Sequence record: MZ291552.2
Reading direction: 5' to 3' (one strand)
From: Escherichia phage vB_EcoM-UFV09
DNA length: 64,000 bases
In this document: in pieces, positions 1 to 64,000 of the stretch
Layout of the letters: each line of letters opens with the position of its first letter
Numbering within the stretch: the stretch's first letter is position 1
Position numbers and translations under genes: made by a program
The notes under the pieces: generated by a model
The model's database searches: none
The model's input: only the letters and a program-made list of their open reading frames with translations
What the model was told of the DNA's origin: nothing

Positions 1-11
1 AATTTTCCTTA

Positions 12-2189
12 TTAGGCCGCAAGGGCCTTCATAGTTTTAGCGATTTGGGAAACTTCATCATCACTTAAAGAGTTGCGATAACCGATGAAGTCGGAAACAA
101 TACGGAATTTCTTGGTAAACTCAGCAACCATTTTATCACTATTTTTTGAAGCATTACGTGATAATTCATCAAAGAGATTAGTTACTGTCCAGATATCATG
201 ACCGATGGTATCTTTTCCACCGTTGAAGTATACACCCTGTAATGAACTAACCATATTAGCGAGTCGTGTATATTCTTCAGAAACTTCATCTACACTGAAG
301 TACTTCATCATAAAATCTAATTCAGGATACTTGATAATTTTATCAATATATCGTTTAGCTGAACTTGAATAACCTACATACTTATCATAATCTACATCAT
401 CAAAAGCATCTACATATAAATCACGCAAAGCTTCAAAAATACATTGGCACTGACCGAGTTCTTTTACCTTTTTCTGTAAAAGCGGACGAATAACATAAAA
501 TTCATTAATGCCAATAAGATTAGCCATACGAATCAAAATATTCATAGATGGATGACAAAGCGATGTAGTACCATCCATAGAGAAAATATCAGAACGATGC
601 ATATACGCTACATAACCAGTAATTTCATCTGCTTCTGATGTGAGCGTAAATAGTTCCTCTTTTTCCCAGCGCCCGTCTTTAATTTCAAACTTAAATGCTG
701 TAGCAGCTTTAGGACGAGGAGCTTTACTTTTAACTACCTTTGGAATATAGCTTTTAACTAAAGCTTCAATTTCTGACAAATAATGAATGTTAACTTCATC
801 ACTTTCAAACATTGCCATAATATCAGGTAGTAAATCAATCTGCGATTCTACTTCCGGATTAATAAACAGAAGGCGTTCGTTATGATGAATATTCAAAGTG
901 TTATTAAATTCACTATCATCTAACGCTCGTGCTAATCCACGAACAATATTAACACGATTTTTAATATTATCAATAACGATATTAATTTTTGTTGTATTAA
1001 TACCAAACAGACGATAACTTGATGCAACGGCTGAAGTTTCATGACTTTGCTTAATGCGCTTCAGTCGAGGGTCAAGATTTACTTCATACACAACTCCTGC
1101 ATTGCATAACTTACTGTCAGGTTCAAACATGCTCTGCATCTTCTTATATGACAGATTTTTAGTCGTGAATTTGACTGAATTACTAATCATATAATCTCGA
1201 GCAGAATACCCCATCTTCATCAATTCACGGTATGTGTGACGAGGAGATGTAGATTCTTTAAATCGTTTTACATCTTCATTAAATGCTTTCTCACTAAGCT
1301 CTTTAACTCGTTCAATAATATTTTTACGAGTGCGATCATCTAATGAAAGAGCTTCGCGTGATGGAGCAATATCCAGTGAACCCATTGGAAATTTAATGTA
1401 ATTCACTTCATTGCGAATGCTTAACCAGTTACGGTCTCTAATAACACCATCGATAGGATAAACAATACCGCCATAGATAGCGTACAATCCACCACGATCA
1501 GGCCAGTATCTTTCTGGATTTACACCGTAATAGTCATCAAAATCCGGAAAATAATCAATTTCGCGGTCAAGACCATTAATGATAGCCAAATCTTTGAATG
1601 GTCGCATGATATAAGAAACTTCATAAGCAAAGTTTCTAAAGTCTTTTTCTTCAACTGGAACTACGATTTCAATACCAGTTTTATCATTTGGACCCATTTC
1701 TTTTACGAATGTAGGTTTAATTTGTGGACCATCGCCATCCATGTAAGCTACATAACCACGAATTTCACCTTTATGATATGAAGTAATACTAAATGTATCA
1801 GTATAACTAAACGGAGATTTAGAACCTAAACCAAATCCACCAATGAAATCATTAGATTCAGCCTTAGATGAACTAAAGTATGAATTATACAACCCAGGAG
1901 AATTATCATCACCCTGAATATCAAAATCACTCATACCCGGACCAAAATCTCGACAAACAAATCGTGGATCTAAACGTCCAGGAACTTGAATGATAAATTT
2001 TTCAGGATTTCCATTGAGAGCATGGGCATCAATCATGTTAGTAATCAATTCACGGACTACTGCGCGAATCTTGTTTGTATACAAATCAGATGACAGAATT
2101 TTAAATACTTTAGGAGATGCTGTGATGCTAAATGCTTTTGATTTAGAACCATTACCAAGAATTGTTTCTTTTTCAGTGGTGATAATCAT
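12..2189 (-). CDS. rIIA: rIIA protein (membrane-associated, GHKL-type ATPase-like N-terminus)
   Basis: 725-aa ORF; N-terminus and length match my recall of T4 rIIA; sits at the genome start as in T4. Confidence 0.9.
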
Positions 2190-2199
2190 AATTTCCTCA

Positions 2200-2403
2200 T
2201 TAATTCATATTACGCTTAATAACTTCGGCAACTTCTAGTAGTTCATCTTTAGTTGCGGTGTCGGATTGAATTTTATCTCTAATATCCTTAAAGCGGTTTT
2301 TAAATTCTTCGGCTTCTCCCATATCGAAAAAGCGTTGAATGATTCTATATTCTCGATGAACTGCTTTATCAAAAAGTTCTAAATTTACTTTATATGATTT
2401 CAT
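2200..2403 (-). CDS. small hypothetical protein (rIIA.1 position)
   Basis: 67-aa ORF immediately upstream of rIIA; assignment by position only. Confidence 0.5.
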
Positions 2404-2428
2404 TTCAATATCCTCATTTGCCCAATTA

Positions 2429-2458
2429 ATTATACCACATCCTTGTGGTAAAGTAAAC
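2429..2458 (-). promoter_or_regulatory. T4-type early promoter (GTTTAC, ~18 nt, TATAAT on minus strand)
   Basis: Minus strand reads aGTTTACtttaccacaaggatgtggTATAATtaatt, just upstream of the rIIA.1 position. Confidence 0.55.
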
Positions 2459-4278
2459 TACTGGCTCATCCATTCTTTACGAAGGTCAGCATTATCTCCC
2501 ATGAGCATTTCAAAAAGCTCTTTCCAATTCTCAGGAAGTTTAACAACATCATATACTGGGTTTTGAATCATCTCACGATATTCAGATTTTTCCAAAGAGC
2601 CAAGTCCTTTAATATAACGGATGCTATGTTTAGGTAGAGCATCTTTGGCACTCTCATATTCAGCGACTGTATAAAACCATTCTTGTTTTTTACCGACCTG
2701 AGCGATGATTACAGGAGTTTTGACAAAGCGAATTCGTCCTTGCTCAAACAATTCTGGCCAATTACTAAAAAATCCGAGCAGAGAAGGATAAATGCTTCCT
2801 AAACCATCATGGTCAGCATCGGTCATAATAGCAATATTATGATAATTCAAGTTTTCAGCTTTTTCACCAAGAACTAATCCAGTGATTGCGCAAATATCAA
2901 ACAGTTCTTTGTTTTTAAGCATATCAGCATATGACATACCCCAGCTATTAAGAACTTTACCACGCAATGGATAACCACCGTGAAGTTCTTTATCACGAAC
3001 ATCAATAAGATATCCGATAGCAGAATCACCCTCAGTCAAGAAAAGAGTAGTGTCAGCATCTTTACCACAAAGATTCGCTTTGATATGTTTATGAACCTTA
3101 GCTTTAGAAGCCTTTTTAGCTGCTTTAGTTTCTGCTGCTTTTTCTGCCGCCAATTTACGAGCAAGGGCAGCTTCAATGATTGGCATTAAAATTGCTTCAT
3201 TATTTAGAATAGCGCGTGAAATCTTTTTAGCATCAAGTTGAATATGACTACGAATTTCGCCAAATGGAGAAGTCAAACGCTCTTTAGTTTGAGAATCAAA
3301 TCGCATGTTTTTCATATCACGGACAAACATAACGATAGTCAAACATTCTTTGACACGTGCTTTAGTCACATCAATTTTGAACTTACGTTTGATTTGTGGA
3401 ATAAGGTCTTCACAAATATCATCCATAACACAGTCAATGTGATGGCCACCATTCTTAGTGTGAATGTTATTCACATAAGTTAATTGACGAAATCCATCCG
3501 GTGAACGACCAACAGCAATAGAACAATTTTCTTGTTCTTGAACAATAGCATGTTCATCATACTGTCGTGCATATTTCTTAAAATTGCCCTGAACCTTTTT
3601 ACCATTAAAGGTAAATTGAATATCAGGATAAACAACAGCAAGTGTCTGGAGACGATCTAGTGTAATGTCAAGATAAACTTGGGACAGCTCATTAGTTTCA
3701 AATGACATAAAATCTGGAATGAAAGTAACACGAGTTCCTTTCCATTTTCCAGGAATAGTTTCCCAGGATTTATTTTCCATGCCATTTGAACAACGAACTA
3801 CAATATTATTTTGACCATCGCCAGTTTCACCGACAAACATCACAGAAAAAATGTTAGTTAAACTAGAACCAACACCATTCATACCACCGGTGACGCGTTC
3901 TTTATCATCACCAAAGTTACCACCCGCTTTTGGAATAGTCCATGCAGCAACAGGACCAGGAATTTCTTCACCGGTAGGTGTTTTAACCATCGCTTGCGGA
4001 ATACCGCGACCGTTATCTTCAACTGTCACCTGATTATTTTTAATGGTAACATTAATTTTATTCGCGAATTTAAACTTAGTACGAATACCTTCATCGACTG
4101 AGTTATCGATAATTTCATCAATAAGCTTAACAAGACCAGGTACATACTGAACACTTTCCCATTTACCAAACAGAAAGCGCTCATGCATTTCATTAGCAGA
4201 AGAGCCAATGTACATGCCACTACGCTTTTTGATATGTTCAATATCGCTCAGAATTTTAATTTCATTCTTAATCATCAC
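2458..4278 (-). CDS. 39: DNA topoisomerase II large subunit, uninterrupted form (GyrB-like ATPase plus Toprim)
   Basis: 606-aa ORF; N-terminus matches recalled T4 gp39 and continues without interruption into the gp60-equivalent C-terminal region. Confidence 0.9.
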   Translation of the reverse strand: MMIKNEIKILSDIEHIKKRSGMYIGSSANEMHERFLFGKWESVQYVPGLVKLIDEIIDNSVDEGIRTKFKFANKINVTIKNNQVTVEDNGRGIPQAMVKTPTGEEIPGPVAAWTIPKAGGNFGDDKERVTGGMNGVGSSLTNIFSVMFVGETGDGQNNIVVRCSNGMENKSWETIPGKWKGTRVTFIPDFMSFETNELSQVYLDITLDRLQTLAVVYPDIQFTFNGKKVQGNFKKYARQYDEHAIVQEQENCSIAVGRSPDGFRQLTYVNNIHTKNGGHHIDCVMDDICEDLIPQIKRKFKIDVTKARVKECLTIVMFVRDMKNMRFDSQTKERLTSPFGEIRSHIQLDAKKISRAILNNEAILMPIIEAALARKLAAEKAAETKAAKKASKAKVHKHIKANLCGKDADTTLFLTEGDSAIGYLIDVRDKELHGGYPLRGKVLNSWGMSYADMLKNKELFDICAITGLVLGEKAENLNYHNIAIMTDADHDGLGSIYPSLLGFFSNWPELFEQGRIRFVKTPVIIAQVGKKQEWFYTVAEYESAKDALPKHSIRYIKGLGSLEKSEYREMIQNPVYDVVKLPENWKELFEMLMGDNADLRKEWMSQ

Positions 4279-4302
4279 TTATCCTCGTTTGGTTTCGGGA
4301 AT

Positions 4303-4326
4303 ATTATACTCCGGCAATCATAAAGC
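4303..4326 (-). promoter_or_regulatory. possible MotA-dependent middle promoter upstream of gene 39
   Basis: Minus strand reads aGCTTTAtgattgccggagTATAAT: a MotA-box-like GCTTTA 12 nt upstream of a TATAAT -10. Confidence 0.35.
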
Positions 4327-4344
4327 TAAAGGCCCGAAGGCCTT

Positions 4345-4614
4345 TTATTTAAAACGAATAGTTGAATCCTTAAAGAACAGCCCAGAACATACTGTTCCTT
4401 CTACTTTCTGCCCGGTAGGTCCAATAGCACGAAATCCAGTATGCTGGAAATCATTTTCAGAGCAACCGAACCAATTGTATCCAGTGATTTCAATATTCGT
4501 AAAACCACTTGATGATAAAATTTTAGTTGCATTATCAGCATCAGTACATCCTACTAAAGATACTGCTAATACTAATGCTGCGATAGAACGATTAACATAT
4601 TTCATAATTTTCAC
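4345..4614 (-). CDS. small lipoprotein-like protein (39.1 position)
   Basis: 89 aa; N-terminal signal peptide ending in a lipobox-like LVGC. Confidence 0.5.
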   Translation of the reverse strand: MKIMKYVNRSIAALVLAVSLVGCTDADNATKILSSSGFTNIEITGYNWFGCSENDFQHTGFRAIGPTGQKVEGTVCSGLFFKDSTIRFK

Positions 4615-4985
4615 TTAAATTTAATGGCTTGAAGGAGACTAATAATTCTCAAACGGCTTCTTTCATCTTTAACTGTAAAAGAAAGAGGGTCGCCAGATTT
4701 CATGGTAATAGTGCATTCAAAATCAAAATCTTCAGTGACTTCTTCGAAGAAGTCAAATTCTTCATCATAAATTAGAACACTACTTTGCAGACTGTGAAGA
4801 GTTTTTCCAGCATTTCTGCTAACTGCTGTACTAATCATTGTAACATTATGACCTTTCATATCTTCAACGATAAATTCACTAGTCAATATTACAGCATTAA
4901 TAGAACTATTCCTATTACTAACAGAAAGTAGAAATTTCTGTTCTTCACCTTCACGAATACGATATTTCTTACCAATTTTAAACAT
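4611..4985 (-). CDS. hypothetical protein
   Basis: 124-aa ORF; start overlaps the upstream stop in the compact minus-strand array. Confidence 0.45.
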   Translation of the reverse strand: MFKIGKKYRIREGEEQKFLLSVSNRNSSINAVILTSEFIVEDMKGHNVTMISTAVSRNAGKTLHSLQSSVLIYDEEFDFFEEVTEDFDFECTITMKSGDPLSFTVKDERSRLRIISLLQAIKFK

Positions 4986-4987
4986 AA

Positions 4988-5164
4988 TTACCCTTTAAGT
5001 AAATCGTAAAATCCACCATTCACATGCTTAGGAGCAGAAGGCCGACGAGTAGACAAACGATGACATTTAGGACAAACATCATTTTCTCGTTCAGAAATCT
5101 TTTTAATTTTTTCATATTCATGCCCGCAATCTTCGGATTGGCATTTATAATCATACATTGGCAT
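4988..5164 (-). CDS. zinc-ribbon micro-protein (FmdB-like, two CxxC pairs)
   Basis: 58-aa ORF not in the supplied track, hand-translated: MPMYDYKCQSEDCGHEYEKI...DVCPKCHRLS...; ATG lies 2 nt after the upstream gene stop. Confidence 0.45.
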   Translation of the reverse strand: MPMYDYKCQSEDCGHEYEKIKKISERENDVCPKCHRLSTRRPSAPKHVNGGFYDLLKG

Positions 5165-5166
5165 AA

Positions 5167-5592
5167 TTATTCCTTAAAATGGGCTTTCAGCATCTGATAC
5201 AAAGACCACGCCTGTTCATTATTTTCAATAGTAACTTTCATGACCGGGAATTCTGTGAAATCTTCTATCTGTTCTTGCTCTTTCTCTTCCTGCTCTTGCT
5301 CTTCGGCTGCCTGGTATGGATTTTCCACTTCATCAAAGAACACAGCTTCGCTCGTTGAAAGCCAGATAAAATCTTCATCCAAAATATCTTTACCAGAAGA
5401 TAACGCCAATTTTCCACTAGATGTCACAAGTTTAGTAGGACGACCAAGATAGTCAATATCTGTAACTCTAAAAGGTTCCATACCAAGACGACGTGCATAA
5501 ATTCCGTTTTCAGTATGGTCCTTGATAAAATCTTCTTGAGCTTGTTTATTTTTAAATTGATACCATTTATTAACTTCAAATTTAATAGCCAT
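5167..5592 (-). CDS. acidic hypothetical protein (goF/comC-alpha position and size)
   Basis: 141 aa with an acidic [12 protein letters not shown] stretch; size and position fit recalled T4 goF, but the sequence was not recognised directly. Confidence 0.35.
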
Positions 5593-5807
5593 TAATAAGT
5601 TTCCTTCCAGTAAGTTGTGCCATCTTCAGTAATTTCACGAAACACACCATAAATTGGTTGTTTATCACCAACTTTTTCGTACACATAAACCGAAGTCAAG
5701 TGAGTAAACTTAACGGTATGTTCCTTTTGAACCACTACCAAATCTGGATCAAATAATACATCTTCAAATTCGTCATTAGTGCAATTCTGAACAATTTTAC
5801 GTTTCAT
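5592..5807 (-). CDS. small hypothetical protein (cef position)
   Basis: 71-aa ORF; positional assignment only. Confidence 0.35.
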
Positions 5808-5820
5808 TACAATTTCCTCA

Positions 5821-6102
5821 TTAATTGAACAGTGGAGCGATGCGTTTCAGAAGAGTAGCAGCACCTTTAGCGAATTTTACATCATGAAAAACAGTTTCTT
5901 CTTCCGTTACAACACGAGCTTTAATGTTTTCACAATCCCAATTTTTGCGAACAATCTTCAAAAGCTGCAGTAAATCTTTACATTCAACAATATCGATAAC
6001 ACATCCACGAGAATCTTCCATTATCGCACGATAACCGTAAGCCATACCATAATCGTTGAAAGATTGCTCGATGATAATTAAGTTTTCCATTTTATTCTCC
6101 AA
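5821..6102 (-). CDS. hypothetical protein
   Basis: 93-aa ORF preceded by GGAGAATAAT-ATG and an early-promoter-like repeat. Confidence 0.45.
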   Translation of the reverse strand: MENKMENLIIIEQSFNDYGMAYGYRAIMEDSRGCVIDIVECKDLLQLLKIVRKNWDCENIKARVVTEEETVFHDVKFAKGAATLLKRIAPLFN

Positions 6103-6187
6103 GTTATTTTCTGTATCAGTAGTTGATATTGATATAGTACCATAATCAACTACTGATGTATATAGTTTTATGAAAAAATTTTAAACT

Positions 6188-6679
6188 TTATGCATAGCGA
6201 GCTTTGCTATAGTGTTTAATCCAACTTTCAGGAATGACTTTGTATGTTCCTAAATATACCGCGTTGTACAGCTTAACACCGTCTTCTACCCACTGATCAG
6301 TAATGTATGCACACATAGCGCGAGTACGGTTAACAACACCTTCCTCACCTTCAGTAAATTCGAATTCATAAGGAGCAACGAACTTGATAGCTTGACCGAG
6401 TTTCCACTTAAAGTCTACACCTACATGTGAAGTATCAATCGTTTCAATTCCTTTAGCAGGAACAGCTTTCAAAAACGCAGACTCAAGAAATTTCGCACGA
6501 ACATAGCCAAACTGAGGTTTAGACTTTCCATCTTTAGGAATGATACGCACTTTTACTTCAGAATCTTCATCTTTAACACCATGTTTAAGCTGAATGCTTA
6601 CAATTTCGACCAATTTTCCTGCTGCTTTAGAGCGGGATTTATCAGATACACGAGCTAATTCACCAATATTAATAATCAT
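6188..6679 (-). CDS. hypothetical protein, MotB-like by size and position
   Basis: 163 aa; paralogous C-terminus with the next ORF (ITDQWVEDGVKLYNAVYLGTYKVIPESW versus VTDQWIEDGVELLNVVHAGEYSVVPRSA). Confidence 0.4.
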   Translation of the reverse strand: MIINIGELARVSDKSRSKAAGKLVEIVSIQLKHGVKDEDSEVKVRIIPKDGKSKPQFGYVRAKFLESAFLKAVPAKGIETIDTSHVGVDFKWKLGQAIKFVAPYEFEFTEGEEGVVNRTRAMCAYITDQWVEDGVKLYNAVYLGTYKVIPESWIKHYSKARYA

Positions 6680-6752
6680 AGTTATCTCTCACTTGTTAAA
6701 AAGATTTTATACTCCACGGGACCATTATACTCTGGTCCCAAGAGTTTGTAAA

Positions 6753-7187
6753 CTAGCTTACACGAACATTAATCACTGCGCTACGAGGAACTACAGAGTA
6801 TTCTCCAGCATGAACTACGTTCAGAAGTTCAACGCCATCTTCAATCCACTGGTCAGTTACCCAACCGCCGACCGGATTCGCGAATGGACGACGAATGTAA
6901 ACCGCCTTACACAACAAATCAGTCGGATCTTCAGGTTTTTCAATTTCTGTCAATAGATTAAAATCTTCTTCATAGATGATGAATGATGATACCCTTCCAT
7001 AATAGTTTCTAATTTCCATGTACACTGTACCAATGAGAATTCCGCTATTAACCCTAATAACAGTAAAAGGATATCCGCCAGTTGTACCAAGAAGTTCCCA
7101 AAACTTGCTATCAGTCGTATTCGACATTGTCTGGAAATCAATTTCAGATGGTTTTTTCATTTGATACGCAGTATTAATTTTAATCAT
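6753..7187 (-). CDS. hypothetical protein, paralog of 6188-6679
   Basis: 144 aa; shares the C-terminal motif above. Confidence 0.45.
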   Translation of the reverse strand: MIKINTAYQMKKPSEIDFQTMSNTTDSKFWELLGTTGGYPFTVIRVNSGILIGTVYMEIRNYYGRVSSFIIYEEDFNLLTEIEKPEDPTDLLCKAVYIRRPFANPVGGWVTDQWIEDGVELLNVVHAGEYSVVPRSAVINVRVS

Positions 7188-7196
7188 AATTTTCCT

Positions 7197-7709
7197 TTAA
7201 TCTAAGGTAATAAAGCCTTTTAATTCGGCATGCGATTTGCGGAACATTACTTGGTGACCGCCAATGATAACTTGGTCATCAGGAACTTCATAAATCGCAA
7301 TGTACATTCCACGATCTTTTAAGTCTTCACGCTCTTCTCGAGTAAACCATCTCATTATATCATATTCACTAGCGAAAGCAAAATGATATAATGCAATAAA
7401 CCACAATGGAATATAATTTTCAATTCGTGAATAATCTTTATTCCATTTAGTTTTAATAGCATCATTAGCATTTTCAACTAATAACTTATCATCGTGTGGA
7501 ATAGGAATACTTTCATGACTTTCATAATCATTGCTATGATGATGAAATGACGATGAATTAATACCGCAAAATTTTAGCCAAGTTCGAGTTTTCATAGAAT
7601 CAAATCCACGATAAGGAGTTGATTGAACGCATAACTCTTGCCTAATTTTCACTATACCACTATCATCATTTAATGCGCTAAACGATGATTCAACACGATA
7701 AATTTTCAT
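7197..7709 (-). CDS. hypothetical protein
   Basis: 170-aa ORF in the compact array. Confidence 0.45.
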   Translation of the reverse strand: MKIYRVESSFSALNDDSGIVKIRQELCVQSTPYRGFDSMKTRTWLKFCGINSSSFHHHSNDYESHESIPIPHDDKLLVENANDAIKTKWNKDYSRIENYIPLWFIALYHFAFASEYDIMRWFTREEREDLKDRGMYIAIYEVPDDQVIIGGHQVMFRKSHAELKGFITLD

Positions 7710-7737
7710 TTTATTATCCTCAGTAGCTATGGTGTTA

Positions 7738-7766
7738 TAATACCATAACTAACCGAGGAAGTAAAC
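7738..7766 (-). promoter_or_regulatory. T4-type early promoter upstream of dexA
   Basis: Minus strand reads GTTTACttcctcggttagttatggTATTAT. Confidence 0.5.
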
Positions 7767-7772
7767 AACTTT

Positions 7773-8456
7773 TTATCGTTTTGTTGGAAGAGATAGAGGA
7801 TCACACTCTTCCTCTGATGGAGCGTCTTCAAGACCCATAGCATAGCGCAAAGCATACTTCATCATCAGGATGTCTTTCGCACAGTCATGAATAGAATCAT
7901 GCGCAACGAATCCATCTAAAGTTCCTTTTGGAAGAGGACACGTGGTCATATCACGAACAAGGAGAAGTGCTTCAATTCTGGTACGAATATCACGCTGATT
8001 CCAAAATTTACAAGGTTCTAACTTAAATGTATCAAGCTCATTCTCGGAAACGCCGTTAAAACGTTGAATATCGCGAATGAGATCGACTAAAATTGGAAAA
8101 TCAAACGACATTCCACGGCACCAGCCTTGAGATTTCCAAGGATCGATATTATGCGCATTGATGTAATCATTAAATTTTGCAATACCATCGATAGTGCTTA
8201 CATCTTCATCTGATGGCGCAATATTTTTTCGAGCTTCAGGAGATTGATTCTTCCACCATTCAATAGTGCTTTTAGTAAAAAGACGGTGTCCTTTTTGACT
8301 TTTTAAGTCAAATTTAATTTTAATGCCACGTGAAACTAGTTCATCGAATGTTTCAACAACTTCTGGGTTAGGGTCAAAAGCAATTACAGCCAAATCAATA
8401 ACAGCTGCTTTTTCACCACTTCCCATCGTTTCAAAATCTATAATAAAATCAAACAT
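7773..8456 (-). CDS. dexA: exonuclease A (DEDD-family 3'-5' exonuclease)
   Basis: 227 aa, the size of T4 DexA; N-terminal acidic motif FIIDFETMG typical of DEDD exonucleases. Confidence 0.8.
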   Translation of the reverse strand: MFDFIIDFETMGSGEKAAVIDLAVIAFDPNPEVVETFDELVSRGIKIKFDLKSQKGHRLFTKSTIEWWKNQSPEARKNIAPSDEDVSTIDGIAKFNDYINAHNIDPWKSQGWCRGMSFDFPILVDLIRDIQRFNGVSENELDTFKLEPCKFWNQRDIRTRIEALLLVRDMTTCPLPKGTLDGFVAHDSIHDCAKDILMMKYALRYAMGLEDAPSEEECDPLSLPTKR

Positions 8457-8746
8457 TAAACTTTCCTCGCTAAATCGCGAATTTGACCTACAGTATAATC
8501 TTGGATATAAACTTTATTAATAGGCTCATCAATAAATTTTGCCATAGATTCAATATCTTTTTGCATCTCTTCAAGACTGTATACTATCTTTGAAGCTTTT
8601 TCACGAATAGTTGCATTTTCAGGTCCTGGATTTTCTTCAATGACAGCTTTAACATTTGCCATAAGAGATTTAAACTGATACCAACTTAATTCAATCATTA
8701 ATAACCGCCTTATAAAGATGGTTAATTTCACCCAAAACATAATCAC
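8456..8746 (-). CDS. hypothetical protein
   Basis: 96-aa ORF between dexA and dda. Confidence 0.4.
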   Translation of the reverse strand: MIMFWVKLTIFIRRLLMIELSWYQFKSLMANVKAVIEENPGPENATIREKASKIVYSLEEMQKDIESMAKFIDEPINKVYIQDYTVGQIRDLARKV

Positions 8747-8951
8747 TGATTGTGACAGTTTTCACTTCGCCGCAAAAGAATTCTAACGCAATTAAATCTC
8801 GTTCAATTTCTTCTAATTGAAGCATTAACTTGCCAGATTCAATTTTTACATTTCTACGATTTTTACTATAAGCTATTTCATAAATTTCGCTCACTTTATC
8901 TTGAAGCAGATAAAACTGGTCTTTAGTTATTTCCACGAATAGCTTCCTCAA
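8691..8951 (-). CDS. hypothetical protein
   Basis: 86-aa ORF between dexA and dda. Confidence 0.4.
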   Translation of the reverse strand: MRKLFVEITKDQFYLLQDKVSEIYEIAYSKNRRNVKIESGKLMLQLEEIERDLIALEFFCGEVKTVTISDYVLGEINHLYKAVIND

Positions 8952-9183
8952 ATTTAATTAGTAATTTACAGACACTTTCATCTAGTGTAATTACCGTATC
9001 TGTATTACTGTGATATGATTGTTTTTCAATTCGTTTAATTGCTAATATAGTATCACTTATAAGATAAAGCTTATGAAGGAGCTCAGCTCCTGTTACCATA
9101 ACATCGAGATTATCTTGCTTATTAGTATGCTTCCTTATACCATCTATTAGACGATTTAAATATTTTGAATTGATGTTAATCAT
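8923..9183 (-). CDS. hypothetical protein
   Basis: 86-aa ORF between dexA and dda. Confidence 0.4.
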   Translation of the reverse strand: MININSKYLNRLIDGIRKHTNKQDNLDVMVTGAELLHKLYLISDTILAIKRIEKQSYHSNTDTVITLDESVCKLLIKFEEAIRGNN

Positions 9184-9189
9184 ATATCC

Positions 9190-10509
9190 TCACACATAAA
9201 ATACGTCATAACGACCACGGGTAACACCAACATAAAGAAGTTGTTGAGCCAATTCAGCATCTGCATAATGAATACAAGGCGTATAAATGAAAGCACGGTC
9301 TACAGACATACCCTGAGCTTTATGGAATGTTGATGCAGGAAGTGCTTTCACTTTACTAAACTGTGATTTAGCATCCCAAAAATCACTCCATGGAGCTTTT
9401 CCGCCTTTGTTCCAATTTTTATAAGTTTCTGCCGTTTTACCTAAAAATAAGTTAAACTTATACAGCTCTTCATCAGATGAAATTATTTTAATCTTTTCAC
9501 GATAATATTCATCATCGCCGTAAGTTTCTACTGTTAAATCCCAATGACGAATTAGATATTCTCCAGGAACACCACGAGCTTTAACAAATGTTGATGTATA
9601 TTCTGCTTCTATAATACGAACTAATTGTCCGTTATTAAAAATAATTTCTGACACAGGCTTTCCATCAATTTTATATGTTTTAATTAATGGTTCCTGCATT
9701 ACAATAATTTCACCGACAATAAAATCTTTATCAGTTTCAAAAATCTTTTTACGAATAATGCTATTTAACTTGTCAACAGATTTATTCGTAAATGCCATTA
9801 CGCGATTTTCAAACAAATCATCTAGTGATTTGACGATTGAAAAATAATTTACCATAAAATCGCGTAAAGCGGTATCACCAGTAAATCCACGTACTCCATG
9901 CCCGTCAACAACTTTATCATAAATCCACTTACCGTTGCGAACATCAGTAGCTACATCAATAATAGGAGCATTACTGCGTTTAACTTCAGTGAGTTCACAC
10001 TGATAAAAATCTTTGTGTGTAAAAAATGGACTGATATAAGCAGTGTTTTCTCCTGGGTCAACAGGTCTAATTTGCTTATTATCACCTATTCCAATTATAG
10101 TACACCACGGCGGGATAGTTGAAAGCAGAATTTTAAATAGCTTTCTATCATACATTGACACTTCGTCGCAGATTAATACCCTGCATTTAGCTAAATCTGG
10201 TACTTCCTTCTGTTCAAAAAGAACGTTTTCTTCATATGTTACGGGGTTAATTTTAAGAATACTGTGAATAGTACTCGCTTCTTTCCCCGACAGTTTTGAA
10301 AGAATCTTTTTAGCTGCATGTGTAGGAGCTGCCAAAATGATACCAGTTTCGCCCGTAGATATTAAAGCTTCAATGATGAACTTAGTAAGAGTAGTCTTAC
10401 CAGTACCAGCAGGTCCATTAATAGTTACATGATGTTTCTTTTCTTTAATAGCCCTCATAACGATGTTAAAGGCATTTTTCTGACCTTCGGTCAAATCATC
10501 AAATGTCAT
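9190..10509 (-). CDS. dda: Dda DNA helicase (SF1)
   Basis: 439 aa, near-identical along its length to recalled T4 Dda (MTFDDLTEGQKNAF..., Walker A GPAGTGKTT). Confidence 0.95.
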   Translation of the reverse strand: MTFDDLTEGQKNAFNIVMRAIKEKKHHVTINGPAGTGKTTLTKFIIEALISTGETGIILAAPTHAAKKILSKLSGKEASTIHSILKINPVTYEENVLFEQKEVPDLAKCRVLICDEVSMYDRKLFKILLSTIPPWCTIIGIGDNKQIRPVDPGENTAYISPFFTHKDFYQCELTEVKRSNAPIIDVATDVRNGKWIYDKVVDGHGVRGFTGDTALRDFMVNYFSIVKSLDDLFENRVMAFTNKSVDKLNSIIRKKIFETDKDFIVGEIIVMQEPLIKTYKIDGKPVSEIIFNNGQLVRIIEAEYTSTFVKARGVPGEYLIRHWDLTVETYGDDEYYREKIKIISSDEELYKFNLFLGKTAETYKNWNKGGKAPWSDFWDAKSQFSKVKALPASTFHKAQGMSVDRAFIYTPCIHYADAELAQQLLYVGVTRGRYDVFYV

Positions 10510-10817
10510 CGTAAATTCCCTGCAATTGGTATACTAACAATACGCCCAGTATCTAAAATTCGCCGATATAATCTTTGTGTGTCTACATCAGGCTTAACGT
10601 GTTTAACTTCTATTTTATTAAACCAAAACTTGCGTGGAGTCTCAACTAGTCTTGGAATTCCCATACCTAAAGCTAGTTTATATTGGTCTTTGAGAGTAGT
10701 AAAAACTCTATCAGCAATCTCTCTTTCAAAAAACACAGCAGGACGATGTTCATCAAGAGGAACTGGCGCAGTAAATCCATCTTTGTCTCGGTAAACTATC
10801 GCATATACATAAACCAT
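10506..10817 (-). CDS. hypothetical protein (dda.1 position)
   Basis: 103-aa ORF. Confidence 0.45.
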   Translation of the reverse strand: MVYVYAIVYRDKDGFTAPVPLDEHRPAVFFEREIADRVFTTLKDQYKLALGMGIPRLVETPRKFWFNKIEVKHVKPDVDTQRLYRRILDTGRIVSIPIAGNLR

Positions 10818-10818
10818 A

Positions 10819-11574
10819 TTATCCTCGGATAAGTTTAAAAATTGAACAATTTAGCGGGTATCCTCTTTTCAGTTTAAGTTTATCAATAAAAGACAAGTTT
10901 TGATACCGCTCTACACCTTGAATAATTTTATCACACATATCATATTGCATTTCTGCTTCTGACAACTTTTTCACAATTTTCCAATCCGAGCCTTTAAGAA
11001 GAACGTTCAGTTTAACAACTTCAGCGCCTTCTGCTATGCGAGAACCATCAATACGAGCTTTAAGTGCTATAATCCTTAGCTTAATGTCAGAGGTCTGTTT
11101 TGATTTAGAAAGCTGAGAAATGTGTTCAATTCGATTTTCACGCTTTTTCTGTATAGCTTTAATTTGATTATAAGTCTTTTTGATTTTAGCCCATTTCTTT
11201 TCATCTAAATTTAGTTTATGAACTTTTTTCGCAGATGAACGACCAATTCGCAAAGCAAATAAATCACGCTTTTCAATCAACTCTTCTAAAGTATAATCAG
11301 AACGAAATGTATTATACTTTTTCTTTACTGCAATAACGTTCCCTTTAATGTATCCAACGTTATTATCAAAACGTTCTAATGATAATTTCTCTCCTTCAAT
11401 ACGATTATCAAAAGGTTCTCCTGAATAGGCACAAACTTTTTGATCTAAAATGTTCTTAATGTAATTGAAGTCTAAGTTAAAATCTTTAGAACGTCTTTTT
11501 GCAGATGCCTGAGTGTGCTCTAAACGACGTTTAATTTTACGAATTTGATTATTAGACATATTATGCAGTTTCAT
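10819..11574 (-). CDS. basic hypothetical protein (srd position)
   Basis: 251 aa, highly basic; position between dda and modA fits T4 srd. Confidence 0.4.
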   Translation of the reverse strand: MKLHNMSNNQIRKIKRRLEHTQASAKRRSKDFNLDFNYIKNILDQKVCAYSGEPFDNRIEGEKLSLERFDNNVGYIKGNVIAVKKKYNTFRSDYTLEELIEKRDLFALRIGRSSAKKVHKLNLDEKKWAKIKKTYNQIKAIQKKRENRIEHISQLSKSKQTSDIKLRIIALKARIDGSRIAEGAEVVKLNVLLKGSDWKIVKKLSEAEMQYDMCDKIIQGVERYQNLSFIDKLKLKRGYPLNCSIFKLIRG

Positions 11575-11696
11575 ATTTTTCTCACATCTTACGGACGGTT
11601 GACTACTATACTATAACATTTTTACCTTAGCTTGTAAACAACTTTATGCAAAAATGCTTTAAAAATTTCATGGTATAATGAATCTAAGTCCTTCCA

Positions 11697-12299
11697 TTAT
11701 AGATTAAATCCTTCAAAATCAAGAGTATAGATAGTGTATGTTGAATACTTTTTATACTCATATCTATCTGCAATTCTAAATACACTTCCAGCTGGTATCA
11801 TTACTTCTTGTTCATCTGAAACTAATTCCATATTACGATAACGATGGCTATCCGGAAACTTAAAGTTTGGATTGTATTCTTTACAGCGTAGAGCTTTTAT
11901 AGCATACTCCTGGAAATTGAATACCATAGGAGCTTTGAATTCAAAAATAACCTGTGTGTTATACTCTAAACCAGAAGCAAAATGTAGAGCTATATTTTTA
12001 TCATATGAAGCTGATACGACTTTATCAAATGTAATAATATCAATTCCTTGATTTAACACCTGCTTAGTCTCAGCTGGAACACCTCTCCAAAGAGGTTTAT
12101 CGTTTGGAACCAAACGAGATTTGATTATTTCATTTAACCAAGTATGGTCATCTGGTTTGTTGGTAATACAATGAATTAAAAGTTCAATTTCAGATAAATT
12201 AAACCCTTCAGAAAGTAATTCTTCACGAATAGAAGCACGCACCGATGCATCCATTGATTTTATTTTAAAATCTTTTAGTTGCATTACTGAGTATTTCAT
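11697..12299 (-). CDS. modA: ADP-ribosyltransferase ModA
   Basis: 200 aa; the adjacent 200-aa/207-aa pair matches T4 ModA/ModB sizes and order. Confidence 0.65.
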   Translation of the reverse strand: MKYSVMQLKDFKIKSMDASVRASIREELLSEGFNLSEIELLIHCITNKPDDHTWLNEIIKSRLVPNDKPLWRGVPAETKQVLNQGIDIITFDKVVSASYDKNIALHFASGLEYNTQVIFEFKAPMVFNFQEYAIKALRCKEYNPNFKFPDSHRYRNMELVSDEQEVMIPAGSVFRIADRYEYKKYSTYTIYTLDFEGFNL

Positions 12300-12919
12300 T
12301 CAACTACCTCAATATCATAAACTTTAAATGTTCCAAATGAATCGTGTAATTTTTCTTTTGAAATAGAAGTTATTCTATACTTTCCAATTGGAATCATCCA
12401 TTCTTGTTCACGCACAATCATCATTAAGTTATCAGTACGCTCTGAATCTAACCCATCAGTATCTTCATATGTATACTTAAACTCAGTATTAGGAGAAGAA
12501 AGTATAATATCGCTGATATGGTCAGAGTAATTAAAAGCTTTATCAGTTTTTAAGCGAAGTATTGTTTCAGTGAAATATTCAGCATAAGAAAAAGAACACG
12601 CTGTATGCAAACTAGTAGTAAATGAATCTACCCTGTTCGTTGAAAACACTTCTCCAACTTGTAAATCTTTAATGAGTTCTTTTGTCGATTTTGATATACC
12701 ACGATATAATTGATAAGGCGATTTAGTTAAATGCTTTTTAATGATTTTATTCAACTGTCTGTGAAGAGCTTCATTCTTTTTGGCTTCCATACATTGCCAA
12801 AGAATTGACTGTTCAAAGTCAGTAAATTTTTCACAGACCTTTTTATACATATCATATTGAAAATCAACGCTTTCGGCTTTTATAGATAACTGTTCAACAT
12901 CTGCAAGATTAATAATCAT
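12296..12919 (-). CDS. modB: ADP-ribosyltransferase ModB
   Basis: 207 aa; YRGI motif typical of the Arg-specific ADP-ribosyltransferase fold; adjacent to modA. Confidence 0.65.
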   Translation of the reverse strand: MIINLADVEQLSIKAESVDFQYDMYKKVCEKFTDFEQSILWQCMEAKKNEALHRQLNKIIKKHLTKSPYQLYRGISKSTKELIKDLQVGEVFSTNRVDSFTTSLHTACSFSYAEYFTETILRLKTDKAFNYSDHISDIILSSPNTEFKYTYEDTDGLDSERTDNLMMIVREQEWMIPIGKYRITSISKEKLHDSFGTFKVYDIEVVE

Positions 12920-12986
12920 GATAGCCTCCGTATACTTCAGAAGCTATCATATCATCGTTAGAAAGGAAAGTAAACAACTTTTTGAA

Positions 12987-13169
12987 TTATTTTGCCCAGG
13001 GAGCCCAAGGCGGAGGGTCAAGATGGTATGAAGCTAGTTCTTCTAGAAGAGCATCTGGGGCTTCAATTCCATAATTCTGTAATACTATACGGTACTCTTT
13101 CTTATAATCACTAGAATCATTCTGGATATTCGTAGAATGATTATCTTCTAACATCTCAAATAAATCCAT
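12987..13169 (-). CDS. small hypothetical protein
   Basis: 60-aa ORF. Confidence 0.35.
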   Translation of the reverse strand: MDLFEMLEDNHSTNIQNDSSDYKKEYRIVLQNYGIEAPDALLEELASYHLDPPPWAPWAK

Positions 13170-13177
13170 ACTAATTC

Positions 13178-13648
13178 CTAGCGATAAAAACCAAATTGAC
13201 GATTAGCTTCAATAATCTTTCTTTCTTCTTCGGACATTCTCCAGCGTAGTCCAACATCAAAATGAGCCCAGACCATCTTAACAAATGCATTTATATCTTT
13301 AATATCTTCAATAATGAATGTTTTACTTTTAGAAGGTTGACTCGCTAATTTAACTTTATCGTCTTCAAACAGGTCAAAAAGACTATATTCATGAGCTCTT
13401 TTATAGCCTTTAATAGTTAAAGCTTCGGAAGAAGAAAACGGCGAATCAGTATTCTGCAAAATATCTTCAGTATGCTTTATAATTAGAATAACATTTTCTG
13501 GATATTTTCTTTCTTTTATATCTTTAATTAAAATATCCGGATTTTCTGCTAAAGGAATAATTAATGAGCACTTTTTATCAAGTGTATTTACTGATTTACC
13601 TTCTTTAGACATAAATTCTATTGAATAATGTTTTGCTACTTCAATCAT
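13178..13648 (-). CDS. hypothetical protein
   Basis: 156-aa ORF in the region where T4 carries mrh/srh. Confidence 0.4.
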
Positions 13649-13801
13649 GTGATTTCCTTTTGCCTACTAATGGACCGTCAGGAATTTTATTTTCCTGAAT
13701 GTATTTCTCATTTTCTTCCATCATTTTACTGCCAATTTTAAGAAGCAAATCCATTGCTTCATTTGCTTTAGCCTTGGCCTCTTCCAGCGTCATATCTTTG
13801 T

Positions 13802-14005
13802 TCATGATTTATCACCATAGATGTCTCTCATCAATTTAAGCGCTGAGCGTTCTAATTTCTTTTCTTTCTCAGCACTAATCATTGATTTCATCCATTCTTC
13901 TGATTCGTTCTGCATTTCTTTATTTGCTTGTTCAACCCAACCATCATCAATATACATTGAGTTTGGTCTATTAAACCATTCAAGAATCTTCTTGAGAGCT
14001 TTCAT
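13802..14005 (-). CDS. small hypothetical protein
   Basis: 67-aa ORF. Confidence 0.4.
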
Positions 14006-14498
14006 TTATTTTACCTAAAACAATAGTATGGACACCGTCAAATTTATGAATTTTTAGCAAATTAGGATTTAAATTATTCCATAAAGAGGTAATAAAATAT
14101 GATAGCGCACTTTCGTCCGTAATTATAAATTTATTTCCCTTATCAATTTTCCAGTCATATATTGAATCATATGAATAGAAGGATAACGGTTTATTGTTAT
14201 AGTATGCTTTAGCAACATCAATATAGTTAGATTTAGTAAATGCTTGAATTGCCATAAATGGAGAATTTTGTACAGTTTCAATAATTCCGATCTTTTTAAG
14301 TTTTATTTCAACATCTTCTGGAACTGGCATTGAAATAAAATCTTCTACTAGATACATGTTATTGTCATATCTTTTATCAATCATTACTGCTACGGTAATT
14401 GGAACATCCTTGACAAACGCCATACTAATACTATTGATAGACATTTCAAACAAAATCGCTTCCATAATTTTCCTCAATCGCAAGATGTAGATGAACAA
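13980..14498 (-). CDS. hypothetical protein
   Basis: 172-aa ORF. Confidence 0.4.
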
Positions 14499-14815
14499 CT
14501 AGAATCACAAGAACTTCCACATGAATCGCCCGTCCATACATGAACAGGAACATTAGTATCATATGAATCAGAACTAGACTGTGTATTCTGTGCATTAGAT
14601 GATGTAGTAGGTGTTGACCAGCGCCAAGGATTTTTATAATATTCTTGGGCTTCTTCATAAGTCATAGTAACTGCTTCTACTGTTCCATCTCCCATATAAA
14701 CATATTCAACTACAGTTAAAGGAAGATAGTCATTTGAAATAGGAACTACACCTTCTCCGGGAGTTGTAGAGAAAAAATCTGTAAAGAAATTTTTAAACCA
14801 ATTAAAGATAAACAT
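14474..14815 (-). CDS. hypothetical protein with Ser/Cys-rich C-terminal tail
   Basis: 113 aa ending ...[18 protein letters not shown]. Confidence 0.4.
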
Positions 14816-15021
14816 TACAAAAAGCCTCTTTTGAATTCGACTTGTTTATCGCCATAATCATATCGAATCTCTGCGTTAAATTCAACAGAACCATCTGCGT
14901 ACATCATAAATGAATGCACAACAACTTCTGTAGACCATGGTTGCAATTCATATTTCTTCATTACATGCCGTGAAATGATAATATCTAAATCTTCATTTGG
15001 TTTAATCCAACGATTTAACAT
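14815..15021 (-). CDS. small hypothetical protein
   Basis: 68-aa ORF downstream of an early promoter (minus-strand -10 at 15049-15054, -35 at 15072-15077). Confidence 0.4.
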   Translation of the reverse strand: MLNRWIKPNEDLDIIISRHVMKKYELQPWSTEVVVHSFMMYADGSVEFNAEIRYDYGDKQVEFKRGFL

Positions 15022-15092
15022 AGTGCTCTCCTCTATAAGATAATTCTATTATACCATACTCATTTTGGAAAGTAAACCGGTAAAATGAAAAA

Positions 15093-15112
15093 AGGACTCC
15101 CGAAGGAGTCCT
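15093..15112 (-). terminator. intrinsic terminator downstream of soc
   Basis: Stem-loop aggactcc-cgaa-ggagtcct followed by a U-run on the minus-strand transcript. Confidence 0.6.
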
Positions 15113-15119
15113 TGAATTA

Positions 15120-15356
15120 TTAACCACCTATTTCTGTGGGTGTAAACATTGCAGCATTCTTAGTTTTCCAGTCAGCTGCATCAGAAACTACAGTAGAATA
15201 TGCCGCCTTTTCAGAAGGAAAGGTCTGATAATGAGAATCTGCAATACGATGCTCGTTAGAATAAATTTCAAACGGAACAGAAACTTCCATACCTTTAACT
15301 TCTTTGCCTTCACCTGTTGGATGAGTAAAGGTCTTGATGTTAACGAAACCACCCAT
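15120..15356 (-). CDS. soc: small outer capsid protein
   Basis: 78 aa; VNIKTF...HYQTFPSEKAAYSTV matches recalled T4 Soc; late promoter upstream. Confidence 0.85.
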   Translation of the reverse strand: MGGFVNIKTFTHPTGEGKEVKGMEVSVPFEIYSNEHRIADSHYQTFPSEKAAYSTVVSDAADWKTKNAAMFTPTEIGG

Positions 15357-15386
15357 AATAAACTCCTTTATTGTTTAATTACAGGT

Positions 15387-15394
15387 GTATTTAT
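15387..15394 (-). promoter_or_regulatory. late promoter TATAAATA for soc
   Basis: Exact TATAAATA on the minus strand about 30 nt upstream of the soc start. Confidence 0.6.
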
Positions 15395-15537
15395 AACTTA
15401 CAATTTAGCGGCTTTCCAGAGTTGTTCAATAATCTCTTGGTCTATTTCTTTAGTTATTTCATTACGTAATAAAGCAGTAAGGGCTTTCGCCCTTTTCTTA
15501 TTCAACTTTTTGAGTTGGCGTTTATTTAAACGGGACA

Positions 15538-16056
15538 TTAATAACCTCGGTCTTGACGTGCGAAATTTTCAGCATTTTTCAGATAATAAAGTTTAAAGAT
15601 TTCTTCTGCTGTAAGACCAAGACCCTGGAACATATTCAGAACGAAATGAAGAATATCAATCATTTCAAATTTAATTTCTAACTGGTCTTGTGGAGACAAA
15701 TCAGTAATCAGAGTTTCACGACGTTCACCATGCTGCGACTTCCAAGGTTTCCATACAGCAGATGCGTCTTTTTCACCATTACTCATACCACCAAGAGAAG
15801 TCAGAAGTTCACGGAATTCATCGTCAATATAATCTTTCTGATTACGCAACCAATCAACAACTTCACCGGCAGTAGCTAAGTCATCAGGATGACGATTATA
15901 TTCAGGTTTATCTTTAGCTAAACGAACCTGCAAAGATTTCTGCATATCAAGCATTACCTGCAGCGGGTCTTTTTCATCGCCGAGAATATCCCAATATTCA
16001 TTTTGAGCTTTATCAGCGCCTTCAATCAGTTGTGAACATTCGTTAAAGTAAGCCAT
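15538..16056 (-). CDS. 56: dCTP/dCDP pyrophosphatase (MazG-like dCTPase)
   Basis: Start trimmed to MAYFNECSQ... (~172 aa, T4 gp56-sized); the longer track ORF reads through upstream sequence. Confidence 0.8.
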   Translation of the reverse strand: MAYFNECSQLIEGADKAQNEYWDILGDEKDPLQVMLDMQKSLQVRLAKDKPEYNRHPDDLATAGEVVDWLRNQKDYIDDEFRELLTSLGGMSNGEKDASAVWKPWKSQHGERRETLITDLSPQDQLEIKFEMIDILHFVLNMFQGLGLTAEEIFKLYYLKNAENFARQDRGY

Positions 16057-16127
16057 TATTTTTCCTTTCAATTCATGGGTTAGTAGATTAATTATACAAT
16101 AAATATATAAAGCAATAAGGAGGACAT

Positions 16128-16328
16128 ATGGTACAAAAATTAATGGCACTTGTTAATGCCATCAAAGGTAATAAGAAACGTATAGCTTTTACTATTTCTG
16201 CTATGGTAGGAATTTTACTCTGGAACTTTATTTTATCACCAATTGCAATTGCGCATGGTGTTAATATTCCAGTAGTTACTCTTGATACATTCGTAGATCT
16301 AGCATTTGCTTTAGTTGGGTTGATTTAA
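16128..16328 (+). CDS. small hydrophobic protein on the plus strand
   Basis: 66 aa, two predicted TM segments; strong AAGGAGG Shine-Dalgarno 4 nt upstream of ATG; fills the 56-61 intergenic gap. Confidence 0.45.
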   Translation: MVQKLMALVNAIKGNKKRIAFTISAMVGILLWNFILSPIAIAHGVNIPVVTLDTFVDLAFALVGLI

Positions 16329-17353
16329 ATCTTAGCATATTTAGATAGCCGCATTTTAGCCATCAACCCCTGGGCAATATTATTTTTCATATATTCCATA
16401 ATTTGTTCAGGGGTTGCACCTTCCTTTCTAATCATATCATTAACATCTTTAGATTTCCAGGGAGATTTATCCCAAAACATAACCCTTTCTCCTGCATCAA
16501 CTAATTTAGTCATTCGTTTGATAGTGTCAGGGTGACGAGGTTCATTATCTAAAACCCACACTCGTCTATCTTTAAATGGAACAATTTCTAGGTCTAATTG
16601 ACCACCCGTAATAGCTATACCATTTTCAATAAAAAGTGAATCTATAGGTCCTTCTAGAACATATACATCGCCATCTTTAACTCGTTCGACTCCATAGATT
16701 TTTGTTGCCTCAGGATAAGCTTTAATGGTGATATATTTTTGAGGAGCATTTTTCTTTAATGCACGCCCTTGAAACGACTCGGCTTTTCCGTTAGCATTAT
16801 AAATTGGAATAACAAGACGAGGCTCAGGTATTTCCTTTTTATATGTTCCCGGTGCTATGCTATTAACCAATTTAGGCCATTCGGTTGTAAACCAAAGATA
16901 TTTCCATTTATCCTTTGGAATACAACGAGCTTTTACGTATTTTATAATTGGATGGTCTTCCGCCAGTTTATCTAATCTAACACATGACGGAAGAGATTTA
17001 ATTATTTTCTTCTCAGGTTGTTTAGGAAGTTCTTTAGGTTTTTCTACTGGACGACTTTTACCTTTTTCTTTTCTTATTTCAAAGATATACTCACGATATA
17101 AATCAGGTTCAAACTCCTTTAAATATATTCCGATTGGTGCGTGATAGTTACAGTTATAACAATGAATATTTCCTTCATTATTATCACCATAATACCATCC
17201 ACGAGCTTTATTCTGGTCGGTTTTTGAATCTCCACAAACGGGGCATCTAAACCGCAATTTAAAAGTTGAACTATTATTTACTTGTGTGAATTTAGGTAAA
17301 TGAGCCAATGCACGATACGCAAACTCATTATCAATCCAAGGTATTGATGACAT
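16325..17353 (-). CDS. 61: DNA primase
   Basis: 342 aa, zinc-ribbon CPVCGDS...CYNC N-terminus; matches recalled T4 gp61. Confidence 0.9.
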   Translation of the reverse strand: MSSIPWIDNEFAYRALAHLPKFTQVNNSSTFKLRFRCPVCGDSKTDQNKARGWYYGDNNEGNIHCYNCNYHAPIGIYLKEFEPDLYREYIFEIRKEKGKSRPVEKPKELPKQPEKKIIKSLPSCVRLDKLAEDHPIIKYVKARCIPKDKWKYLWFTTEWPKLVNSIAPGTYKKEIPEPRLVIPIYNANGKAESFQGRALKKNAPQKYITIKAYPEATKIYGVERVKDGDVYVLEGPIDSLFIENGIAITGGQLDLEIVPFKDRRVWVLDNEPRHPDTIKRMTKLVDAGERVMFWDKSPWKSKDVNDMIRKEGATPEQIMEYMKNNIAQGLMAKMRLSKYAKI

Positions 17354-17521
17354 TTTTACTCTTCTTTTTCTTTAGATTCCTCTTTTTTCTTTTTAGGAAT
17401 CTGTTCAGGACCTTTATTTACTACAGCACCTGATGTTGTTCCAGTAGAGATATTTTCAGGATTACCACCTGAATCTCCAGCAACCATATCTTCTTTAATA
17501 AATTCTTTATATGTTTTCATA

Positions 17522-17878
17522 TTAACCTCTATTCATAAAAGCATTAAAAATTTGGTCATCAATCGATGGAATAGCAACTTTTTCTGCATCATTTAGCAAA
17601 TCATTAATTTCATCAGATAGCATAACACATGTACCTTTATTTCCTGTAATTGTTACTGCACAATTACGAACGTTTTCTTTATTAAATTTTAGGTTAATAT
17701 TTTCGTAATGAAAATCCTTTAATGCTGAATATATTTTTAAAATAAAATTGTCTTTTACTACAATAAACCCAACCTCACTATTAAAACGTGGTTCATGGAA
17801 ACTGTAATAAACCTTTTCATCTATAAAATCGTATGAAATTTTTTCCATTTTTAAATATGAAAATTCAGAACTATACAT
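17522..17878 (-). CDS. hypothetical protein (61.1/61.2 region)
   Basis: 118 aa; C-terminal tail SIDDQIFNAFMNRG shared with the next ORF. Confidence 0.45.
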   Translation of the reverse strand: MYSSEFSYLKMEKISYDFIDEKVYYSFHEPRFNSEVGFIVVKDNFILKIYSALKDFHYENINLKFNKENVRNCAVTITGNKGTCVMLSDEINDLLNDAEKVAIPSIDDQIFNAFMNRG

Positions 17879-17879
17879 A

Positions 17880-18521
17880 TTAACCTTTATTCATAAAAGC
17901 ATTAAAAATTTGATCGTCAATAGAAACTTTTACTTTAGGATGTTCTTCAAACGGTAATTCATATCCACATATTACAATTTTGTGATCGATACCAAAATAC
18001 ACAGAAGCAATATGATTAATATTATTTTCAGTGAAATCTAAATCAACATCAATATCTTTTTGACTAACGCTCAAAGGATAATTAATACGAATAATTCGAT
18101 TATCTTTAACAAAGATTCCACCGACATACTCTGTGTTGCGTTTAAAGTTTACACGTTTCCTAAATGAAAAATATTCAGGTTCTTTATGAGCCCGACTCAT
18201 AGGACACAATGAGTAGCTAGAATAAGAGATGTCAAATCCTACACCTTCAATATGAGCCAACGTGTCATGATTAAACCAATTATAATCATACGCCAAATCC
18301 ATTATATTGTAATATGTGAAAGGCACCGGATTAACATCATATATTGTACCTTTAAAATCTGCCCAGGCAACGATTTCATTATCTTTAACAATTACAAAAA
18401 TTGTGCCAATAAGATATCCACGGTTATTTTCATCAGGCGTTATATTATAACATTGTGCATCAGGAAATTTACCGTATTTAAACGGTGGATTTTTGTGCAT
18501 ATAATAAATCATATTATTCAC
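17880..18521 (-). CDS. hypothetical protein (61.1/61.2 region)
   Basis: 213 aa; C-terminal tail SIDDQIFNAFMNKG shared with the previous ORF. Confidence 0.45.
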   Translation of the reverse strand: MNNMIYYMHKNPPFKYGKFPDAQCYNITPDENNRGYLIGTIFVIVKDNEIVAWADFKGTIYDVNPVPFTYYNIMDLAYDYNWFNHDTLAHIEGVGFDISYSSYSLCPMSRAHKEPEYFSFRKRVNFKRNTEYVGGIFVKDNRIIRINYPLSVSQKDIDVDLDFTENNINHIASVYFGIDHKIVICGYELPFEEHPKVKVSIDDQIFNAFMNKG

Positions 18522-18807
18522 CTGTGATTTCGGTTACGATATCTTTGTTATCAAAATTAGGGTCACAATACAAAACATAGTTATACTGCATCACACCACC
18601 TGATTTAAGCTGTTTTTGTACTTCAACTTTCATATTGGGACGATCACGCTCAACGATATTCATAATATCCGCTTCAATTTGAGTTTCAACTTCAGTCTGA
18701 TCTGCAGTCATAGACCATTCACACAAATCTTTATCATAACCTGCCATAGCAGGCTGAGCAGCACAAGAAGCTAAAGCAAAAATTGCAGCAAAGATAAATT
18801 TTTTCAT
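18514..18807 (-). CDS. sp: Spackle periplasmic protein (superinfection exclusion)
   Basis: 97 aa with signal peptide; size and position between 61 and 41 as in T4. Confidence 0.7.
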   Translation of the reverse strand: MKKFIFAAIFALASCAAQPAMAGYDKDLCEWSMTADQTEVETQIEADIMNIVERDRPNMKVEVQKQLKSGGVMQYNYVLYCDPNFDNKDIVTEITGE

Positions 18808-18867
18808 GATAATCTCCTCAGTAGTTTATGTTTATATAGTATCTCAATTTCCAACAAAAGTAAACAG

Positions 18868-19179
18868 CTATTTTAAAACTTCTGCATAATCACATGTTAC
18901 AAACTGTTTCTCTAACTTGACGATTTTACGAAAATACCTTTTACACTGACGAATCTGTCGCTTCGTAGGACGTACAGCAAACTTAATAAATTCCACTCGA
19001 CCAAATGGAGGACTTTCTTCTGCTGGAATATCTAGCACCAATTCCCACGTATCTGCAATAAGTGCTTTGAATTGCGTATTTTTCCTGACGTTATACGGAG
19101 TAGGTTTAAATAAAACAATATGCATATTATCCTCGGCAATCCACTTCGCACACTTTCTTGTCATCAATGAAAGCTTCAA
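18868..19179 (-). CDS. hypothetical protein (61.4 position)
   Basis: 103-aa ORF. Confidence 0.4.
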   Translation of the reverse strand: MKLSLMTRKCAKWIAEDNMHIVLFKPTPYNVRKNTQFKALIADTWELVLDIPAEESPPFGRVEFIKFAVRPTKRQIRQCKRYFRKIVKLEKQFVTCDYAEVLK

Positions 19180-19309
19180 CTAATGCTTTATTAACTTCAG
19201 CATATTGAGTAGTAGCCCATTGAACGTCATCTTTCATCATTGTGGTTTCTTTAGTAAACATGCTTTCATTCTTAAACCACCCCATAAAAACTACCTTTAC
19301 CAATTCCAT
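19127..19309 (-). CDS. dmd: Dmd antitoxin (inhibitor of RnlA/LsoA toxins)
   Basis: 60 aa, near-identical to recalled T4 Dmd (MELVKVVFMGWFKNESMFTKE...). Confidence 0.85.
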   Translation of the reverse strand: MELVKVVFMGWFKNESMFTKETTMMKDDVQWATTQYAEVNKALVEAFIDDKKVCEVDCRG

Positions 19310-19337
19310 AACAATCTCCTCATTTAACCAACAAAAC

Positions 19338-19368
19338 TACTATACCATAGTCTTGTCAGCTTGTAAAC
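19338..19368 (-). promoter_or_regulatory. T4-type early promoter upstream of gene 41
   Basis: Minus strand reads GTTTACaagctgacaagactatggTATAGT. Confidence 0.45.
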
Positions 19369-20795
19369 TAAAATTTTAATTCATTTGCCAAAGCATCTAA
19401 CTGAGCTCGAGCTGATTCGTTTCTTTGATAGCGATTCTGTTCAGCCTGAATCTGCTGTGAACCTGCTACTTCACTCACTTCGGTTGGAGTAGAATCTTGT
19501 TCAATTTCTACCCATTTTTGATTTCCTTTTTGAACACCCATCAAAAACTTATTCCACTTATTCTTATCACCATATCGTGATTTGATTTGCTTAATGAGTT
19601 GTTGTTCAGCAGCTGCTAGCTCCTCGGTTTCAATGACCGCAAGCATAAAATCAGCTGTTGCTGGAAGACCAGCAGATTCTGCAATATCGCTCATGTTAAC
19701 ATCGGAAGAGTCCCAAGCTTGTTTACCGACCTGTGCTGCAGTCCAAAGAACAGTTTCTGTTTCAACAGCCAGAGCACGTAATTCCTCTGCAATAGCTTTA
19801 ACAGTGGTGTAACTATTTTCTGAATAAACTCTAATGCGGCAAGATTTACAAATACCTAGATAGTCGACAATAATGATTGTTGGAACAAAATTCTTTTTGA
19901 GCTTCAATTCATTCAAGAGAGACCTGAATGTGTTAGCGTCTGCTCCACCAGTAGGATATTGCTTAACGATTAAACGACCGAGAGTAGATTTCTCACGCCA
20001 TTTTTCCATTTTTCCTTTATACTCGGCATAAGAAATATGTCCATCATCAATATCGTCAAGAGAAACATCGAGCATGTTAGCATCAATACGTTTAGCACAG
20101 ACTTCTTCTGCCATTTCCATGGAGATATAAAGAACGTTATGACCAAGCTGCAAATAATCTGCTGCTAATGAACAAAGTCCTAATGATTTACCAACGTTAA
20201 CGCCAGCCATTAAAACGTTCAGTGTTCCAGTCTCAGCTCCGCCTTTAGTAATTTTGTTTAGAATTCTGAGTTTAAATGGAACCTTACGAGCTTTATTCAT
20301 ATAAGATAGCCAACGCGCTTCATAGTCATCCATCCAATCATGACCAACGTAGCTATCAAATGAAATTGATAATGCTTGGCGCATGATGTCAGGAATAGCA
20401 CCTACATCTGGCATTTTCTTATTTCGTTTTTCCGGAGGAAGCTCAGCATTAGTTTGAATTTCAATTATTTTAGATGTGGCGTTAAACATCGCCCTTTGCT
20501 GAACATATTTTTCTGTTTCTTTTACTAACCAGCTATGGTCTTCCGGAGAATCGGCCAGTTTTGAAATAAGTGTTTTTACACCAGAATATTCTGTTTCAGT
20601 AAATGAACTATTTTCTAATGCAACATTTAACGCATTAATAGATGGAACGTTATGGTATTCATTAACATGAGATTTAATTAATTTGAATGTATTTTTAGCT
20701 GGACCACTTTCAAAATATTCTGAATCCATATATGGCCAAACTTTTGAAAAATAAGCTTGATCAAATATGAGATGAGAAAGAATAATTTCTACCAC
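19368..20795 (-). CDS. 41: replicative DNA helicase (DnaB-like)
   Basis: 475 aa, T4 gp41 size; Walker A GVNVGKS. Confidence 0.9.
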   Translation of the reverse strand: MVEIILSHLIFDQAYFSKVWPYMDSEYFESGPAKNTFKLIKSHVNEYHNVPSINALNVALENSSFTETEYSGVKTLISKLADSPEDHSWLVKETEKYVQQRAMFNATSKIIEIQTNAELPPEKRNKKMPDVGAIPDIMRQALSISFDSYVGHDWMDDYEARWLSYMNKARKVPFKLRILNKITKGGAETGTLNVLMAGVNVGKSLGLCSLAADYLQLGHNVLYISMEMAEEVCAKRIDANMLDVSLDDIDDGHISYAEYKGKMEKWREKSTLGRLIVKQYPTGGADANTFRSLLNELKLKKNFVPTIIIVDYLGICKSCRIRVYSENSYTTVKAIAEELRALAVETETVLWTAAQVGKQAWDSSDVNMSDIAESAGLPATADFMLAVIETEELAAAEQQLIKQIKSRYGDKNKWNKFLMGVQKGNQKWVEIEQDSTPTEVSEVAGSQQIQAEQNRYQRNESARAQLDALANELKF

Positions 20796-20804
20796 ACTTA
20801 CTCC

Positions 20805-21167
20805 TTAAAAGAATTTAAATTTTTTCTTTGACCTTTTATTAAATGCATCTTGTAGTTGCATTGTAATACATTTTTCTACATGAGGAGCTAACTCAGCTTT
20901 TCTTTCTTGGTCAAGAACAGCAAAGTCCATTACGACTTTTCCATCAACCCAATCTAATTTTGTCACATACACAATGTGTGTAGAACCGTCTTCTAGTTTA
21001 ATGACAATCTCCTGGATAACATTTTCCATGGCAGATTTAATTATCTTAAGAGATTCATTAAAAAGACGTTCTTTTCTTTCTTCTTCCCCCTCCGAAGAGG
21101 GGGATTCATCGATAATTTTTAGATCTAAATCTAAATCATCTTTATTCATTAAATTCTTCCATATCAC
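20805..21167 (-). CDS. 40: gp40-like protein
   Basis: 120-aa ORF between 41 and uvsX, as in T4. Confidence 0.5.
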   Translation of the reverse strand: MIWKNLMNKDDLDLDLKIIDESPSSEGEEERKERLFNESLKIIKSAMENVIQEIVIKLEDGSTHIVYVTKLDWVDGKVVMDFAVLDQERKAELAPHVEKCITMQLQDAFNKRSKKKFKFF

Positions 21168-22323
21168 TTAACTGATCTAGGTCAGTTTCTAAATCAGCTG
21201 CTGATTTACTTTTACTTTCTGGAGATTTAAATTTTTCAACCTTTGAGTTAATCAATTCATCAACTTCAGCTTCAACAATTTCATTACTATCAATAGCACC
21301 TAACTGATAAGCACGTTTAATAGCATCTCGGAACGGTTGATGCTTAAATAAAGGACCCCAGAATGTAGTGCAATTGGTATCTTTTGCACGCCAAGATTTT
21401 TCTTCGCGAATCATCTCGCCGGTTTCTTCGTCAAGAAATTCACGAGCATACCAGCCATTTTTAGGTTTTACCACAAATCCTAATTCTAAAGCCATATCTA
21501 ACAATCCAGAATAAGGATCGATGCCACCGTCAAATTTAACATCAATAAAGAATTTACTTTTTTCTTTGACGGTACGAGATTTTTCTACATTTAGAACAAA
21601 TTGATACCCCTGAAGATCAGAACCATCTTTAATCTGGCGCTTACCGATAATGAATACGGTATCAGCCGAATACATTACACCTGTACCACCTGTCATCACG
21701 GTTTTACTAAACATTTCAATTGTTTCAATTGTGTGGTTAACCGCAACACATGGAATATTTTTAATACTAAAATAAGGAGTAACAATACGGAATAATGACT
21801 TCAGTGATTTAGCACGAGTCATATCTGCCACAGATTTTTCATTCAAGGCATCTTCCGTTTCTTTCTTAGAAGCCATATTACCGATTGAGTCGATGAATAC
21901 AATAACTTTTTCACCACGCTCAATAGCTTCAAGCTGATTCACCATATCAATTTTCAGCTGTTCAACTGACTGAATTGGTGTATGAATTACTCGTTCCGGA
22001 TCAACTCCCATGGATCGCAAATAAGCTGGAGTAATACCAAATTCGCTATCATAGAATAGACACACCGCGTCAGGATATTTGTTCAAATACGCCGCAACCA
22101 TAGTCAAAGACATATTTGATTTAAAGTGTTTAGAAGGACCTGCAAAAATGGTTAAACCAGACTGCATACCACCATCAATCGCACCTGAAATAGCGATATT
22201 AAGCATTGGGATTTTTGTACGGATTACATCCTTTTCATTAAAGAATTTAGATGTAGTCAGTTCAGCAGTCATTTTAGAAGTGGAAGCTTTAATCAAACGG
22301 GATTTTAAATCTGCAATAGACAT
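21142..22323 (-). CDS. uvsX: UvsX recombinase (RecA-like)
   Basis: 393 aa, highly similar to recalled T4 UvsX throughout. Confidence 0.95.
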   Translation of the reverse strand: MSIADLKSRLIKASTSKMTAELTTSKFFNEKDVIRTKIPMLNIAISGAIDGGMQSGLTIFAGPSKHFKSNMSLTMVAAYLNKYPDAVCLFYDSEFGITPAYLRSMGVDPERVIHTPIQSVEQLKIDMVNQLEAIERGEKVIVFIDSIGNMASKKETEDALNEKSVADMTRAKSLKSLFRIVTPYFSIKNIPCVAVNHTIETIEMFSKTVMTGGTGVMYSADTVFIIGKRQIKDGSDLQGYQFVLNVEKSRTVKEKSKFFIDVKFDGGIDPYSGLLDMALELGFVVKPKNGWYAREFLDEETGEMIREEKSWRAKDTNCTTFWGPLFKHQPFRDAIKRAYQLGAIDSNEIVEAEVDELINSKVEKFKSPESKSKSAADLETDLDQLSDMEEFNE

Positions 22324-22400
22324 TCATTTTTTCCATAGGCATCATTATATTTTCCTCACTGGTTAAAGATAAAGTAATTATAACACAATAAATTTAGGCA

Positions 22401-23249
22401 TTAATCAACTGCTATTGGATGAATAGCATTAAACTTATGAAACGCTTCTGATTTTTCTTTGCGCGAAACACACATGCGAAGAACCTTTAATGGCTCGTCT
22501 TCTTCACCCAACGATTTTCTCTTTTCAATATTAGAAGTTTTCCAACGAGCTTGCTCTGGAAACTCTCTATTGATTTGCTCAAGAGCTCTATTATGTTTTG
22601 AATTACTACGAATTGAACTACATCCGCCTGGAGCTTGTGCTTTTCCAGATACAACCAGATATTTGAACAAGGCCAAATGCGGATAACCTTGATTAATTAA
22701 ATTGAGAAATGCATACATATCTTCGCATAAATCAATTTTTCCATACCCAATTTGTTCTGTTGTAAGTTTCCCGAGGTCATACCAAGTATTCGTGAATCCA
22801 TATGAATTTTCACGATAATTACCCCAAGATGAAGTAATTTTAAAAATTGGTAAACGAGCATGGCCATGATAATACCCGCAATCCATGGCATCTTCAACGT
22901 ATTGAATCAATTCATAGAACTGTTCACGAGTTAACTGATTAATTTTATCTACGCAGCGACGGTCATCTTTCTTTCGCATTGAACTCATACGAATAGTAGT
23001 ATCATCGTCAATCATCCAAATTCGTTGACCTGCATACATATCAGTAATTGCTTTACGAGTACCAGCAATTCCGTTAACATCATCAGGAATAGTTATAATT
23101 TTAGCTCTAGACCCGTAAGCGTCATAATAAGCTTTTTCTTCGTGTTCACGTACTACAATATGTGGTTCATAATCAGTCGGAAACATATCAAGGGCAGAAA
23201 CTGCCCCTACGCGTTGATAGCTTGGAATTACGAATTGAATCATTTCCAC
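22401..23249 (-). CDS. putative glycosyltransferase at the beta-gt locus, not T4 beta-gt-like
   Basis: 282 aa between uvsX and 42; acidic IDDDTTI motif resembling a GT-A DxD; no resemblance to recalled T4 beta-glucosyltransferase. Confidence 0.45.
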   Translation of the reverse strand: MEMIQFVIPSYQRVGAVSALDMFPTDYEPHIVVREHEEKAYYDAYGSRAKIITIPDDVNGIAGTRKAITDMYAGQRIWMIDDDTTIRMSSMRKKDDRRCVDKINQLTREQFYELIQYVEDAMDCGYYHGHARLPIFKITSSWGNYRENSYGFTNTWYDLGKLTTEQIGYGKIDLCEDMYAFLNLINQGYPHLALFKYLVVSGKAQAPGGCSSIRSNSKHNRALEQINREFPEQARWKTSNIEKRKSLGEEDEPLKVLRMCVSRKEKSEAFHKFNAIHPIAVD

Positions 23250-23980
23250 TCACCGTTATAATCTTTTTTCGCAATATGAGTTTCGCCAGTTTTCCACCAA
23301 TGGTCAACCAAATAAAAATGACGGGAATACACATGAAGGCTCCCGACATTCCATATAATGGAACCTGCTTTATACTGACGGGTTGAATCACCTGCATTCA
23401 AATCAGATACTAATTTATCTAGTACGTATTTTTGCCATGCATAATCATTACGGAATCCGAAGACCACGTCATTTGAACGCATGCTTACTACTGCATTGAC
23501 TTTCTTATCACGAATCAGGTACTGTACTGTATTCGTACACATGAAATCTGACATACCATCTTTATTGTAGTCAAACTGCATGGATGGACGAGTATAAATC
23601 ATGATACCACGCCGAGAATCAGGATTTTGACCAAGTTCAGCTAAACACATATCATACTGAGCATAGTTATCTTCTGACCAAATAGCCCAACCATAATTCG
23701 AGTTAATTTCGCCTTTAGAAGATGCTACCTGTTGCCAAATCTTCGGTGTTTCACCTGGAATATCTTTAACAAACAGGCTTTGAGACTTATACCATTCAAG
23801 TTCACGCTGAATGTATTCATCATTAAGAGCGCCAAAAATAAAAGGTTCATCTGCTACAAATGATGCACCAATAATTTCAATAGTTTTAACACCAGTTTTA
23901 TCAATTACGAAATCTTTTTCCTTTAATGCAAGACCCAAATCAAGACGGATTTCTTCAACTGTCATATAATCGTTAATCAT
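23240..23980 (-). CDS. 42: dCMP hydroxymethylase
   Basis: 246 aa, near-identical to recalled T4 gp42. Confidence 0.95.
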   Translation of the reverse strand: MINDYMTVEEIRLDLGLALKEKDFVIDKTGVKTIEIIGASFVADEPFIFGALNDEYIQRELEWYKSQSLFVKDIPGETPKIWQQVASSKGEINSNYGWAIWSEDNYAQYDMCLAELGQNPDSRRGIMIYTRPSMQFDYNKDGMSDFMCTNTVQYLIRDKKVNAVVSMRSNDVVFGFRNDYAWQKYVLDKLVSDLNAGDSTRQYKAGSIIWNVGSLHVYSRHFYLVDHWWKTGETHIAKKDYNGEWK

Positions 23981-24133
23981 TTAAACCTCAATTGATGCAT
24001 TCATATTTAATTTGTAACAGTAATAAACCCCAACCTATAATAAGTGTCGGAATCATACAAGGAACCGTTACGCTATAGTATATACTTATTATAATCATCA
24101 AGATTAAAAGCAATACTGCTAAAATTTTGCTTT

Positions 24134-24385
24134 TCATTCCTTCTCTCTGATGATAATTACTTGATTTGGTTGTACAGATTTTTTAGTTTCACCTGCAATT
24201 GACCAAATAAATGTAATAAACCAACCAATGATTGACCAGTTAAACAGTAAAGATGTGAAAAAGATTCCTACTGTCGATTTTGACCCACGCATCAAGGCGA
24301 TGAACCATGGAAGCATGTATATAATAATAGCCAACACGCCTGAAACTAAAACCATAAAAATTGAACCTGCTACTAAAGTTTCCAT
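24134..24385 (-). CDS. imm: Imm superinfection immunity membrane protein
   Basis: 83 aa, two TM segments; size and position match T4 Imm. Confidence 0.8.
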   Translation of the reverse strand: METLVAGSIFMVLVSGVLAIIIYMLPWFIALMRGSKSTVGIFFTSLLFNWSIIGWFITFIWSIAGETKKSVQPNQVIIIREKE

Positions 24386-24392
24386 ATTTTCC

Positions 24393-24773
24393 TCACTTAG
24401 TCAAATTTTTTACGCATGAATTATAAGAATTCACTACATACTCCATCGGAGCATTTTTACCTGTACGCCATTGGTAATTATTAGCCCAATTAGCCCAAAG
24501 CTCAGCGCAGTAGTTTTCAATTTTTTCTTCGCGTGTAATTACATCTGAATTACGATATGCTTGAGCAGATTCATCTGGGCGAATAGCTTCGTCAAAATTC
24601 GCCTGCATCTGTTCTACTGTCTGTTTTGGAGCTTCTTTATAACACTTAACATTAGGATTATAAAATTTGCTTGAACAGTTTACAATTTTTCCTACATCAG
24701 ATTGATTTACTACCGGTCCTTGAGCTACACAGCCAGTAAGACCTAATGCAATAACCAAAATAGCGATTTTCAT
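24393..24773 (-). CDS. lipoprotein-like hypothetical protein
   Basis: 126 aa; signal peptide with lipobox LTGC. Confidence 0.5.
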   Translation of the reverse strand: MKIAILVIALGLTGCVAQGPVVNQSDVGKIVNCSSKFYNPNVKCYKEAPKQTVEQMQANFDEAIRPDESAQAYRNSDVITREEKIENYCAELWANWANNYQWRTGKNAPMEYVVNSYNSCVKNLTK

Positions 24774-24783
24774 AATAATTTCC

Positions 24784-25020
24784 TCAAATACAAGTAGTAA
24801 TTACTCCAGTAGTGCTTACACAGGTATTACCTAATTGAACACCCAACGTTCCATTAGTATTCATATGAAGATTATCATCAATTTTTGTTGATACTTTACC
24901 ATTCATGTGAATAATAGTATTAGATTCAATCACATTCTGAGTGTCATTTTCAATATCAATAAATGGAACAGTTGCTAATGCAACTAAACACACTGCTAAA
25001 CAACCATAAACAATTTTCAT
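24784..25020 (-). CDS. small secreted hypothetical protein
   Basis: Trimmed to MKIVYGCLAVCLVALA... (78 aa, signal peptide) behind GGAGAATAAA-ATG; the longer track ORF reads through the promoter repeat. Confidence 0.45.
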   Translation of the reverse strand: MKIVYGCLAVCLVALATVPFIDIENDTQNVIESNTIIHMNGKVSTKIDDNLHMNTNGTLGVQLGNTCVSTTGVITTCI

Positions 25021-25174
25021 TTTATTCTCCAAATCCGTATCAGTTGATAGTTGTATAGTACCATGGAAGAACGGGGATGTAAATAGTTTTGTGAAAAAAT
25101 TTTTAATGAATTTACAGGACCTAGAATCATCTATTTTTCCTAAGTATAGATTTATATTACTTGTATGAAAAAGG

Positions 25175-25193
25175 GACCCGGAGGTCCCTAGAT
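25175..25193 (-). terminator. stem-loop terminator downstream of gene 43
   Basis: gggacc-cgga-ggtccc hairpin preceded by an A-run on the plus strand. Confidence 0.5.
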
Positions 25194-25201
25194 TTATTCT
25201 A

Positions 25202-27898
25202 TCAGCCAAACAGGAAGTCTAACGAAGCTTTTTCCTCATAGTCCATACCTGCCGATTCACACATGCCCGCAAGCGGTTTAACAAACGATTTTTGGAACAA
25301 AGTTGAGTAGTCAATCCAAGATAGTACGTCAGAACGAATTTCTTTTGGAAGTTCCGTACCCGATGGCCAAGCAATGCACTTGTCACCAAATGGATTTCCC
25401 TCACGTAACGGAAGAACCATTACCTTATTTCCATCCAAAATTGGAGCTACACCTAAACCGCTAACAGCTCGACGATAAGTTAGCACCCCACGAATATGGA
25501 ACGGGCATTTAAACCCTGGCCAACCTTTATCGTCATATTTCGCTATATCGTTCGCGGTTTTTACTTCAGCAATAACTTTATAGTCAAGTTGACGGTATTC
25601 TTTCTCAAAGTTCTTATAGTATTCTTGGACAGACTCTTCGCCTTCCTGAAGAATACGACGAATACTTTCTTCGAGAGCTTCTTGCACTGCTTTTGGTGTT
25701 GAACTCTGCTGAGTTTCCATACCCATGATTTTTAGATGTGGTTCAGCGAATCGCTTATCTTCCATATCATAAACGTTCAGAGCATAACGCTTTTTCGCTT
25801 TCCAAAATCCACCAACGCCCTTTGAACCAAGTGGAGGGCAAGAAATAGCTTCACGGTCCATATGCATCAGATGCTCGCGGTTATTCATATAATCACATAA
25901 CTCACGATATGCAACATCAATCATAGGTTCCATCTTTTTCTTACCGAACTGATTCATGAATTCAACTAAATCGTTCTGCTCTTTGAATCGGTCAAGACCA
26001 ACTTTTTCAATAACTTTATCTACACAAACATATACCGAATCAGTATCACCTGCTGCAATGAAATCTTCGCCATTAGTTCCGCACACTTTATTCAGATACT
26101 CATTAATTTTACGAGCAATCCACTGAATACCAACTTGGCCGAAAATTGTGATAGCAGTAGCATTTCGCAAATCATAGTAACGGAAATGAATATTACCAAG
26201 AGCACCATAAAGACTGTTAATAAGAATTTTACGGTTCAGCTGATTTGTGTTAGCAAGTGTAGCTGCTTTTTCACATTCTTCAATCAAACTATTGAGAACA
26301 GATTCAGTGTAATTCGATAATTCATTTAAGAAATCATCGCTGAACTTAACATATCGTTCAACTTCTGGTTTAGTTGAACAAGACCCTGCACCTTTCATAA
26401 TAATCTTTTTAATAGCTTCGGCATTCATTTCTTCAGCGAACATTTTCTTTTTCCAATCTTTACGCTGGAAAAATACTTTAGCGATTTCCTTTGGAATGAT
26501 ACCTTCTTGATGCTTATCATACATCCATCCATTCGGAGAACAAGAATATTCATCACTTGGCTTAGGAGCTGTTCCTGCGATATATTCATGAATTGGATGA
26601 ACTTTAAACTGACCACGAATAGTTTCAGGACTAATGTTAACCTGGCGAATAATGCTCGGATACAGAGACGTCAAGTCAAAACTCATAATATATCGACGAG
26701 CAATTGGTTTAGGTTCAAACACAAATGCACCCGGAAAACTCTGTTTAACGTGTGAACCTTGTTGAGGAATAACCTTATGTTCACCTTTCAATGAGTTAAA
26801 AATAATAGCATCCCAAGTTTTAATAGGACTCATTACACCAGAAAAAGGCATTTTAGCGTAATAAGACATACTTAAAACTAGATCAATAAACCCACGAATT
26901 TTATCAATTGCTTGAACTGATTCTACGTCAATGATGTTATAACTAATGTATCGTTGATGATTAGTCTCACGAAGTTTATTAATAGGACCGTCGTATGGTA
27001 ATTTACCTTTTTTGGTTTCATGCTGAGCAACTGATTCCAAAGAGAATGACGGCAAATTAGTAAATGCGAATTTCTTATACAAATCTAAATAATCAAGAAT
27101 AGATACGCCATCAATAGAATAAATTTCTTTGCTACCGTACATATTTTGGATAAGTTTAGATTTTACTCGACCGATTGGAGAGAAGCGTTTCATACTGCGT
27201 TCACCAAGAACCATTTTAACGCGATTCATGATATACGGAACGTCAAATCCCTCAATATTCCAACCAGTAAAAATAGCAGGTCGTTTCTGTTCCCAGAGAT
27301 TGATATATTCCATGAGCATATCACGCTCATTATCGAATGGCATATAAATTACTCGGTCAAGAATTTCTTGAGGAACTTCATCACCACCTTCACAGTCAAG
27401 CTTAGCAGCTAACTTTGCATCCCATTTTGATACTGAACCGTACATTGAATTCAAAAGGTCGAAAACATAAAAACGATCATCAATTGAATCATAATGAGTG
27501 ATAGCATCAATTTCATATTCTGCTTTCATTGGGTCAGGAAATTTATCACCAGTAACCTCAATGTCACAGTTAGCTACACGAACAAATTTTCGGTCATAAA
27601 CAATTTCTGAACCGTATGTATCACTGATATAAGCGAGTTTAAAATCGTTCATACCGAGAGCTTCGAGACCGATGTCTTCCATTCGCTTCATCCAATCTCG
27701 AGCATCTTTCATTGATGGAAATTTTTGAGGAGCGCAATTTTTACCATAGATGTCTTTGTATTTTGACTCTTCCTTACAATGCCTAAACATAGTTGGAAGA
27801 TATTCTACTTCACGAGTACGTTCCTTTCCGTTTTCATCAATATAACGTTCAACAATGTTATTTCCGACTGTTTCAATAGAGATATAAAATTCTTTCAT
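25202..27898 (-). CDS. 43: DNA polymerase (family B)
   Basis: 898 aa, T4 gp43 size, with 3'-5' exonuclease and polymerase motifs. Confidence 0.95.
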   Translation of the reverse strand: MKEFYISIETVGNNIVERYIDENGKERTREVEYLPTMFRHCKEESKYKDIYGKNCAPQKFPSMKDARDWMKRMEDIGLEALGMNDFKLAYISDTYGSEIVYDRKFVRVANCDIEVTGDKFPDPMKAEYEIDAITHYDSIDDRFYVFDLLNSMYGSVSKWDAKLAAKLDCEGGDEVPQEILDRVIYMPFDNERDMLMEYINLWEQKRPAIFTGWNIEGFDVPYIMNRVKMVLGERSMKRFSPIGRVKSKLIQNMYGSKEIYSIDGVSILDYLDLYKKFAFTNLPSFSLESVAQHETKKGKLPYDGPINKLRETNHQRYISYNIIDVESVQAIDKIRGFIDLVLSMSYYAKMPFSGVMSPIKTWDAIIFNSLKGEHKVIPQQGSHVKQSFPGAFVFEPKPIARRYIMSFDLTSLYPSIIRQVNISPETIRGQFKVHPIHEYIAGTAPKPSDEYSCSPNGWMYDKHQEGIIPKEIAKVFFQRKDWKKKMFAEEMNAEAIKKIIMKGAGSCSTKPEVERYVKFSDDFLNELSNYTESVLNSLIEECEKAATLANTNQLNRKILINSLYGALGNIHFRYYDLRNATAITIFGQVGIQWIARKINEYLNKVCGTNGEDFIAAGDTDSVYVCVDKVIEKVGLDRFKEQNDLVEFMNQFGKKKMEPMIDVAYRELCDYMNNREHLMHMDREAISCPPLGSKGVGGFWKAKKRYALNVYDMEDKRFAEPHLKIMGMETQQSSTPKAVQEALEESIRRILQEGEESVQEYYKNFEKEYRQLDYKVIAEVKTANDIAKYDDKGWPGFKCPFHIRGVLTYRRAVSGLGVAPILDGNKVMVLPLREGNPFGDKCIAWPSGTELPKEIRSDVLSWIDYSTLFQKSFVKPLAGMCESAGMDYEEKASLDFLFG

Positions 27899-27954
27899 AG
27901 ATATTCCTTAGTTTATAGCCCGAGTTATTAGGCTCTTGATATATTATACTCCAA

Positions 27955-27972
27955 ATAAGGGGCCGAAGCCCC
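27955..27972 (-). terminator. stem-loop terminator or RNA-stabilising hairpin
   Basis: ggggc-cgaa-gcccc hairpin just downstream of the 78-aa ORF. Confidence 0.5.
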
Positions 27973-27979
27973 TTTGCTT

Positions 27980-28216
27980 TTAAATTTCTATTGTATGACG
28001 CGATATAACGGACTTGCCATCTTTATTTGTGGTTTTGATAATCGCATGAAATACGCGTTGGCGTGGGTAAACTAATCGTTGGAATTCTTTTTGGAATTCT
28101 ATTTGTTTATCTTCTGGGAGGTCAAAAACCAGTTGGGTAGAAGACAGACCATATGTTTGTTTTAGATTTTCGAATATTAGAAAAGCTTCGGTAAACTGAA
28201 TCTTTGATTGTGTCAT
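27980..28216 (-). CDS. small hypothetical protein between regA and gene 43
   Basis: Start trimmed to MTQSKIQF... (78 aa); ATG is coupled to the regA stop. Confidence 0.45.
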   Translation of the reverse strand: MTQSKIQFTEAFLIFENLKQTYGLSSTQLVFDLPEDKQIEFQKEFQRLVYPRQRVFHAIIKTTNKDGKSVISRHTIEI

Positions 28217-28226
28217 ATAATTTACC

Positions 28227-28595
28227 TTAATTACCAATCGTATATTTAGGAACGAGTTTCCATTCATGTTTTTGTTTAAAAGAAATAACTCGGAAGTTAT
28301 TAGTTAAATCTTTCATAAAAGTTCTTTGACCAGGAACGATTTCAATCAGTCCCCAATCTTCTAACAGCCATGCAATCGAATCACGACGAACTTCATCTTC
28401 TTCTGTCATTTCAACTTGACGGCCATCCATACGAAGCATTTCTTTAAAATGAACGATATAGTATAGTCCTTTTTTCTGGAGAATGTGGCAGGACTGATAC
28501 AGAACTTTATCTTTATTATTAGCAATTCCCATACGAGTCAAAGTTTCTTTTACTTTCAGAAAATCTTCAGGTTTTTTAAGAGTAATTTCAATCAT
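28227..28595 (-). CDS. regA: RegA translational repressor
   Basis: 122 aa; matches recalled T4 RegA. Confidence 0.9.
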   Translation of the reverse strand: MIEITLKKPEDFLKVKETLTRMGIANNKDKVLYQSCHILQKKGLYYIVHFKEMLRMDGRQVEMTEEDEVRRDSIAWLLEDWGLIEIVPGQRTFMKDLTNNFRVISFKQKHEWKLVPKYTIGN

Positions 28596-28596
28596 T

Positions 28597-29160
28597 TTAC
28601 CATTCCAATGCTAGTTTTTTGAGTTGTTTCTGTTCTTTTACATTCTTAGTCACTTCTTTTAAAAAATCATCCGTGACTAAACCTTTTAGTTCTTTTAATA
28701 CTAAAGGAAGTTTTCCATTTTTAGTAAGAATTGATTTATAGTTAATTGCATCATTTGTATTAACTTGATACCGCTTAGCAAGTAACTTAATAATCAATAC
28801 TTCAGTAGAATCTTCGACCAGTTTTGCCCATTTACCATATCTTTTACCCCGAGGAACAGCAGCCATCAGGTAATTAAAATGGGCTTCATCGCTTAAACCT
28901 GATCCAATTAAATTCATAGCATATACAGCTGGCATGCATTCAGGAAATTGTGATAATGCATTCTCAACCATGTATTTTGAATAATCTTTTTGAGCAATAG
29001 AGCATTTAGTTTTATTATTAATAGCTCCAATTATTTCAAAAAACTCATTTTCAGCTTTTTCTTTAAAAGAATCAGCAGCAGATTGGACAGCTGTCCAATC
29101 TTTTGAATACCAAGCAACTTGATGCTCGTTTAATTGAATATCATCTTCAAATAAGCTCAT
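28597..29160 (-). CDS. 62: clamp loader small subunit
   Basis: Trimmed to MSLFEDDIQ... (187 aa, T4 gp62 size). Confidence 0.85.
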
Positions 29161-29161
29161 A

Positions 29162-30121
29162 TCACTTCCACTGCATTTCACATGCTAACTGAATGAAAAG
29201 ATAAACTAGATGCAATTCAGTATTAGCTGCAATACCATGATACTGATTATTTTCGCCGACAATTTCGTACATACGAATAATACTCTGTGGAGTTACACGT
29301 GAATAGATTTCTTCGGCAAGTTTACCCACGAACCACGAATAATCGGCTGCATATTTTGGCGCTAAAGCTCTGAGTTGTTTAACATCTTTATTTTTGAGAG
29401 ACTCAAGAACATCATCAATAGCACCACGATCGTTAGTAACCAGTGATAAAATACCAGCATCCAAAACACCTTTAGATGAATAACTATCGAGCTCGCCAAT
29501 AGTTTTACGAAAATCAGGAAAATTCTTTTTAACCAAAGCTGCTACAACTTTCATATCAGCTATAGCAATTCCTTCATGCTTACAGATTTCAGTCAACCGA
29601 CGAATCATCTGCTTCATCATTTCAATTTTATCTTCATCGGTCGGTTGACCGAATGTGATAACTCGGCAGCGTGACTGAAGCGGTTTAATAATACCATCAA
29701 TATTGTTAGCAGTAATAATAATACTACAGTTTGAGCTGTAAGCTTCCATAAAGGAACGAAGATGTCGCTGAGACTCTGCTAATCCTGAACGGTCAAATTC
29801 ATCAATAACGATTACTTTTTGACGACCGTCAAATGAAGCTGCGCTAGCAAAATTAGTCAAAGGACCACGAACGAAATCAATTTTACAATCTGATCCATTC
29901 ACAAACATCATATCAGCATTTACATCATGGCACAATGCTTTTGCTACAGTTGTTTTACCTGTTCCTGGAGAAGGAGAATGAAGAATAATATGTGGAATCT
30001 TACCTTTACTTGTAATAGATTTAAAGGTTTCTTTATCAAAGGCGGGAAGAATACATTCATCGATAGTAGATGGACGATATTTCTGTTCAAGAATGTGTTC
30101 TTTTTCATTTACGGTAATCAT
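29162..30121 (-). CDS. 44: clamp loader large subunit (AAA+)
   Basis: Trimmed to MITVNEKEH... (319 aa); Walker A PGTGKTT. Confidence 0.9.
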
Positions 30122-30153
30122 AATTTCCTCATTCAAGTTTTAGTGTAAATTAT

Positions 30154-30167
30154 AAAGGGCCGAAGCC
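30154..30167 (-). terminator. stem-loop downstream of gene 45
   Basis: agggc-cgaa-gccct hairpin. Confidence 0.45.
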
Positions 30168-30172
30168 CTCTA

Positions 30173-30859
30173 TTAAAAATCGTGGGTAGAATCAGCTTCA
30201 AGAGCTACTACATAATTCGCGTGTTCACCTTCAAATTTAGCAGCACCTTGTTTACCTTTTGCCCAGAGCAGAAGTTTATAATTTCCTGGTTGCATTTTCA
30301 TATTTGCCATATTGATAATGAAATTAAATGTATTTTCACCATCATAATCACCAAGAGTCAAAGAATATTTAACACGGGTCAGAGCAGAATCTTCTACTTT
30401 ATTAAAACCGTTAATTACGATTTTACCTTCTTTTACCGTGATAGCAATTGTATCAATCTGCAGACCACGAGATACACGCAACAGTTGTTGAAGGTCTTCA
30501 GCTTTAATTTCAGTAACAACAGATGCTACCGGGAATGGAATTGGTTTATTAGGAGCAACTACTGTACTCGGATCGGCTGCTGGCCAAAAAATTGTTGAAC
30601 GGGCATCAGCAATTTTAATATTTCCATCTTCTGACTGGGAAATTTCTGCATCATCATTAACTAGAGACAGAATACCGAGAAAACCGTTCAAATCGTAAAT
30701 TGCTACATCAAAATCAATAACGTCAGAAATATTTGCTTCCGCATAAGTTGTACCATTAACTGCGCGAGTCATAATAAATTGACCGGATTTAAGCATAATA
30801 CCAGAGTTAATAGTAGCGAAATTTTTAAGCAGAGCAGTAGTATCTTTAGACAGTTTCAT
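30173..30859 (-). CDS. 45: sliding clamp
   Basis: 228 aa, T4 gp45 size and position. Confidence 0.9.
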   Translation of the reverse strand: MKLSKDTTALLKNFATINSGIMLKSGQFIMTRAVNGTTYAEANISDVIDFDVAIYDLNGFLGILSLVNDDAEISQSEDGNIKIADARSTIFWPAADPSTVVAPNKPIPFPVASVVTEIKAEDLQQLLRVSRGLQIDTIAITVKEGKIVINGFNKVEDSALTRVKYSLTLGDYDGENTFNFIINMANMKMQPGNYKLLLWAKGKQGAAKFEGEHANYVVALEADSTHDF

Positions 30860-30914
30860 GTAATTTCCTTCAATTCAAATGAGATTTAATTTTATAACTA
30901 ATTTAATAAAGCAA

Positions 30915-31304
30915 TTAACGATTAAAATCAGCCGCAATTGTTTCCACAACAATTTGAGCAGCAACAATTAGACGTTCATCTGCATTACCACAATAATCAT
31001 CTTCAAGGCGTTCACCGCATGAAGTCATAATAAATTTAGCACCGGCGTTTAGGGATTCTGTAGTATGTTTGCGCATTAGTTCAATCCATTTATTACTTAC
31101 TTCACGATCGATAGCTTCATAATACGCATGACGAGCAGGTGCAGATTTAATTTTGTTCTGAATAACTTCCATTGCGTTATCAGAAAGAGACAAAACCCAT
31201 GCTCGACGAATTTTATTTTGGTTTTGTGGATTTGATTCAGAACGCACGTGTTTTGGCTGAATATCTTTTACGTCAACAGTATAATTCACAGTAATTTTAG
31301 TCAT
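30915..31304 (-). CDS. rpbA: RNA polymerase-binding protein RpbA
   Basis: 129 aa, downstream of gene 45 as in T4. Confidence 0.6.
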
Positions 31305-31313
31305 AATACACCT

Positions 31314-31505
31314 TTAGTCATAATAATCAGTAACAGTCCAAGCTTCATTTCTATTGGACATTATTTTTGTATATTCTGCTTTAAATGCATTCCTAAGCAT
31401 AGATTCAGTAACTATATGCTCTTCATTAGAAAAATTATTTCTCAGAATATATCGTTTTATTTCAGGAATAGTTAATAGATGCTGTCCAGTTGAATATTCT
31501 GCCAC
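31314..31505 (-). CDS. small hypothetical protein (45.2 position)
   Basis: 63-aa ORF. Confidence 0.45.
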   Translation of the reverse strand: MAEYSTGQHLLTIPEIKRYILRNNFSNEEHIVTESMLRNAFKAEYTKIMSNRNEAWTVTDYYD

Positions 31506-31515
31506 AGTTCCTCCG

Positions 31516-31523
31516 TATAAATA
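31516..31523 (+). promoter_or_regulatory. late promoter TATAAATA on the plus strand
   Basis: Exact TATAAATA about 34 nt upstream of the plus-strand HNH gene start. Confidence 0.55.
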
Positions 31524-31556
31524 TGTTTATCACTCGCTGTATCAAAAGGATATGTT

Positions 31557-32273
31557 ATGAATTATAAACTAATTTATGAAAAGTTAATCTCTAATGCTAA
31601 ATCTCGAAAACTTGATTGCTATACTGAATCTCATCACATTATACCGCGCTGTTTAAATGGAAGTGATGATGCTTCAAACTTAGTAGATTTAACACCAGAA
31701 GAGCACTATGTAGCTCATCAACTTTTAGTAAAAATTTATCCTTCTGAACCAAAATTAGTCTATGCTGCTAACATGATGACAGTTTCTACGAAATACGCTA
31801 AACGCAACAATAAAACTTTCGGTTGGATTCGTCGTAAACTCTGGGAAATAGAAAAGAACAAAGAATTCTCCCAGGAGACACGAAAGAAAATGTCTGATGC
31901 AGTAGCTAATAAAGCAAGATTAACTTGTCCTCATTGCGGTAAGTCTGGATTAAGCGGAAATATGAATCGTTGGCATTTTGATAACTGCCCAAATCACCCT
32001 AATCCTAAAATTAGACCACCAATGTCTAAAGAACACAGAAATAATATCTCAAACGGGCTTAAAGCAATCGTTCTTGAAGAAACATCCTGCGAATTCTGCG
32101 GAATGATAGGCAAGAAATGCGTTATCGCAGCGCATAGAAATTTCTGCAAGAAAAATCCAAATGGACGCAAGAAAACTGAAAAGACTGGTACTTGCGTCCA
32201 TTGTGGTAAAGTTACCACTTTCGGAAATTTATCAAGATGGCATAATGATAACTGTAAATATAAACTTAGCTAA
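31557..32273 (+). CDS. free-standing HNH homing endonuclease with three zinc-finger-like repeats
   Basis: 238 aa; N-terminal HNH motif ESHHIIPRCLNGSDDASNLVDLTPEEHYVAHQ; three CxxCG...RWH.DNC-type repeats; opposite strand to its neighbours. Confidence 0.75.
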   Translation: MNYKLIYEKLISNAKSRKLDCYTESHHIIPRCLNGSDDASNLVDLTPEEHYVAHQLLVKIYPSEPKLVYAANMMTVSTKYAKRNNKTFGWIRRKLWEIEKNKEFSQETRKKMSDAVANKARLTCPHCGKSGLSGNMNRWHFDNCPNHPNPKIRPPMSKEHRNNISNGLKAIVLEETSCEFCGMIGKKCVIAAHRNFCKKNPNGRKKTEKTGTCVHCGKVTTFGNLSRWHNDNCKYKLS

Positions 32274-33954
32274 TCTTAGCTAAACTAAATCTACCAACTT
32301 TTTCCATCTGAATATGCTGACCATATTCTTGTGGGTCATGGTCTTTATGTGAAATTATGAAGAAGTTGGTATCCTTCAAACCATCTAAAATTTTAGCTAC
32401 ATTTTTAATACCTTCAGCATCAAATGCACCGTCATACACTTCATCAAGAAATAAACAACTTATTTTAACACCTGAAACTTTTTCAGCAATATCACGCCAA
32501 GTAAATAAAAGAGCAATATCAATTCGCGCTTTTTCACCTTGACTGAATGAAGCATAACTAAAATCTTCACGACCACGGGATTTAATTGTCTCATTAAATT
32601 CTTCATCTAATGTAAACACATAATCCGCTTCCATTATTTTAAGATAATGGTTAATCTGCTTATTAAATAATGGAATGTACTTTTTAATAATAGCACCTTT
32701 AATACCAGAATCTTTGAGCATATCAGTCAAAATTCCTCGGTGGTATTTTTCCATTACTAAATTAGTTTTTGTCTTAACAATTTTATCAAGTTCTTCTTGA
32801 AGCAGTGCTATTTCATCAGCATGGTCAATAAACTCAGAAGATGCTTTTTCTATAGCCGCTTTAACCTTTTTAGCTTTATCTACTGCTGCGATCAGAGATT
32901 GCTTTTTATTGCGAATATCATTTGCCAACGACTGCTGGGTTTTAATATTATCTCGGTATTCATCAACAAGAACTTTTAAATTATCACGATGTGTTGAAAG
33001 ATGTTCAAACGAATGCGTGCATTCAGAAACTTTATCTTTAATTTTAGAAACAACTTTATCACCGGAACTTAATTGTGACAAACAGGTTGGACATAATCCA
33101 CCTTCGTGATACATATTAATGACTTTATTATACGAGTCAATTTTTGATTTAATTAAAACTGCTTCTTGACCGATTTTATTAAATGCATCAGTCGGGTCTT
33201 CATCTAAAACAATATTAACTAATCTTTCATTAGCTTCTTCTATTTCCGATTTTAGCGTTCTAGCTTCTTTTGCCAAATCATCATACATATTTTGAAGACG
33301 AGTAAGGTTGTCACCCGTTAATTTTTTCTGGCGTTCAACGTTATCATTATATATTTTAATTTGTTGGATAATACTATCTTTTTTAACATCAAGCACTTGG
33401 TTTTGTGAATTTAATTCACGTATTAGTGCTTTATTAAGCTTATCCATTTCAGCTAATGTTCCTACCTCGAGCAGGTCTTCCACAAGCTTTCTTCGCGCAG
33501 GGGTCGACAAACCCATGAAAGGGGTATACCCTGCTGTACCAAGGACAACAATCTGCTTGAAACTGGCATATGACATTCCGATAAGCTGTTCAAATTCTGC
33601 TTGGAAATCTTTACTGCTGGCAGATTCATTAAGACGTGTACCGTTAACGGTGATTTCGAAAACGTTTGGTTTTTGTCCTCTTTTGATATAATACTTTTTC
33701 TCATCATATTCCATCCACAGTTCAACTAAAAGTTCTTTCTTATTTGTGCTGTTTATTAATTGACCTTTCTTTACATCACGAAATGGCTTGCCAAAAAGCC
33801 CAAATGTGATGGCTTCTAACATAGTAGACTTACCACCGCCATTTCGTCCAGTAATAAGAGTTTTTTGAACCTTATCTAATTGAATGTCAATAGGATTTCC
33901 ACCTACTGACATTATATTTTGATACCTAACTCGGTTTAGTTTAAAATTCTTCAC
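32266..33954 (-). CDS. 46: recombination nuclease subunit (Rad50/SbcC-like ATPase)
   Basis: 562 aa; Walker A GRNGGGKST, coiled-coil middle, CPTC zinc hook, Walker B LFLDE. Confidence 0.9.
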   Translation of the reverse strand: MKNFKLNRVRYQNIMSVGGNPIDIQLDKVQKTLITGRNGGGKSTMLEAITFGLFGKPFRDVKKGQLINSTNKKELLVELWMEYDEKKYYIKRGQKPNVFEITVNGTRLNESASSKDFQAEFEQLIGMSYASFKQIVVLGTAGYTPFMGLSTPARRKLVEDLLEVGTLAEMDKLNKALIRELNSQNQVLDVKKDSIIQQIKIYNDNVERQKKLTGDNLTRLQNMYDDLAKEARTLKSEIEEANERLVNIVLDEDPTDAFNKIGQEAVLIKSKIDSYNKVINMYHEGGLCPTCLSQLSSGDKVVSKIKDKVSECTHSFEHLSTHRDNLKVLVDEYRDNIKTQQSLANDIRNKKQSLIAAVDKAKKVKAAIEKASSEFIDHADEIALLQEELDKIVKTKTNLVMEKYHRGILTDMLKDSGIKGAIIKKYIPLFNKQINHYLKIMEADYVFTLDEEFNETIKSRGREDFSYASFSQGEKARIDIALLFTWRDIAEKVSGVKISCLFLDEVYDGAFDAEGIKNVAKILDGLKDTNFFIISHKDHDPQEYGQHIQMEKVGRFSLAKIS

Positions 33955-34214
33955 AAAAGATTCCTTTTAATGTATCTTTTAGACCATTCTATCATATCAT
34001 CATAATCTAAAAAGTATTCATCAAATTCAGCCATGCAAACAACACCTTGTGCTGCTTTTGATGTGATATAAATTATTCCAACATATCTAGAATCTTCTTC
34101 GGTATAATCAATATTTGCTATGAATTCATCATTAATGTCAAATGTCGAAAACTTCACAGTATGCATCCTTAATACAAGATACAGCCATATCTTGTAATGA
34201 TTTAGGTGTATCAT
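33951..34214 (-). CDS. hypothetical protein (46.1 position)
   Basis: 87-aa ORF. Confidence 0.4.
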   Translation of the reverse strand: MIHLNHYKIWLYLVLRMHTVKFSTFDINDEFIANIDYTEEDSRYVGIIYITSKAAQGVVCMAEFDEYFLDYDDMIEWSKRYIKRNLL

Positions 34215-34401
34215 TATCTAAAATGTTGAAGTTAAAAGATACAGCCCAATCTGTACAGACCGTAACCTTTTTAATACAATTATCTTCAACCTCTAACGGT
34301 TCAAACCAATATTCAATAATTTCTTTATGCCCAATATCATCTTTTACTTCGCATTCAAAATGCTGACTCATCATAACATTTTTAAATTCATCAAAAGTCA
34401 T
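34138..34401 (-). CDS. hypothetical protein (46.2 position)
   Basis: 87-aa ORF. Confidence 0.4.
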   Translation of the reverse strand: MTFDEFKNVMMSQHFECEVKDDIGHKEIIEYWFEPLEVEDNCIKKVTVCTDWAVSFNFNILDNDTPKSLQDMAVSCIKDAYCEVFDI

Positions 34402-35417
34402 TGTGTTGCCTCTACATATAGCTGGTTTGCATATTGAATAAGTGCTTCACGATCAGAATCAGTGATGTCTGGAATTGCATTAATGTATTCTTCCATCAAC
34501 GTCTGAAGAGATTGAACTTCAACTTCTTCACTGTCATCTGACTCGACAGAGTTATCAATTTTTGACACAACTCGTAATGAATGCACAACTTTTTCTAGTT
34601 CAGATTCGAACTTCGTCAGATTTTTGTCTACTTCAGTTACTATAACACGTACTGATAGATTTGTAAAATCTTTATAGTCAATTTTTCCTTTAAATGGATA
34701 ATGAATTCTACGATGCCAGGTAGTATTGTTTGGAATAAATTCCATTCGTTCTGTTTCTGTATCAAACATCCAGAACCCACGAGGGTCATTCTCGTCACCT
34801 GCAGTTAGTGTCCATGGTGTCCCAATATATCTGACGTTAGCAGCCTCAGAGATAGTATGGAAGTGACCAGACCACACTTCTTTATAAGTCTTAAGGAAAT
34901 CAGGTTCAAGACCATGAGATTTCATTCCTTTATAAAAATAAAATCCGTTCAGTTCCCAGTGACCGACGCAAAAAGAAGCAGATGAAGTTTTGATGTGCTC
35001 AAGAATTTCACCAGTATTTTCTTCACACATCCAAGGAATTAAATCAATTAAACATCCGTCAAAATCTACTGTAGTAGGCTTATCATATACTTTAACATTA
35101 GGATATTTAGCCAAAAGCTCAGTAGAAGCATTTGGATGCATTACATTTTTATAGTGGAGATCGTGATTTCCTACAATAGTATGTAGGGTAATACCAGCAT
35201 CATCAAGCATTTGAACTATTTCACGGGCAAACTCCATAGTTTTATGCGTGATCGCTTTTCGCACATCAAAAATATCACCGTATTGAATCCAAGTAGTAAT
35301 TCCATTTTTCTTAGAATATTCTATCGCTTGCTTAATTCCATCAATTTGAATACCGCGAATCCACTCATCATCGGCTTTAACGCCTAAATGCCAATCACCT
35401 AAATTTAAAATTTTCAT
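34398..35417 (-). CDS. 47: recombination nuclease subunit (Mre11/SbcD-like phosphoesterase)
   Basis: 339 aa; calcineurin-like motifs GDWH, GNHD, GHxH. Confidence 0.9.
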   Translation of the reverse strand: MKILNLGDWHLGVKADDEWIRGIQIDGIKQAIEYSKKNGITTWIQYGDIFDVRKAITHKTMEFAREIVQMLDDAGITLHTIVGNHDLHYKNVMHPNASTELLAKYPNVKVYDKPTTVDFDGCLIDLIPWMCEENTGEILEHIKTSSASFCVGHWELNGFYFYKGMKSHGLEPDFLKTYKEVWSGHFHTISEAANVRYIGTPWTLTAGDENDPRGFWMFDTETERMEFIPNNTTWHRRIHYPFKGKIDYKDFTNLSVRVIVTEVDKNLTKFESELEKVVHSLRVVSKIDNSVESDDSEEVEVQSLQTLMEEYINAIPDITDSDREALIQYANQLYVEATQ

Positions 35418-35569
35418 ATATCAAGAACCGTCATTGAAATGCAAAATAAAATTATTGAAATAAAACCATCTGGAGTACTAAAGAATCCAACCCAACACGC
35501 TCTAGTGAAAAGATAAAACGCGAGAAAAAGTATCACATATCCAAGAAATATCATTATATCAAACTCCAT
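35414..35569 (-). CDS. small hydrophobic micro-protein (47.1 position)
   Basis: 51-aa ORF not in the track, hand-translated: MEFDIMIFLGYVILFLAFYLF...; stop overlaps the gene 47 ATG. Confidence 0.35.
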   Translation of the reverse strand: MEFDIMIFLGYVILFLAFYLFTRACWVGFFSTPDGFISIILFCISMTVLDI

Positions 35570-35593
35570 ATAAAGCTAAAGGGCCGAAGCCCT

Positions 35594-36796
35594 TTATTTT
35601 GTAATAATGTCAAACTGCTCTTTAAAGCAGAAGCTTGAATCTTGGTGCTGATACAAAAATTCATAAGCTTTTTCGCGTTCACGGTCATAAAGAGTTCGGT
35701 CAGATGACAGTTCTTTAATACGTTCAAATGTTGATTCCATGTCATTTTCATCAAACCAAATGATACCGCTATCATGCGAGGTCAAAGGAGTATTATCAAC
35801 ACGGAATTTTAAATTTTCGCCTGTAGATTTCCAAAATACCGGAATTGTTCCACATGCACCAAGCTCGAGATGAGTATATTCTAAAGAACGTTGTAGATAT
35901 TTTTTGTCCAACTTACTCAGCTGATAACCAAATCCGGATTTACTCATGCGTTCAAGCATTTCGCTATTTACATAACGGTCAAGAATTTGCGTTGGCAAAT
36001 TAGGAGCAATTTTAATTTGGTCTACTTGATGAAGACGATAATACTCGTATGGAATTCCTTTTTCTTTAATAGGAATGAACGCTGGAGAACGTTCCAGACC
36101 TTCCATAATAGTACTTAGTCCTGCAGGTTTAAGATGTTTTTCATGAAAATCAAACATCTGATAAAAACCTTTCCACGTAGTAGTACGACCAATCCAACGA
36201 TTGATATTCATGTTAATTTCAGAAACATCTTTCCAGTAGGTTGATCGAACCTTTGCAATATCCATCGGAGGCTGAAAGTTATATACTGTCGGTGCTTCTT
36301 CAATATCATCAAACAGAGAAACTGTTTCAGGATACCATTCTTTCATCAGAACTTTATTAAAATCGCCATTATCAGAATGGCTAAAAATAACATCAGCTCG
36401 ACGAACAGTTTCTTCTAATCCCAAATTTCGACGCAAAGAAAGAGAAGAATGGTCATGTTGATAAACTACAACACGAACAGAAGGTTTAATGTTATCAATA
36501 ATTTTTTTATAGTTATTAATAGTGTCTTCTTCAACTGAAGTAGCAGGAACTGAATTGATAATTAGAATATCACAATCATTTACCAGCTTAAGTGTTTTAT
36601 CGTATTCTTTTGCCAATAAAACCGGAATTGAAAATGATTTATAATCATGCGCGCAATTACGAGTAAATGATTTATCTTTAGCATAAACCAAAGTTACTTC
36701 ATGACCATTTTTAATAAACCAATCACGTTGCTCAAGAGAAAATTTAGTTACACCACAACCTTCAAGACCTCGAGCCATAAAAATACATACTTTCAT
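35594..36796 (-). CDS. agt: DNA alpha-glucosyltransferase
   Basis: 400 aa; N-terminus M.ICIFMARGLEGCGVTKFS matches recalled T4 alpha-gt. Confidence 0.9.
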   Translation of the reverse strand: MKVCIFMARGLEGCGVTKFSLEQRDWFIKNGHEVTLVYAKDKSFTRNCAHDYKSFSIPVLLAKEYDKTLKLVNDCDILIINSVPATSVEEDTINNYKKIIDNIKPSVRVVVYQHDHSSLSLRRNLGLEETVRRADVIFSHSDNGDFNKVLMKEWYPETVSLFDDIEEAPTVYNFQPPMDIAKVRSTYWKDVSEINMNINRWIGRTTTWKGFYQMFDFHEKHLKPAGLSTIMEGLERSPAFIPIKEKGIPYEYYRLHQVDQIKIAPNLPTQILDRYVNSEMLERMSKSGFGYQLSKLDKKYLQRSLEYTHLELGACGTIPVFWKSTGENLKFRVDNTPLTSHDSGIIWFDENDMESTFERIKELSSDRTLYDREREKAYEFLYQHQDSSFCFKEQFDIITK

Positions 36797-37036
36797 TTAA
36801 TATCCTCTTTGTTTTGGTTTATTTTACCAAAAATTTATAAAGCAATATAGGAGCCGAAGCTCCTATCCGCATAATACACCATACAAAGGCTCATTAGAGC
36901 TTCTAAATTTTATGCGCTTATATGTTATAGTTCCTTCTGCTTTAGCTTTATCATGAGACTCTTTAAAGCGTCTCATCATTTCCTTTTTAGAGGAACGAAT
37001 TTTATAATCTATTTCAGAAGTCTGGGTGTTCATCTT

Positions 37037-37243
37037 TCATAACTGCCACCATTTTTTGACTTGATAAGAATCAACCCACACTTTCATATTAGGGTCTGCT
37101 CTTACAATAGGAGGATTAACTTCTTTAATTGAACTATCATGGTATTCTTTTTCAGAAATTTTCACACAAAGATGACCATTCAAAGATTCAGTAAATCCTG
37201 CATTAATTTTAAGACGCTTGAATTTTACGTGTGTAAGCATCAA
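37037..37243 (-). CDS. small hypothetical protein
   Basis: 68-aa ORF between alpha-gt and 55. Confidence 0.4.
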   Translation of the reverse strand: MMLTHVKFKRLKINAGFTESLNGHLCVKISEKEYHDSSIKEVNPPIVRADPNMKVWVDSYQVKKWWQL

Positions 37244-37526
37244 TCATATCCTCAATCTGCGATCTAGTAGTCTTCCAAAGAATACTAATGAGTTCATCGT
37301 TATATGGCTGTTTTAGAATATCCCGACTTTTCTTGATAGCATATTCGTATTGAGCAAAATTATTATTTTCAGCTGCAATCTGAGCGTGCTTATAAAGACG
37401 ATTCAGTTCGCGTTTGTTTTTAGACAATAACTTATTTGCTTTTCTTTCTGCTTCAAGACGGTTCTTTTCTTCAATAGAAGAAATAAGCTTTTCCACTTCA
37501 TCATTAATTTCGGGTTTATCAGTCAT
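37209..37526 (-). CDS. hypothetical protein
   Basis: 105-aa ORF. Confidence 0.4.
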   Translation of the reverse strand: MTDKPEINDEVEKLISSIEEKNRLEAERKANKLLSKNKRELNRLYKHAQIAAENNNFAQYEYAIKKSRDILKQPYNDELISILWKTTRSQIEDMIDAYTRKIQAS

Positions 37527-37527
37527 A

Positions 37528-37746
37528 TTATTTCTCTAATATAAAATAAAAATCATCATCTGTTAAATGATACCGATAGTTTAATTCTACACCATTAGAT
37601 TTAAAAGCGGTATCATACGGATTTTCTGGATCAATATCAATGTCAAGAGCTAAAACTTCCCTGAGATACATTTTAAGTAAATAGGGAATAGCTTCAACTT
37701 CAGGTATTTCTTCCAAGAATCCGGAGAGGTTAATCGTTAGCCTCAT
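37528..37746 (-). CDS. small hypothetical protein
   Basis: 72-aa ORF. Confidence 0.4.
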
Positions 37747-38287
37747 ATAAAAAATCCAAACTAGGAGAATCGTCTACAACACTTTTCTTTTCAGCCCCCG
37801 GTGTTCTATAGGTTGATTCTTCGTAATGCGTCATTTTATCGTAGATGTCTTGAATAAAAGTTTCATCTACTAACGCAACCATATCGTCGTCACGGCTGTC
37901 ATAGACATTGTGAACGAAGTAACTATATTTCTTTGCAACTTCCTTACGTTCTTTTTTAATACGTTGGACGAATGCATTAAAACAAGCTTGAGTTATATAC
38001 GCATGTGGGTTTTTATATTTCGTTTCATCAAAATTATGAAGCCCCTTAATAGAAGCTTCTATACCATCTGCAATCATTTCTTGTTTCCAAGATTGGGTGT
38101 ATCCTGAAAAGTTGAAACGTTTAGATAAGCCTTCTGCAATAAGCATAATGGCTAATCCGATAGTATCATTCTGACGAACTACTTTATTTGGGTCTTTATT
38201 ATTTGCTAATTCTGTTTTCCAATCAATAATAGCTTGTAAAAGCTCTTTATTGTTTACGTAATTATATTTAGGCTTAGTTTCTGACAT
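37730..38287 (-). CDS. 55: late-transcription sigma factor gp55
   Basis: Trimmed to [17 protein letters not shown]... (185 aa); matches recalled T4 gp55. Confidence 0.9.
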
Positions 38288-38365
38288 TTTCACCTCTTAG
38301 CTCAATTCATAGATCTATTATATCATAATATTTGAAGATCTATCTTAAAGCATAGAGGATATCAG

Positions 38366-38635
38366 TTATCTAAGTAAACAGTATGCTTGGAACACTTTCT
38401 CCATCATCTTTTTAAATTCATGAATATCTATATAATGACTAGTTAGATCAGCATGATATAAAAAGTCTAAAAACTTTTCATGTGTACTAACATATTCGCT
38501 TTCATTTAATTCAGAAACATGGCTTTCCCAATATCCAACACCAGTCTTATTTGGGAAAAATGAAATTTTCATGTATTGGTCAACATAGAAAATGCCATAA
38601 TTTTCAATAGTAATAGAAATATTAATAAATTTCAT
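38366..38635 (-). CDS. small hypothetical protein
   Basis: 89-aa ORF. Confidence 0.4.
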   Translation of the reverse strand: MKFINISITIENYGIFYVDQYMKISFFPNKTGVGYWESHVSELNESEYVSTHEKFLDFLYHADLTSHYIDIHEFKKMMEKVFQAYCLLR

Positions 38636-38847
38636 ACATTCATCAACTTAGCCGCTTCAAGAGCTGCATCTAGTGAATCAAATTGGTCAACATATTCAAT
38701 CAATTCGCCGTAATTAGCGTATAACCACCATTGACTGAATTCATATTCAAGGATAAATCCATTTCCCTCAATTTGAGTTAAACCATTGCCGTTTGTATTT
38801 ACTTCATATCCGGCAAGACGCAAATCGTTAATAAGAGCTTCGTTCAT
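38632..38847 (-). CDS. small hypothetical protein
   Basis: 71-aa ORF. Confidence 0.4.
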   Translation of the reverse strand: MNEALINDLRLAGYEVNTNGNGLTQIEGNGFILEYEFSQWWLYANYGELIEYVDQFDSLDAALEAAKLMNV

Positions 38848-38849
38848 AA

Positions 38850-39176
38850 TTATACCTTAGTAATTTTCAGGTCTGCAAATTTTTTCTTGCGTTGATTTTT
38901 CATGCGACGAATAGTTTTATCGGAAATTTCATGCTTTTGATAAGCTTTAGATTCTACACCGAAAGCTTTAACATCAAATTCTGACAAGATATATTGAACC
39001 AACAATTCGCGGATAGTGTTGCGTCCAATCTTCTGATCATTCTGTTTCATCGTCTGATGAAGCTCTTTTTCCCATTTATCCAAAATTTGAGGAGTTACAA
39101 TATCGCCTTTTTCTAACAAAGAAACTACTTTATCATATGCGTAAGAATTGATGGCGTTTTTAATTTGAATAGTCAT
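38850..39176 (-). CDS. hypothetical protein
   Basis: 108-aa ORF. Confidence 0.4.
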   Translation of the reverse strand: MTIQIKNAINSYAYDKVVSLLEKGDIVTPQILDKWEKELHQTMKQNDQKIGRNTIRELLVQYILSEFDVKAFGVESKAYQKHEISDKTIRRMKNQRKKKFADLKITKV

Positions 39177-39229
39177 ACATTATCCTCAATTGCATTAAAA
39201 TTTTATTATCCAAAAAAGGGCCGAAGCCC

Positions 39230-39430
39230 TTAGCTAAACTTTTTGGCACCCTTCCAGCCTTCGTACATCATTGCGGCTGATATTAATATTGCTCCTGAGC
39301 AACTTGAATATTTGTGATTCCAAAACCAGTTTAGAAAAACTTCGTCATCAATACCTTGGGCTATCATATTTTCAAAGAACTGACGACGAGATTCGGCAAT
39401 TCGTTGCGATAATTTAGATTCAGGATTCAT
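39230..39430 (-). CDS. small hypothetical protein
   Basis: 66-aa ORF followed by an agggc-cgaa-gccct hairpin at about 39216-39232. Confidence 0.4.
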   Translation of the reverse strand: MNPESKLSQRIAESRRQFFENMIAQGIDDEVFLNWFWNHKYSSCSGAILISAAMMYEGWKGAKKFS

Positions 39431-39646
39431 TTAAATTTTCCAGTTACCATTTTCATCAATAAATTTAATCCAGTCATTTACTGACCACTTAGTTGTATCA
39501 CCTTTTGGAGTAACATTTAAAGTATATAACCCCTGCTTAAAAAGCATTCGTTTGATATTCATATTTTCCTCAGCTGTAACGATAACACTCGTTTGATTTA
39601 CGTTTAGCAACTCGTTGAGAAGTATTATAATCAAAATCATCGTCAA
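39431..39646 (-). CDS. small hypothetical protein
   Basis: 71-aa ORF. Confidence 0.35.
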   Translation of the reverse strand: MTMILIIILLNELLNVNQTSVIVTAEENMNIKRMLFKQGLYTLNVTPKGDTTKWSVNDWIKFIDENGNWKI

Positions 39647-39863
39647 TGTAAACTGATTTTTTCAACTTTCTTACTTCACCACGCAGTTGACGATTTAACT
39701 CATCTTTAACTTCTGAATCAATACCTTTCATTCTACGCCATTTATCTGAGCGAAAAATGTTTTCAACCATATCTTTATGACTTACACCATCAGGAGCTTT
39801 ACGCTTTCCGAAATAGTCATAATCACGTACTTTTAAATCTCTACGACGATACGTTTTACCCAT
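39570..39863 (-). CDS. basic hypothetical protein
   Basis: Trimmed to MGKTYRRRDLKV... (~97 aa). Confidence 0.4.
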   Translation of the reverse strand: MGKTYRRRDLKVRDYDYFGKRKAPDGVSHKDMVENIFRSDKWRRMKGIDSEVKDELNRQLRGEVRKLKKSVYIDDDFDYNTSQRVAKRKSNECYRYS

Positions 39864-40032
39864 GGAGTTTAATTTCCTTAGCAACTGAACTAAATACAGC
39901 ACGGTCACAAATCATACGTTTGTTCCATTTAATCACGGTATAATGAACATCTAAATCATCGACTGCTGTGACAATAACGATATGTCCGTTAACACGATAG
40001 TACTGGTCAATTTTAATCTCTTTATCAACCAT
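39856..40032 (-). CDS. small hypothetical protein
   Basis: 58-aa ORF not in the track, hand-translated: MVDKEIKIDQYYRVNGHIVIV.... Confidence 0.3.
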   Translation of the reverse strand: MVDKEIKIDQYYRVNGHIVIVTAVDDLDVHYTVIKWNKRMICDRAVFSSVAKEIKLHG

Positions 40033-40190
40033 ATCAATTCCTCAAAGGTAATTCATATGTTAATAATACCACGGTTTGAACTTGTTGTAAACAACTTTGT
40101 GAAAAATATTTTATGGAATGATAAGAAAGGAACGATAGCTTACAATGGTAATATACAGAATGTGAGAAAGAAGGGCCCAGAGGGCCCGTC

Positions 40191-40514
40191 TTAGTCTTCT
40201 ATGATATCTCTATCATATCCAAGTGAAATGAGAGTTTCTTTGAAGTGTTTAATGTTCTTTTGTCTAGAATCATTAATGAAAATGACAGGATACCGAATAT
40301 TAAGAGATGTGAATCCGGCGCGTTTGGCAAGAGATACAATCAGTGGACGATCATACTCAATCTTACCATTATTAGTAAGAACTTTATAGAAAGTAAAAGG
40401 AGCATTGAGCTCCTTTAGAAGTTTTGTAACTGATTGACATCCAGGACAACGACCTACTTCATCTGGAATTCCATAGACTTCAATCTTATTCTTTAAGTTC
40501 GAGTTTTGTTCCAC
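40191..40514 (-). CDS. glutaredoxin/NrdH-like redoxin (start uncertain)
   Basis: CPGC active-site motif; no in-frame ATG after the upstream stop, GTG at 40512-40514 proposed; the track ORF extends to 40643 in overlap with the upstream gene. Confidence 0.45.
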   Translation of the reverse strand: MEQNSNLKNKIEVYGIPDEVGRCPGCQSVTKLLKELNAPFTFYKVLTNNGKIEYDRPLIVSLAKRAGFTSLNIRYPVIFINDSRQKNIKHFKETLISLGYDRDIIED

Positions 40515-40797
40515 GAGAAATAATTCCTTGGTAAGCCCAATAAGGAGGATTAACAGAATCCTCACCAGAGTTTTCTTCAGGAAAATAAACCTGGATAACG
40601 AAGCCGGATTCATCAAAGGTGAAATAAGTAGTAGGCAGTTCACCTAACAAATCGGCACGAGCATTAATTTCTTCGAGGTCTTGTTCACGTCCAACCCAGA
40701 AGCTTGGGTTCAGACTACATTCATAGAAATAATAGTCATTACCGAACATATCAAAACCATTCCAACTCTCTACTACATACCGCTCAAAACTAATCAT
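40486..40797 (-). CDS. hypothetical protein
   Basis: 103-aa ORF. Confidence 0.4.
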   Translation of the reverse strand: MISFERYVVESWNGFDMFGNDYYFYECSLNPSFWVGREQDLEEINARADLLGELPTTYFTFDESGFVIQVYFPEENSGEDSVNPPYWAYQGIISRGTKLELKE

Positions 40798-40799
40798 AA

Positions 40800-41015
40800 T
40801 TAAGCCTTTTTATCAAGAACAGCATTCAGCTTGTTAGTAATTTTATCCAGACGCTCATTGAACTCACTAGAAGATAAGCCCTTTTCTGGAGAAATTAAAC
40901 TAATAACGAAAAATACAACAATAAAAGGAATAAGGAAAATAGCTCCAACTGCCATAAACAGAAAGAATGTTACAGTTGTAAGAAAATCAGCTAAACCTTT
41001 ACGAAATTTATACAT
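40800..41015 (-). CDS. small membrane protein
   Basis: 71 aa with one long hydrophobic segment. Confidence 0.4.
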   Translation of the reverse strand: MYKFRKGLADFLTTVTFFLFMAVGAIFLIPFIVVFFVISLISPEKGLSSSEFNERLDKITNKLNAVLDKKA

Positions 41016-41130
41016 ATTTTACCCTTAATTGATTAACCAAGCATTGATAAACACTAAACTATATTGGGAATAAAATTCTGGACCAAAATGAAAAATCATA
41101 TCATTTATAGTATCCATAATGTAATTCAAT

Positions 41131-41601
41131 TTAATCATGTTTCCACACCCCATCGGTATTTGACCAAAGTCGCTGATTATCTGATCCTCGCCACAGCTTT
41201 TTAGTCGGAAGATTTTTCTCATACTTCCCATCAATAATAACATCAACATATTTAAGCATTTCTAGTTGTTTAATATCTTCAAACTTATATCCTGTCCACA
41301 ACCAAATGCTTTTATTAGGATAAAGATTTTTAATAGTTTGAACCACAGAGTGAATCACGTCTCTGTTATCAGGATAGAGAGGGTCACCTCCAGTTATAGT
41401 TAATCCTTCTATATAATCATTATTCAAACATTCAATTAATTGTTCTAGTGTTTCACCAGTGAATGGAACGCCATTTCTAGCATTCCATGTTGATTTATTA
41501 TAACACCCTTCACATTTATGCAAACAACCTGTAACGAAAAGAACGACCCTGCATCCAGGGCCATTCACAAAATCACAGGGATAAAATCTATCGTAATTCA
41601 T
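41131..41601 (-). CDS. nrdG: anaerobic ribonucleotide reductase activating enzyme (radical SAM)
   Basis: 156 aa; CxxxCxxC cluster motif (CLHKCEGC). Confidence 0.9.
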   Translation of the reverse strand: MNYDRFYPCDFVNGPGCRVVLFVTGCLHKCEGCYNKSTWNARNGVPFTGETLEQLIECLNNDYIEGLTITGGDPLYPDNRDVIHSVVQTIKNLYPNKSIWLWTGYKFEDIKQLEMLKYVDVIIDGKYEKNLPTKKLWRGSDNQRLWSNTDGVWKHD

Positions 41602-43415
41602 TGGTGTTTAACCCTATGCATGATTTCTTTATTTTTGCCGAGATTAAATCCGCGTTCGTTCGGATTTCCCAAATAACCACATGTTCTTCTTATTGTGTTC
41701 ATCTTTTTAGGATCAGTTTCTCCACAAATAGAACAAACAAATCCGTTTTCAGTAGGAGTCATTTCATGGGTACTTCCACATGTAAAACATTTATCTACTG
41801 GCATATTAACACCAAAATAATCTAAATGTTGTGCAGCATAATCCCATACGGCCTCAAGACCCTTTAAGTTATTTTTCATATCAGGAAGTTCAACATAAGA
41901 AATGTGGCCGCCTGTCGCAATGAAATGATATGGTGCTTCGCGAGAAATCTTTTCAAACGGAGTAATATTTTCTTCTACTGAAACATGGAAACTGTTAGTG
42001 TACCAACCTTTATCGGTAACATCCTTTACACTTCCATATTTTTCGGTATCAAGTTTACAGAAGCGATAACAAAGGTTTTCAGCAGGAGTAGAATACAAAC
42101 TAAAAGCAAACCCAGTTCTTTCAGTCCACTGTTTAAGACGAGCATTCATTTTAGTTAAAATTTCCTGTCCAATATCACGACCGACAAGAATATTCAATTC
42201 GTGAATACCAATGTATCCTAGAGACACTGAACTTCTGCCATTTTTAAATAACTCAATTATATCGTCATCAGGTTTAAGACGAACCCCGAATGCACCTTCT
42301 TGATAAAGAATAGGAGCAACAGTCGCTTTAACTCCTTTTAAGGAACTAATTCTACACATCAAAGCTTCAAAACATAAATCCATTCGTTCATTGAATAATT
42401 CAACAAATTTCTGTTCATTGAACTGTGTTCCAATATAAGAATCTAATGCGATACGAGGAAGATTCAGTGTTACAACACCGAGATTATTACGTCCATCAAG
42501 AATTTCATTGCCAGTCGAATCTTTCCATACGCTCAAGAAACTACGACAACCCATTGGAGAAACAGGAATAGATGAGCCGGTGATAGCTTTATTGTTCTTA
42601 GCCGAAATAATATCAGGATACATTCTTTTGCTTGCGCACTCTAGAGCAAGCTGTTTAATATCATAGTTCGGATCGTCTTTATAAAGATTAACACCTTCTT
42701 CAACGAACATAACAAGCTTAGGGAAAATAGGAGTTATCCCATCACGACCAAGACCTTTAATACGATTTTTCAGAATTGCTTTCTGAATCATTCGTTCAGT
42801 CCAGTCAGTTCCTGTACCAAATGTAATTGTTACAAAAGGTGTTTGTCCGTTTGAGCTAAAGAGAGTATTTACTTCATATTCATAAGCTTGGAATGCATCG
42901 TATACATCTTTTTCTGTTTTAGATTGAGCATAATTCAACGCATCAGCGATTTGCCATTTTTCTGCATCCTCAATATGTTTTGCATAGGTGCGTTTAACAT
43001 AAGGAGAAAGTACTTTATCTACATTAGCAAAAGTCGTTCCGCCGTATTGATGGGAAGCAACCTGTGCAGTAATTTGTGCCATAATTGCAGTAGCAACACC
43101 GATTGATTTAGGAGTTTCAATCTGTGCATTACCAAGCTTAAATCCGTTCTCAAGCATTCCTTTTAAATCTACTAAACAACAATTAGTAAATGGAAGAGCA
43201 GGGGAATAATCAATATCGTGGAAATGAATAATTCCGCTTTCATGCGCTTTCATAATAAAAGACGGGACCATATTTTTGGCAATGTGTTTAGACACAATAC
43301 CAGCCATAAGGTCCCGTTGAGTTGGAAAAACACGAGAATCTTTATTAGCATTCTCGTTTAAAAGGTCTTTATTAGTTTTATGAATCAATCCTTCAATTTC
43401 TTTTTCAATTGTCAT
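41598..43415 (-). CDS. nrdD: anaerobic ribonucleoside-triphosphate reductase, uninterrupted
   Basis: 605 aa; C-terminal zinc ribbon and glycyl-radical region; single continuous ORF. Confidence 0.95.
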   Translation of the reverse strand: MTIEKEIEGLIHKTNKDLLNENANKDSRVFPTQRDLMAGIVSKHIAKNMVPSFIMKAHESGIIHFHDIDYSPALPFTNCCLVDLKGMLENGFKLGNAQIETPKSIGVATAIMAQITAQVASHQYGGTTFANVDKVLSPYVKRTYAKHIEDAEKWQIADALNYAQSKTEKDVYDAFQAYEYEVNTLFSSNGQTPFVTITFGTGTDWTERMIQKAILKNRIKGLGRDGITPIFPKLVMFVEEGVNLYKDDPNYDIKQLALECASKRMYPDIISAKNNKAITGSSIPVSPMGCRSFLSVWKDSTGNEILDGRNNLGVVTLNLPRIALDSYIGTQFNEQKFVELFNERMDLCFEALMCRISSLKGVKATVAPILYQEGAFGVRLKPDDDIIELFKNGRSSVSLGYIGIHELNILVGRDIGQEILTKMNARLKQWTERTGFAFSLYSTPAENLCYRFCKLDTEKYGSVKDVTDKGWYTNSFHVSVEENITPFEKISREAPYHFIATGGHISYVELPDMKNNLKGLEAVWDYAAQHLDYFGVNMPVDKCFTCGSTHEMTPTENGFVCSICGETDPKKMNTIRRTCGYLGNPNERGFNLGKNKEIMHRVKHQ

Positions 43416-43885
43416 TTTAAACTCTTTCTAAGCTGCTTCTTAAATGAAGCTATTAATTGTGTTTTAGTGTCAGATTCATTATATTCAAATCCTCTTTGAA
43501 GCATCTCGGCCATCATTTCCTCTTTTCCCAAACGAGAAAATTCCTTTGATTTATCTCCAACAAAGTTAGGGTGAATATTATTTTGGGTGTAATCGGATTT
43601 TAAATAAGTAAGTAAATTTTCTAACCATTCAAGATAATCAACACCTTGTCCCTTTAAGCCAGAACGATTAAATTTATGCTTCATTTGACCTTCTGCGGCA
43701 TTACAGAGATTACAAAGCAATCCACGCACCTTTCCTGCTTTCGGTCCATTTAATTCATGGTCATGGTCGAGGTGATTAGCTTGAACATCAGGATTTAGTT
43801 CTCGTTGGCAAATTAAACATTTACCATTTTGTGCATCATAAAATTTCTGTTTTTCTTCTTTGTATAATTTGCCAGTCAATAACAT
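43412..43885 (-). CDS. 49: endonuclease VII (Holliday junction resolvase)
   Basis: 157 aa; matches recalled T4 gp49. Confidence 0.9.
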   Translation of the reverse strand: MLLTGKLYKEEKQKFYDAQNGKCLICQRELNPDVQANHLDHDHELNGPKAGKVRGLLCNLCNAAEGQMKHKFNRSGLKGQGVDYLEWLENLLTYLKSDYTQNNIHPNFVGDKSKEFSRLGKEEMMAEMLQRGFEYNESDTKTQLIASFKKQLRKSLK

Positions 43886-43926
43886 AATAAACCCTTACCT
43901 TAAATAGATAAGGGTATTTATTATTT

Positions 43927-44103
43927 TCAAGTATTGTAAAAGGCTCGATGCAATCGCTTATACTGCCGAATCATCTTTTTAGTAGGACGAGAATAAGTTC
44001 CTACACAAGTGGTCATATTAGGGTCGGTAGGACTTCCTTTAATAAAAAGTTTCCAAACCTTACCACCATTTAACTTTTCAGTATAAATCAATTCAGTTTT
44101 CAT
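43927..44103 (-). CDS. small hypothetical protein
   Basis: 58-aa ORF not in the track; ATG overlaps the upstream stop (TAATG). Confidence 0.3.
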   Translation of the reverse strand: MKTELIYTEKLNGGKVWKLFIKGSPTDPNMTTCVGTYSRPTKKMIRQYKRLHRAFYNT

Positions 44104-44549
44104 TAAAACGCTCGGTCAGAAAAAGATTTTTGGGTTTCAAGCCATTCAATATATTCTGCCGCAGCTTGCATCAAATTTCCTTCATAGCCATCGTTATTTT
44201 CTTGTGCAGCTAATTTAGCCAATGCGTATGAAATACGTTCACCTTGAAAATCAGCTTTAGGCTTCTGGACAACTTGATTAGTTCGCTCTACAACTTCTTC
44301 AATTTCGCCATTTTCGACTGATTCAGTATTCCACAAGCACCAATACGTAATTGGCTTATCGTAGATGTTAATAATCTTTCCATCAGAAAGTTCAATTTCA
44401 ATAATTCCAGTGTCAGGCTCTATATCATCTTCACATTCTTTTGCAAGTTCACGAACTTTAAAGACAGTACCTGCACTAAGTTCCGGCCAGTAATTACATA
44501 GCCCTGTATCAGCACGATTAATTCTAAACCACTTATCTACTGTAATCAT
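44103..44549 (-). CDS. hypothetical protein
   Basis: Track ORF begins at a TTG (44567); first ATG gives MITVDKWF... (~148 aa). Confidence 0.4.
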   Translation of the reverse strand: MITVDKWFRINRADTGLCNYWPELSAGTVFKVRELAKECEDDIEPDTGIIEIELSDGKIINIYDKPITYWCLWNTESVENGEIEEVVERTNQVVQKPKADFQGERISYALAKLAAQENNDGYEGNLMQAAAEYIEWLETQKSFSDRAF

Positions 44550-44672
44550 GTCCCATCTCCATATCAATTAAGTCATTTATCGTTGGTTCATTATATACTG
44601 TTTCTTCATCAGTGTAAACCGGTTCTTCCGGCTCTGGCTCTACAGTTTCCCATCTAGCCGCCCACCAAGGTT

Positions 44673-44993
44673 TTATAGCGTAATCCATTCTCGTACTATC
44701 TGAGTTACTACACGTTCACGGGGCTCGACTAGTTCAACAGTCGGAACTGCATAATACCAGTCAGAATGATAGGAACCTGACCGAGATTCATTTACAGCCA
44801 CATGTACATTATGTTTTGGACTAAAGTAAACACACTGACGATATTGGCATTTACCATCTTGCACCCAGTCTTCTATTTCGATAGGTTTAAGATAATCGGA
44901 AAAATCGAAATCATAGTTTTCCGAAAATGCATCATGGTCTTCAATGATTTCGCTCAGAACTGCATCAACATCTAATTTATTTTCAATAGTCAT
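44673..44993 (-). CDS. hypothetical protein
   Basis: 106-aa ORF. Confidence 0.4.
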   Translation of the reverse strand: MTIENKLDVDAVLSEIIEDHDAFSENYDFDFSDYLKPIEIEDWVQDGKCQYRQCVYFSPKHNVHVAVNESRSGSYHSDWYYAVPTVELVEPRERVVTQIVREWITL

Positions 44994-45176
44994 TTTTCAC
45001 CAATTAATTTCGCAATTTATTAAGTTCTTCATCATCAATCCAGGATTCTAATCCTGATGGCAGGGCACATTCAATTTCCCAAAGAAGTTCTTCAATTTTC
45101 TGAAGACGATCTAGTTCTTCGGCTGGAATAGTAACCATTGACGGAGCTCGTGATACATTAATATCGTAAATCATAT

Positions 45177-45392
45177 TTACCCCAATTTAACCATACAATC
45201 GCCGTATTTCCACTTAGAAATAGACTTTTCACCATTAGAATAATAAACTTCGAGTTTAGCACGATTATTTTTAATTTGAATAACCTTTGCTGTCATCAAA
45301 GTTCCATACCCATAATAAACTGCAACTTCATCACCTACATATACCGCGCTTCCGCGGTAATCATGGATATAATCAGTTCCTTCGAGAATCAT
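45177..45392 (-). CDS. small hypothetical protein
   Basis: 71-aa ORF. Confidence 0.4.
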   Translation of the reverse strand: MILEGTDYIHDYRGSAVYVGDEVAVYYGYGTLMTAKVIQIKNNRAKLEVYYSNGEKSISKWKYGDCMVKLG

Positions 45393-45652
45393 TTAAAGTA
45401 TTCTCGCAGTTGGTCAAATCCACCAATATGACTTCCATCAGGAGCAAATACCTGAGGCATTGTCAAGCCGATTTGAGTATCACGACTTAGTTTAGTCAGA
45501 AGCTCAGCGATTTTCTCATCATCAAAAACACCTTTTTCCGGCATAATGTTGATAAATTCAAACGGCTGTTTCTTCACGGTCAAAAGACGTTTTGCATTAT
45601 CACAATACACACATTTATGGATGTTGCTATCATAACCATATAATTTAAACAT
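45389..45652 (-). CDS. nrdC: thioredoxin/glutaredoxin NrdC
   Basis: 87 aa, near-identical to recalled T4 NrdC (CVYC active site). Confidence 0.9.
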   Translation of the reverse strand: MFKLYGYDSNIHKCVYCDNAKRLLTVKKQPFEFINIMPEKGVFDDEKIAELLTKLSRDTQIGLTMPQVFAPDGSHIGGFDQLREYFK

Positions 45653-45653
45653 A

Positions 45654-45932
45654 TTATTCCTTAATTCCTAGTACTTGTTTAAAAGTCTCGTCGTAATCAA
45701 GACTTTGGCCCGTTTGTTCTTTATGTTTGTATATAATATCACTTACTTCTGATAGCATATTTTTATATGAACGAGTTAAAGCAGATTTAAGCACGCTGTA
45801 TCTATCAGGAAATTTACCGTGTTCATTATAATAAGCTATTGCTAATTCACGGACTGCCTTTTCAGCAGCCTCCATATATTCTTTACGCTTGGTCATTTTA
45901 ATCCAAAATATTATTAGGCATTGGTTGAACAC
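45654..45932 (-). CDS. hypothetical protein
   Basis: 92-aa ORF. Confidence 0.4.
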
Positions 45933-46287
45933 TCACAAGTTCTTTAAAGAACTCAGTAGAGTCAGGCAATTTAACCATTTCCGGAGCATGCTTACTGAAT
46001 TTATGTTTACATTGACGGCATTTATATTCAAGCTCTGGTTTACGCCAGTTAATCAATTGAACTTGTTCAGTACCGCATTCAGGGCAATTAGGAACGTTTT
46101 TAGAAGCTCTTTCACGTCGTTCAACCATAGCCATAATAGCATCCCATGCTGGAGGTTTAAAATCTAAATCGTCGCAGCCGTGAATCTTTCCACGCATTTC
46201 CATATCATCTTCCTCACCAGCCATAATAATTTTAATTAGACTAGAATTACTTGAAGCTGCAATGTCTTCTAATAAACGCTTTTTCAT
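45898..46287 (-). CDS. zinc-ribbon hypothetical protein
   Basis: 129 aa with CPECG...CRQC. Confidence 0.4.
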
Positions 46288-47210
46288 TTCAATACCTCAA
46301 TAGCATTACGTAAACCATTTGCTTTTGCGTTAAGAGATTTTAACAATTTGGTGTGTTCTGCAATTTGGGCTTCAACTTCAATCAAACGGGCATTGAGATA
46401 TTCGCGTTCTTCTTTCATAGTATCATTCCCATGATTGGGTTTTGGTGCAGATTTAAATTCACTAGGGTCCTTTAACTTAATAACAAATTTAGTTTCAAAC
46501 AGTGAAAGACCATAATTCGTATTATCATCAAAGGATTTAACTACATCCATATTAGATAATAACTCATGCAAATTATAAGACAAAGAACTAATAGTTTCAT
46601 TGTGTTTATTAGCTTCGCGTGGTTTCATATACGGAAGATTTTTATATATCTCATGCGGAGCACAAATGATAATTGACAATTCAAATTGTCCATTCTGGGA
46701 CGATGGAGTGAATTTAGCCGTAACCCAGTCTTTTACATTCACATTAATAGTACGGTTATCACCATGACAAAACAATCTACGAGAATGCTTAAAAAGCATA
46801 TTCACGTTATTATTGAATTCGTGTGAAAATTCACTGGCAAATTTTTCTTTACTATCTTTAGAAAACCATTCTTCTAAATAAGTTCTTTTCACGTCGTTAA
46901 TAATATTAAATGTAACAACATTAGCATTTGATACATTAGTCTCAATGTAGCTTGGATACATAAATTTTTTAACATTATTAACAGCTATCACAGAAGATAG
47001 TAATCGGGAACGTTTGAACCACTCGAGCAAAGAACCAAGAGAATGTGAATACGCGTTTTGCGTATCTTTACAAATATGGTTTTCCCATCCAATATAGTCT
47101 AAAAAATCACGAAGAATATTATTGATTACTGCTCTGTGTCCTATCTGATAATTACGATGTTTAGTAATAAGACTGTCAAAATAATCAATATAATGTTTAC
47201 GAGTTTTCAT
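46284..47210 (-). CDS. hypothetical protein with C-terminal coiled coil (family member 1 of 4)
   Basis: 308 aa; C-terminal ~40 aa heptad-like (…[29 protein letters not shown]). Confidence 0.5.
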   Translation of the reverse strand: MKTRKHYIDYFDSLITKHRNYQIGHRAVINNILRDFLDYIGWENHICKDTQNAYSHSLGSLLEWFKRSRLLSSVIAVNNVKKFMYPSYIETNVSNANVVTFNIINDVKRTYLEEWFSKDSKEKFASEFSHEFNNNVNMLFKHSRRLFCHGDNRTINVNVKDWVTAKFTPSSQNGQFELSIIICAPHEIYKNLPYMKPREANKHNETISSLSYNLHELLSNMDVVKSFDDNTNYGLSLFETKFVIKLKDPSEFKSAPKPNHGNDTMKEEREYLNARLIEVEAQIAEHTKLLKSLNAKANGLRNAIEVLK

Positions 47211-47264
47211 GTTCTTCTCACTTGGTTAATGATTTATACTCCGAGCCATCCTTGGCTTTAAATT

Positions 47265-48296
47265 TTACTTAATTAACTGTAAAGCTTGTTCAAGACGATC
47301 AAGACGATTAACGGATTCTTCCCAAATCTTTTTAGCCTTCTCATATTCTTTCTGTGCTTTATTAGAAATTTCTAGAGCTCCTTTATAAGCTTTTTCTAAT
47401 GCAATAATTTCTGGACGAATTTCTACCGGTTCAGGCGAATCATCAAGATTATCCATTAGTTCCTCAAGGGTAGTTTCTTCTTTAGGGGTATTCACAATTT
47501 CTTCGCATTTTTGTTGGTAAATTTCTTTATCAGTCGGTGAATACGCACATTTCACTTCACGAAGACTAACTACAATTTTGTATCCTTCCCAACCACACAT
47601 ATTCTTAAAAGGATATGTATGAATATTTTCTACTGTTTCCATACAAAGTAATGCAGTCTCTAACTGACGAGTTATAGTGCTAGCAATTGAGAAAAATTTA
47701 TTAATATTCTTTTGGTTAGCGTTTGGTGTAAAAAATCCATAATTCACAAAAATAGCTACTTTATTTTCGTCAAGCTCATATTCTTTTACGATAATCATAT
47801 CAGAAGCCAAAGGATGAATTTGACGATAATCGCCATAACATAATTTAGAAGCTGATTTTAGAATTTGTCCTTTGAAAAGTCTGAAATTACTAATCCAACG
47901 ACGAGTAAAAATATTCTCAGGGTCTTCTTTATTATTAAGATGATAAGAATTAACATCACCGAACCAATTGTATCCTACTACATTTTTAGTTCGTTTAATT
48001 TCTTTCCCAAATTTACCAAGAATATCTCTGTTAACTAAATATGAAAGAAGACGAGACCCTTTAAAGGTTTCCTTAATATCATCTTTATCTGCACGACTAG
48101 AAATTTTATGAACTTCATGAATAAATTTGCTGGAAGAAACAATGCTTGCATCAGTATTATTGAGCCATTGATTGATAATAGAAATAACACTATTCTGACT
48201 AGACATAGGTTTAACTTTATCATCAATAACGCTATTGAATGATTTGATATATTCGTTGCGAGTCATATTAATCTCCTCAGTAGAAAGTAAGAACAT
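47265..48296 (-). CDS. hypothetical protein with C-terminal coiled coil (member 2 of 4)
   Basis: 343 aa; C-terminal coiled-coil-like tail. Confidence 0.5.
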   Translation of the reverse strand: MFLLSTEEINMTRNEYIKSFNSVIDDKVKPMSSQNSVISIINQWLNNTDASIVSSSKFIHEVHKISSRADKDDIKETFKGSRLLSYLVNRDILGKFGKEIKRTKNVVGYNWFGDVNSYHLNNKEDPENIFTRRWISNFRLFKGQILKSASKLCYGDYRQIHPLASDMIIVKEYELDENKVAIFVNYGFFTPNANQKNINKFFSIASTITRQLETALLCMETVENIHTYPFKNMCGWEGYKIVVSLREVKCAYSPTDKEIYQQKCEEIVNTPKEETTLEELMDNLDDSPEPVEIRPEIIALEKAYKGALEISNKAQKEYEKAKKIWEESVNRLDRLEQALQLIK

Positions 48297-48324
48297 TATA
48301 CCACATCCTTGTGGCGAAGTAAAC
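48295..48324 (-). promoter_or_regulatory. T4-type early promoter
   Basis: Minus strand reads GTTTACttcgccacaaggatgtggTATAAT. Confidence 0.5.
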
Positions 48325-49343
48325 TAGTTTAGTGCATTTAGTGCATTGTTCAATTTAGAACGTTGCTTTGTCAGATTTTGAACCCTTGACTGAGCTTGTT
48401 CTAACACCTTTTCAGCTTCTAGCACTTCATTGGTCGCTTTAATGAGTTCAGCATCTACTGCCTTAAGAGACTTCTCAATCGCGTCAGCGTGCCATTTTTC
48501 TACAGGTTTAAAATTTGAATTTTCAGTAGGAAGAAAATTCACTTTATTAAATTTCCATGCATCTTTATTACCTGAGCTATACATCCAAAATTTAGGATCG
48601 TTTGATGAGCAATTAGATAAATTTAAGTTATCTTGTACTTCCTGCTTTTTCTCTTGCGGGACTTCATCCTTTCTCAAAAAATCGTATTTAAATGAAACGA
48701 TCATATCAAGTTCATACGTTGTTGTATGTTCCCAATTTCGCTCAAAATGAGGTAAAATCTTAGACTGAACAGCGGCAACAACATCCATATACTTAAATGC
48801 TTCTGTCAACTGTGATTTAAGGCATTCACAAATTGAAAGAGAATTTTTTGTATTAGGCTTAAAGCTAATTCGTGCAGTTCTATTATTTTCTTTTAACGGT
48901 CTTACTTCCATCTGAAGAGTATAACCATCAAATTTCAGGTTCTTTAAGTTAATGTCAGAACCTTTTAATCGACTAGCAGTAGACAAAATTTGCTTTAATT
49001 GTTTACGGAATAAAGCAATAAATCTCCATTCAAGACGATAATGATTTGGATTAAAAAATCCTGTTGATAAATCAACCTTACTCTGACCAACGCCTTGAAC
49101 AAATAGAGGATTTTTATAATCAATAGTTTTACAGAAATCGGTGAGCTGCTCACGAGCAGTCATTTGTGTAATATATCCCGCTTTACTAAAATGACGTAAC
49201 CATTCACTGCTATTCATATACTTAAAGTGAATGGAACTATTAACTCTATCAGGGTCTAAATTATTTTGGCACAAAAATGTCATAACATTACGGGTATAGC
49301 TAGCATTACGAACCATATCTTCAATTTGAGAACGAGTTTTCAT
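48324..49343 (-). CDS. hypothetical protein with C-terminal coiled coil (member 3 of 4)
   Basis: 339 aa; C-terminal coiled-coil-like tail. Confidence 0.5.
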   Translation of the reverse strand: MKTRSQIEDMVRNASYTRNVMTFLCQNNLDPDRVNSSIHFKYMNSSEWLRHFSKAGYITQMTAREQLTDFCKTIDYKNPLFVQGVGQSKVDLSTGFFNPNHYRLEWRFIALFRKQLKQILSTASRLKGSDINLKNLKFDGYTLQMEVRPLKENNRTARISFKPNTKNSLSICECLKSQLTEAFKYMDVVAAVQSKILPHFERNWEHTTTYELDMIVSFKYDFLRKDEVPQEKKQEVQDNLNLSNCSSNDPKFWMYSSGNKDAWKFNKVNFLPTENSNFKPVEKWHADAIEKSLKAVDAELIKATNEVLEAEKVLEQAQSRVQNLTKQRSKLNNALNALN

Positions 49344-49351
49344 AGTGTTCC

Positions 49352-50260
49352 TTAAGATTTAAGTAAATCAACAATTTTAATTAATTTTTCACGCTCAGAT
49401 TTAGCTTTACTACTCAATCCAGATAGTCTGAAAATTTCATCGTCATACTGTTGAATAGAAATATTTAGCTCTTCAATTTGCTTATTAAAATAATCAATTT
49501 GCTCAGAATGTTTTTCATTACTGCGAACTGGTATAGGGTTTGTAGGCAATTTAGTTGAACTAGATTCATCCGGGCGATAAATTAAAATACAACTTGAACC
49601 AATTGGACATTTTGCACCAGATGAATATTCTAATGTTCCGGCTTCTTTTAAAACTTCAAAAGCTAAACAGAGATGATGCCCCATATTAACATAATCTGTA
49701 GAGCGAGCTCTGATGTAATAATCATCTCCGCGAATACTAAATTTAAAGCATTTAAGGTCTTCTGTATTATTGGTCTTAAAAATCATTTGTTTATCTAGAC
49801 CTTTAGCTAATCGAGCGCCTAATGCTAATAATCGTCGTTGATTTTCCCACAAATCTGCGATCATTTGGTCAAATGATAATTTCGGCATTAGTCGACCATA
49901 AAGGTCATATCCTTTATTATAATTACGAAGGATTTCACTCGCGTTAATACGAGACAATGCTCCAATTTTATTAAGGGCTTTCATAATGCGATTAGATAAA
50001 CCCATTCCAGACCCGTTTGTTCGCTGCAAATGTTTTTCTAATCCAAATCCAATATCAACTTTAAACTTATCTAAAATTTCTGCATGAACATCTCTGTCAA
50101 TAACATTCAAATCCAAAGTTGGGTTAAATCTATGAAAAAATTTATCTGGCTCTCCACGACGAAGTACAGTCCATTCATTCATTTTTTTATTAACTAAAGA
50201 TTTAATTACTGTATTGACATTATTAATTACTACTGACATATTTTCCTCACTCAATTTCAA
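49352..50260 (-). CDS. hypothetical protein with C-terminal coiled coil (member 4 of 4)
   Basis: 302 aa; C-terminal coiled-coil-like tail. Confidence 0.5.
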   Translation of the reverse strand: MKLSEENMSVVINNVNTVIKSLVNKKMNEWTVLRRGEPDKFFHRFNPTLDLNVIDRDVHAEILDKFKVDIGFGLEKHLQRTNGSGMGLSNRIMKALNKIGALSRINASEILRNYNKGYDLYGRLMPKLSFDQMIADLWENQRRLLALGARLAKGLDKQMIFKTNNTEDLKCFKFSIRGDDYYIRARSTDYVNMGHHLCLAFEVLKEAGTLEYSSGAKCPIGSSCILIYRPDESSSTKLPTNPIPVRSNEKHSEQIDYFNKQIEELNISIQQYDDEIFRLSGLSSKAKSEREKLIKIVDLLKS

Positions 50261-50654
50261 TTTTACTAAATATACAGAATATGATGGAAAAGACTATATA
50301 AGCACCACAAACAGATTGAACTAATACCATTCCAAAGAACCAAACAATATTATCAAACCATGTCTGTTTTACGTCGAAAGGACGTAAACTTACAGTAATA
50401 TTATCACCTTTTTCTATTGAAGAATACATCTCTGGGGAAATATATTCACTAAATCTATAACCGTCTTTGAGTTCATATACAGCAATAAACGATAAACTAG
50501 ACCCCTTTCCTTGTGTTCCTGTAATAGTATTAACTACAGTAACATCATAATCTTTATAATGCATATAATCATTAATTGCGTAATAACCATATGCAACTAC
50601 TACACATAAACAACATATCAATAAATTCAATCTTTTAATTATCAACTGTTTCAT
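50247..50654 (-). CDS. membrane protein
   Basis: 135 aa with N- and C-terminal hydrophobic segments. Confidence 0.45.
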   Translation of the reverse strand: MKQLIIKRLNLLICCLCVVVAYGYYAINDYMHYKDYDVTVVNTITGTQGKGSSLSFIAVYELKDGYRFSEYISPEMYSSIEKGDNITVSLRPFDVKQTWFDNIVWFFGMVLVQSVCGAYIVFSIIFCIFSKIEIE

Positions 50655-50709
50655 AATAATCTCAATTAAAAGGGCTTAGAACCATTATACCATCCTTGGT
50701 ATAAAGCGG

Positions 50710-51237
50710 TTATGCGAGTACCGTCTTTAACCGTTCTTCAAACTTCCGAAGAGTATTCTGGCGTTCAGCTCTTTGCTTTTTGTAAGTTTCAATACGCTCT
50801 GAAATGAGAGTGTATCGTTCATTTACTGATTCTTTCATAAAATCAGGAATTTCACGAGAAGCTTTAATCTCGTCAAATTTATCAATAACAGCTTGCTCTT
50901 CAGCAATTAAGTTATCATACATCAAAATATCTTTCTTGATGAACTCAATATCTTCTTGAGTTACACGAGATAATTTAAATGCTTTATCCTTTTTGTACTG
51001 TTCGTTAGTATCACGAGACCAGTGTAATGTACGATTTTTATTCGTATTCTTATAAATTTCTACAATACCAATATCATCAATAATAACGATCCAATTCCAA
51101 CGGGATTTGTAAATTTGTCCTCCATCAACTGTGATTTCACCTCCGATTGAGATGTCATTAAAGAACTTGCTTTGTGCTTCTGATTTAAATTTACCATCGT
51201 TGTAATTTACCAAGTTGAAAATATCTTTAGCGTTCAT
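50710..51237 (-). CDS. hypothetical protein
   Basis: Trimmed to MNAKDIFNLV... (~175 aa); the track ORF reads through the promoter repeat. Confidence 0.45.
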   Translation of the reverse strand: MNAKDIFNLVNYNDGKFKSEAQSKFFNDISIGGEITVDGGQIYKSRWNWIVIIDDIGIVEIYKNTNKNRTLHWSRDTNEQYKKDKAFKLSRVTQEDIEFIKKDILMYDNLIAEEQAVIDKFDEIKASREIPDFMKESVNERYTLISERIETYKKQRAERQNTLRKFEERLKTVLA

Positions 51238-51297
51238 TTTCTGTTCCTCCGTAGTTGATAGTTGTATAGTACCACAGAGGAACAGTCTTGTAAACAA

Positions 51298-51612
51298 CTA
51301 AAAGAAACTTCTTTCACAATTTTTTCCACTGAACCACGCGCTCACTGCTTTCTTAGTCTCAGGAGCAGTGTTATCCATAAACCATTCAAAGGCAGCCTTT
51401 TTATGATTCTGGAGGGCTTCTCGGGCTTTAATCTGCTCACGGTCTATTAACACTAACATATGAGCCTTTCTTGTCACCATGGGCTTCTTATGATTTTTTG
51501 AATATTCCCAATCATTTGTCCATCGCATCGTTGTTGCGAATTGAAGTACAGCTTCTTTAATTTTAGTTTCGTAAATTTCACGAGCCTTTGAGTATAACAT
51601 TACTACCTCCAT
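51298..51612 (-). CDS. hypothetical protein
   Basis: About 100 aa; start may be at the internal MLYSKAREIY. Confidence 0.4.
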   Translation of the reverse strand: MEVVMLYSKAREIYETKIKEAVLQFATTMRWTNDWEYSKNHKKPMVTRKAHMLVLIDREQIKAREALQNHKKAAFEWFMDNTAPETKKAVSAWFSGKNCERSFF

Positions 51613-51701
51613 TTACCAGTTTAATTCTAGTCATCTTTTTGATGGCAGTCCATATAATCTATTTCTGAACTGCCTTTTTATCTTAGAAGGCCTCTTATGA
51701 A

Positions 51702-52670
51702 TTATTTCAGAAGAGTAACCTCAGCGATTTCTTCCCAACCGTTTTTGTCGGTCATAATAAAGTCAGCAAGATAAAGAGCAGTACGCAGTGAAACATTGCG
51801 TAAACGATTAACATTGACTTTCATCCATGATAATGCTTTATAAGTTTCTTCATCAGAAAGACCGCGCTTTTGCATCATGTCAGTTGAAAGAATAACATCT
51901 TCAACCCTGACCATAATTTCTTCATTAGTGTGAACACCCAAATCCAAATAAACTGAGCGGGACACTAATGCTTGTAAATGTGGAGCAAGTTTAGTACCAC
52001 GGTCTAATTCGCGGTCAATGTCAACGTTTGTGATAAAAACAATCGTTCCTTTAAATTCAAACTCACGCTCAATGCCTTTTTCTTCTAAGTAAGAAGATGC
52101 AGTGCTCCAGCAGACTTTACGGGTCTCTCCAGTGTCCAGAGCAGCTTTCAGAAGATTAAGAATGTCCATATCAGAGAAAACATCCACATCATCAATCAAA
52201 AGGACAGAATTCTCTTCACGATTATTCCAAAGCTGCTCATAAAGACCAATACCAGAGATTTTACCATTAATGCTTTTATATTCAATGTATCCAATATCAT
52301 TTGCTTTATTTAAAGCTTTATCTAAAGAATACGTTTTACCAATACCCGCCGCACCAGAGATAATTAATGAACGAATGTTTCCGTTAATAATACCATTCGT
52401 CATCATTCCCATAACATTAAATCTTTTATTAATGCGGGTTTTCATATCTTCATATGATTCTTTAACTTCTTCAACTTTTACACCATCATATGAAATGTCT
52501 GATTTGTAAACCCAAACACCGCGACGTTTACCGTCAATTTCAACAAAAACTTTACCATCTCCTTGTGCATCTACTGGGGCATTATCAGGGAACCACTCAC
52601 CTAAGAGTTCAAAAGTTCCAGAGATTTCTTTGCCAAAGTAGATACCCTTATTGATAGTTACAGTTTTCAT
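51702..52670 (-). CDS. P-loop ATPase (AAA+-like)
   Basis: Trimmed to MKTVTINKG... (322 aa); Walker A GAAGIGKTYS, Walker B VLLIDDVD. Confidence 0.55.
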   Translation of the reverse strand: MKTVTINKGIYFGKEISGTFELLGEWFPDNAPVDAQGDGKVFVEIDGKRRGVWVYKSDISYDGVKVEEVKESYEDMKTRINKRFNVMGMMTNGIINGNIRSLIISGAAGIGKTYSLDKALNKANDIGYIEYKSINGKISGIGLYEQLWNNREENSVLLIDDVDVFSDMDILNLLKAALDTGETRKVCWSTASSYLEEKGIEREFEFKGTIVFITNVDIDRELDRGTKLAPHLQALVSRSVYLDLGVHTNEEIMVRVEDVILSTDMMQKRGLSDEETYKALSWMKVNVNRLRNVSLRTALYLADFIMTDKNGWEEIAEVTLLK

Positions 52671-52765
52671 TTTATTCTCCAAATCCGTATCAGTTGATAG
52701 TTGTATAGTACCATAAAGCTTTATGCTTGTAAACTGTTTTGTGAAAAAATTTTTGAAATAAAAAA

Positions 52766-52784
52766 GGGAGCCCGAAGGCTCCCT
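52766..52784 (-). terminator. stem-loop downstream of the NTase-like gene
   Basis: gggagcc-cgaa-ggctccc hairpin after an A-run on the plus strand. Confidence 0.5.
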
Positions 52785-52785
52785 A

Positions 52786-53799
52786 TCATTTATAATAACT
52801 TCGGTGGTTTTCAAGATAGACCTTCTCAAGGAAGTCATCCCAGAAACCCATGTCTACTTTTTGCTGCATACCGTTCTTAGAAGCTTCAGTAGATGCTGCT
52901 TCTACTTGATCGACCACATCTTCCAAAAACTCTTGAACTGTTTTAAATGGATGTTTACCCAACTTCACGTCGAGAATAAATGGAGCGTCTTGAAGTGGAT
53001 AAACTAAGTCACCAGTTTTGTAAATTTCCAATAGTTGAAGTCCACCACGACAGGCATGGCTCAGAGCTTTCCAGTCAATACCTTCATTGGCTTCGGCCTT
53101 ACGAGCACGTTCACCATATTCAGCATCTAATTTGTTCAGTGACTGCTTAAGCTCAATAAGAGAAAGCGTTGTCTGATATTTACGACCCAACACAGTGTAG
53201 AACGTTTGTGGGCCTGTTTTCTCATGATTATGGAACACCCATTCACAGAATTCGTTTTCTGGAAGACGATGCTTAATATCTTCAATTTTAGTGCGACGTT
53301 GTCCTTGTGTTCCATCTTCTCGGTAGACATTCCGTTGATCAGGAATTTGATTAACTACTTTCAACACATCACGTAATGCAGCCAAACGAGAACCCTTGAC
53401 ACCGTATTTAGAAGCTTGCTTGCGAACATATCCTAAATAGGATTTCATGTTAGTCGTATAAAAACGAGAACGATTGTCTTGAATAAACTTCCACACATCA
53501 GGCAAATCAGATTTAACCACTAGTTCAGGTGGAGTGTGAAGCATATCCAATGCTACAGTTTCACCATCTGCTGCTAATTTAAAGAAATACTTAAGACTAT
53601 ACAATTCGTGGTCAATATCATCTTTAGTGTTTTTAGATGATGTGTTGTTAGTGTTTTTACTCATGTGCTCTTTGACATTTCCAATAAGAATATCGCGAGC
53701 AGGAGGAACAAAGATTTCTTTAAAATCTACATCAGATTCTGGAGTAGAAGTTCCATAAAGATGACTACCAAAATAGCTTTTCATTACTGTTTTCATCAT
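52786..53799 (-). CDS. nucleotidyltransferase-fold protein (Pol-beta-like)
   Basis: 337 aa; N-terminal G-S...D-x-D signature (YFGSHLYGTSTPESDVDF) with a downstream acidic residue (ETVALD). Confidence 0.5.
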   Translation of the reverse strand: MMKTVMKSYFGSHLYGTSTPESDVDFKEIFVPPARDILIGNVKEHMSKNTNNTSSKNTKDDIDHELYSLKYFFKLAADGETVALDMLHTPPELVVKSDLPDVWKFIQDNRSRFYTTNMKSYLGYVRKQASKYGVKGSRLAALRDVLKVVNQIPDQRNVYREDGTQGQRRTKIEDIKHRLPENEFCEWVFHNHEKTGPQTFYTVLGRKYQTTLSLIELKQSLNKLDAEYGERARKAEANEGIDWKALSHACRGGLQLLEIYKTGDLVYPLQDAPFILDVKLGKHPFKTVQEFLEDVVDQVEAASTEASKNGMQQKVDMGFWDDFLEKVYLENHRSYYK

Positions 53800-54257
53800 T
53801 CAGCCTTATATTCAATAACAGGACATACTTTAGCTTTACGGGCTTTTAAAAATTCGACGATAATAGATTTCTTGGGTTGAATAGGAGGTAAACCTTTATA
53901 CGCCCTATCAATATTTTCTACATGTAAAGCATAATCCTTTTTCCATTTATAATCTTTATATTTTTCATGCAGTTGTGCAGGAATAACAAATGAACCAATA
54001 ATAAGTAAAACAAGCAAAATGGCAAGTATAAATGCCGATGGAATAAGAGTCCATAAACTACCAAAAATAAGCCATTTCTGTATGATTTCTGCGCAGATAA
54101 TAGTTAGACCTGCGAGTATAGTACATCCGAAAAAAGAAACGAAAAATGTAGGGATAACAATAGACCAAAAGTATGCACACAGTGTCTTAGGTCGTTTCCA
54201 TTCGTCGTTAAACAGTTTGAATAATTTATAGTGCCAAGAGTTTTCATTAATAATCAT
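53796..54257 (-). CDS. multi-pass membrane protein
   Basis: 153 aa with several hydrophobic segments. Confidence 0.45.
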   Translation of the reverse strand: MIINENSWHYKLFKLFNDEWKRPKTLCAYFWSIVIPTFFVSFFGCTILAGLTIICAEIIQKWLIFGSLWTLIPSAFILAILLVLLIIGSFVIPAQLHEKYKDYKWKKDYALHVENIDRAYKGLPPIQPKKSIIVEFLKARKAKVCPVIEYKAE

Positions 54258-54259
54258 AA

Positions 54260-54781
54260 TTATCCTTTCATTGAAGGTGTAACAGTTGTTAAATACTTAA
54301 TCATAGCTTCAGCTTCTGATTTTGATAATGAAATTTCTCCATTGTTTTGACGAATAGAAATAAAATCCGGATGACGGTCACCACCAGCTTTTAAAACACA
54401 CATATAAGTATCAGTTTCATCTTCAATATCTGAAATGATTGAAGCAGTTCCGCATGAATGTGGTTTTTGATAAATCAATACAGCTTTTCTTCCACCATTT
54501 GACTGTTCATAGGCTTTTAATACATCAAACAAATCAGTTCTTTTATCAATAGCTAAAATGTTATTTTCATCTTCAATGTTAAATCCTTCGGATACTTCAT
54601 AAAGTGTTACCCATAAATCACCGATGTCAATAACAGCATTTCCTTTTCCACGACTTTCAAGAATATGACAAATTTTCTTTATTTCGTCATAACTCATTTT
54701 AATAATATCATCTCCTTGAATAAGGAAGATGTCATTTTTAAATTTAACGCGAATTAAACCGCTTTCACTAGAAATAAACAT
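54260..54781 (-). CDS. hypothetical protein, paralog of the next ORF
   Basis: 173 aa; C-terminus SLSKSEAEAMIKYLTTVTPSMKG resembles that of 54788-55345. Confidence 0.45.
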   Translation of the reverse strand: MFISSESGLIRVKFKNDIFLIQGDDIIKMSYDEIKKICHILESRGKGNAVIDIGDLWVTLYEVSEGFNIEDENNILAIDKRTDLFDVLKAYEQSNGGRKAVLIYQKPHSCGTASIISDIEDETDTYMCVLKAGGDRHPDFISIRQNNGEISLSKSEAEAMIKYLTTVTPSMKG

Positions 54782-54787
54782 ATTTCC

Positions 54788-55345
54788 TCACTTTGAAATC
54801 ATAGTTGGAATAACAGAATCAAGATAAGTTTTTAGTGCAATAGCTTCGTCTTTGTTTAATGTAATGATATGTGATCGAAAATCGTCAATTTGACGAATAG
54901 ATACTACATCTCCCTCTTCATAGCATTTTGAAACATTTAAAATAGTTTCATCATTCTGATTACAGGAGTTAGTAATAATAGCATTACATTTTTTAAACCA
55001 TTTTAAATTATGTTTTCTTTTAGTAGAATCATAAAAATATTTAATGTTAGTTATAAAATTATCCCAATTATTAATTGATAAGCACATTGACTCGCTTTTA
55101 ATATTAAATCCTGGGCATGAAGAATAAAAATGAATTTTATGCTCATCATTAATGCTTACAATTTTATCAGTGTAAGCATATTCAATTTGGGTTAAACGAA
55201 CAATTTCACTAGGCGTAAAATATAACATGTCGTCTTCTTGCGTCAAACGATACATGTTATTTACTTTTTCGATCGCTAATTCACCAAAAAGCACACTATC
55301 TTCTAATACTAATCGTTTCATATTGATTCTCTTCGACTCACTCAC
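54788..55345 (-). CDS. hypothetical protein, paralog of the previous ORF
   Basis: 185 aa; C-terminus TLNKDEAIALKTYLDSVIPTMISK. Confidence 0.45.
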   Translation of the reverse strand: MSESKRINMKRLVLEDSVLFGELAIEKVNNMYRLTQEDDMLYFTPSEIVRLTQIEYAYTDKIVSINDEHKIHFYSSCPGFNIKSESMCLSINNWDNFITNIKYFYDSTKRKHNLKWFKKCNAIITNSCNQNDETILNVSKCYEEGDVVSIRQIDDFRSHIITLNKDEAIALKTYLDSVIPTMISK

Positions 55346-55480
55346 AATTACATACTCCTCTGAATCATATCAATAATGTTGTTCACCAGATTATAAGTAA
55401 ACATTGGGTAATTATATTGAATCATCACATACACAACAAACAAAACTTTCATTCTCTTCTCCTTGGCAGTTGACAAGATT

Positions 55481-55510
55481 ACTATACCATAACCTTGCCA
55501 ACTTGTAAAC
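55481..55510 (-). promoter_or_regulatory. T4-type early promoter
   Basis: Minus strand reads GTTTACaagttggcaaggttatggTATAGT. Confidence 0.45.
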
Positions 55511-55675
55511 CATTAAATGACGTTTTCAATAAAATTCTGAAGCTTTGTGTGAGCATCAACCATGATTTTCATTTCTTCTTTGGCGAAAGCTGTACCTCTT
55601 TCCCGAGAAGAACACTCATAGTCAGAAACTGCATTAGCATATTCTTCAATTAGTTTCATTAAAAACATCTGCTTT

Positions 55676-55870
55676 TCAGTTTTCATTATTCCACCTAATC
55701 ATTTCAAGATATTGAACTAACTTAGCTTTAGATTTATCCAAATCCTTTTTAGCTGCTTCTATACCGTCGTATGAATATCCTTCACAATGCTCAACTGCTA
55801 ATTGATATGAATCTATTTCAACATCACGTGCTAATTTAATGATTTTTTCAAACTGTTCGTGTGTCAGCAT
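55676..55870 (-). CDS. small hypothetical protein
   Basis: 64-aa ORF. Confidence 0.35.
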   Translation of the reverse strand: MLTHEQFEKIIKLARDVEIDSYQLAVEHCEGYSYDGIEAAKKDLDKSKAKLVQYLEMIRWNNEN

Positions 55871-55872
55871 AC

Positions 55873-56112
55873 TTAAACTCTCGTATTGTGATCGATAATT
55901 TCATCAAGAAACATATCTAAAGCTTCCACAGCATTATCAACTTTAGCTTCAAGTTCATCAATACCTTTATTTGCAATGCCTGACGAAAACCAAGCAAAGT
56001 CGCTAAGTTCCTCATCTGCTTTACGAATTAAAGCTACCAATTCCTTAATTTTATCCGCTTGTTCGATACTAATCATTATTCCACCACATATGAAAGAGAG
56101 AATATTGCACAT
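55873..56112 (-). CDS. small hypothetical protein
   Basis: 79-aa ORF. Confidence 0.35.
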
Positions 56113-56309
56113 GCCATGTGAGTTGCAACTTCATCACACATATTATAACGTTTCTTAAGAAGTTCTACAAGTTTTTCACTAGTAACTTCATCCATGTTGA
56201 CGAAAAAATCACCATTAATGATGACGTAGATATTTCCTTCTTGATTGAGTGCTTCAATTTTCATGATGTTCTCCTCTTTATCCGATAGTTGTATAGTATA
56301 ACAGCTCAA
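56076..56309 (-). CDS. small hypothetical protein
   Basis: 77-aa ORF. Confidence 0.35.
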
Positions 56310-56337
56310 ACGGAAAGTAAACCGGTAAAATGAAAAA

Positions 56338-56353
56338 AGTCTCCCGAAGGAGA
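56338..56353 (-). terminator. stem-loop terminator
   Basis: gtctcc-cgaa-ggagac hairpin; flanking sequence repeats that at 15070-15092. Confidence 0.5.
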
Positions 56354-56359
56354 CTAATG

Positions 56360-56746
56360 TTATTCGAGGGAAAGAAGATACTTACTCTGGTAAAACATCC
56401 CAGTAATATCATCTATCGTGCTTTGGATGGCTGGAGGCATTTCTTTATAAATGCTGTTAGATTGGTCTAGTATGCGATCAATCATTTTAATTGTGTCGGT
56501 AGGAAGTTTACTGGCATCTGGAATTGAAGGCGTGTATTTTCTACCAGAATACCCCAAATATTGCTCACCAAATTTATCAATCAAATCTGGCAACTCGGAA
56601 AAAATAAAATCGTATGCTTTGTGTCTAGCATAACTTTTAGTTTCAAAATGTGCAGAATGAAAATAAGCTTGTGCAGCCATTAATAAACCTAAGTATTCAT
56701 CTGCCTTTGAAGGTTTTCCACTTTGTGAAAAGTCGCTGAATTTCAT
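56360..56746 (-). CDS. hypothetical protein (rI.-1 position)
   Basis: 128-aa ORF immediately downstream of rI. Confidence 0.4.
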
Positions 56747-57036
56747 TCAGTCTCCAATTTAATGTTCATAATTCTAGCGTATGATTGTGCCATCTCCGCG
56801 CCTCGTTCTATACATTCAAAATCAGAAGAGCACGGGTCATTTTTATAGGTCGTTCTCATAAAACTATAGAATTGTTCAGACGATTCTACGCTTTTATTTT
56901 CAAAAAGTGTATAAACGTGCCTAATACCAGATTCCATAAATTTATCAAAATGAGGATCGACATTCGCTTCAATTGATGGAGATAAAACAAATGACAATCC
57001 TAGCATGGCAAAAAGTGCCGTTGCTTTTAAGGCCAT
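56743..57036 (-). CDS. rI: RI lysis-inhibition antiholin
   Basis: 97 aa with N-terminal signal-anchor; matches recalled T4 RI. Confidence 0.8.
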   Translation of the reverse strand: MALKATALFAMLGLSFVLSPSIEANVDPHFDKFMESGIRHVYTLFENKSVESSEQFYSFMRTTYKNDPCSSDFECIERGAEMAQSYARIMNIKLETE

Positions 57037-57048
57037 AAAGGCCTCCTA

Positions 57049-57261
57049 TCATTTTTGTCCTGTATTTACTTTATGCCGATGCACGGCCTTAACTTTATCA
57101 AGGTATTTTTCAAAATTTCGCAATCTAGTATAGTCTGCCGGAGATTGGTTGAGTGATACTTCTCGACGCAAAGCTGAAATGATATTTCCAACTTCCCTAC
57201 GAATTTCATCTAATTGAAGCACAGTAAGATTGCGAAGTTGCTTTTCAGTTAATTGTAGCAT
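57049..57261 (-). CDS. small hypothetical protein (rI.1 position)
   Basis: 70-aa ORF. Confidence 0.4.
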
Positions 57262-57303
57262 ATATACCCCTTTAGTTAGATAAACCTATTTATAACTTTT
57301 GCA

Positions 57304-57885
57304 CTAACCGAGCTTTTTAGTTAATTCATTCCAATGTTTTCTACACAAAGAAACATAAATTTCATCACCAATACAGATTTGATTACCTTCTTTAACTGGT
57401 GTTCCATCTTCCATTAATCGAGCTGTCATAATCGCTTTTTTACCGCAATGACAAACTGCCTTTAGTTCAATAAGTTTATCTGCAATCGCTAAAAGTTCTT
57501 TAGAACCTTCAAACAATTTTCCAGCGAAATCAGTCCTTAATCCATAAGCCATAACAGGAACATTATATGTATCAACAATTCGACTTAATTGATGCACCTG
57601 TTCAGTTTTTAAAAACTGAGCTTCATCTACAAATACGCAATGAATATCTTTTTGTGCTTCAGCCCATTTATAGAACTCGAAAATATCCATATCATCTGTA
57701 ATAATATTCGCTTCCTGTTTAATTCCAATGCGAGAAACAACTTCACAGACAGAATCGCGAGTATCAATAGCAGGCTTAAGAACTAATACACTCATTCCAC
57801 GTTCTTTATAATTATGTGCAGCAGTCAAAAGAGAAGCAGATTTTCCAGCATTCATTGCTGCATAAGTAAAAATTAAACTCGCCAT
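57304..57885 (-). CDS. tk: thymidine kinase
   Basis: 193 aa; Walker A NAGKS; C-terminal Cys pairs. Confidence 0.95.
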   Translation of the reverse strand: MASLIFTYAAMNAGKSASLLTAAHNYKERGMSVLVLKPAIDTRDSVCEVVSRIGIKQEANIITDDMDIFEFYKWAEAQKDIHCVFVDEAQFLKTEQVHQLSRIVDTYNVPVMAYGLRTDFAGKLFEGSKELLAIADKLIELKAVCHCGKKAIMTARLMEDGTPVKEGNQICIGDEIYVSLCRKHWNELTKKLG

Positions 57886-57894
57886 ATCACCTTC

Positions 57895-58080
57895 TTAAAG
57901 CGTATTCACATAAGCTATTAATTCATTTTCTTTCTTATCAAACCGATCAGCAAATTCTTCCTGCTGCTCGGGAGATAGCGGGCCGTATTCATCATAAAAG
58001 GTGTTTGCTTCTATATGCTCATCTAGAAGTTCATGGATAAGCTCAAACAATTTATCTTTTTGTTCTTTGCTTAGACTCAT
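57895..58080 (-). CDS. small acidic hypothetical protein
   Basis: 61-aa ORF. Confidence 0.4.
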   Translation of the reverse strand: MSLSKEQKDKLFELIHELLDEHIEANTFYDEYGPLSPEQQEEFADRFDKKENELIAYVNTL

Positions 58081-58246
58081 ATATTAATTTCCAGGAGTTT
58101 TAAAATAATTCGCTTTTGCTTAAATATTTCCATAGTTAAATGACCAGTATCTTTTTGACCGATTCCAATGGCAAAACCTTTATTAACAGCGAGTTCAATT
58201 AAATTATCAAGCTCACGTAACACTTCGTATTGTAACTCAAAACTAT

Positions 58247-58474
58247 TCATTTTGGTTTACCTTCTTTAACGAAATCAGGATAAGGGTAAAATCCTGAATA
58301 AAATCCTTCACCTTTATGATTGATGCATCCTTTATTAGAACAATAGCACCAATAATCGAAATCACAAGCCATTTCATCGTTGCATAAAGCAAAAACAACC
58401 GGCCACTTACACTTTTCACAGTGGGCATTTTTAAGAATACTAGTTTGGCTCATAACCATGTAACCTTTAAGCAA
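58247..58474 (-). CDS. small Cys-rich hypothetical protein
   Basis: 75 aa with multiple Cys/His (CEKCKW...CDFDYWCYCSNKGCINH). Confidence 0.4.
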   Translation of the reverse strand: MLKGYMVMSQTSILKNAHCEKCKWPVVFALCNDEMACDFDYWCYCSNKGCINHKGEGFYSGFYPYPDFVKEGKPK

Positions 58475-58662
58475 TATTCTTCTACATGTTGTTTACGACC
58501 TTTCTTATCAATAAAGGTATATTCAACGAATGTTCCAATGTAGTCTTTATCTACATCATGTGGACTATTAATTGGACATTTAGTACGGCAAATGCGTTCC
58601 CATTGACGAATAATTTCCACTTTGTTTTTAGGATCAAACGGATGTGGGTAATGTACTTTCAT
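58450..58662 (-). CDS. small hypothetical protein
   Basis: 70-aa ORF. Confidence 0.4.
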   Translation of the reverse strand: MKVHYPHPFDPKNKVEIIRQWERICRTKCPINSPHDVDKDYIGTFVEYTFIDKKGRKQHVEEYCLKVTWL

Positions 58663-59113
58663 AATCCACCACTATTAAATCAATATCAGGAGTAAACATG
58701 TCGATTAATTTAGAAACCTTATCCCAATCGCCGCCAGCAATACCACAACCTATGCGTGGAATGTAAATTACTGGTTTAAACAAAAGGGTTTCTGCCTGTA
58801 GATTTAATTCTATCATGCAGTTTACTAAAGCACCATAATCAAGATTAGGACCTGGTTCGTATTGCGTATACAAGTTATAACATATGCCAAAACCATTAGG
58901 TTTATGTTTAAAAACAATAGACATATCGCCTAATTTATCACGAGAACCGTACTCGGTAGTGGTTTTATCTATTTCTAAAATTTTGGGATAGGCTCTTGCT
59001 AATTGACCAGCTACACCACTGCCCATTGTATGAAAACAATTGCACCCGTGCGCAATAATATTACCTTCAAGAAAGAGGGCGACAATATCGCCCTTGATAT
59101 ATTTTACAATCAT
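58634..59113 (-). CDS. macrodomain protein (putative ADP-ribose binding/hydrolase)
   Basis: 159 aa; macro-type glycine-rich motifs (…AHGCNCFHTMGSGVAGQLA… and …IGCGIAGGDW…). Confidence 0.55.
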   Translation of the reverse strand: MIVKYIKGDIVALFLEGNIIAHGCNCFHTMGSGVAGQLARAYPKILEIDKTTTEYGSRDKLGDMSIVFKHKPNGFGICYNLYTQYEPGPNLDYGALVNCMIELNLQAETLLFKPVIYIPRIGCGIAGGDWDKVSKLIDMFTPDIDLIVVDYESTLPTSV

Positions 59114-59457
59114 CTAGTACTCAATCCTCGATTATAAGAATCTACCAAACGGTCAACCATTGAATGACAAGCGGCTTTATCTTTCTCCTCCGCAACTGAA
59201 CATTCTAAGGTATTCCACTTTTTAGCATATCGTTTTAATAATGTATCGTTTTTGTATCTGCTTGATTTATCTCTTTCTCCGTCTTTATATGCATATATTA
59301 ATTTCTGCGCAAATTCAGCTTGGCATGCTTTATTTTTCCCACAATAATCTGCCGCAGTGCGGTTCACATACTCCCTAATTTCAGTATATGATGTATCTGC
59401 TGACGCATAAGCAGAAAATGAAATTAATCCTATACATAAAACCAAAATTTTAGTCAT
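59110..59457 (-). CDS. secreted protein (vs position)
   Basis: 115 aa with signal peptide; T4 vs size and position. Confidence 0.4.
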   Translation of the reverse strand: MTKILVLCIGLISFSAYASADTSYTEIREYVNRTAADYCGKNKACQAEFAQKLIYAYKDGERDKSSRYKNDTLLKRYAKKWNTLECSVAEEKDKAACHSMVDRLVDSYNRGLSTR

Positions 59458-59995
59458 TTACTATTTCCAAAAGTTTATTATTTTTAAGGTAGTTAGCCTT
59501 TTCTAGGACTTCAGAAGCATATTTAGAACCTGCTTTAACATTCCATCCCGAATTATAAGAGGATATTGCTTTTCTTATATCGCCCTTATGTATATTTAAC
59601 CAATAAGAAAGTTCAATGTACGCCCAGGAAGCTGAATTGGATCGTTTATTCAACATTCTTTTTATTTCAGCATCGGTCATATTATAACCAAGTTCCTTAA
59701 CTCTTGCTCGCATAGTAGGCAAATAATTTTGGAACATTCCATAAGCGTGATGCTTTGGTTTAGATTTTAAATTAACTCCGCCAGAGCTTTCTTGCCATAA
59801 AATAGCAGCCATTATATGACCTAATCCGCTCTTGTGGATATTTTTATGTGTTTTATATTTTCCATCCTTAGAAAACTGTTCCCCGAATTGATACGCGTAA
59901 CGCATGTTATCGAGTTGGACATTACTGAAAGTATGCTCGGAGCTATGTGCCATCATTGAAATGGCCAATAGACCAGCGAGTAGTGCTTTTCTCAT
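59450..59995 (-). CDS. secreted lytic transglycosylase-like protein (SLT domain)
   Basis: 181 aa; signal peptide; SLT-like motifs WQESSGG, YGMFQ, YNSGW. Confidence 0.5.
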   Translation of the reverse strand: MRKALLAGLLAISMMAHSSEHTFSNVQLDNMRYAYQFGEQFSKDGKYKTHKNIHKSGLGHIMAAILWQESSGGVNLKSKPKHHAYGMFQNYLPTMRARVKELGYNMTDAEIKRMLNKRSNSASWAYIELSYWLNIHKGDIRKAISSYNSGWNVKAGSKYASEVLEKANYLKNNKLLEIVND

Positions 59996-60002
59996 GCTTA
60001 CC

Positions 60003-60464
60003 TCATTGAGTTTTAATTACTGCTTTAGAAGCCTTTCCTGGTAAACGACGACTGTTAATAATTGCCATCCTGCATTGAAGCGACGGGTCTTTGAACTTCG
60101 CATTAGGTTTACAAACTGTAAATCCAAGCCAAAGATTTCCATCTGTGATTTCTAAACGTCCAGGACGATATTCAACCCCATCAATAAAATCCTCGTCAAT
60201 GTCAGGACGCGGAGGCATACTCAGGAATTCATTAACTTCTAAAACATGGTCTTTTATTTTATGGAATAATTCAAAAACGTATGTCTCATCAATCTCCCGT
60301 TGAATTGCGCGATCAAGAAGATGTTGAGAATATTTTAGATGAAACGATGAGACCCCTGCTGCTTTTGATGCCTCACGAATCTCATTGTTAATTTGACGAA
60401 ACTCCGACTCAAAGTGACGACGAAGCTTATTTCGACGGATAAAAACTTCTGTGTTGATAGTCAT
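60003..60464 (-). CDS. regB: RegB site-specific endoribonuclease
   Basis: 153 aa, near-identical to recalled T4 RegB. Confidence 0.9.
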   Translation of the reverse strand: MTINTEVFIRRNKLRRHFESEFRQINNEIREASKAAGVSSFHLKYSQHLLDRAIQREIDETYVFELFHKIKDHVLEVNEFLSMPPRPDIDEDFIDGVEYRPGRLEITDGNLWLGFTVCKPNAKFKDPSLQCRMAIINSRRLPGKASKAVIKTQ

Positions 60465-60491
60465 GTTATTCTCCTCTTAACTGATAGAAAA

Positions 60492-60521
60492 ATTATACCA
60501 CAGTCAAGAGGAAAAGTAAAC
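60492..60521 (-). promoter_or_regulatory. T4-type early promoter
   Basis: Minus strand reads GTTTACttttcctcttgactgtggTATAAT. Confidence 0.5.
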
Positions 60522-60523
60522 AG

Positions 60524-60844
60524 TTATTCTTTAAATCTAATCAATTTATTCATAGACTTTGAAACTTCTGTACGAACCTCATGTAGATTTTTGAGTTGTT
60601 CAAGACGCTGCGTATAGTAAGCAATTTCATCTTCTTCGAGACAGTCCTGTGAATCTTCTTTAAGATAGCGTGCATAGTCCTGGAAAGCGTTACGGATTAC
60701 TTCCTGGAAATCATCAAGACTTTGAATTTTCTTAGGAGCAGCAGATACACGACGAGGGGCAGTATAATACTCATAACCAAACCCTGCGCTTAATTGAGCC
60801 ATTAGTATTTTTCCTCTGGTTGGAACACAGCACGACAAGCCCAC
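60524..60844 (-). CDS. hypothetical protein (vs.3 position)
   Basis: 106-aa ORF. Confidence 0.4.
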
Positions 60845-61104
60845 ATACTGGCTTCTTTGAGTTTCGTTTTAGCAATAGTTAACTGATCGAGGCTTTCGGC
60901 GTAATTCTTCGCGAGTTCATCATCTTCACAGCTATCAAATGCTTCCCAAAATTCATCGTATAAAGCATCAAAGATAAGTCCTAAACGAACTTCAGCGTCT
61001 TTAATAGCATTTACTTTACCGATTTTTTCGTCGGTATGTGGCTTATAACCTTTAATATCTTCAATCATATTTGACTTCCTCACCAGTACATAAATCGTAT
61101 TCAA
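60802..61104 (-). CDS. small acidic protein at the vs.4 position (possible Acb2-like sponge, by synteny only)
   Basis: About 90-100 aa, two genes upstream of the GrcA-like gene; Acb2 assignment is positional and unverified. Confidence 0.3.
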
Positions 61105-61282
61105 CTAAACGAATAGGTTCATGAATGCCATATCCCTGAACAGAAATTTCTGTCGTAGGATAAATTCCATCAATATCACCCATATTCCAGGCTTCGTTAA
61201 ATTGCTGTTCGCCTGAATTACTAAACCACTCGGCGAAAGCATTTAGCACATCTTTAGAACCTTCAATAATTATCTTTGCCAT
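61061..61282 (-). CDS. small hypothetical protein
   Basis: 73-aa ORF. Confidence 0.4.
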   Translation of the reverse strand: MAKIIIEGSKDVLNAFAEWFSNSGEQQFNEAWNMGDIDGIYPTTEISVQGYGIHEPIRLVEYDLCTGEEVKYD

Positions 61283-61644
61283 TACAAACTCTCGGTAAAG
61301 GTACGAGCGATAACGTCGCGCTGCTGTTCCGGAGTCAGAGAGTTAAAGCGAACTGCATAACCGGATACACGGATGGTCAGCTGCGGATATTTTTCCGGAT
61401 GCTTAACTGCATCTTCCAGAGTTTCACGACGCAGAACGTTAACGTTCAGGTGTTGACCACCTTCAATTTTAACTGTAGGCTGTTGCTCAATTTCAATTTC
61501 ACGGGCATGCAAACCGTAGAAAATTTCTGGGTCTACAAAAGAGTCCTCTTTAAAAGTTTTAGAGACAATAATTCGTGCTTGAATACCATCTTCAAAATAA
61601 ATAGTACCTTTATGCGTGCCTTCAAGAATTTGATATGCTTTCAT
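61282..61644 (-). CDS. autonomous glycyl-radical cofactor (GrcA/YfiD-like)
   Basis: 120 aa; C-terminal ~60 aa including glycyl-radical motif [25 protein letters not shown] closely resemble E. coli GrcA; T4 carries a known homolog (Y06Q). Confidence 0.85.
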
Positions 61645-61651
61645 ATAAACC

Positions 61652-62032
61652 TCAATTAGAAAATAAATTTATCCAAGATTGTTCTTTAATTAAAAATGGC
61701 TCAGAATCATATGCCATTAAACTCTGCGTGATTAGTCCTTTAAAAGGTCCATCAATAAATTCCATGGTAAAATATGGAATTTTATTCATTAGCCGTGCGT
61801 TAGGAGCAGTACATAAAACTCTGCATCCTTTGAATACGCCTTTTTGTAATTTGTATTGCTTAGGATAAAATTCGCTCAAGACGTTGTTATTTGCCAAAAT
61901 TTCAAAATGATTCACCAATTTATTTTTAATAGTTTTTGGCGAAAAATAAAGATATTCGAAAAGTTGCGTGTCTGTCATCATTGCATTCCGATTATGAAAA
62001 ACTGTGGACGAGTAATACCACCAATGCAACAT
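61652..62032 (-). CDS. hypothetical protein
   Basis: 126-aa ORF. Confidence 0.4.
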
Positions 62033-62565
62033 TTAATATTACAGCAGCAGTGTACAGTTTCAATATGGACACTATAAATCTTATCCATATCAGGAGATTT
62101 GACAGGTTCATCAATTATATACAAAATTCGCGAAAGCGATAAACCTCTGAACTTGCTTCCTTTATTACCAATAAAACTGCGCACAGAATCAGCAAATAAA
62201 CGAAAACGTATATCATCATTAGAATAACGCGAAAATTCCTTTTTAATGTTATTTGAAGAAATTTTAGCGTAAGCTGAAGTATTAGAAAGAACAATAACTG
62301 TTCCGCCATCATACAACCAATTAGCGGCAAAATTAGTTACTGCAGTTGATTTACCGGATTGACGTCCACCATCTAGTCGAAGTGTGCAATACTGCTTAAG
62401 TAAGTCTTCAAATGGTGGGATATAATCGTTTTTACAAATTTCTTCTACTCTAGCGTCAGAATGGTGTGTAAAAGCATTCATCAGGGATAGATAAGGACCA
62501 GTTAAAAATGTTCTCATTTTATTCTCTCTAAATTTGGGCCATTCCATGGCGCATGAATTGTCCAT
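61978..62565 (-). CDS. P-loop NTPase
   Basis: 195 aa; Walker A GGRQSGKST, Walker B-like ILYIIDEP. Confidence 0.45.
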   Translation of the reverse strand: MDNSCAMEWPKFRENKMRTFLTGPYLSLMNAFTHHSDARVEEICKNDYIPPFEDLLKQYCTLRLDGGRQSGKSTAVTNFAANWLYDGGTVIVLSNTSAYAKISSNNIKKEFSRYSNDDIRFRLFADSVRSFIGNKGSKFRGLSLSRILYIIDEPVKSPDMDKIYSVHIETVHCCCNIKCCIGGITRPQFFIIGMQ

Positions 62566-62670
62566 TTCTGTATTTACCCATTACCGCACTTGGGCTCGAC
62601 CTTATTACAGGTTGGCGGGAATCCCTCACAGAATCATGAGGTCCAGCTTGTTCCCATATTTCTTATTTGC

Positions 62671-63144
62671 TTATTTGAATGATTTAACGTACTGAATAGA
62701 ACCTTTACTATTCACAAAGGCAATTTTACCATTTTTGTTATACATAGTAGCAGTACGTTGATAGCCATAAGTTTGTTTACCAGATTGATAACCAACTAAT
62801 GCGAAATTATCTTCACCCATTTTATTCTGTTTAGCGCGAATGCGTTCATGACCATGTGCCATAAGAACCTTAGCATCACCAGTTGCAATGGACCGACGAG
62901 TTTTTTCATCTTCAACTGTATTAACAAAGTCGTCAAATGAATCAAATTTAGCATGAGATTTATTATACAGTTTTCCATCTACTGCATAATTATATCCTTG
63001 TACATCCATCTCAACTTCTGTACCATCATCTAATACCGCAGTAATTTTCTGTCCTTTTTTAAATTTCAAAAGATCAGTAAAAGATTCAGCAATAATTTGA
63101 GAATTAATAGCTGCTTCAGTAATAAATTCTTTATACGTTTTCAT
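62671..63144 (-). CDS. internal protein (IP-family, capsid-targeting leader)
   Basis: 157 aa; N-terminal MKTYKEFITEA matches the T4 IP capsid-targeting sequence; located between the vs genes and e. Confidence 0.6.
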   Translation of the reverse strand: MKTYKEFITEAAINSQIIAESFTDLLKFKKGQKITAVLDDGTEVEMDVQGYNYAVDGKLYNKSHAKFDSFDDFVNTVEDEKTRRSIATGDAKVLMAHGHERIRAKQNKMGEDNFALVGYQSGKQTYGYQRTATMYNKNGKIAFVNSKGSIQYVKSFK

Positions 63145-63160
63145 GTGTATCCTTTAATTT

Positions 63161-63478
63161 TTATTCTTTAGGGAAGTTTTTAGAATATGCATCATAAAGC
63201 TTATTTCCAATACGGCGGAAAACTCTAGCCGCAAAACGATTTTCTGGGTTTTTAATCATGATTTGCATCATATAAGTACCCGCGTCAGAAAGAGCTTCTT
63301 CATAGTACCCGTTAATTTCTTTAAGAGTCCTACGTTTACCACCAGGACCATCAACAGTGATTTTCCATTTACCTGTAGAAGTGCGACTTGGCGGTTCAAC
63401 TTGTTCAATCCAGATATAACCGCCTTCTACACGCTGTCCTGCAACAGATTCTGCAATAAATTCTTTATACGTTTTCAT
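63161..63478 (-). CDS. internal protein (IP-family, capsid-targeting leader)
   Basis: 105 aa; N-terminal MKTYKEFIAES; body unrelated to the neighbouring IP. Confidence 0.6.
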   Translation of the reverse strand: MKTYKEFIAESVAGQRVEGGYIWIEQVEPPSRTSTGKWKITVDGPGGKRRTLKEINGYYEEALSDAGTYMMQIMIKNPENRFAARVFRRIGNKLYDAYSKNFPKE

Positions 63479-63516
63479 GTGTTTCCTTTAAATATTTTAA
63501 TTAGTAACTGTGAATA

Positions 63517-63545
63517 TACTATCACAGTTTTAGGAGAAAGTAAAC
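63517..63545 (-). promoter_or_regulatory. early-type promoter downstream of e
   Basis: Minus strand reads GTTTAC, ~18 nt, TAGTAT. Confidence 0.35.
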
Positions 63546-63549
63546 AACT

Positions 63550-64000
<451 letters not shown>

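What the first reader, a model, noticed from the sequence alone, without database searches (positions are those of the whole stretch)
46284..50260. Tandem array of four ~300-340-aa proteins that each end in a coiled coil
Four consecutive genes (308, 343, 339 and 302 aa) share an architecture: a ~250-aa globular part followed by a ~40-aa heptad-like C-terminal tail. Primary sequences have diverged strongly. This looks like a diversifying paralog family in the hyperplastic region between nrdC and rI. Such families in phages are often host-interaction or anti-defence factors.
Basis: seen in the sequence. Interest (0 to 1): 0.55.

Follow-up and report, generated by a model that had tools for sequence, protein, structure and literature searches.

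The report
Phage T4 nrdC.3–nrdC.6 paralog array
Four neighbouring early genes of a T4-type phage are very distant copies of one ancestral gene, each with a fast-changing globular body on a conserved coiled-coil tail; one copy (nrdC.5) is already known to switch off the bacterial Dsr1 defence, so the other three are good candidates for further defence inhibitors.

Summary
The window is a Tequatrovirus, 100% identical to phage vB_EcoM-UFV05, and the four minus-strand genes are T4 nrdC.3, nrdC.4, nrdC.5 and nrdC.6. Their true lengths are most likely 308, 333, 339 and 295 aa. All four end in a 45-57-aa heptad helix, and their tails rank 1, 2, 3 and 5 of 75 ORFs in the window.

BLASTP links only nrdC.3 to nrdC.4. 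Profile-profile comparison through single-copy relatives in Jiaoda-, Kanagawa- and Mosugukvirus connects all four: 72-98% probability on the globular domains alone, against 2.1% or less for reversed controls. The two AlphaFold models show the same order of elements, and the nrdC.6 model matches the bridging proteins by Foldseek.

The tails are more conserved than the bodies. dN/dS is 0.16-0.30, against 0.02-0.08 for neighbours, with no gene-wide positive selection.

Published work shows that T4 nrdC.5 neutralises Dsr1. The neighbours nrdC.1 and the nrdC.8 counterpart of phage Bas37 inhibit Septu and Druantia III.

Best reading: an expanded family of modular defence inhibitors inside a T-even anti-defence island. 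The genes and one function are known. The family link and the candidate status of nrdC.3, nrdC.4 and nrdC.6 are the new part. Interest is moderate.

The parts
46284..47210 (-). nrdC.3 (308 aa). Family C3, paralogous to nrdC.4.
   Evidence: ORF. phrog_1435, E 9e-100. 90.6% identical to the T4 copy. hhalign C3-C4 98% probability. Two alleles exist within Tequatrovirus.
46287..46421 (-). nrdC.3 coiled-coil tail (last 45 aa).
   Evidence: One heptad register, 85% hydrophobic a/d. 91% and 78% identical to the second allele and the Mosigvirus copy, where the N-domain is only 58% and 55%.
47265..48266 (-). nrdC.4 (333 aa from the ATG at 48266; the mechanical ORF runs to 48296). Family C4 (PF26897).
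   Evidence: Start site and Shine-Dalgarno sequence. hhalign C4-J 87% on N-domains.
47268..47417 (-). nrdC.4 coiled-coil tail (last 50 aa).
   Evidence: 79% hydrophobic a/d. Tail 60-68% identical across genera against 42-52% for the N-domain. This tail is grafted onto an nrdC.6 body in phage Manna.
48295..48323 (-). Sigma-70/T4-early-type promoter-like site (TTTACT-17-TATAAT with extended -10 TG) in the nrdC.5-nrdC.4 gap.
   Evidence: This is a consensus match only. The number of such sites in the region is not above shuffles.
48324..49343 (-). nrdC.5 (339 aa). DUF7235/PF23882. Ortholog of the T4 anti-Dsr1 gene.
   Evidence: Pfam 396.9 bits against a cut-off of 30. 91.8% identical to T4 nrdC.5. 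Function from PMC9391042.
48327..48497 (-). nrdC.5 coiled-coil tail (last 57 aa).
   Evidence: 94% hydrophobic a/d. AF2 helix 283-338, block pLDDT up to 93. Tail-only hhalign to family K 92%.
49352..50239 (-). nrdC.6 (295 aa from the ATG at 50239; the mechanical ORF runs to 50260). PF26899.
   Evidence: AF2 model with pLDDT 76.8. Foldseek matches to the bridging proteins of PM2, IME523 and Mineola.
49355..49510 (-). nrdC.6 coiled-coil tail (last 52 aa; two helices with a break at RLSGLS).
   Evidence: Tail-only hhalign to family K 84%.
50710..51237 (-). Context: nrdC.8 (175 aa). It also has a heptad tail but is not detectably related to the four.
   Evidence: hhalign below 1% to all families. 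Its Bas37 counterpart by position and length (bas37_0203) is reported as a Druantia III inhibitor. The Bas37 sequence was not compared here.
45654..45896 (-). Context: nrdC.1 (80 aa), 98.75% identical to T4 NrdC.1.
   Evidence: T4 NrdC.1 is reported as a Septu inhibitor.
45898..46287 (-). Context: nrdC.2 (zinc-ribbon protein). It is the conserved downstream neighbour that marks the ancestral position of the family.

Best explanation
nrdC.3, nrdC.4, nrdC.5 and nrdC.6 are four highly diverged paralogs of one ancestral Tevenvirinae early gene.

That ancestor sits as a single copy immediately upstream of nrdC.2 in Jiaoda-, Kanagawa- and Mosugukvirus. It has expanded to three copies in Mosig-, Dhaka- and Gaprivervirus and to four in Tequatrovirus.

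Each protein is modular:
- a fast-evolving globular body, made of an alpha-helical part followed by a beta-beta-alpha-beta-beta unit;
- a disordered linker;
- a more conserved C-terminal heptad helix.

The family works as non-essential, host-specific inhibitors of bacterial anti-phage proteins.
- NrdC.5 neutralises the SIR2-TPR NADase Dsr1. This is shown for the T4 ortholog.
- I infer that the variable body is the target-recognition surface. The most likely mode is direct binding that blocks the sensor or effector of the defence protein, as DSAD1 does for DSR2.
- I infer that the coiled-coil tail oligomerises the inhibitor.
- I infer that nrdC.3, nrdC.4 and nrdC.6 each address a different defence protein or variant.

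Shown here: anatomy, common ancestry and evolutionary pattern. Taken from the literature: the Dsr1 phenotype and non-essentiality. Inferred: direct binding, oligomerisation and an anti-defence role for the other three.
For: Identity and context:
- The window is 100% identical to Tequatrovirus vB_EcoM-UFV05 and 93.5% identical to T4 over the array.

Common ancestry, globular domains only:
- hhalign gives C3-C4 98%, C4-J 87%, K-J 82%, C5-J 80%, C6-K 79%, C3-J 72% and C4-C5 53%.
- All alignments are collinear.
- Reversed-template controls reach 2.1% at most.
- The unrelated coiled-coil protein nrdC.8 scores below 1%.

Common ancestry, tails only:
- C5-K 92%, C6-K 84%, C3-K 53%, anchored at the C-terminus.

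Structure:
- The nrdC.5 and nrdC.6 models show the same order of elements: helices, two strands, a helix, two strands, a disordered linker, then the terminal helix.
- The nrdC.6 model matches the bridging proteins of IME523 (E 1.7e-7), PM2 (8e-7) and Mineola (2.5e-4) in BFVD.

Synteny:
- The gene order nrdC.8-(7)-6-5-4-(3)-2 holds in 17 loci.
- There is a single copy upstream of nrdC.2 in PM2, Roth68, IME523, PEi20, Mineola and Metamorpho.

Evolutionary pattern:
- Tails are more conserved than bodies. For nrdC.3 the figures are 78-91% against 55-58%; for nrdC.6, 60-69% against 31-41%.
- dN/dS is 0.16-0.30, against 0.02-0.08 for the neighbours.
- nrdC.3 has two alleles about 62% identical in otherwise roughly 93% identical genomes.

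Function (literature):
- Plasmid-borne T4 nrdC.5 restores plating of a deletion mutant on Dsr1-carrying cells (PMC9391042).
- nrdC.3 to nrdC.6 are non-essential in T4 and Bas37.
- nrdC.1 inhibits Septu, and bas37_0203 (the nrdC.8 counterpart by position) inhibits Druantia III.
- The Dsr1 sensor is reported to recognise major capsid proteins (PMC12803255).
Against: - No experiment links nrdC.3, nrdC.4 or nrdC.6 to any defence system.
- In the two Bas37 HIDEN-SEQ comparisons I read, insertions in bas37_0198-0201 had no fitness effect: log2FC between -0.73 and 0.05, adjusted p 0.81-1.0. The paper's main text does not list these genes as hits.
- Direct binding of NrdC.5 to Dsr1 has not been shown.
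- The direct links C6-C3, C6-C4 and C6-C5 are weak (8% or less). nrdC.6 joins the family only through family K and through Foldseek.
- The nrdC.5 model is poor (pLDDT 46), so fold identity of all four proteins is not demonstrated. nrdC.3 and nrdC.4 were not modelled.
- dN/dS stays below 1, which also fits merely relaxed constraint.
- The oligomeric state of the tails is untested.
Confidence: 0.6

Rival explanations
1. The four are true paralogs, but the family's ancestral job is not counter-defence. It could be, for example, a host-takeover or regulatory factor acting on a host complex. On this view nrdC.5's effect on Dsr1 is a special or indirect case, and nrdC.3, nrdC.4 and nrdC.6 do something else.
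For: No phenotype for the nrdC.3-6 orthologs in the HIDEN-SEQ comparisons read. No fold or family match that points to any mechanism. The array is retained in about 93-100% of Tequatroviruses, which is more stable than many anti-defence genes.
Against: All four are dispensable in the laboratory. They lie among three experimentally supported anti-defence genes. The bodies evolve faster than the neighbours and faster than the tails. nrdC.3 has deeply diverged alleles. This is the pattern expected for proteins that track variable host targets.
Confidence: 0.2
2. The extra copies are drifting, partly redundant duplicates under relaxed constraint, on their way to loss. They are not functionally specialised inhibitors.
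For: dN/dS is raised but below 1. nrdC.4 is frameshifted in one phage (L008). Deletion hybrids exist in Manna and P0056. Pinarejo keeps only the last 47 aa of nrdC.6. Tails are shortened in vB_EcoM_005 (L010).
Against: Intact full-length copies of each gene occur in roughly 460-500 of about 500 Tequatrovirus records. dN/dS of 0.16-0.30 still indicates purifying selection. Orthologs are kept across four genera despite only 20-50% identity.
Confidence: 0.12
3. The four genes are unrelated and only share a convergent layout of a globular domain plus a coiled coil.
For: BLASTP finds nothing beyond nrdC.3-nrdC.4. Pfam and PHROGs keep them in three or four separate families. Direct hhalign probabilities for nrdC.6 against nrdC.3, nrdC.4 and nrdC.5 are 8% or less.
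Against: Collinear profile links run through two bridging families on tail-less domains, with clean reversed controls. Tail-only links are specific and end-anchored. nrdC.8, which also has a heptad tail, gives nothing. Foldseek links the nrdC.6 model to both bridging families. The secondary-structure order is the same, and the genomic position is conserved.
Confidence: 0.05

Closest known systems
T4 NrdC.5 (DUF7235, PF23882), reported to counteract Dsr1 of E. coli ECOR17 (Srikant, Guegler & Laub 2022, eLife, PMC9391042)
   Same: The window's nrdC.5 is its ortholog: 91.8% identity, the same position, and a Pfam score of 396.9 bits. By the profile evidence, the other three genes are its distant paralogs.
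   Different: The paper treats nrdC.5 as a lone uncharacterised gene. No mechanism, domain architecture or relationship to nrdC.3, nrdC.4 or nrdC.6 is described there. The window copy itself was not tested.
DSAD1, the SPbeta-group phage inhibitor of DSR2 (PMC10973363, PMC11087589, PMC10981675; abstracts seen)
   Same: It is a phage protein that switches off a SIR2-type NAD+-depleting defence protein. It is the obvious mechanistic analogue for NrdC.5 acting on Dsr1.
   Different: It acts on a different defence protein and comes from a different phage group. No sequence or fold relationship was looked for directly, and none appeared in the searches. That DSAD1 acts by binding the sensor region of DSR2 is from my own knowledge, not from anything read here. 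Direct binding is only inferred for NrdC.5.
The other anti-defence genes of the T-even nrdC cluster: NrdC.1 (Septu inhibitor) and Bas37_0203, the nrdC.8 counterpart (Druantia III inhibitor) (bioRxiv 10.1101/2025.11.20.689424)
   Same: Same early-gene cluster, non-essential, host-specific. Together they make the region an anti-defence island.
   Different: Neither is homologous to the nrdC.3-6 family. nrdC.8 scores below 1% by hhalign despite its own heptad tail.
T4 internal proteins IPI, IPII and IPIII, and Bas37_0260
   Same: Conceptual parallel: a set of phage counter-defence proteins that share one short conserved module (an N-terminal capsid-targeting sequence) joined to otherwise unrelated or diverged bodies.
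   Different: In that set the shared module is an N-terminal packaging signal and the bodies are not homologous. Here the shared module is a C-terminal coiled coil and the bodies are remote homologs. Nothing suggests that nrdC.3-6 are packaged.

Membership tests
DUF7235 / PF23882 (NrdC.5 family) | Sequence match above Pfam's gathering score. | tested here: met
   nrdC.5 scores 396.9 bits against a cut-off of 30, over the full length. nrdC.3, nrdC.4 and nrdC.6 do not match this model.
DUF7235 / PF23882 (NrdC.5 family) | Orthology to T4 nrdC.5: high identity and the same genomic position. | tested here: met
   91.8% identity over 340 aa, lying between nrdC.6 and nrdC.4.
DUF7235 / PF23882 (NrdC.5 family) | Ability to restore phage growth on Dsr1-carrying cells. 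| not testable with these tools
   Shown only for the T4 protein (PMC9391042).
nrdC.3-6 superfamily (proposed here) | Homologous globular domain, tail excluded. | tested here: met
   hhalign on tail-less alignments gives C3-C4 98%, C4-J 87%, K-J 82%, C5-J 80%, C6-K 79% and C3-J 72%. Reversed controls reach 2.1% at most. The link for nrdC.6 is indirect, through family K and Foldseek.
nrdC.3-6 superfamily (proposed here) | Homologous heptad tail anchored at the C-terminus. | tested here: met
   Tail-only hhalign gives C5-K 92%, C6-K 84%, C3-K 53% and C5-J 50%. The nrdC.8 tail scores 7% at most. The signal for nrdC.4 is weak (18% at most).
nrdC.3-6 superfamily (proposed here) | Shared three-dimensional fold in all four proteins. 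| tested here: inconclusive
   Only nrdC.6 gave a usable model (pLDDT 76.8). The nrdC.5 model is poor (46), and its Foldseek hits are meaningless. The secondary-structure order agrees between the two.
Coiled coil | Continuous heptad periodicity with hydrophobic a/d positions in a long helix. | tested here: met
   79-94% hydrophobic a/d in a single register over 45-57 residues. AF2 helices. Ranks 1, 2, 3 and 5 of 75 ORFs. The score used is a home-made heptad score, not COILS or MARCOIL.
Coiled coil | Actual helix-helix oligomer (dimer, trimer or hetero-oligomer). | not testable with these tools
   No multimer prediction or experiment was available.
Thioredoxin/glutaredoxin (the product name many GenBank records give these genes) | Thioredoxin-fold domain with a CxxC active site. 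| tested here: not met
   No thioredoxin or glutaredoxin Pfam or NCBIfam match. No CxxC motif in any of the four proteins. The name appears to be carried over from the locus name 'nrdC.x'.

The most novel reading that the evidence does not exclude
The family is a modular counter-defence platform. A conserved, exchangeable coiled-coil scaffold carries rapidly replaceable recognition domains. The tails may let the co-expressed paralogs co-assemble into one multi-specific inhibitor complex. Natural tail swaps would then be a way of generating new specificities. Examples are the nrdC.6 body on the nrdC.4 tail in phage Manna, the nrdC.5/nrdC.3 hybrid P0056, and the two nrdC.3 alleles on one tail.
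Probability: 0.15. Interest if true: 0.75.

Novelty: new member of a known kind. Interest (0 to 1): 0.45.

Why it matters
T4 is the best-studied phage, yet most of its roughly 130 non-essential early genes have no function. nrdC.5, the only known Dsr1 inhibitor in the library searched, has three adjacent remote paralogs with the same modular build. That turns three hypothetical proteins into specific candidates for new defence inhibitors. It also suggests a design principle that is easy to test: a conserved oligomerising tail plus a variable recognition body. Finally, it explains why copy number at this locus runs from 1 to 4 across T-even genera. The result also corrects two gene starts and a widespread 'thioredoxin' misannotation.

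Tried and rejected
- BLASTP all-against-all found only nrdC.3-nrdC.4, which is too insensitive. Direct family-to-family hhalign without bridging sequences left nrdC.6 unconnected.
- The AlphaFold2 model of nrdC.5, built from a shallow alignment of 13 mostly 87-93% identical sequences, was poor (pLDDT 46). Its Foldseek search of BFVD gave only meaningless hits with TM 0.15-0.26.
- Sequence searches of the PDB found nothing for any of the four. NCBIfam gave nothing. The afdb50 library was unavailable.
- The exhaustive HMM search with the nrdC.5 profile found only 13 representatives among 1.84 billion proteins. It did not reach the other families.
- nrdC.8 was tested as a possible short member and rejected, at below 1%.
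- Ac42 proteins with coiled-coil tails gave no sequence signal. The extension to Acinetobacter phages therefore rests only on Foldseek hits to Acj9, Acj61 and fHyAci03.
- P0231 and P0236 carry foreign N-termini on an nrdC.5 tail. P0231 lies on an 803-bp metagenome contig. The contig of P0236 was not looked up. Both may be assembly chimeras, so I discounted them.
- Gene-wide positive selection was looked for with pairwise NG86 and not found. No site-model test was run.
- I read only part of the HIDEN-SEQ supplementary tables. The CFE303, CFE331 and later comparisons were not checked for these genes.

Full report
**What is there**

The window is a Tequatrovirus. The 3,977-bp segment is 100% identical to Escherichia phage vB_EcoM-UFV05 and 93.5% identical to T4. 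The four minus-strand ORFs at 46284-47210, 47265-48296, 48324-49343 and 49352-50260 are the T4 genes nrdC.3, nrdC.4, nrdC.5 and nrdC.6.

They lie in a tightly packed early-gene run. nrdC.7 ends 8 nt before the likely nrdC.6 start. The gaps that follow are 8, 27 and 54 nt. nrdC.3 overlaps nrdC.2 by 4 nt.

- nrdC.4 most likely starts at the ATG at 48266, giving 333 aa. That ATG follows GAGGAG and lies downstream of a TTTACT-17-TGnTATAAT promoter-like site.
- nrdC.6 most likely starts at the ATG at 50239, giving 295 aa. That ATG follows GAGGAAA.
- The PHROG match boundaries and the T4 gene sizes agree with both.

**The shared architecture is real and not chance**

Each protein ends in 45-57 residues that stay in one heptad register, with 79-94% hydrophobic a/d positions.

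AlphaFold2 predicts a single long terminal helix in nrdC.5 (283-338, block pLDDT up to 93). In nrdC.6 it predicts two terminal helices (245-271 and 277-294). In both, a disordered linker precedes the helix.

With a simple C-terminal heptad score, the four genes rank 1, 2, 3 and 5 among the 75 ORFs of at least 100 aa in the window. Rank 4 is nrdC.8, two genes away.

**Are they paralogs?**

BLASTP sees only nrdC.3 against nrdC.4, at 25.6% over 168 aa. PHROGs merges those two (phrog_1435) and keeps nrdC.5 and nrdC.6 apart. Pfam has separate families: PF26897, PF23882 (DUF7235) and PF26899. Direct profile-profile comparison gave C3-C4 98%, C4-C5 about 46-60%, and nothing for nrdC.6.

The decisive step was to find single-copy relatives in other Tevenvirinae genera. 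These are 309-337-aa proteins with a heptad tail, encoded immediately upstream of nrdC.2.
- Family K: Mosugukvirus PM2 and Kanagawavirus IME523 and PEi20.
- Family J: Jiaodavirus Roth68, Metamorpho and Mineola.

With the tails removed, hhalign links C4-J (87%), K-J (82%), C5-J (80%), C6-K (79%), C3-J (72%) and C3-C4 (98%). All alignments are collinear. Reversed-template controls never exceed 2.1%.

The tails alone also match specifically and end-anchored: C5-K 92%, C6-K 84%, C3-K 53%. The heptad tail of the unrelated nrdC.8 scores 7% at most, and whole nrdC.8 scores below 1% against every family.

Independently, the nrdC.6 model (pLDDT 76.8) matches the BFVD models of IME523 (E 1.7e-7), PM2 (8e-7) and Mineola (2.5e-4). 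It also matches 300-335-aa proteins of other Straboviridae.

The nrdC.5 and nrdC.6 models share the same order of elements: an N-terminal helical part, two strands, a helix, two strands, a linker, then the terminal helix.

I conclude that the four are remote paralogs that inherited body and tail together. The weakest point is that the fold was modelled confidently for nrdC.6 only.

**Evolutionary pattern**

The gene order nrdC.8-(7)-6-5-4-(3)-2 is conserved. Copy number is:
- one in Jiaoda-, Kanagawa- and Mosugukvirus;
- three in Mosigvirus (6-, 5- and 3-like), and three in Dhaka- and Gaprivervirus (6-, 5- and 4-like);
- four in Tequatrovirus.

Within Tequatrovirus the genes are almost always present. 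About 495-501 records carry nrdC.3, nrdC.5 and nrdC.6, and 464 carry nrdC.4. For comparison, 498 records carry a Tequatrovirus-level nrdC.11.

The bodies diverge much faster than the tails:
- nrdC.3: 55-58% against 78-91% identity;
- nrdC.4: 42-52% against 60-68%;
- nrdC.6: 31-41% against 60-69%;
- nrdC.5: 19-24% against 26-39%.

nrdC.3 exists as two alleles about 62% identical in genomes that are otherwise roughly 93% identical.

Pairwise dN/dS within Tequatrovirus is 0.16-0.30 for the four genes. It is 0.02-0.08 for nrdC, nrdC.8, nrdC.9, nrdC.10 and nrdC.11. This means faster protein evolution but no gene-wide positive selection.

Rearrangements occur:
- Phage Manna carries one hybrid gene, nrdC.6 residues 1-262 fused to the nrdC.4 linker and tail, with nrdC.5 deleted.
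- P0056 is an nrdC.5/nrdC.3 hybrid.
- One phage has a frameshifted nrdC.4, and another has shortened tails.
- Sf25 has an internal duplication in nrdC.6.

**Function**

The literature supplies one direct result. A T4 clone that had lost a block of accessory genes could not plate on E. coli ECOR17, or on MG1655 carrying ECOR17 dsr1. Expressing T4 nrdC.5 alone restored plating (PMC9391042). The window protein is 91.8% identical to that gene.

Dsr1 is a SIR2 NADase. A 2026 preprint reports that its TPR sensor recognises phage major capsid proteins (PMC12803255).

A transposon study found nrdC.3 to nrdC.6 non-essential in T4 and Bas37. It identified nrdC.1 as a Septu inhibitor and bas37_0203 as a Druantia III inhibitor (bioRxiv 10.1101/2025.11.20.689424). 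By position and length, bas37_0203 is the nrdC.8 counterpart. The window's nrdC.1 is 98.75% identical to T4's. The array therefore sits inside an anti-defence island.

No phenotype is reported for nrdC.3, nrdC.4 or nrdC.6. In the two Bas37 comparisons I read, insertions in their orthologs were neutral.

No solved structure, Pfam or NCBIfam family, or PDB fold suggests a mechanism.

**Most likely mechanism**

The anatomy is a variable body, a flexible linker and a conserved coiled coil. One member has a demonstrated role and the genes sit in a defence-related neighbourhood. I therefore favour a family of modular inhibitors.
- The body binds a host defence protein. For NrdC.5 this is Dsr1, most simply by occluding its sensor or its NADase domain, as DSAD1 does with DSR2.
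- The tail oligomerises the inhibitor.
- The duplicates have specialised on different targets.

These steps are inferred. Only the Dsr1 phenotype, the non-essentiality and the sequence-derived points are shown.

Alternatives are: a non-defence ancestral role, drifting redundant duplicates, and convergence. The third is poorly compatible with the profile, tail, synteny and Foldseek evidence.

**Comparison with what is known, and novelty**

The genes are long-annotated T4 ORFs, and the nrdC.5-Dsr1 link is published. Full-text searches for the gene names and for DUF7235 found nothing that describes the four as one family, their shared tail, or the single-copy ancestor.

I therefore file this as new members of a known kind, namely phage anti-defence accessory genes related to NrdC.5. 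It is moderately interesting because it gives three concrete candidates and a testable modular design. It is not a new category.

Many GenBank records call these genes 'thioredoxin'. That is wrong: there is no thioredoxin domain and no CxxC motif.

Noticed in passing
window 46284-50654 and many GenBank records: nrdC.2 to nrdC.11 are widely annotated as 'thioredoxin'. The name seems to be carried over from the locus name. The four proteins have no thioredoxin or glutaredoxin domain and no CxxC motif.
   Followed up: yes
window 46284-47210; L002:6001-6930: nrdC.3 occurs as two deeply diverged alleles within Tequatrovirus: 139 records at 80% or more, and 356 at 60-80% amino-acid identity to the window copy. 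The N-domain is 58% identical and the tail 91%, in genomes otherwise about 93% identical at the DNA level.
   Followed up: partly
L018:5215-6252 (Salmonella phage Manna): A single 345-aa hybrid gene joins nrdC.6 residues 1-262 to the nrdC.4 linker and tail at a DEI/EEI microhomology. nrdC.5 and most of nrdC.4 are deleted.
   Followed up: yes
P0056, P0058 (proteins): P0056 joins the middle of nrdC.5 to the C-terminal half of an nrdC.3-type protein. P0058 (Shigella phage Sf25 nrdC.6, 378 aa) carries an internal tandem duplication of about 83 aa that covers the beta-alpha-beta unit and linker.
   Followed up: partly
L008:8950-9982; L010:6446-6871 and 8781-9752; phage Pinarejo (H277): nrdC.4 is split by a frameshift in one Tequatrovirus. 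nrdC.8 and nrdC.4 of vB_EcoM_005 have internal deletions that shorten the tails but keep the last 10 or so residues. Pinarejo retains only the last 47 aa of nrdC.6.
   Followed up: no
window 50710-51237 and 45654-45896: nrdC.8 corresponds by position and length to Bas37_0203, reported as a Druantia III inhibitor. nrdC.1 is 98.75% identical to T4 NrdC.1, reported as a Septu inhibitor. Both flank the array, which marks the region as an anti-defence island. nrdC.8 has its own heptad tail but is unrelated to the four.
   Followed up: partly
window 45898-46287: nrdC.2 here is 129 aa with a C-terminal end (…[22 protein letters not shown]) that T4 and SG1 (104 aa) lack. It is only about 78% identical to the T4 copy, whereas other loci carry an identical 129-aa form.
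   Followed up: no
window 52765-52784: A strong terminator-like hairpin (8 bp stem, 6 GC pairs, followed by a T-run on the minus strand) lies between nrdC.11 and nrdC.10.
   Followed up: no
L020:15290-16075, L021:16138-16926, L025:3142-3930, L023:2256-3026: In the single-copy genera, a conserved gene of about 260 aa without a coiled-coil tail lies a little upstream of the nrdC.3-6-like gene, with 0-2 small ORFs in between. It shows no detectable relationship to the family.
   Followed up: partly
L022:19853-21857 (Acinetobacter phage Ac42): Two adjacent genes of 348 and 318 aa also end in heptad-like tails. Foldseek linked the nrdC.6 model to proteins of similar size in Acj9, Acj61 and fHyAci03, but profile comparison with the Ac42 proteins gave no signal.
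   Followed up: partly
P0231 (L019, 803-bp contig) and P0236: These metagenomic proteins carry unrelated N-termini fused to a near-identical nrdC.5 tail. They are probably assembly chimeras, but a real domain swap cannot be excluded.
   Followed up: partly

Follow-up and report, generated by a model that had tools for sequence, protein, structure and literature searches.

The DNA analyzed here, a stretch of 64,000 nucleotides from Escherichia phage vB_EcoM-UFV09 (MZ291552.2; hereafter the window), is that of a Tequatrovirus (T4-like phage), and its minus-strand ORF at 58634-59113 raises the question of what such a phage does with a macrodomain. An earlier note on this DNA had read the 159-aa product as a macrodomain protein with glycine-rich motifs, had pointed to the ADP-ribosyltransferases ModA and ModB encoded in the same window, and had suggested that the protein could reverse or read ADP-ribosylation, either the phage's own or that imposed by host systems such as DarT-type toxins, or could break down signals derived from ADP-ribose, for example those of Thoeris. 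The ORF, which starts with ATG and encodes 159 aa, lies exactly at the coordinates given in the note, and the motifs were located as MGSGVAG (residues 30-36) and PRIGCGIAGGDW (residues 119-130, including IGCGIAGG at 121-128), these two being the most conserved parts of the family in a set of 64 homologs.

The macrodomain call was borne out by each of the approaches that we used. The Pfam Macro model (PF01661) matched the ORF at E=6.2e-8 over model positions 2-117 of 118, scoring 33.1 bits where the gathering threshold is 22, and PHROG 335 matched at E=1.6e-71. Sequence matches in the PDB were BT_1257 (2AFC/2FG1; E about 2e-10), Poa1p (6LFU), SCO6735 (5E3B), the DarG macrodomain of M. tuberculosis (5M3I; 1.4e-5) and TARG1 (about 0.009). 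The AlphaFold2 model, built from an alignment of 63 homologs from which T4 Tk.4 was left out, had a mean pLDDT of 93.6 and a pTM of 0.89 and displayed the three-layer alpha/beta/alpha fold of the macro type. When the model was compared with the PDB by Foldseek, every natural protein among the 50 best matches was a macrodomain (TM up to 0.82); the list also held a few designed serine hydrolases, which themselves match the macrodomain protein TTHA0132 by sequence. The leading matches were, in order, TARG1 (E=1.8e-9, TM 0.72/0.82), Poa1p (E=1e-8), BT_1257, T. aquaticus DarG, SCO6735 and M. tuberculosis DarG, with the MacroD-type and coronavirus Mac1 domains ranked below them. The 159-aa ORF is a genuine macrodomain protein, and the comparison with macro families by structure prediction that the note had proposed returned the macro fold. 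Taking the ORF itself, Pfam, PHROG, synteny with T4, the AlphaFold2 model and Foldseek together, we designate it a stand-alone macrodomain protein of the ALC1/TARG1-like class; its closest solved relatives belong to the ALC1-like class. As judged by the alignments and by their invariance in the 64 homologs, its two glycine-rich loops, one at codons N25-G36 (59006-59041, minus strand; phosphate-binding) and the other at codons P119-W130 (58724-58759, minus strand; substrate-binding), are predicted to hold the diphosphate and the distal ribose of ADP-ribose.

The gene occupies a well known position in the T4 genome. The gene order at the locus is the same as in T4 (rI.-1, rI, rI.1, tk, tk.3, the ORF, vs, vs.1, regB and vs.3), the neighbors are 93-100% identical to the T4 proteins (vs 99%, vs.1 100%, regB 99%, tk.3 93% and tk 99.5%), and the slot between vs and tk.3 is that of T4 tk.4 (NP_049723). 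The ORF protein and T4 Tk.4 align over their full length, with 58% identity across 155 aa (E=4e-70). Given the same slot, the nearly identical flanks and the full-length match, the ORF is assigned as the ortholog of T4 tk.4, also named adfM. Its DNA is 100% identical in Escherichia phage vB_EcoM-UFV05 and 99% identical in many other phages, and the tk.4-type gene is one that is already known, here as a divergent but common allele. The T4 reference record labels tk.4 as a "phosphatase; contains A1pp phosphatase motif", PHROG 335 carries the label "phosphatase", and the records of several close relatives already give either "macro domain protein" or "phosphatase" for this gene.

The stop codon of vs and the start of the ORF share an ATGA (59110-59113, minus strand), which may couple their translation within the co-directional block regB-vs.1-vs-tk.4-tk.3. 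At its other end the ORF overlaps the start of the tk.3 homolog (58450-58662) by 29 nt (58634-58662, minus strand), whereas in T4 the tk.4/tk.3 overlap is 4 nt, and the window allele carries a C-terminal extension of four residues relative to T4 Tk.4 (159 versus 155 aa). A promoter and terminator scan of 56-63 kb returned fewer promoter-like sites than in shuffled sequence and none that was specific to the tk.4-type gene. In the region 59060-59135 (minus strand), an 8-bp G+C-rich hairpin (59076-59094) was seen 20 nt into the coding region, inside the part of the gene that is conserved with T4, and in the predicted fold of that region the GAGGA Shine-Dalgarno was paired with downstream sequence. 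This hairpin, which falls within the first 40 coding nucleotides, folded only marginally better than shuffled sequence did (z=-1.9) and may be incidental.

The biological role of T4 tk.4 has been addressed genetically. When a T4 transposon library was screened on a host expressing DarTG2 (HIDEN-SEQ), tk.4 alone came out as significant. Deleting it cleanly made T4 sensitive to DarTG2, and the authors gave it the new name adfM, for anti-DarT factor macrodomain; they proposed that the protein takes ADP-ribose off DNA enzymatically (bioRxiv 10.1101/2025.11.20.689424). Previously, T2 and T4 that lacked adfN, and T4 that lacked both adfA and adfN, had been found to remain resistant to DarTG2 (PMC11825919), which predicts a further factor, and tk.4 fills this gap. 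Macrodomain-based protection against DarT2 is, moreover, an established phage strategy, since the Lys-type macrodomain gp104 of the chimallivirus PhiKZ was shown in vitro to remove DarT2-made thymidine-linked ADP-ribose (T-ADPr) and also confers protection from DarTG2 (PMC13309987). Reversal of T-ADPr has been described as a unifying activity of the ALC1-like class (PMC9411070). In PADLOC, the sole match of the window protein was DarG (E=4e-7, positions 3-144 of 329). Of the options raised in the note, the one involving DarT toxins is therefore supported by the published genetics of the T4 ortholog.

We consider it probable, at roughly seven chances in ten, that the window ORF is tk.4/adfM in a divergent allelic form and encodes an ALC1/TARG1-like enzyme that undoes DarT2-made T-ADPr on phage DNA. 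During infection, the host DarT2 would ADP-ribosylate thymidines in single-stranded phage DNA and so block replication; the phage macrodomain would bind the ADP-ribose moiety by its two glycine-rich loops and hydrolyze the N-glycosidic thymidine-ADP-ribose bond, by which the DNA would be restored and the DarTG2 defence neutralized. The ORF, its macro fold, family and synteny, the active-site residues and the mosaic divergence described below were computed here; the evidence for T4 tk.4 is genetic and comes from a preprint, and we infer from it that the 58%-identical window allele is equivalent, acting like T4 Tk.4 against DarTG2 by hydrolysis of T-ADPr. The equivalence is put no more strongly than this because of the 58% identity and of a difference in the substrate-binding loop, which reads GIAGGDW in the window allele and GIGKGNW in T4.

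In order to compare the active site with those of characterized macrodomains, the protein was aligned by MAFFT with DarG and TARG1 sequences and by HMM with TARG1 and BT_1257. The M. tuberculosis DarG sequence that was used was verified as a 100% match to 5M3I, and the T. aquaticus DarG sequence was taken from the same search output. Fourteen residues were invariant in all 64 family members, a set that includes distant metagenomic and bacterial homologs: H22, G23, N25, C26, G33, A35, D49, N80, Y82, Q84, P119, G122, G124 and W130. N25 aligned with N22 of DarG and is equivalent to N27 of SCO6735, and mutants of this Asn are less active in SCO6735 (N27S), in DarG and in the PhiKZ AdfM (N23A) (PMC9411070, PMC13309987). 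The catalytic loop NLYTQYEPGPNLDY comprises codons N80-Y93 (58835-58876, minus strand), and within it Q84 (58862-58864) aligned with the catalytic Lys of both DarG (K80) and TARG1 (K84). A126 aligned with D125 of TARG1, such that the TARG1 dyad K84/D125 is replaced by Q84/A126 in the window protein.

The absence of the Lys that is catalytic in DarG and TARG1 is, as judged from the alignments, a point that would speak against a T-ADPr hydrolase, and it has a precedent. SCO6735 has Gln85 in place of the Lys; its Q85A mutant is inactive and N27S nearly so, the wild-type enzyme frees DNA of ADP-ribose linked to thymidine more quickly than either DarG or TARG1 does, it protects E. coli against DarT, and a water- and backbone-mediated mechanism that is independent of Lys has been proposed for it (PMC9411070). 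The pair Q84/N25 appears to correspond to SCO6735 Q85/N27, judged by numbering, by motif and by the alignment of the BT_1257 motif NMIGQ with NLYTQ of the window protein. Members of the tk.4 family have a Gln-type active site, in which, as in SCO6735, Gln invariably stands where DarG and TARG1 have their Lys. N25 would position Q84, and with both the catalytic Lys and the catalytic Asp absent, the most likely chemistry is the Lys-independent one proposed for SCO6735 and not that of DarG and TARG1, which relies on Lys.

SCO6735 (Streptomyces coelicolor, 5E3B) and its close relative BT_1257 (Bacteroides thetaiotaomicron, 2FG1/2AFC), the latter being the best PDB match of the family profile at 72 bits, resemble the window protein in that they are single-domain, stand-alone and of the Gln type with the conserved Asn. 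They differ from it in sequence (about 25-27% identity), in being cellular proteins, with SCO6735 inducible by DNA damage, whereas the window gene lies in a phage early region, and in having a "mobile loop" that is five to six residues longer. The segment Q84-Y93 is 10 residues long in 46 of the 64 homologs, as it is in the window protein, and 13-14 residues long in the other 18; directly behind the catalytic loop, BT_1257 carries six residues more than the family profile. In addition, Ser32 of the window protein stands at a position that is Lys in DarG and BT_1257 and, going by the numbering, also in SCO6735 (K34). Full membership of the SCO6735/BT_1257 subclass was rejected on the absence of its defining long mobile loop. 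Since both the long basic mobile loop and the equivalent of the DNA-contacting SCO6735 Lys34 are absent, with S32 in place of the latter, efficient de-ADP-ribosylation of DNA by the window protein is not guaranteed. On the aligned residues, the protein is best read as a putative thymidine-ADP-ribose DNA glycohydrolase whose active site is of the SCO6735 type and whose scaffold has the length seen in DarG and TARG1.

The DarG macrodomain (T. aquaticus 5M31/5M3E; M. tuberculosis 5M3I) shares with the window protein its fold class (TM about 0.72-0.76), the conserved Asn and, by analogy, probably the target pathway, DarT2 thymidine ADP-ribosylation, but it is only about 20-23% identical and has K80 where the window protein has Q84. 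Neither a C-terminal DarT-binding domain nor an adjacent darT was found, the product being a 159-aa single domain and its neighbors vs and tk.3. The NCBIfam DarG model (NF048014), which has a cut-off of 250 bits, gave a score of 27.8, and only the N-terminal macro region of its 338 positions was matched. As such, membership of the DarG family was ruled out by the lack of the catalytic Lys, of the C-terminal domain and of a neighboring darT and by a score far below the cut-off; the tk.4 family, which invariably has Gln in place of that Lys, would not be a captured DarG. The chimallivirus AdfM (PhiKZ gp104) is likewise a phage-encoded orphan macrodomain that acts against DarTG2 and was given the same name independently; it differs in being DarG-like with a Lys (N23/K78) and in being imported into the phage nucleus (PMC13309987). 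The name AdfM consequently now stands for two unrelated phage proteins, that of the T4 Tk.4 type (Gln) and that of the PhiKZ gp104 type (DarG-like, Lys).

The top structural matches, human TARG1/OARD1 (4J5S) and yeast Poa1p (6LFR), bring in functions of two kinds. TARG1 also reverses DarT-made T-ADPr (PMC9411070, PMC12879935). Poa1p is described as an Appr1p phosphatase, and the window protein keeps its H-x-C-N-C motif, H22-G-C-N-C26 with the invariant H22 being aligned with Poa1p H23-S-C-N-C27, the H23 of which is a mutagenesis target in Poa1p structures (6lfs). The protein might, then, be a metabolic ADP-ribose-1''-phosphate phosphatase or O-acetyl-ADP-ribose deacetylase (Poa1p-/YmdB-like) that clears small ADP-ribose derivatives and has no role in defence, as the "phosphatase; A1pp motif" and "phosphatase" labels of T4 and PHROG 335 would have it and as the place of Poa1p among the best sequence and fold matches would allow. 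Those labels are, however, homology transfers, the sole phenotype reported for T4 tk.4 is the loss of DarTG2 resistance, and a housekeeping role leaves it unexplained why the gene should be hypervariable within sharp limits while the backbone around it is conserved. Hydrolysis of Appr1p in vitro is, besides, a side activity of many macrodomains, which counts against a metabolic function, and we regard such a function as quite improbable.

The presence of ModA and ModB in the window, which the note had also reported, was confirmed. The modA ORF is at 11697-12299 and the modB ORF at 12296-12919 (both minus strand), and their products are 99.0% and 97.6% identical to those of T4. Since a writer and an eraser in one genome follow a common logic, the macrodomain could be thought to erase or read the ADP-ribosylation of host proteins by the phage's own Alt, ModA and ModB, or RNAylation by ModB. 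Alt, ModA and ModB are, however, R-S-E ADP-ribosyltransferases that modify arginine (R265 of RNAP alpha), and Arg-linked ADP-ribose is removed by hydrolases of the DraG/ARH type, while macrodomains of the TARG1/MacroD type act on ester-linked substrates (PMC8120803). The substrates of TARG1/MacroD-type macrodomains are ester-linked or OAADPr, with thymidine-ADPr for the ALC1-like class (PMC8120803, PMC9411070), and cleavage of Arg-linked ADP-ribose is not known for the TARG1 class. In addition, modA and modB are 46 kb from the tk.4-type ORF and share no organization with it, in HIDEN-SEQ it was with the DarTG2 host alone that tk.4 stood out, and the gene could be knocked out cleanly. The co-occurrence of ModA/ModB with the macrodomain is a constant feature of T4-like genomes, and the link that the note drew between them is not supported, given the arginine linkage chemistry and the 46-kb distance. 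A role on the phage's own modifications is accordingly very improbable, and functional coupling to ModA/ModB was rejected on the linkage chemistry and the genome organization.

Sequence comparison shows the tk.4 gene of the window to be a mosaic with respect to T4; the breakpoint, presumably one of recombination, falls within the gene, around codon 40-50. By sliding window, nucleotide identity to T4 was 83-100% in the first ~110 nt of the gene and in the flanking genes (93-99% in tk.3) and fell to 45-65% in a segment that corresponds roughly to codons 39-159 (about 58625/58634 to 59000, minus strand). At the protein level, identity to T4 Tk.4 was 86% for residues 1-50, 48% for residues 51-100 and 42% for residues 101-155. 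The two proteins are thus alike in locus (vs-tk.4-tk.3), length class and PHROG 335 membership, are the same over the N-terminal ~47 residues but for a few substitutions and have H22, N25, Q84, G122, G124 and W130 in common, yet are only 58% identical overall and 42-48% identical over residues 51-155. In phage records with at least 80% query coverage, 321 carried the window type and 377 the T4 type, and the two allele classes are therefore about equally frequent among sequenced phages (~1:1 in Tequatrovirus). The window allele is 78% identical to the family consensus and the T4 allele 63%, and the substrate-binding loop GIAGGDW of the window allele is also that of the consensus. T4 Tk.4 is an outlier in this loop, with G126 and K127 where 58-60 of the 64 members have A and G and with N129 where 53 have D. 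On these comparisons, the T4 Tk.4 that has been studied experimentally appears to be the less typical form of its family.

The divergence is sharply bounded and lies outside the invariant ligand-binding residues, as would be expected of a surface in an arms race, and this bears on a counter-defence that is non-catalytic or targeted otherwise: stoichiometric binding of DarT2, or action on other nucleic-acid ADP-ribosylation (RNA, other bases) or on ADP-ribose-based immune signals, with alleles tuned to different toxins. Supporting this alternative, SCO6735 Q85A, though catalytically dead, can inhibit DarT through an interaction with it (PMC9411070), and the adfA homolog of the window, which is also a divergent island, belongs with AdfA, described as a direct inhibitor of DarT (PMC13309987). 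By analogy with SCO6735 Q85A, binding and inhibition of DarT2 could contribute to the protection or account for it. On the other hand, the Asn and the Gln are strictly invariant in 64 diverse homologs, including a free-standing bacterial one, which points to conserved enzymatic chemistry. As for broader targets, CmdTAC, which ADP-ribosylates mRNA, is described as defending robustly against T-even phages (PMC11618068); since nearly all of these carry the tk.4-type gene, the gene evidently does not counter CmdTAC. Taken together, we consider an alternative of this kind unlikely, and removal of T-ADPr by the macrodomain remains the preferred reading.

Homologs of the Tk.4 type were found in 2773 phage records of many genera and macrodomains of the DarG type, with Lys, in 291, jumbo phages dominating among the matches listed for the latter. 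These two distributions suggest that phages may have recruited macrodomains against DarT2 on two separate occasions. A homolog from Pelagimonas (40% identity), the one bacterial case inspected, stands alone among unrelated genes, and no gene for a toxin lies close to it. On this single and hence weak piece of evidence, an origin by capture from a DarTG operon of bacteria was rejected. We also entertain, as a rather doubtful proposition, that the T-even AdfM family was recruited independently from stand-alone Gln-type macrodomains and combines, as a hybrid, an SCO6735-like active site with a loop of DarG/TARG1 length, its two alleles possibly being specificity variants, each matched to other ADP-ribosylating toxins of the host (separate clades of DarT2, for instance, or further ADP-ribosyltransferases that act on nucleic acids), perhaps with direct toxin binding besides hydrolysis.

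Other loci in the window also vary relative to T4. The homolog of gp61.2 (AdfA, another anti-DarT factor; 17880-18521, minus strand) is only 73% identical to its T4 counterpart, whereas its neighbors 61, 61.1 and dmd show 96-98% identity. With the gp61.2 homolog and tk.4 both diverged, both of the anti-DarT loci in the window are divergent islands. Directly downstream of the gp61.2 homolog is an extra ORF of 118 aa (17522-17878, minus strand) that is missing from the T4 annotation and is a short paralog of the C-terminal half of the gp61.2 homolog, with 34% identity and the same SIDDQIFNAFMN[KR]G tail. A second variable block (57890-58450, minus strand) lies between tk and tk.3, where T4 tk.1 and tk.2 are replaced by a 61-aa tk.2-like ORF (54% identity), a 57-aa ORF (58077-58250) and a Cys-rich 75-aa ORF (58247-58474) that is overlapped by a 61-aa ORF in another frame; no match to tk.1 was found in this block. 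The vs.5 homolog (61061-61282, minus strand) is an intact acidic ORF of 73 aa. The first 17 residues of the 58-aa T4 reference Vs.5 match this homolog and are followed by a tail in another frame that looks to be of low complexity, which suggests that the reference vs.5 is frameshifted relative to the window phage.

The gene and the anti-DarTG2 role of its T4 form have already been published. A Gln-type active site and so deep a split into two alleles are not described in the AdfM literature consulted, and the basic picture is changed by neither. The practical value lies in correct annotation, as hundreds of T4-like genomes give "hypothetical protein" or "phosphatase" for an ortholog of an anti-DarTG2 gene, and the anti-defence allele content of a Tequatrovirus matters for phage therapy and for host-range prediction. 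With Gln rather than Lys in the active site, mutagenesis and mechanistic models of AdfM would be better guided by SCO6735 (Q85/N27) than by K80 of DarG. Finally, two very different natural alleles in a nearly identical backbone provide a ready-made test of the toxin specificity of anti-DarT proteins.

What the first reader, a model, noticed from the sequence alone, without database searches (positions are those of the whole stretch)
60802..61104. Small protein at the vs.4 position, possible anti-CBASS sponge by synteny
Gene order downstream of regB matches T4 vs.3 through vs.8, anchored by the GrcA-like gene at the vs.6 slot. In T4 the vs.4 product has been reported as Acb2, a cyclic-oligonucleotide sponge. 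The ORF here has the right size class and position. I cannot confirm sequence identity from memory, so this rests on position alone.
Basis: inference. Interest (0 to 1): 0.4.

Follow-up and report, generated by a model that had tools for sequence, protein, structure and literature searches.

The report
T4-type Acb2 anti-CBASS sponge gene

Summary
The ORF is real and is the vs.4/acb2 orthologue of a T4-like phage (Tequatrovirus). The window is 100% identical over 59900-62700 to Escherichia phage vB_EcoM-UFV05. The real gene is 60802-61068: an ATG preceded by GAGGAAG, giving 88 aa. It overlaps the vs.5 stop by 8 nt and the vs.3 start as TAATG.

The protein is 83/88 identical to T4 Vs.4, which has been crystallised with cGAMP (PDB 7UQ2, E 4e-53). 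It passes the Pfam Acb2/Tad1 hairpin model (71 bits, cut-off 27) and matches PHROG 717. Its predicted structure finds 7UQ2 first and Pseudomonas phage PaMx33 Acb2 next.

All published cGAMP-contacting residues (Y8, H11, K23, S74, R79, F82) and hexamer or stability residues (T12, L29, F33, L60, A66, A73, A77) are retained. Four of the five substitutions lie in the variable hairpin tip. The residues blamed for T4-Acb2 not binding cyclic trinucleotides are also unchanged.

An identical protein is encoded by BASEL phage Bas44 and many other sequenced phages. The synteny claim (regB, vs.3 to vs.8, GrcA-like vs.6) is confirmed.

Verdict: interpretation supported, already known, low interest. Binding and the anti-CBASS phenotype were not tested for this allele.

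The parts
60802..61068 (-). vs.4 / acb2 coding sequence (88 aa plus TAA stop): [88 protein letters not shown]
   Evidence: 83/88 identical to T4 Vs.4, PDB 7UQ2, E 4e-53. Pfam PF24729, 71 bits against a cut-off of 27. PHROG 717, E 5.6e-32. Same CDS called in UFV05 and same length as T4 vs.4. 100% identical to Bas44 bas44_0232.
61075..61081 (-). Shine-Dalgarno-like GAGGAAG, 6 nt upstream of the ATG at 61068; it lies inside the 3' end of vs.5
   Evidence: Read directly from the sequence. Identical in T4.
61061..61068 (-). 8-nt overlap ATGATTGA between the vs.4 start codon and the vs.5 stop codon (layout typical of translational coupling)
60800..60804 (-). TAATG stop/start overlap between vs.4 and vs.3
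   Evidence: junction sequence AAATACTAATGGCT. Same arrangement in T4 and AR1.
61069..61104 (-).
   Evidence: No homologue extends upstream of the MIEDIK start by more than one residue. T4 and UFV05 annotations start at the ATG.
60524..60802 (-). vs.3 (92 aa), downstream neighbour; synteny context only
   Evidence: PHROG 2037. Annotated vs.3 in AR1 and T4.
61061..61282 (-). vs.5 (73 aa), upstream neighbour; synteny context only
   Evidence: PHROG 1986, full length. Aligned to the T4 vs.5 region.
   Evidence: Pfam Gly_radical, 67 bits. Annotated vs.6 in AR1 and T4.
60003..60464 (-). regB endoribonuclease; synteny anchor
   Evidence: Pfam REGB_T4, 230 bits.

Best explanation
The gene at 60802-61068 (minus strand) is the vs.4/acb2 orthologue of a Tequatrovirus.

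Inferred mechanism, carried over from T4. The 88-aa helical-hairpin protein assembles into a hexamer. Each of three dimer interfaces forms a pocket in which Y8 and F82 stack on the bases of a cyclic dinucleotide, and H11, K23, S74 and R79 contact it. By holding 3',3'-cGAMP and related cyclic dinucleotides at tens-of-nM affinity without degrading them, it keeps the signal away from CBASS effectors such as CapV, so the infected cell does not kill itself before phage release.

Like T4-Acb2, it should not bind cyclic trinucleotides. It should also bind the decoy 2',3'-c-di-AMP and so make the phage sensitive to Panoptes (OptSE) systems.

Shown here: sequence identity, family membership, predicted fold, conservation of every published functional residue, gene position, and the start codon. 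Inferred: hexamer formation, ligand binding and the anti-CBASS phenotype for this particular allele.
For: - **Sequence:** 94% identity over the full length to the crystallised T4 Vs.4-cGAMP complex, 7UQ2.
- **Family models:** PF24729 above the curated cut-off. PHROG 717, the family used by Jenson et al. to define Vs.4 homologues (PMC10097602).
- **Fold:** AlphaFold2 model with pLDDT 87.6 and two long helices. Its only Foldseek PDB hits better than E 0.01 are 7UQ2 (TM 0.76) and PaMx33 Acb2 8H2X/8H2J (TM 0.73).
- **Functional residues:** Y8, H11, T12, K23, L29, F33, L60, A66, A73, S74, A77, R79 and F82 are all retained. The six ligand-contacting residues among them (Y8, H11, K23, S74, R79, F82) are invariant across 28 to 36 homologues down to 56% identity.
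- **Substitutions:** the five changes are E13D, L44F, N46S, C50D and F52L. Four are in the hairpin tip (helix 1 end, loop 46-49, helix 2 start), the least conserved and indel-bearing part of the family.
- **Selection:** 12 synonymous against 5 non-synonymous codon differences from T4.
- **Allele frequency:** 59 phage records encode a protein at least 99% identical.
- **Indirect functional evidence:** the protein is 100% identical to that of BASEL phage Bas44. Panoptes, a defence shown in T4 to be triggered by nucleotide-binding Acb2, restricts Bas44 more than 100-fold (PMC12657218).
- **Trinucleotide pocket:** Y37, A57, L60, D61, T64 and T68 are unchanged from T4 (sequence; PMC10312549).
- **Genome context:** the matching genome UFV05 also encodes Acb1 (gene 57B), 150/151 identical to T4, the same Acb1 plus Acb2 pairing as T4.
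Against: No biochemical or genetic data exist for this exact allele as far as I could find. The Bas44/Panoptes link is circumstantial, because the acb2 dependence of Panoptes was shown for T4 and Bas38, not Bas44. The monomer model cannot show hexamerisation, and its N and C tails, which build the pocket across the dimer, are low confidence (pLDDT 51 and 65 for the first and last blocks of residues). C50D removes one of three cysteines, with unknown consequence.
Confidence: 0.95

Rival explanations
1. The gene is an Acb2-family member whose hairpin-tip substitutions have changed its ligand range. For example, it might reject the Panoptes decoy 2',3'-c-di-AMP, or bind the Thoeris signal 3'cADPR as some distant Acb2 homologues do.
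For: Four of the five differences from T4 cluster at residues 44-52. This is the most variable segment of the family. Acb2 homologues that bind 3'cADPR exist (bioRxiv 10.1101/2025.08.24.671296).
Against: All pocket residues are identical to T4 and invariant in the family. In the model the substituted residues are at the far end of the hairpin from the N and C tails that carry the cGAMP-contacting residues (pocket residues from PMC10097602). Phage Bas44, with the identical protein, is still restricted by Panoptes (PMC12657218). The Thoeris-inhibiting homologues are reported as separate clades of the Acb2 tree.
Confidence: 0.03
2. The gene is a decayed or inactive copy: it is expressed, but the substitutions (for example C50D or L44F) prevent folding or hexamer formation.
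For: No direct functional data exist for this allele.
Against: The frame is intact, with a conserved SD and start. Differences from T4 are mostly synonymous. At least 59 phage records from many isolates and hosts encode a protein at least 99% identical. The model is confident across residues 11-80. None of the five changes coincides with the published loss-of-function positions T12, L29, L60, A66, A73, S74, A77, Y8 or F82 (PMC10097602, PMC12657218).
Confidence: 0.02
3. The protein is the 100-aa product starting at TTG 61104, as in the reader's coordinates, or the 93-aa product starting at GTG 61083, with an N-terminal extension.
For: The ORF is open from 61104. AR1's depositors annotated a longer 297-nt vs.4.
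Against: No SD-like sequence precedes the TTG or the GTG, whereas GAGGAAG precedes the ATG. Homologues from many genera all start at MIEDIK or M-x-IEDIK. The 88-aa T4 protein is the form that crystallised as a functional hexamer (PMC10097602). An N-terminal extension would sit next to Y8 in the binding pocket.
Confidence: 0.02

Closest known systems
Phage T4 Vs.4 / Acb2 (PDB 7UQ2; Jenson et al. 2023, PMC10097602)
   Same: Same genus-level genome context and gene slot. Same length (88 aa). 83/88 identical residues. All published cGAMP-contacting, helix-cap and hexamer-interface residues identical. Same SD and TAATG junction with vs.3. Same residues at the occluded trinucleotide site.
   Different: Five substitutions: E13D, L44F, N46S, C50D and F52L, mostly at the hairpin tip. 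The upstream vs.5 is an intact 73-aa gene that overlaps vs.4 by 8 nt, whereas the T4 reference record has a 1-nt shorter, frameshifted 58-aa vs.5 ending 36 nt upstream.
Pseudomonas phage PaMx33 Acb2 (PDB 8H2J/8H2X/8IXZ; Huiting et al. 2023; Cao et al., PMC10312549)
   Same: Same Pfam family and same helical-hairpin fold (TM 0.73). The Tyr and Lys of the dinucleotide pocket are conserved (PaMx33 Y11/K26, here Y8/K23). Same sponge mechanism.
   Different: Only about 23-24% identity; sequence-only match is marginal (E 0.09). PaMx33 Acb2 has a second pocket that binds cA3/cAAG through R67 and T74. Here, as in T4, the equivalent positions are D61 and T68 and the helix lacks the kink, so trinucleotide binding is not expected.
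Acb1 (T4 gene 57B), the nuclease-type anti-CBASS protein
   Same: Same target pathway. It is co-resident in the same genome: UFV05 71009-71464, outside the window, 150/151 identical to T4.
   Different: Unrelated fold and mechanism. Acb1 degrades cyclic nucleotides, whereas Acb2 sequesters them intact.

Membership tests
Acb2 / Vs.4 sponge family (Pfam PF24729, PHROG 717) | Significant sequence match to the family model and to a characterised member | tested here: met
   PF24729: 71 bits against a cut-off of 27, E 9e-20. PHROG 717: E 5.6e-32. T4 Vs.4 7UQ2: E 4e-53, 83/88 identical.
Acb2 / Vs.4 sponge family (Pfam PF24729, PHROG 717) | Two-helix hairpin fold of about 90 aa with extended N and C tails | tested here: met
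   AlphaFold2 model with pLDDT 87.6 and helices at 13-45 and 50-81. Foldseek top hits are 7UQ2 (E 1e-11, TM 0.76) and PaMx33 Acb2 8H2X/8H2J (TM 0.73). This is a prediction, not an experimental structure.
Acb2 / Vs.4 sponge family (Pfam PF24729, PHROG 717) | Cyclic-dinucleotide pocket residues: stacking Tyr8 and Phe82, plus His11, Lys23, Ser74 and Arg79 (T4 numbering) | tested here: met
   All six are present at the same positions and invariant in 28 to 36 aligned homologues. Residue roles are from PMC10097602.
Acb2 / Vs.4 sponge family (Pfam PF24729, PHROG 717) | Hexamer-interface and stability residues whose mutation abolishes function (T12, L29, F33, A66, A73, A77) | tested here: met
   All are retained. 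Roles are from PMC10097602. Actual hexamer assembly was not modelled.
Acb2 / Vs.4 sponge family (Pfam PF24729, PHROG 717) | Homohexamer binding three cyclic dinucleotides with nM affinity, without cleavage | not testable with these tools
   Needs AUC or SEC-MALS, ITC, and HPLC release after proteinase K. Inferred from 94% identity to T4 Vs.4.
Acb2 / Vs.4 sponge family (Pfam PF24729, PHROG 717) | Protects the phage from CBASS in vivo | not testable with these tools
   Needs a deletion mutant plated on CBASS hosts. The only indirect hint is that Bas44, which has the identical protein, is Panoptes-sensitive (PMC12657218).
T4 vs.4 orthologue (positional) | Located between vs.3 and vs.5 in the regB to vs.8 early-gene block, on the same strand | tested here: met
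Dual-pocket Acb2 subgroup (PaMx33/JBD67 type, binds cA3/cAAG as well) | Arg and Thr at the PaMx33 R67/T74 positions, and a kinked helix that opens a trinucleotide pocket | tested here: not met
   The equivalents are D61 and T68, as in T4. The clash residues Y37, A57, L60, D61 and T64 are identical to T4-Acb2, which does not bind cA3 even as D61R (sequence; PMC10312549). The protein is therefore filed with the dinucleotide-only T4/CHI14 subgroup.

The most novel reading that the evidence does not exclude
The cluster of hairpin-tip changes (L44F, N46S, C50D, F52L) that separates this widespread allele from the T4 laboratory allele might be adaptive rather than neutral. It could tune hexamer stability or ligand selectivity, or let the sponge escape a host factor that recognises the sponge protein itself.
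Probability: 0.04. Interest if true: 0.4.

Novelty: already known. Interest (0 to 1): 0.08.

Why it matters
As biology it adds nothing new. T4 Vs.4/Acb2 has been characterised structurally, biochemically and genetically since 2023, and proteins identical to this one are already in public phage genomes.

Its practical value is annotation. In UFV05 and most of the 60 closest of the 498 matching phage records the gene is still labelled 'hypothetical protein'; only one of those 60 calls it 'anti-CBASS protein 2'. Recognising it predicts three things for this phage. It should resist cyclic-dinucleotide CBASS. Together with its Acb1, it should resist a broad range of CBASS types. It should be vulnerable to Panoptes decoy systems. 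All three are relevant when choosing therapeutic phages.

Tried and rejected
- **Longer TTG/GTG starts (61104, 61083):** rejected. They lack an SD, and all homologues start at the ATG.
- **Terminator-like hairpin at 60837-60854 and promoter-like hits inside the gene:** rejected. They are on the opposite (+) strand, and their number is no greater than in shuffled sequence.
- **RegB target motif:** I looked for GGAG in the vs.4 ribosome-binding region. The sequence is GGTGAGGAAG, with no GGAG, so there is no sign of RegB cleavage at this SD. Not pursued further.
- **Bas38 link:** I tried to tie this exact allele to the experimentally tested Bas38 acb2. Bas38 is AugustSocin, which is not among the 60 closest records. 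The identical protein is in Bas44 instead, for which only phage-level Panoptes restriction is reported.
- **Sequence-only search against PaMx33 Acb2:** marginal (E 0.09). The relationship rests on Pfam and on the fold.

Full report
**What is in the sequence**

Listing ORFs over 57000-64000 shows a tight run of minus-strand genes. Three candidate starts exist: TTG at 61104, GTG at 61083 and ATG at 61068. Only the ATG has a Shine-Dalgarno-like element, GAGGAAG at 61075-61081 with a 6-nt spacer.

The ATG lies inside ATGATTGA, which also holds the vs.5 stop codon, giving an 8-nt overlap. The stop of the gene overlaps the next start as TAATG. The gene is therefore 60802-61068, 88 aa. T4 vs.4 is annotated with the same 267-nt length, and the depositors of the identical genome called the same CDS. 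Homologues from many genera all begin at MIEDIK or M-x-IEDIK.

**Where the window comes from**

Megablast of 59900-62700 finds 895 phage records. Four of them, Escherichia phages vB_EcoM-UFV05, 06, 10 and 11, match at 100%. The other close matches (90% identity or more) are T4-like Tequatrovirus phages; lower-identity hits include Klebsiella and other phages.

Annotated AR1 and T4 show the same order: vs, vs.1, regB, vs.3, vs.4, vs.5, vs.6, vs.7, vs.8. Pfam confirms the anchors in the window: REGB_T4 at 230 bits for 60003-60464, and Gly_radical at 67 bits for 61282-61644.

**Identity of the protein**

- A search of PDB sequences returns T4 Vs.4 (7UQ2, the cGAMP complex) at E 4.4e-53. The alignment is full length with no gaps. 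The next hits are Pseudomonas phage PaMx33 Acb2 entries, at a marginal E of 0.09.
- Pfam gives PF24729 Acb2_Tad1_hairpin at 71 bits against a gathering cut-off of 27.
- PHROGs gives phrog_717 at E 5.6e-32. This is the family Jenson et al. used to collect Vs.4 homologues (PMC10097602).
- An AlphaFold2 model built on 36 homologues has mean pLDDT 87.6 and two long helices at 13-45 and 50-81.
- In a Foldseek search of the PDB, the only hits better than E 0.01 are the chains of 7UQ2 (E about 1e-11, TM 0.76) and PaMx33 Acb2 8H2X/8H2J (TM 0.73).

It is not met.

**Functional residues**

Jenson et al. (PMC10097602, read) report the following for T4 Vs.4:

- It forms a hexamer that binds three 3',3'-cGAMP molecules with a Kd of about 30 nM.
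- Y8 and F82 stack on the bases.
- Y8, H11, K23 and R79 make hydrogen bonds or salt bridges.
- S74N interferes with ligand contacts, and T12I removes a helix cap.
- L29, A66, A73 and A77 are needed for hexamerisation, and F33A destabilises the hexamer.
- L60F came out of the genetic screen.

All thirteen positions are unchanged here. In alignments of 28 and 36 homologues reaching down to 56% identity, Y8, H11, K23, A66, S74, A77, R79 and F82 are invariant, and T12 and L29 are nearly so.

The five differences from T4 are E13D, L44F, N46S, C50D and F52L. Position 13 alternates between D and E across the family. The other four sit at the tip of the hairpin (end of helix 1, loop 46-49, start of helix 2). 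This is the least conserved and indel-bearing part of the family.

At the DNA level there are 20 differences from T4 in 267 nt. Twelve codons differ synonymously and five non-synonymously.

**Ligand range**

Cao et al. (PMC10312549) showed that T4-Acb2 binds cyclic dinucleotides (Kd about 84 nM for 3',3'-cGAMP) but not cA3 or cAAG. They attributed this to an unkinked helix and to clashes from Y37, A57, L60, D61 and T64. D61R did not rescue binding. T68 corresponds to PaMx33 T74.

All of these residues are identical in the window protein. I therefore expect the dinucleotide-only spectrum and file it with the T4/CHI14 subgroup, not the dual-pocket PaMx33 subgroup.

The Panoptes study (PMC12657218) showed that T4 Acb2 also binds 2',3'-c-di-AMP (Kd about 62 nM). 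This binding triggers OptSE defence, and 14 of 15 escape mutants carried mutations exclusively in acb2/vs.4.

**How widespread this allele is**

- tblastn finds 1242 phage records with a homologue. Of these, 59 are at least 99% identical at the protein level, and T4 itself is at 94.3%.
- At the DNA level, 44 records are at least 99% identical. Almost all of the listed records label the gene 'hypothetical protein'. One record (PV857777.1) labels it 'anti-CBASS protein 2'.
- The protein of BASEL phage AdolfPortmann (locus tag bas44_0232) is 88/88 identical. Bas44 is among the Tequatroviruses restricted more than 100-fold by VnOptSE.

The Bas44 result is indirect support that this allele is an active nucleotide sponge. 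The acb2 dependence of Panoptes was demonstrated only for T4 and Bas38. Bas38 is AugustSocin and does not carry this exact allele among the closest records.

**Wider context**

The matching genome UFV05 also encodes the nuclease-type anti-CBASS protein Acb1 (gene 57B). It is 150/151 identical to T4 and scores 201 bits against Pfam PF23474. Its position corresponds to about 7 kb beyond the end of this window. The phage therefore has the same Acb1 plus Acb2 pairing discussed for T4.

**Mechanism and confidence**

I commit to the following reading. The gene encodes an Acb2-type hexameric sponge that sequesters CBASS cyclic dinucleotides.

- **Shown here:** homology, predicted fold, residue conservation, gene structure and synteny.
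- **Inferred:** oligomerisation, binding affinities and the phenotype for this allele.

Confidence is about 0.95. Three rivals each rate a few percent or less: altered ligand specificity through the tip substitutions, an inactive copy, and a longer N-terminally extended product.

**Novelty and score**

This is an already-known protein in an already-sequenced phage lineage. The only open point is whether the tip polymorphism has any functional meaning. Nothing here suggests that it does.

Noticed in passing
window 61061-61282 (-); compare L002 (T4 NC_000866) 4382-4558: vs.5 is an intact 73-aa gene here, matching PHROG 1986 over its full length and overlapping vs.4 by 8 nt. The T4 reference record lacks one base (GCTTTCG-CGAG against GCTTTCGCCGAG). 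It is annotated as a 58-aa frameshifted product ending 36 nt before vs.4. The rest of the 73-aa protein is still readable in another frame of T4. This is either a real lab-strain frameshift or an old sequencing error in the T4 reference.
   Followed up: partly
window 58634-59113 (-): A 159-aa protein at the tk.4 slot carries a Macro domain (PF01661, 33 bits). T4 tk.4 is annotated 'phosphatase, A1pp motif'. An ADP-ribose-binding or -hydrolysing domain sits in an early-gene block beside known anti-defence genes. It could be a counter-defence candidate, for example against ADP-ribosylating or ADPR-signalling systems.
   Followed up: no
window 62671-63144 (-) and 63161-63478 (-): Two adjacent proteins both start MKTYKEFI(T/A)E, a shared leader resembling the capsid-targeting sequence of T4 internal proteins (from memory). 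The first is annotated Ip4 in AR1 and matches DUF7412 at 318 bits. The second has no Pfam hit. They lie between the lysozyme gene e and vs.8. From memory this is where T4 carries ipII and ipIII, so it is probably the polymorphic internal-protein locus.
   Followed up: partly
phage record PV654520.1 (hits H26/H95), 48864-49130: A 142-kb record named 'Pseudomonas phage vB_PSGBLB0006', with host P. aeruginosa ATCC 9027, carries a vs.4 gene 99.6% identical in DNA and 100% identical in protein to this E. coli Tequatrovirus. It looks like a mislabelled host or a contaminated or mixed assembly.
   Followed up: no
L004 (UFV05 OP572230.1) 13010-13465, about 7 kb beyond the window end: The same phage genome encodes Acb1 (gene 57B), 150/151 identical to T4, with Pfam Acb1 at 201 bits. 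It is annotated only as 'hypothetical protein' in UFV05 and as 'RNA ligase' in the T4 RefSeq record.
   Followed up: yes
window 60492-60520 (-): The best sigma-70-like match in the region (TTTACT, 17-nt spacer, TATAAT, with an extended -10 TG) lies in the vs.3 to regB intergenic gap. It is positioned to drive regB independently of the upstream vs genes. It is only a consensus match; the total number of promoter-like hits in the region is no greater than in shuffled sequence.
   Followed up: no
phage records OM337876.1 (H54) and Yersinia phage vB_YenM_P8 (P0028): In these records the Vs.4/Acb2 homologue is annotated 'RegB-like RNA endonuclease'. This looks like an annotation error carried over from the neighbouring gene.
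   Followed up: no

Follow-up and report, generated by a model that had tools for sequence, protein, structure and literature searches.

Injection together with the phage DNA is known for the internal proteins of bacteriophage T4 (PMC12373910, PMC9391042). Three of them, Ip1, Ip2 and Ip3, each inhibit one distinct GmrSD type IV enzyme, with no cross-protection (Silas et al. 2025, PMC12373910), and IPIII does not need its leader for activity in the cytoplasm (Srikant et al. 2022, PMC9391042). Another leader-bearing protein, Bas37_0260, inhibits McrBC (2025 preprint, bioRxiv 10.1101/2025.11.20.689424). Altogether, five out of five characterised small proteins that bear this leader (T4 Ip1-3 and Bas37_0260 among them) inhibit type IV restriction enzymes, and their bodies are non-homologous. 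Since internal proteins arrive in the cell along with the DNA, ahead of phage gene expression, they decide survival of first-line restriction in each strain, and this restriction role matters for host-range prediction and phage therapy. Protection of incoming DNA from restriction is also a property of the DarA and DarB proteins of P1 and of the Ocr protein of T7. The Dar proteins are likewise packaged into the head and injected, but they are much larger, while Ocr is a DNA mimic made after entry, and both act on type I systems.

Two internal-protein genes downstream of gene e

Here, we analysed a stretch of 64,000 nucleotides of Escherichia phage vB_EcoM-UFV09 (MZ291552.2), further called the window. 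Two genes, ip10 and ip4, lie in tandem immediately downstream of the lysozyme gene e (Table 1). A preceding sequence-only reading had pointed to two ORFs of 157 and 105 aa starting with MKTYKEFI(T/A)E, and both are present in the ORF list as claimed; however, the sizes it gave for the bodies are full lengths, and the bodies that follow the 10-residue leader amount to 147 and 95 aa. The gap between the genes is 16 nt, and a Shine-Dalgarno sequence (AAAGGA) is located 6-7 nt 5' of the ATG in both cases. Region 62400-64000 is 100% identical to that of vB_EcoM-UFV05 and three sister isolates (Tequatrovirus), and 95-97% identical in about 100 further phages, with the ip10-ip4 arrangement conserved. 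The orthologues are annotated as hypothetical in UFV05, and as 'ip10 internal head protein' and 'ipIV internal head protein' in PP01. The observation itself was confirmed as real and not due to chance.

Table 1. Positions of the features discussed in the text.
Feature	Position in the window	Strand	Remarks
gene e (T4 lysozyme), 3' part	63550..64000	minus	continues past the window end
e-ip10 intergenic region	63479..63549	minus	orthologous to the T4 e-ipIII spacer
8-bp hairpin	63506-63529	minus	ACUGUGA..UCACAGU
repeat copy 1	63449..63496	minus	48-nt direct repeat; Shine-Dalgarno and ip10 leader codons (63449-63478)
ip10	63161..63478	minus	ORF, 105 aa, start MKTYKEFIAE
repeat copy 2	63115..63162	minus	48-nt direct repeat; Shine-Dalgarno and ip4 leader codons (63115-63144)
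ip4 (ipIV)	62671..63144	minus	ORF, 157 aa, start MKTYKEFITE
second protease-type motif of Ip4	63085-63093		residues 18-20
cassette block	62660..63445	minus	in place of the T4 ipIII body, ipII and denV (blastn against the T4 locus)
T4-alignable part inside the block	63113-63157		ribosome-binding-site and leader repeat
T4-like flanks	61900-62659, 63446-64000
G+C-richer stretch	62566-62670		105 nt, between ip4 and vs.8
vs.8 region	61978-62629	minus	two ORFs
GTG ORF of the vs.8 region	62528-62629		33 aa
vs.8 orthologue	61978..62565	minus	195-aa ORF; downstream anchor of the cassette locus
vs.4 orthologue	60802-61068	minus	four genes downstream
gene 61.1 orthologue	17356-17520	minus	54 aa, start MKTYKEFIKE...
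Lys5 codons	63464-63466, 63130-63132, 17506-17508		ip10, ip4 and 61.1

Ip4 matched Pfam DUF7412 (PF24183) with 317.8 bits, the gathering cut-off of this family being 27 bits, and its residues 1-157 covered model positions 1-158; it also matched phrog_3155, 'internal virion protein'. It is 99.4% identical to ipIV of phage T2, and the only significant structural match in BFVD was 'Ip4 [Enterobacteria phage K3]' (Q38388, 98% identity). Homologues were found in 470 phage records, at identities of at least 95% in Tequatrovirus and of 61-71% in Klebsiella Jiaodavirus, Salmonella and Serratia phages. The likeness to Ip4/IpIV of K3 and T2 thus comprises 98-99.4% identity, equal length and the position beside gene e. 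The difference from T2 is that ip4 is the sole ip gene at the T2 locus, while here it is preceded by ip10 and its leader carries the Q5K change.

Ip10 matched phrog_3966 (E 1.4e-33), as well as the proteins named Ip10 in SP18, VR20 and VR25, and no Pfam family. Its identity is 98% to the PP01 protein and 70% to that of SP18, with which it shares the leader and from which nothing of note sets it apart; no member of this group has an assigned function. It occurs in 189 phage records, with relatives in Mosigvirus (Bas47, about 97%), Dhakavirus (about 70%) and Karamvirus, i.e., Enterobacter phages (about 50%). A HMMER search with the Ip10 body over 1.84 billion representatives returned one true homologue. 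Matches to FG-GAP, filamin, CBM60, SdrD-B and RTX repeat proteins were considered as distant homology and rejected as spurious, because the folds of these giant proteins are mutually unrelated, different parts of the query were hit, and the scores summed over repeats. Judged by these identities, both genes are not new but already named and catalogued, as Ip4 of K3/T2 and Ip10 of PP01/SP18. Among the internal-protein cassettes that lack an assigned target, Ip4 and Ip10 belong to the most frequent, and finding their targets would either extend the arms race between Ip proteins and type IV enzymes or reveal a new defence.

The Bas47 (Mosigvirus AlbertHofmann) ip10 gene lies at 1201-1515 of its extracted locus, and the identity of about 97% between the two genera points to a recent lateral exchange of the cassette.

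The leader repeat and the interval between e and vs.8

The starts of Ip10 and Ip4 are close variants of the T4 capsid-targeting sequence MKTYQEFIAE; the sequence-only reading had recognised them as capsid-targeting. Eight of the ten leader positions are invariant among Ip4, Ip10, T4 IPII and T4 IPIII. At residues 8-10 both proteins have I-x-E, which conforms to the (L/I)-x-E pattern and, by motif, is a predicted gp21 site. I-x-E is the established cleavage motif of the gp21 prohead protease of T4, for which PMC9391042 cites Mullaney and Black 1996. Every homologue keeps the leader and I-x-E, including those whose bodies are only 50-61% identical. In the DNA, the leader codons belong to a 48-nt direct repeat which spans the ribosome-binding site and the first 10 codons, and which is 90% identical between its copies; the 28-nt exact core occurs twice in the window and in none of 100 shuffles. 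Both copies align with the 5' ends of T4 ipIII and ipII.

Codon 5 of both leaders, and of the gene 61.1 orthologue described below, encodes lysine in place of the glutamine (Gln5) of T4, T2, PP01 and most relatives; apart from this Q5K exchange, Ip4 of UFV05 and Ip4 of T2/PP01 have the same amino-acid sequence. The presence of Lys5 in both leaders, together with the exact identity over 28 nt of the repeat, suggests gene conversion between the leader copies.

By comparing the window with the T4 locus (blastn), we found that ip10 and ip4 fill the slot of T4 ipIII/ipII directly downstream of e. The flanks are 92-94% identical to T4, and a block of 786 nt stands in place of 1440 nt of T4. In the first ip gene, the homology extends through codon 11 and ends precisely there (window 63446); it is regained at window 62659, 11 nt beyond the stop of ip4, a point matched in T4 by the base that follows the denV stop. 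Inside the block, only the ribosome-binding site and leader repeat can be aligned, with the 5' ends of T4 ipII and ipIII. The module common to the first ip gene of T4 (ipIII), T2 (ip4) and the present phage (ip10) consists of the e-proximal spacer, the ribosome-binding site and the leader.

Since T4 homology breaks after codon 11, and since the 48-nt repeat heads both genes, the interval from e to vs.8 is best described as a cassette array with one to four leader-bearing genes depending on the phage. The order is ipIII, ipII, denV in T4, while T2 has ip4 only, and several Tequatroviruses have denV, ip10 and ip4. Bas47 carries a 93-aa leader gene, denV, an 86-aa leader gene, ip10 and an IPII-like gene; Bas45 is alike except for an IPIII-like gene in the last slot, and Klebsiella phage ValerieMcCarty03 has Ip4-like and IPII-like genes. 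Scanning IMG/VR for the leader-coding DNA pattern gave 45 distinct proteins, which, when pooled with the reference proteins (T4 IPII and IPIII, and Ip4, Ip10 and 61.1 of the window), fall into 22 unrelated body families. The conserved 48-nt segment, with which every ip gene begins at its 5' end, probably acts as a recombination site, which would place different sets of bodies in different phages; recombination between the two repeats of this phage would give the T2 arrangement. The ip locus adjacent to e had been called hypervariable in the sequence-only reading. This holds insofar as the cassette content differs among the phages compared, yet the locus which Repoila reportedly described as hypervariable in 1994 is ipI. 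Given that dN/dS is low in both genes, the ip variation proceeds by presence and absence of cassettes and not by fast point evolution.

The denV gene is absent from the e-vs.8 locus and from the entire 64-kb window, and in relatives it follows the ip genes (T4) or lies between e and ip10. By its distribution, denV behaves as another movable cassette of this interval. In ValerieMcCarty03, gp125 (10561-11142 of the extracted locus) is annotated as 'putative IpIII internal head protein' and has no leader; it is probably mis-annotated, as by position and N-terminal sequence it resembles the vs.8 orthologue.

The vs.8 region itself differs from T4 in that its first 32 codons are in another frame, so that vs.8 is represented here by a 33-aa ORF starting with GTG and by a 195-aa ORF. 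The G+C-richer stretch that follows ip4 corresponds, at 94% identity, to the 5' end of the annotated T4 vs.8; it was considered as a tRNA and rejected, as no tRNA and no Rfam match were found in it. Either vs.8 is frameshifted here or the N-terminal extension in T4 is not real, and the latter may be so because PP01 and Bas47 annotate about 180 aa.

As for expression signals, the e-ip10 spacer contains an element resembling a T4 early promoter, GTTTAC...TAGTAT. No TATAAATA late-promoter box was found near or upstream of ip10 and ip4, and a sigma-70 scan upstream of ip10 gave nothing convincing. As there is no canonical late promoter, late expression must be assumed to proceed by read-through or from non-canonical promoters. 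The spacer also contains an 8-bp hairpin which overlaps the -10 part of the early-promoter-like element. The hairpin is retained in the T4 ipIII spacer with a compensatory change of C:G to U:A, and a 14-bp perfect version (z = -6.3) is present in the T4 ipII spacer. Its role could be that of a terminator, or lie in RNA stability or in regulation.

Bodies of Ip4 and Ip10 and their probable processing and packaging

We assessed the relatedness of the bodies by BLASTP. Between Ip4 and Ip10, the alignment covered residues 1-17 only, in agreement with the earlier statement that the bodies are mutually unrelated. Of the four pairings with T4 IPII and IPIII, three aligned over the first 11-14 residues only, and the fourth, Ip4 with IPII, showed a weak identity of 30% across 77 residues, anchored on the common leader. 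Judged by alignment, there is no convincing body homology to the T4 proteins, and in this respect, too, the sequence-only reading was borne out. Searches of PDB sequences, PADLOC and NCBIfam with both proteins gave no significant match, the predicted folds matched no known structure, and no similarity in structure to a solved inhibitor, e.g., IPI*, was detected.

The AF2 model of Ip4 is a compact single domain (pLDDT 79), in which an N-terminal helix of low confidence precedes two strands, three short helices and a sheet of four strands. That of Ip10 is compact and single-domain as well (pLDDT 84), with a short leader helix, three strands, one long helix and a β-hairpin. Within Tequatrovirus, copies of ip4 differ by up to 16 nucleotides and the proteins by 0-1 amino acids (dN/dS 0.04 or less), and dN/dS of ip10 is about 0.13. 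Such values (0-0.13), combined with confident compact folds, argue that both are real genes.

If cleaved after Glu10, Ip10 would yield a mature form of about 95 aa (10.9 kDa, pI 9.6), and Ip4 one of 147 aa, or of 137 aa if cleaved after Glu20 (pI 9.1-9.3). The predicted mature proteins are basic (pI 9.1-9.6), similarly to T4 IPII* and IPIII*. We observed that a second protease-type motif, [ILVM]-x-E-[SA], is conserved at residues 18-20 in 14 of 14 members of the Ip4 family, and that the first 20 or so residues of the model are disordered or of low confidence. A propeptide of 20 residues, instead of 10, is therefore possible for Ip4.

CsCl-purified virions of the Klebsiella phages ValerieMcCarty03/04 yielded 66/66 peptide-spectrum matches for gp127/119, the 'internal virion protein', a count comparable to those of baseplate proteins (PMC13119998). 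The gp127 gene adjoins the lysozyme gene, and its product is 69% identical to Ip4 of the window over the full length. A literature search returned no virion mass spectrometry for Ip10, the papers on the Ip10-carrying phages UFV13 and ECLFM1 having analysed no more than a few gel bands. We regard Ip4 as very probably a genuine packaged internal protein, and Ip10 as probably one. For this phage we infer packaging, processing and injection as follows: the precursors, with their 10-residue leader MKTYKEFIxE, would enter the prohead core by means of the leader, gp21 would remove it after I-x-E (after Glu10, and possibly Glu20 in Ip4), and the small basic mature proteins would be packed alongside the DNA and enter the cell by injection before gene expression begins.

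It may be asked whether one or both proteins are not packaged at all, the leader being a relic of recombination, so that they act only after expression in the cell or have no function. We consider this very improbable. It is true that the virion data concern an Ip4 homologue of Klebsiella phages, and that the element upstream is of the early rather than the late type. However, the leader and I-x-E persist in all homologues, even where only 50-61% of the body is identical, the Ip4 homologue is abundant in purified virions, and purifying selection speaks against a relic.

Candidate functions and targets

The proposal of the sequence-only reading that Ip4 and Ip10 are injected anti-defence effectors agrees with the best-supported function, but it missed the existing gene names and the earlier partial testing of the same hypothesis. 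Anti-defence is the existing working view in the field, and the genes are re-identified here. By analogy with the characterised leader-bearing proteins, we lean towards Ip4 and Ip10 being injected stoichiometric inhibitors of type IV restriction nucleases; for the target being a type IV restriction enzyme, we put the chances at roughly even. Analogy of function across non-homologous bodies is a weak inference. Each injected Ip would inhibit, stoichiometrically and specifically, one modification-dependent (type IV) nuclease, which would otherwise cut glucosyl-hydroxymethylcytosine DNA. No enzymatic domain or fold was detected in either protein, which fits a binder, and as both are basic they would not be DNA mimics, unlike Ocr.

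With T4 IPII and IPIII (Ip2 and Ip3, inhibitors of GmrSD-ECOR21 and GmrSD-ECOR17), the two proteins have in common the locus, the module of promoter, ribosome-binding site and leader, the size range and the basic charge, and packaging and processing are presumed to be alike. The difference is that T2, a carrier of Ip4, leaves the enzymes targeted by Ip2 and Ip3 unblocked. T4 IPI* (an inhibitor of GmrSD-CT596) and Bas37_0260 (of McrBC) are also leader-bearing, injected, single-domain proteins with dedicated type IV targets; they differ in being encoded at the separate ipI locus, outside the window, and no fold resemblance of Ip4 or Ip10 to solved inhibitors was detected. Bas37, the HIDEN-SEQ phage, was considered as a carrier of ip10/ip4 for fitness data and rejected, since the three carriers with checked locus tags are Bas40, Bas45 and Bas47; fitness data on the two genes were thus not found.

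Genes named ip4-10 showed no reproducible inhibition when assayed against a GmrSD panel, their match to Ip4 and Ip10 being by name alone (PMC12373910, Supp. Fig. 9). The panel comprised about 8 active variants from a family of very large diversity (PMC12373910). T2, which encodes Ip4 between e and vs.8, is restricted by GmrSD-ECOR17 and GmrSD-ECOR21 (PMC12373910). Thus, insofar as the names link the panel to our genes, the targets of Ip4 and Ip10 are not these enzymes. The same results suit a reading in which the proteins are packaged and injected but have a target other than a type IV enzyme, e.g., a DNA-glycosylase defence against glucosyl-hmC DNA, other early immunity, or host takeover. Their bodies have neither sequence nor fold in common with Ip1-3, and packaged T4 proteins such as Alt have roles other than in restriction. 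Since all five small internal proteins of known function with this leader inhibit type IV enzymes, and since the panel sampled so little of the GmrSD diversity, we find such a target rather unlikely. Because the named genes failed against every GmrSD variant tested, it is also conceivable, though again doubtful, that Ip4 and/or Ip10 counteract another first-line defence, perhaps an undescribed one, directed at glucosyl-hmC phages; candidates include a DNA glycosylase, a non-GmrSD family of modification-dependent nucleases, or a sensor of injected DNA or protein. If this were true, the cassettes in 470 and 189 phage genomes would be ready-made probes for finding that defence.

Each T4 head contains hundreds of copies of internal proteins. 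This, along with the small size and basic character of Ip4 and Ip10 (pI 9.1-9.6), would agree with proteins that serve the head core mainly in a structural or physical way, taking part in prohead scaffolding or neutralising and condensing DNA without any specific host target. A generic role of charge, however, fails to explain 22 or more unrelated bodies behind one leader, and it leaves without explanation both the purifying selection on specific folded bodies and the variation by presence and absence of cassettes; moreover, T4 can do without its ip genes, and their phenotypes are specific ones of anti-defence. We judge a mainly structural role improbable, and inhibition of type IV nucleases by the injected proteins is the reading that we retain.

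A third ORF with a start resembling the capsid-targeting sequence was observed elsewhere in the window. It is the orthologue of gene 61.1, which lies directly upstream of the primase gene 61, in the dmd/tifA/adfA 'anti-TA island', and matches about 1400 records of T4-like phages. Residues 2-38 of its product align with residues 57-93 of the T4 major capsid protein gp23 (43% identity, E 4e-9), a stretch which we take to span the gp21 maturation cleavage site (FLTE/AEIGGD, the stroke marking the cut) and the N-arm of mature gp23. The 61.1 product may be packaged as a peptide or serve as a capsid decoy; a literature search on it returned nothing.

Finally, the vs.4 orthologue lies four genes downstream; in all homologous loci it contains the Acb2/Tad1 hairpin domain (PF24729), and it is presumably the anti-CBASS cyclic-nucleotide sponge Acb2. 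With this domain present in vs.4, the stretch from e to regB would mix several counter-defence genes.
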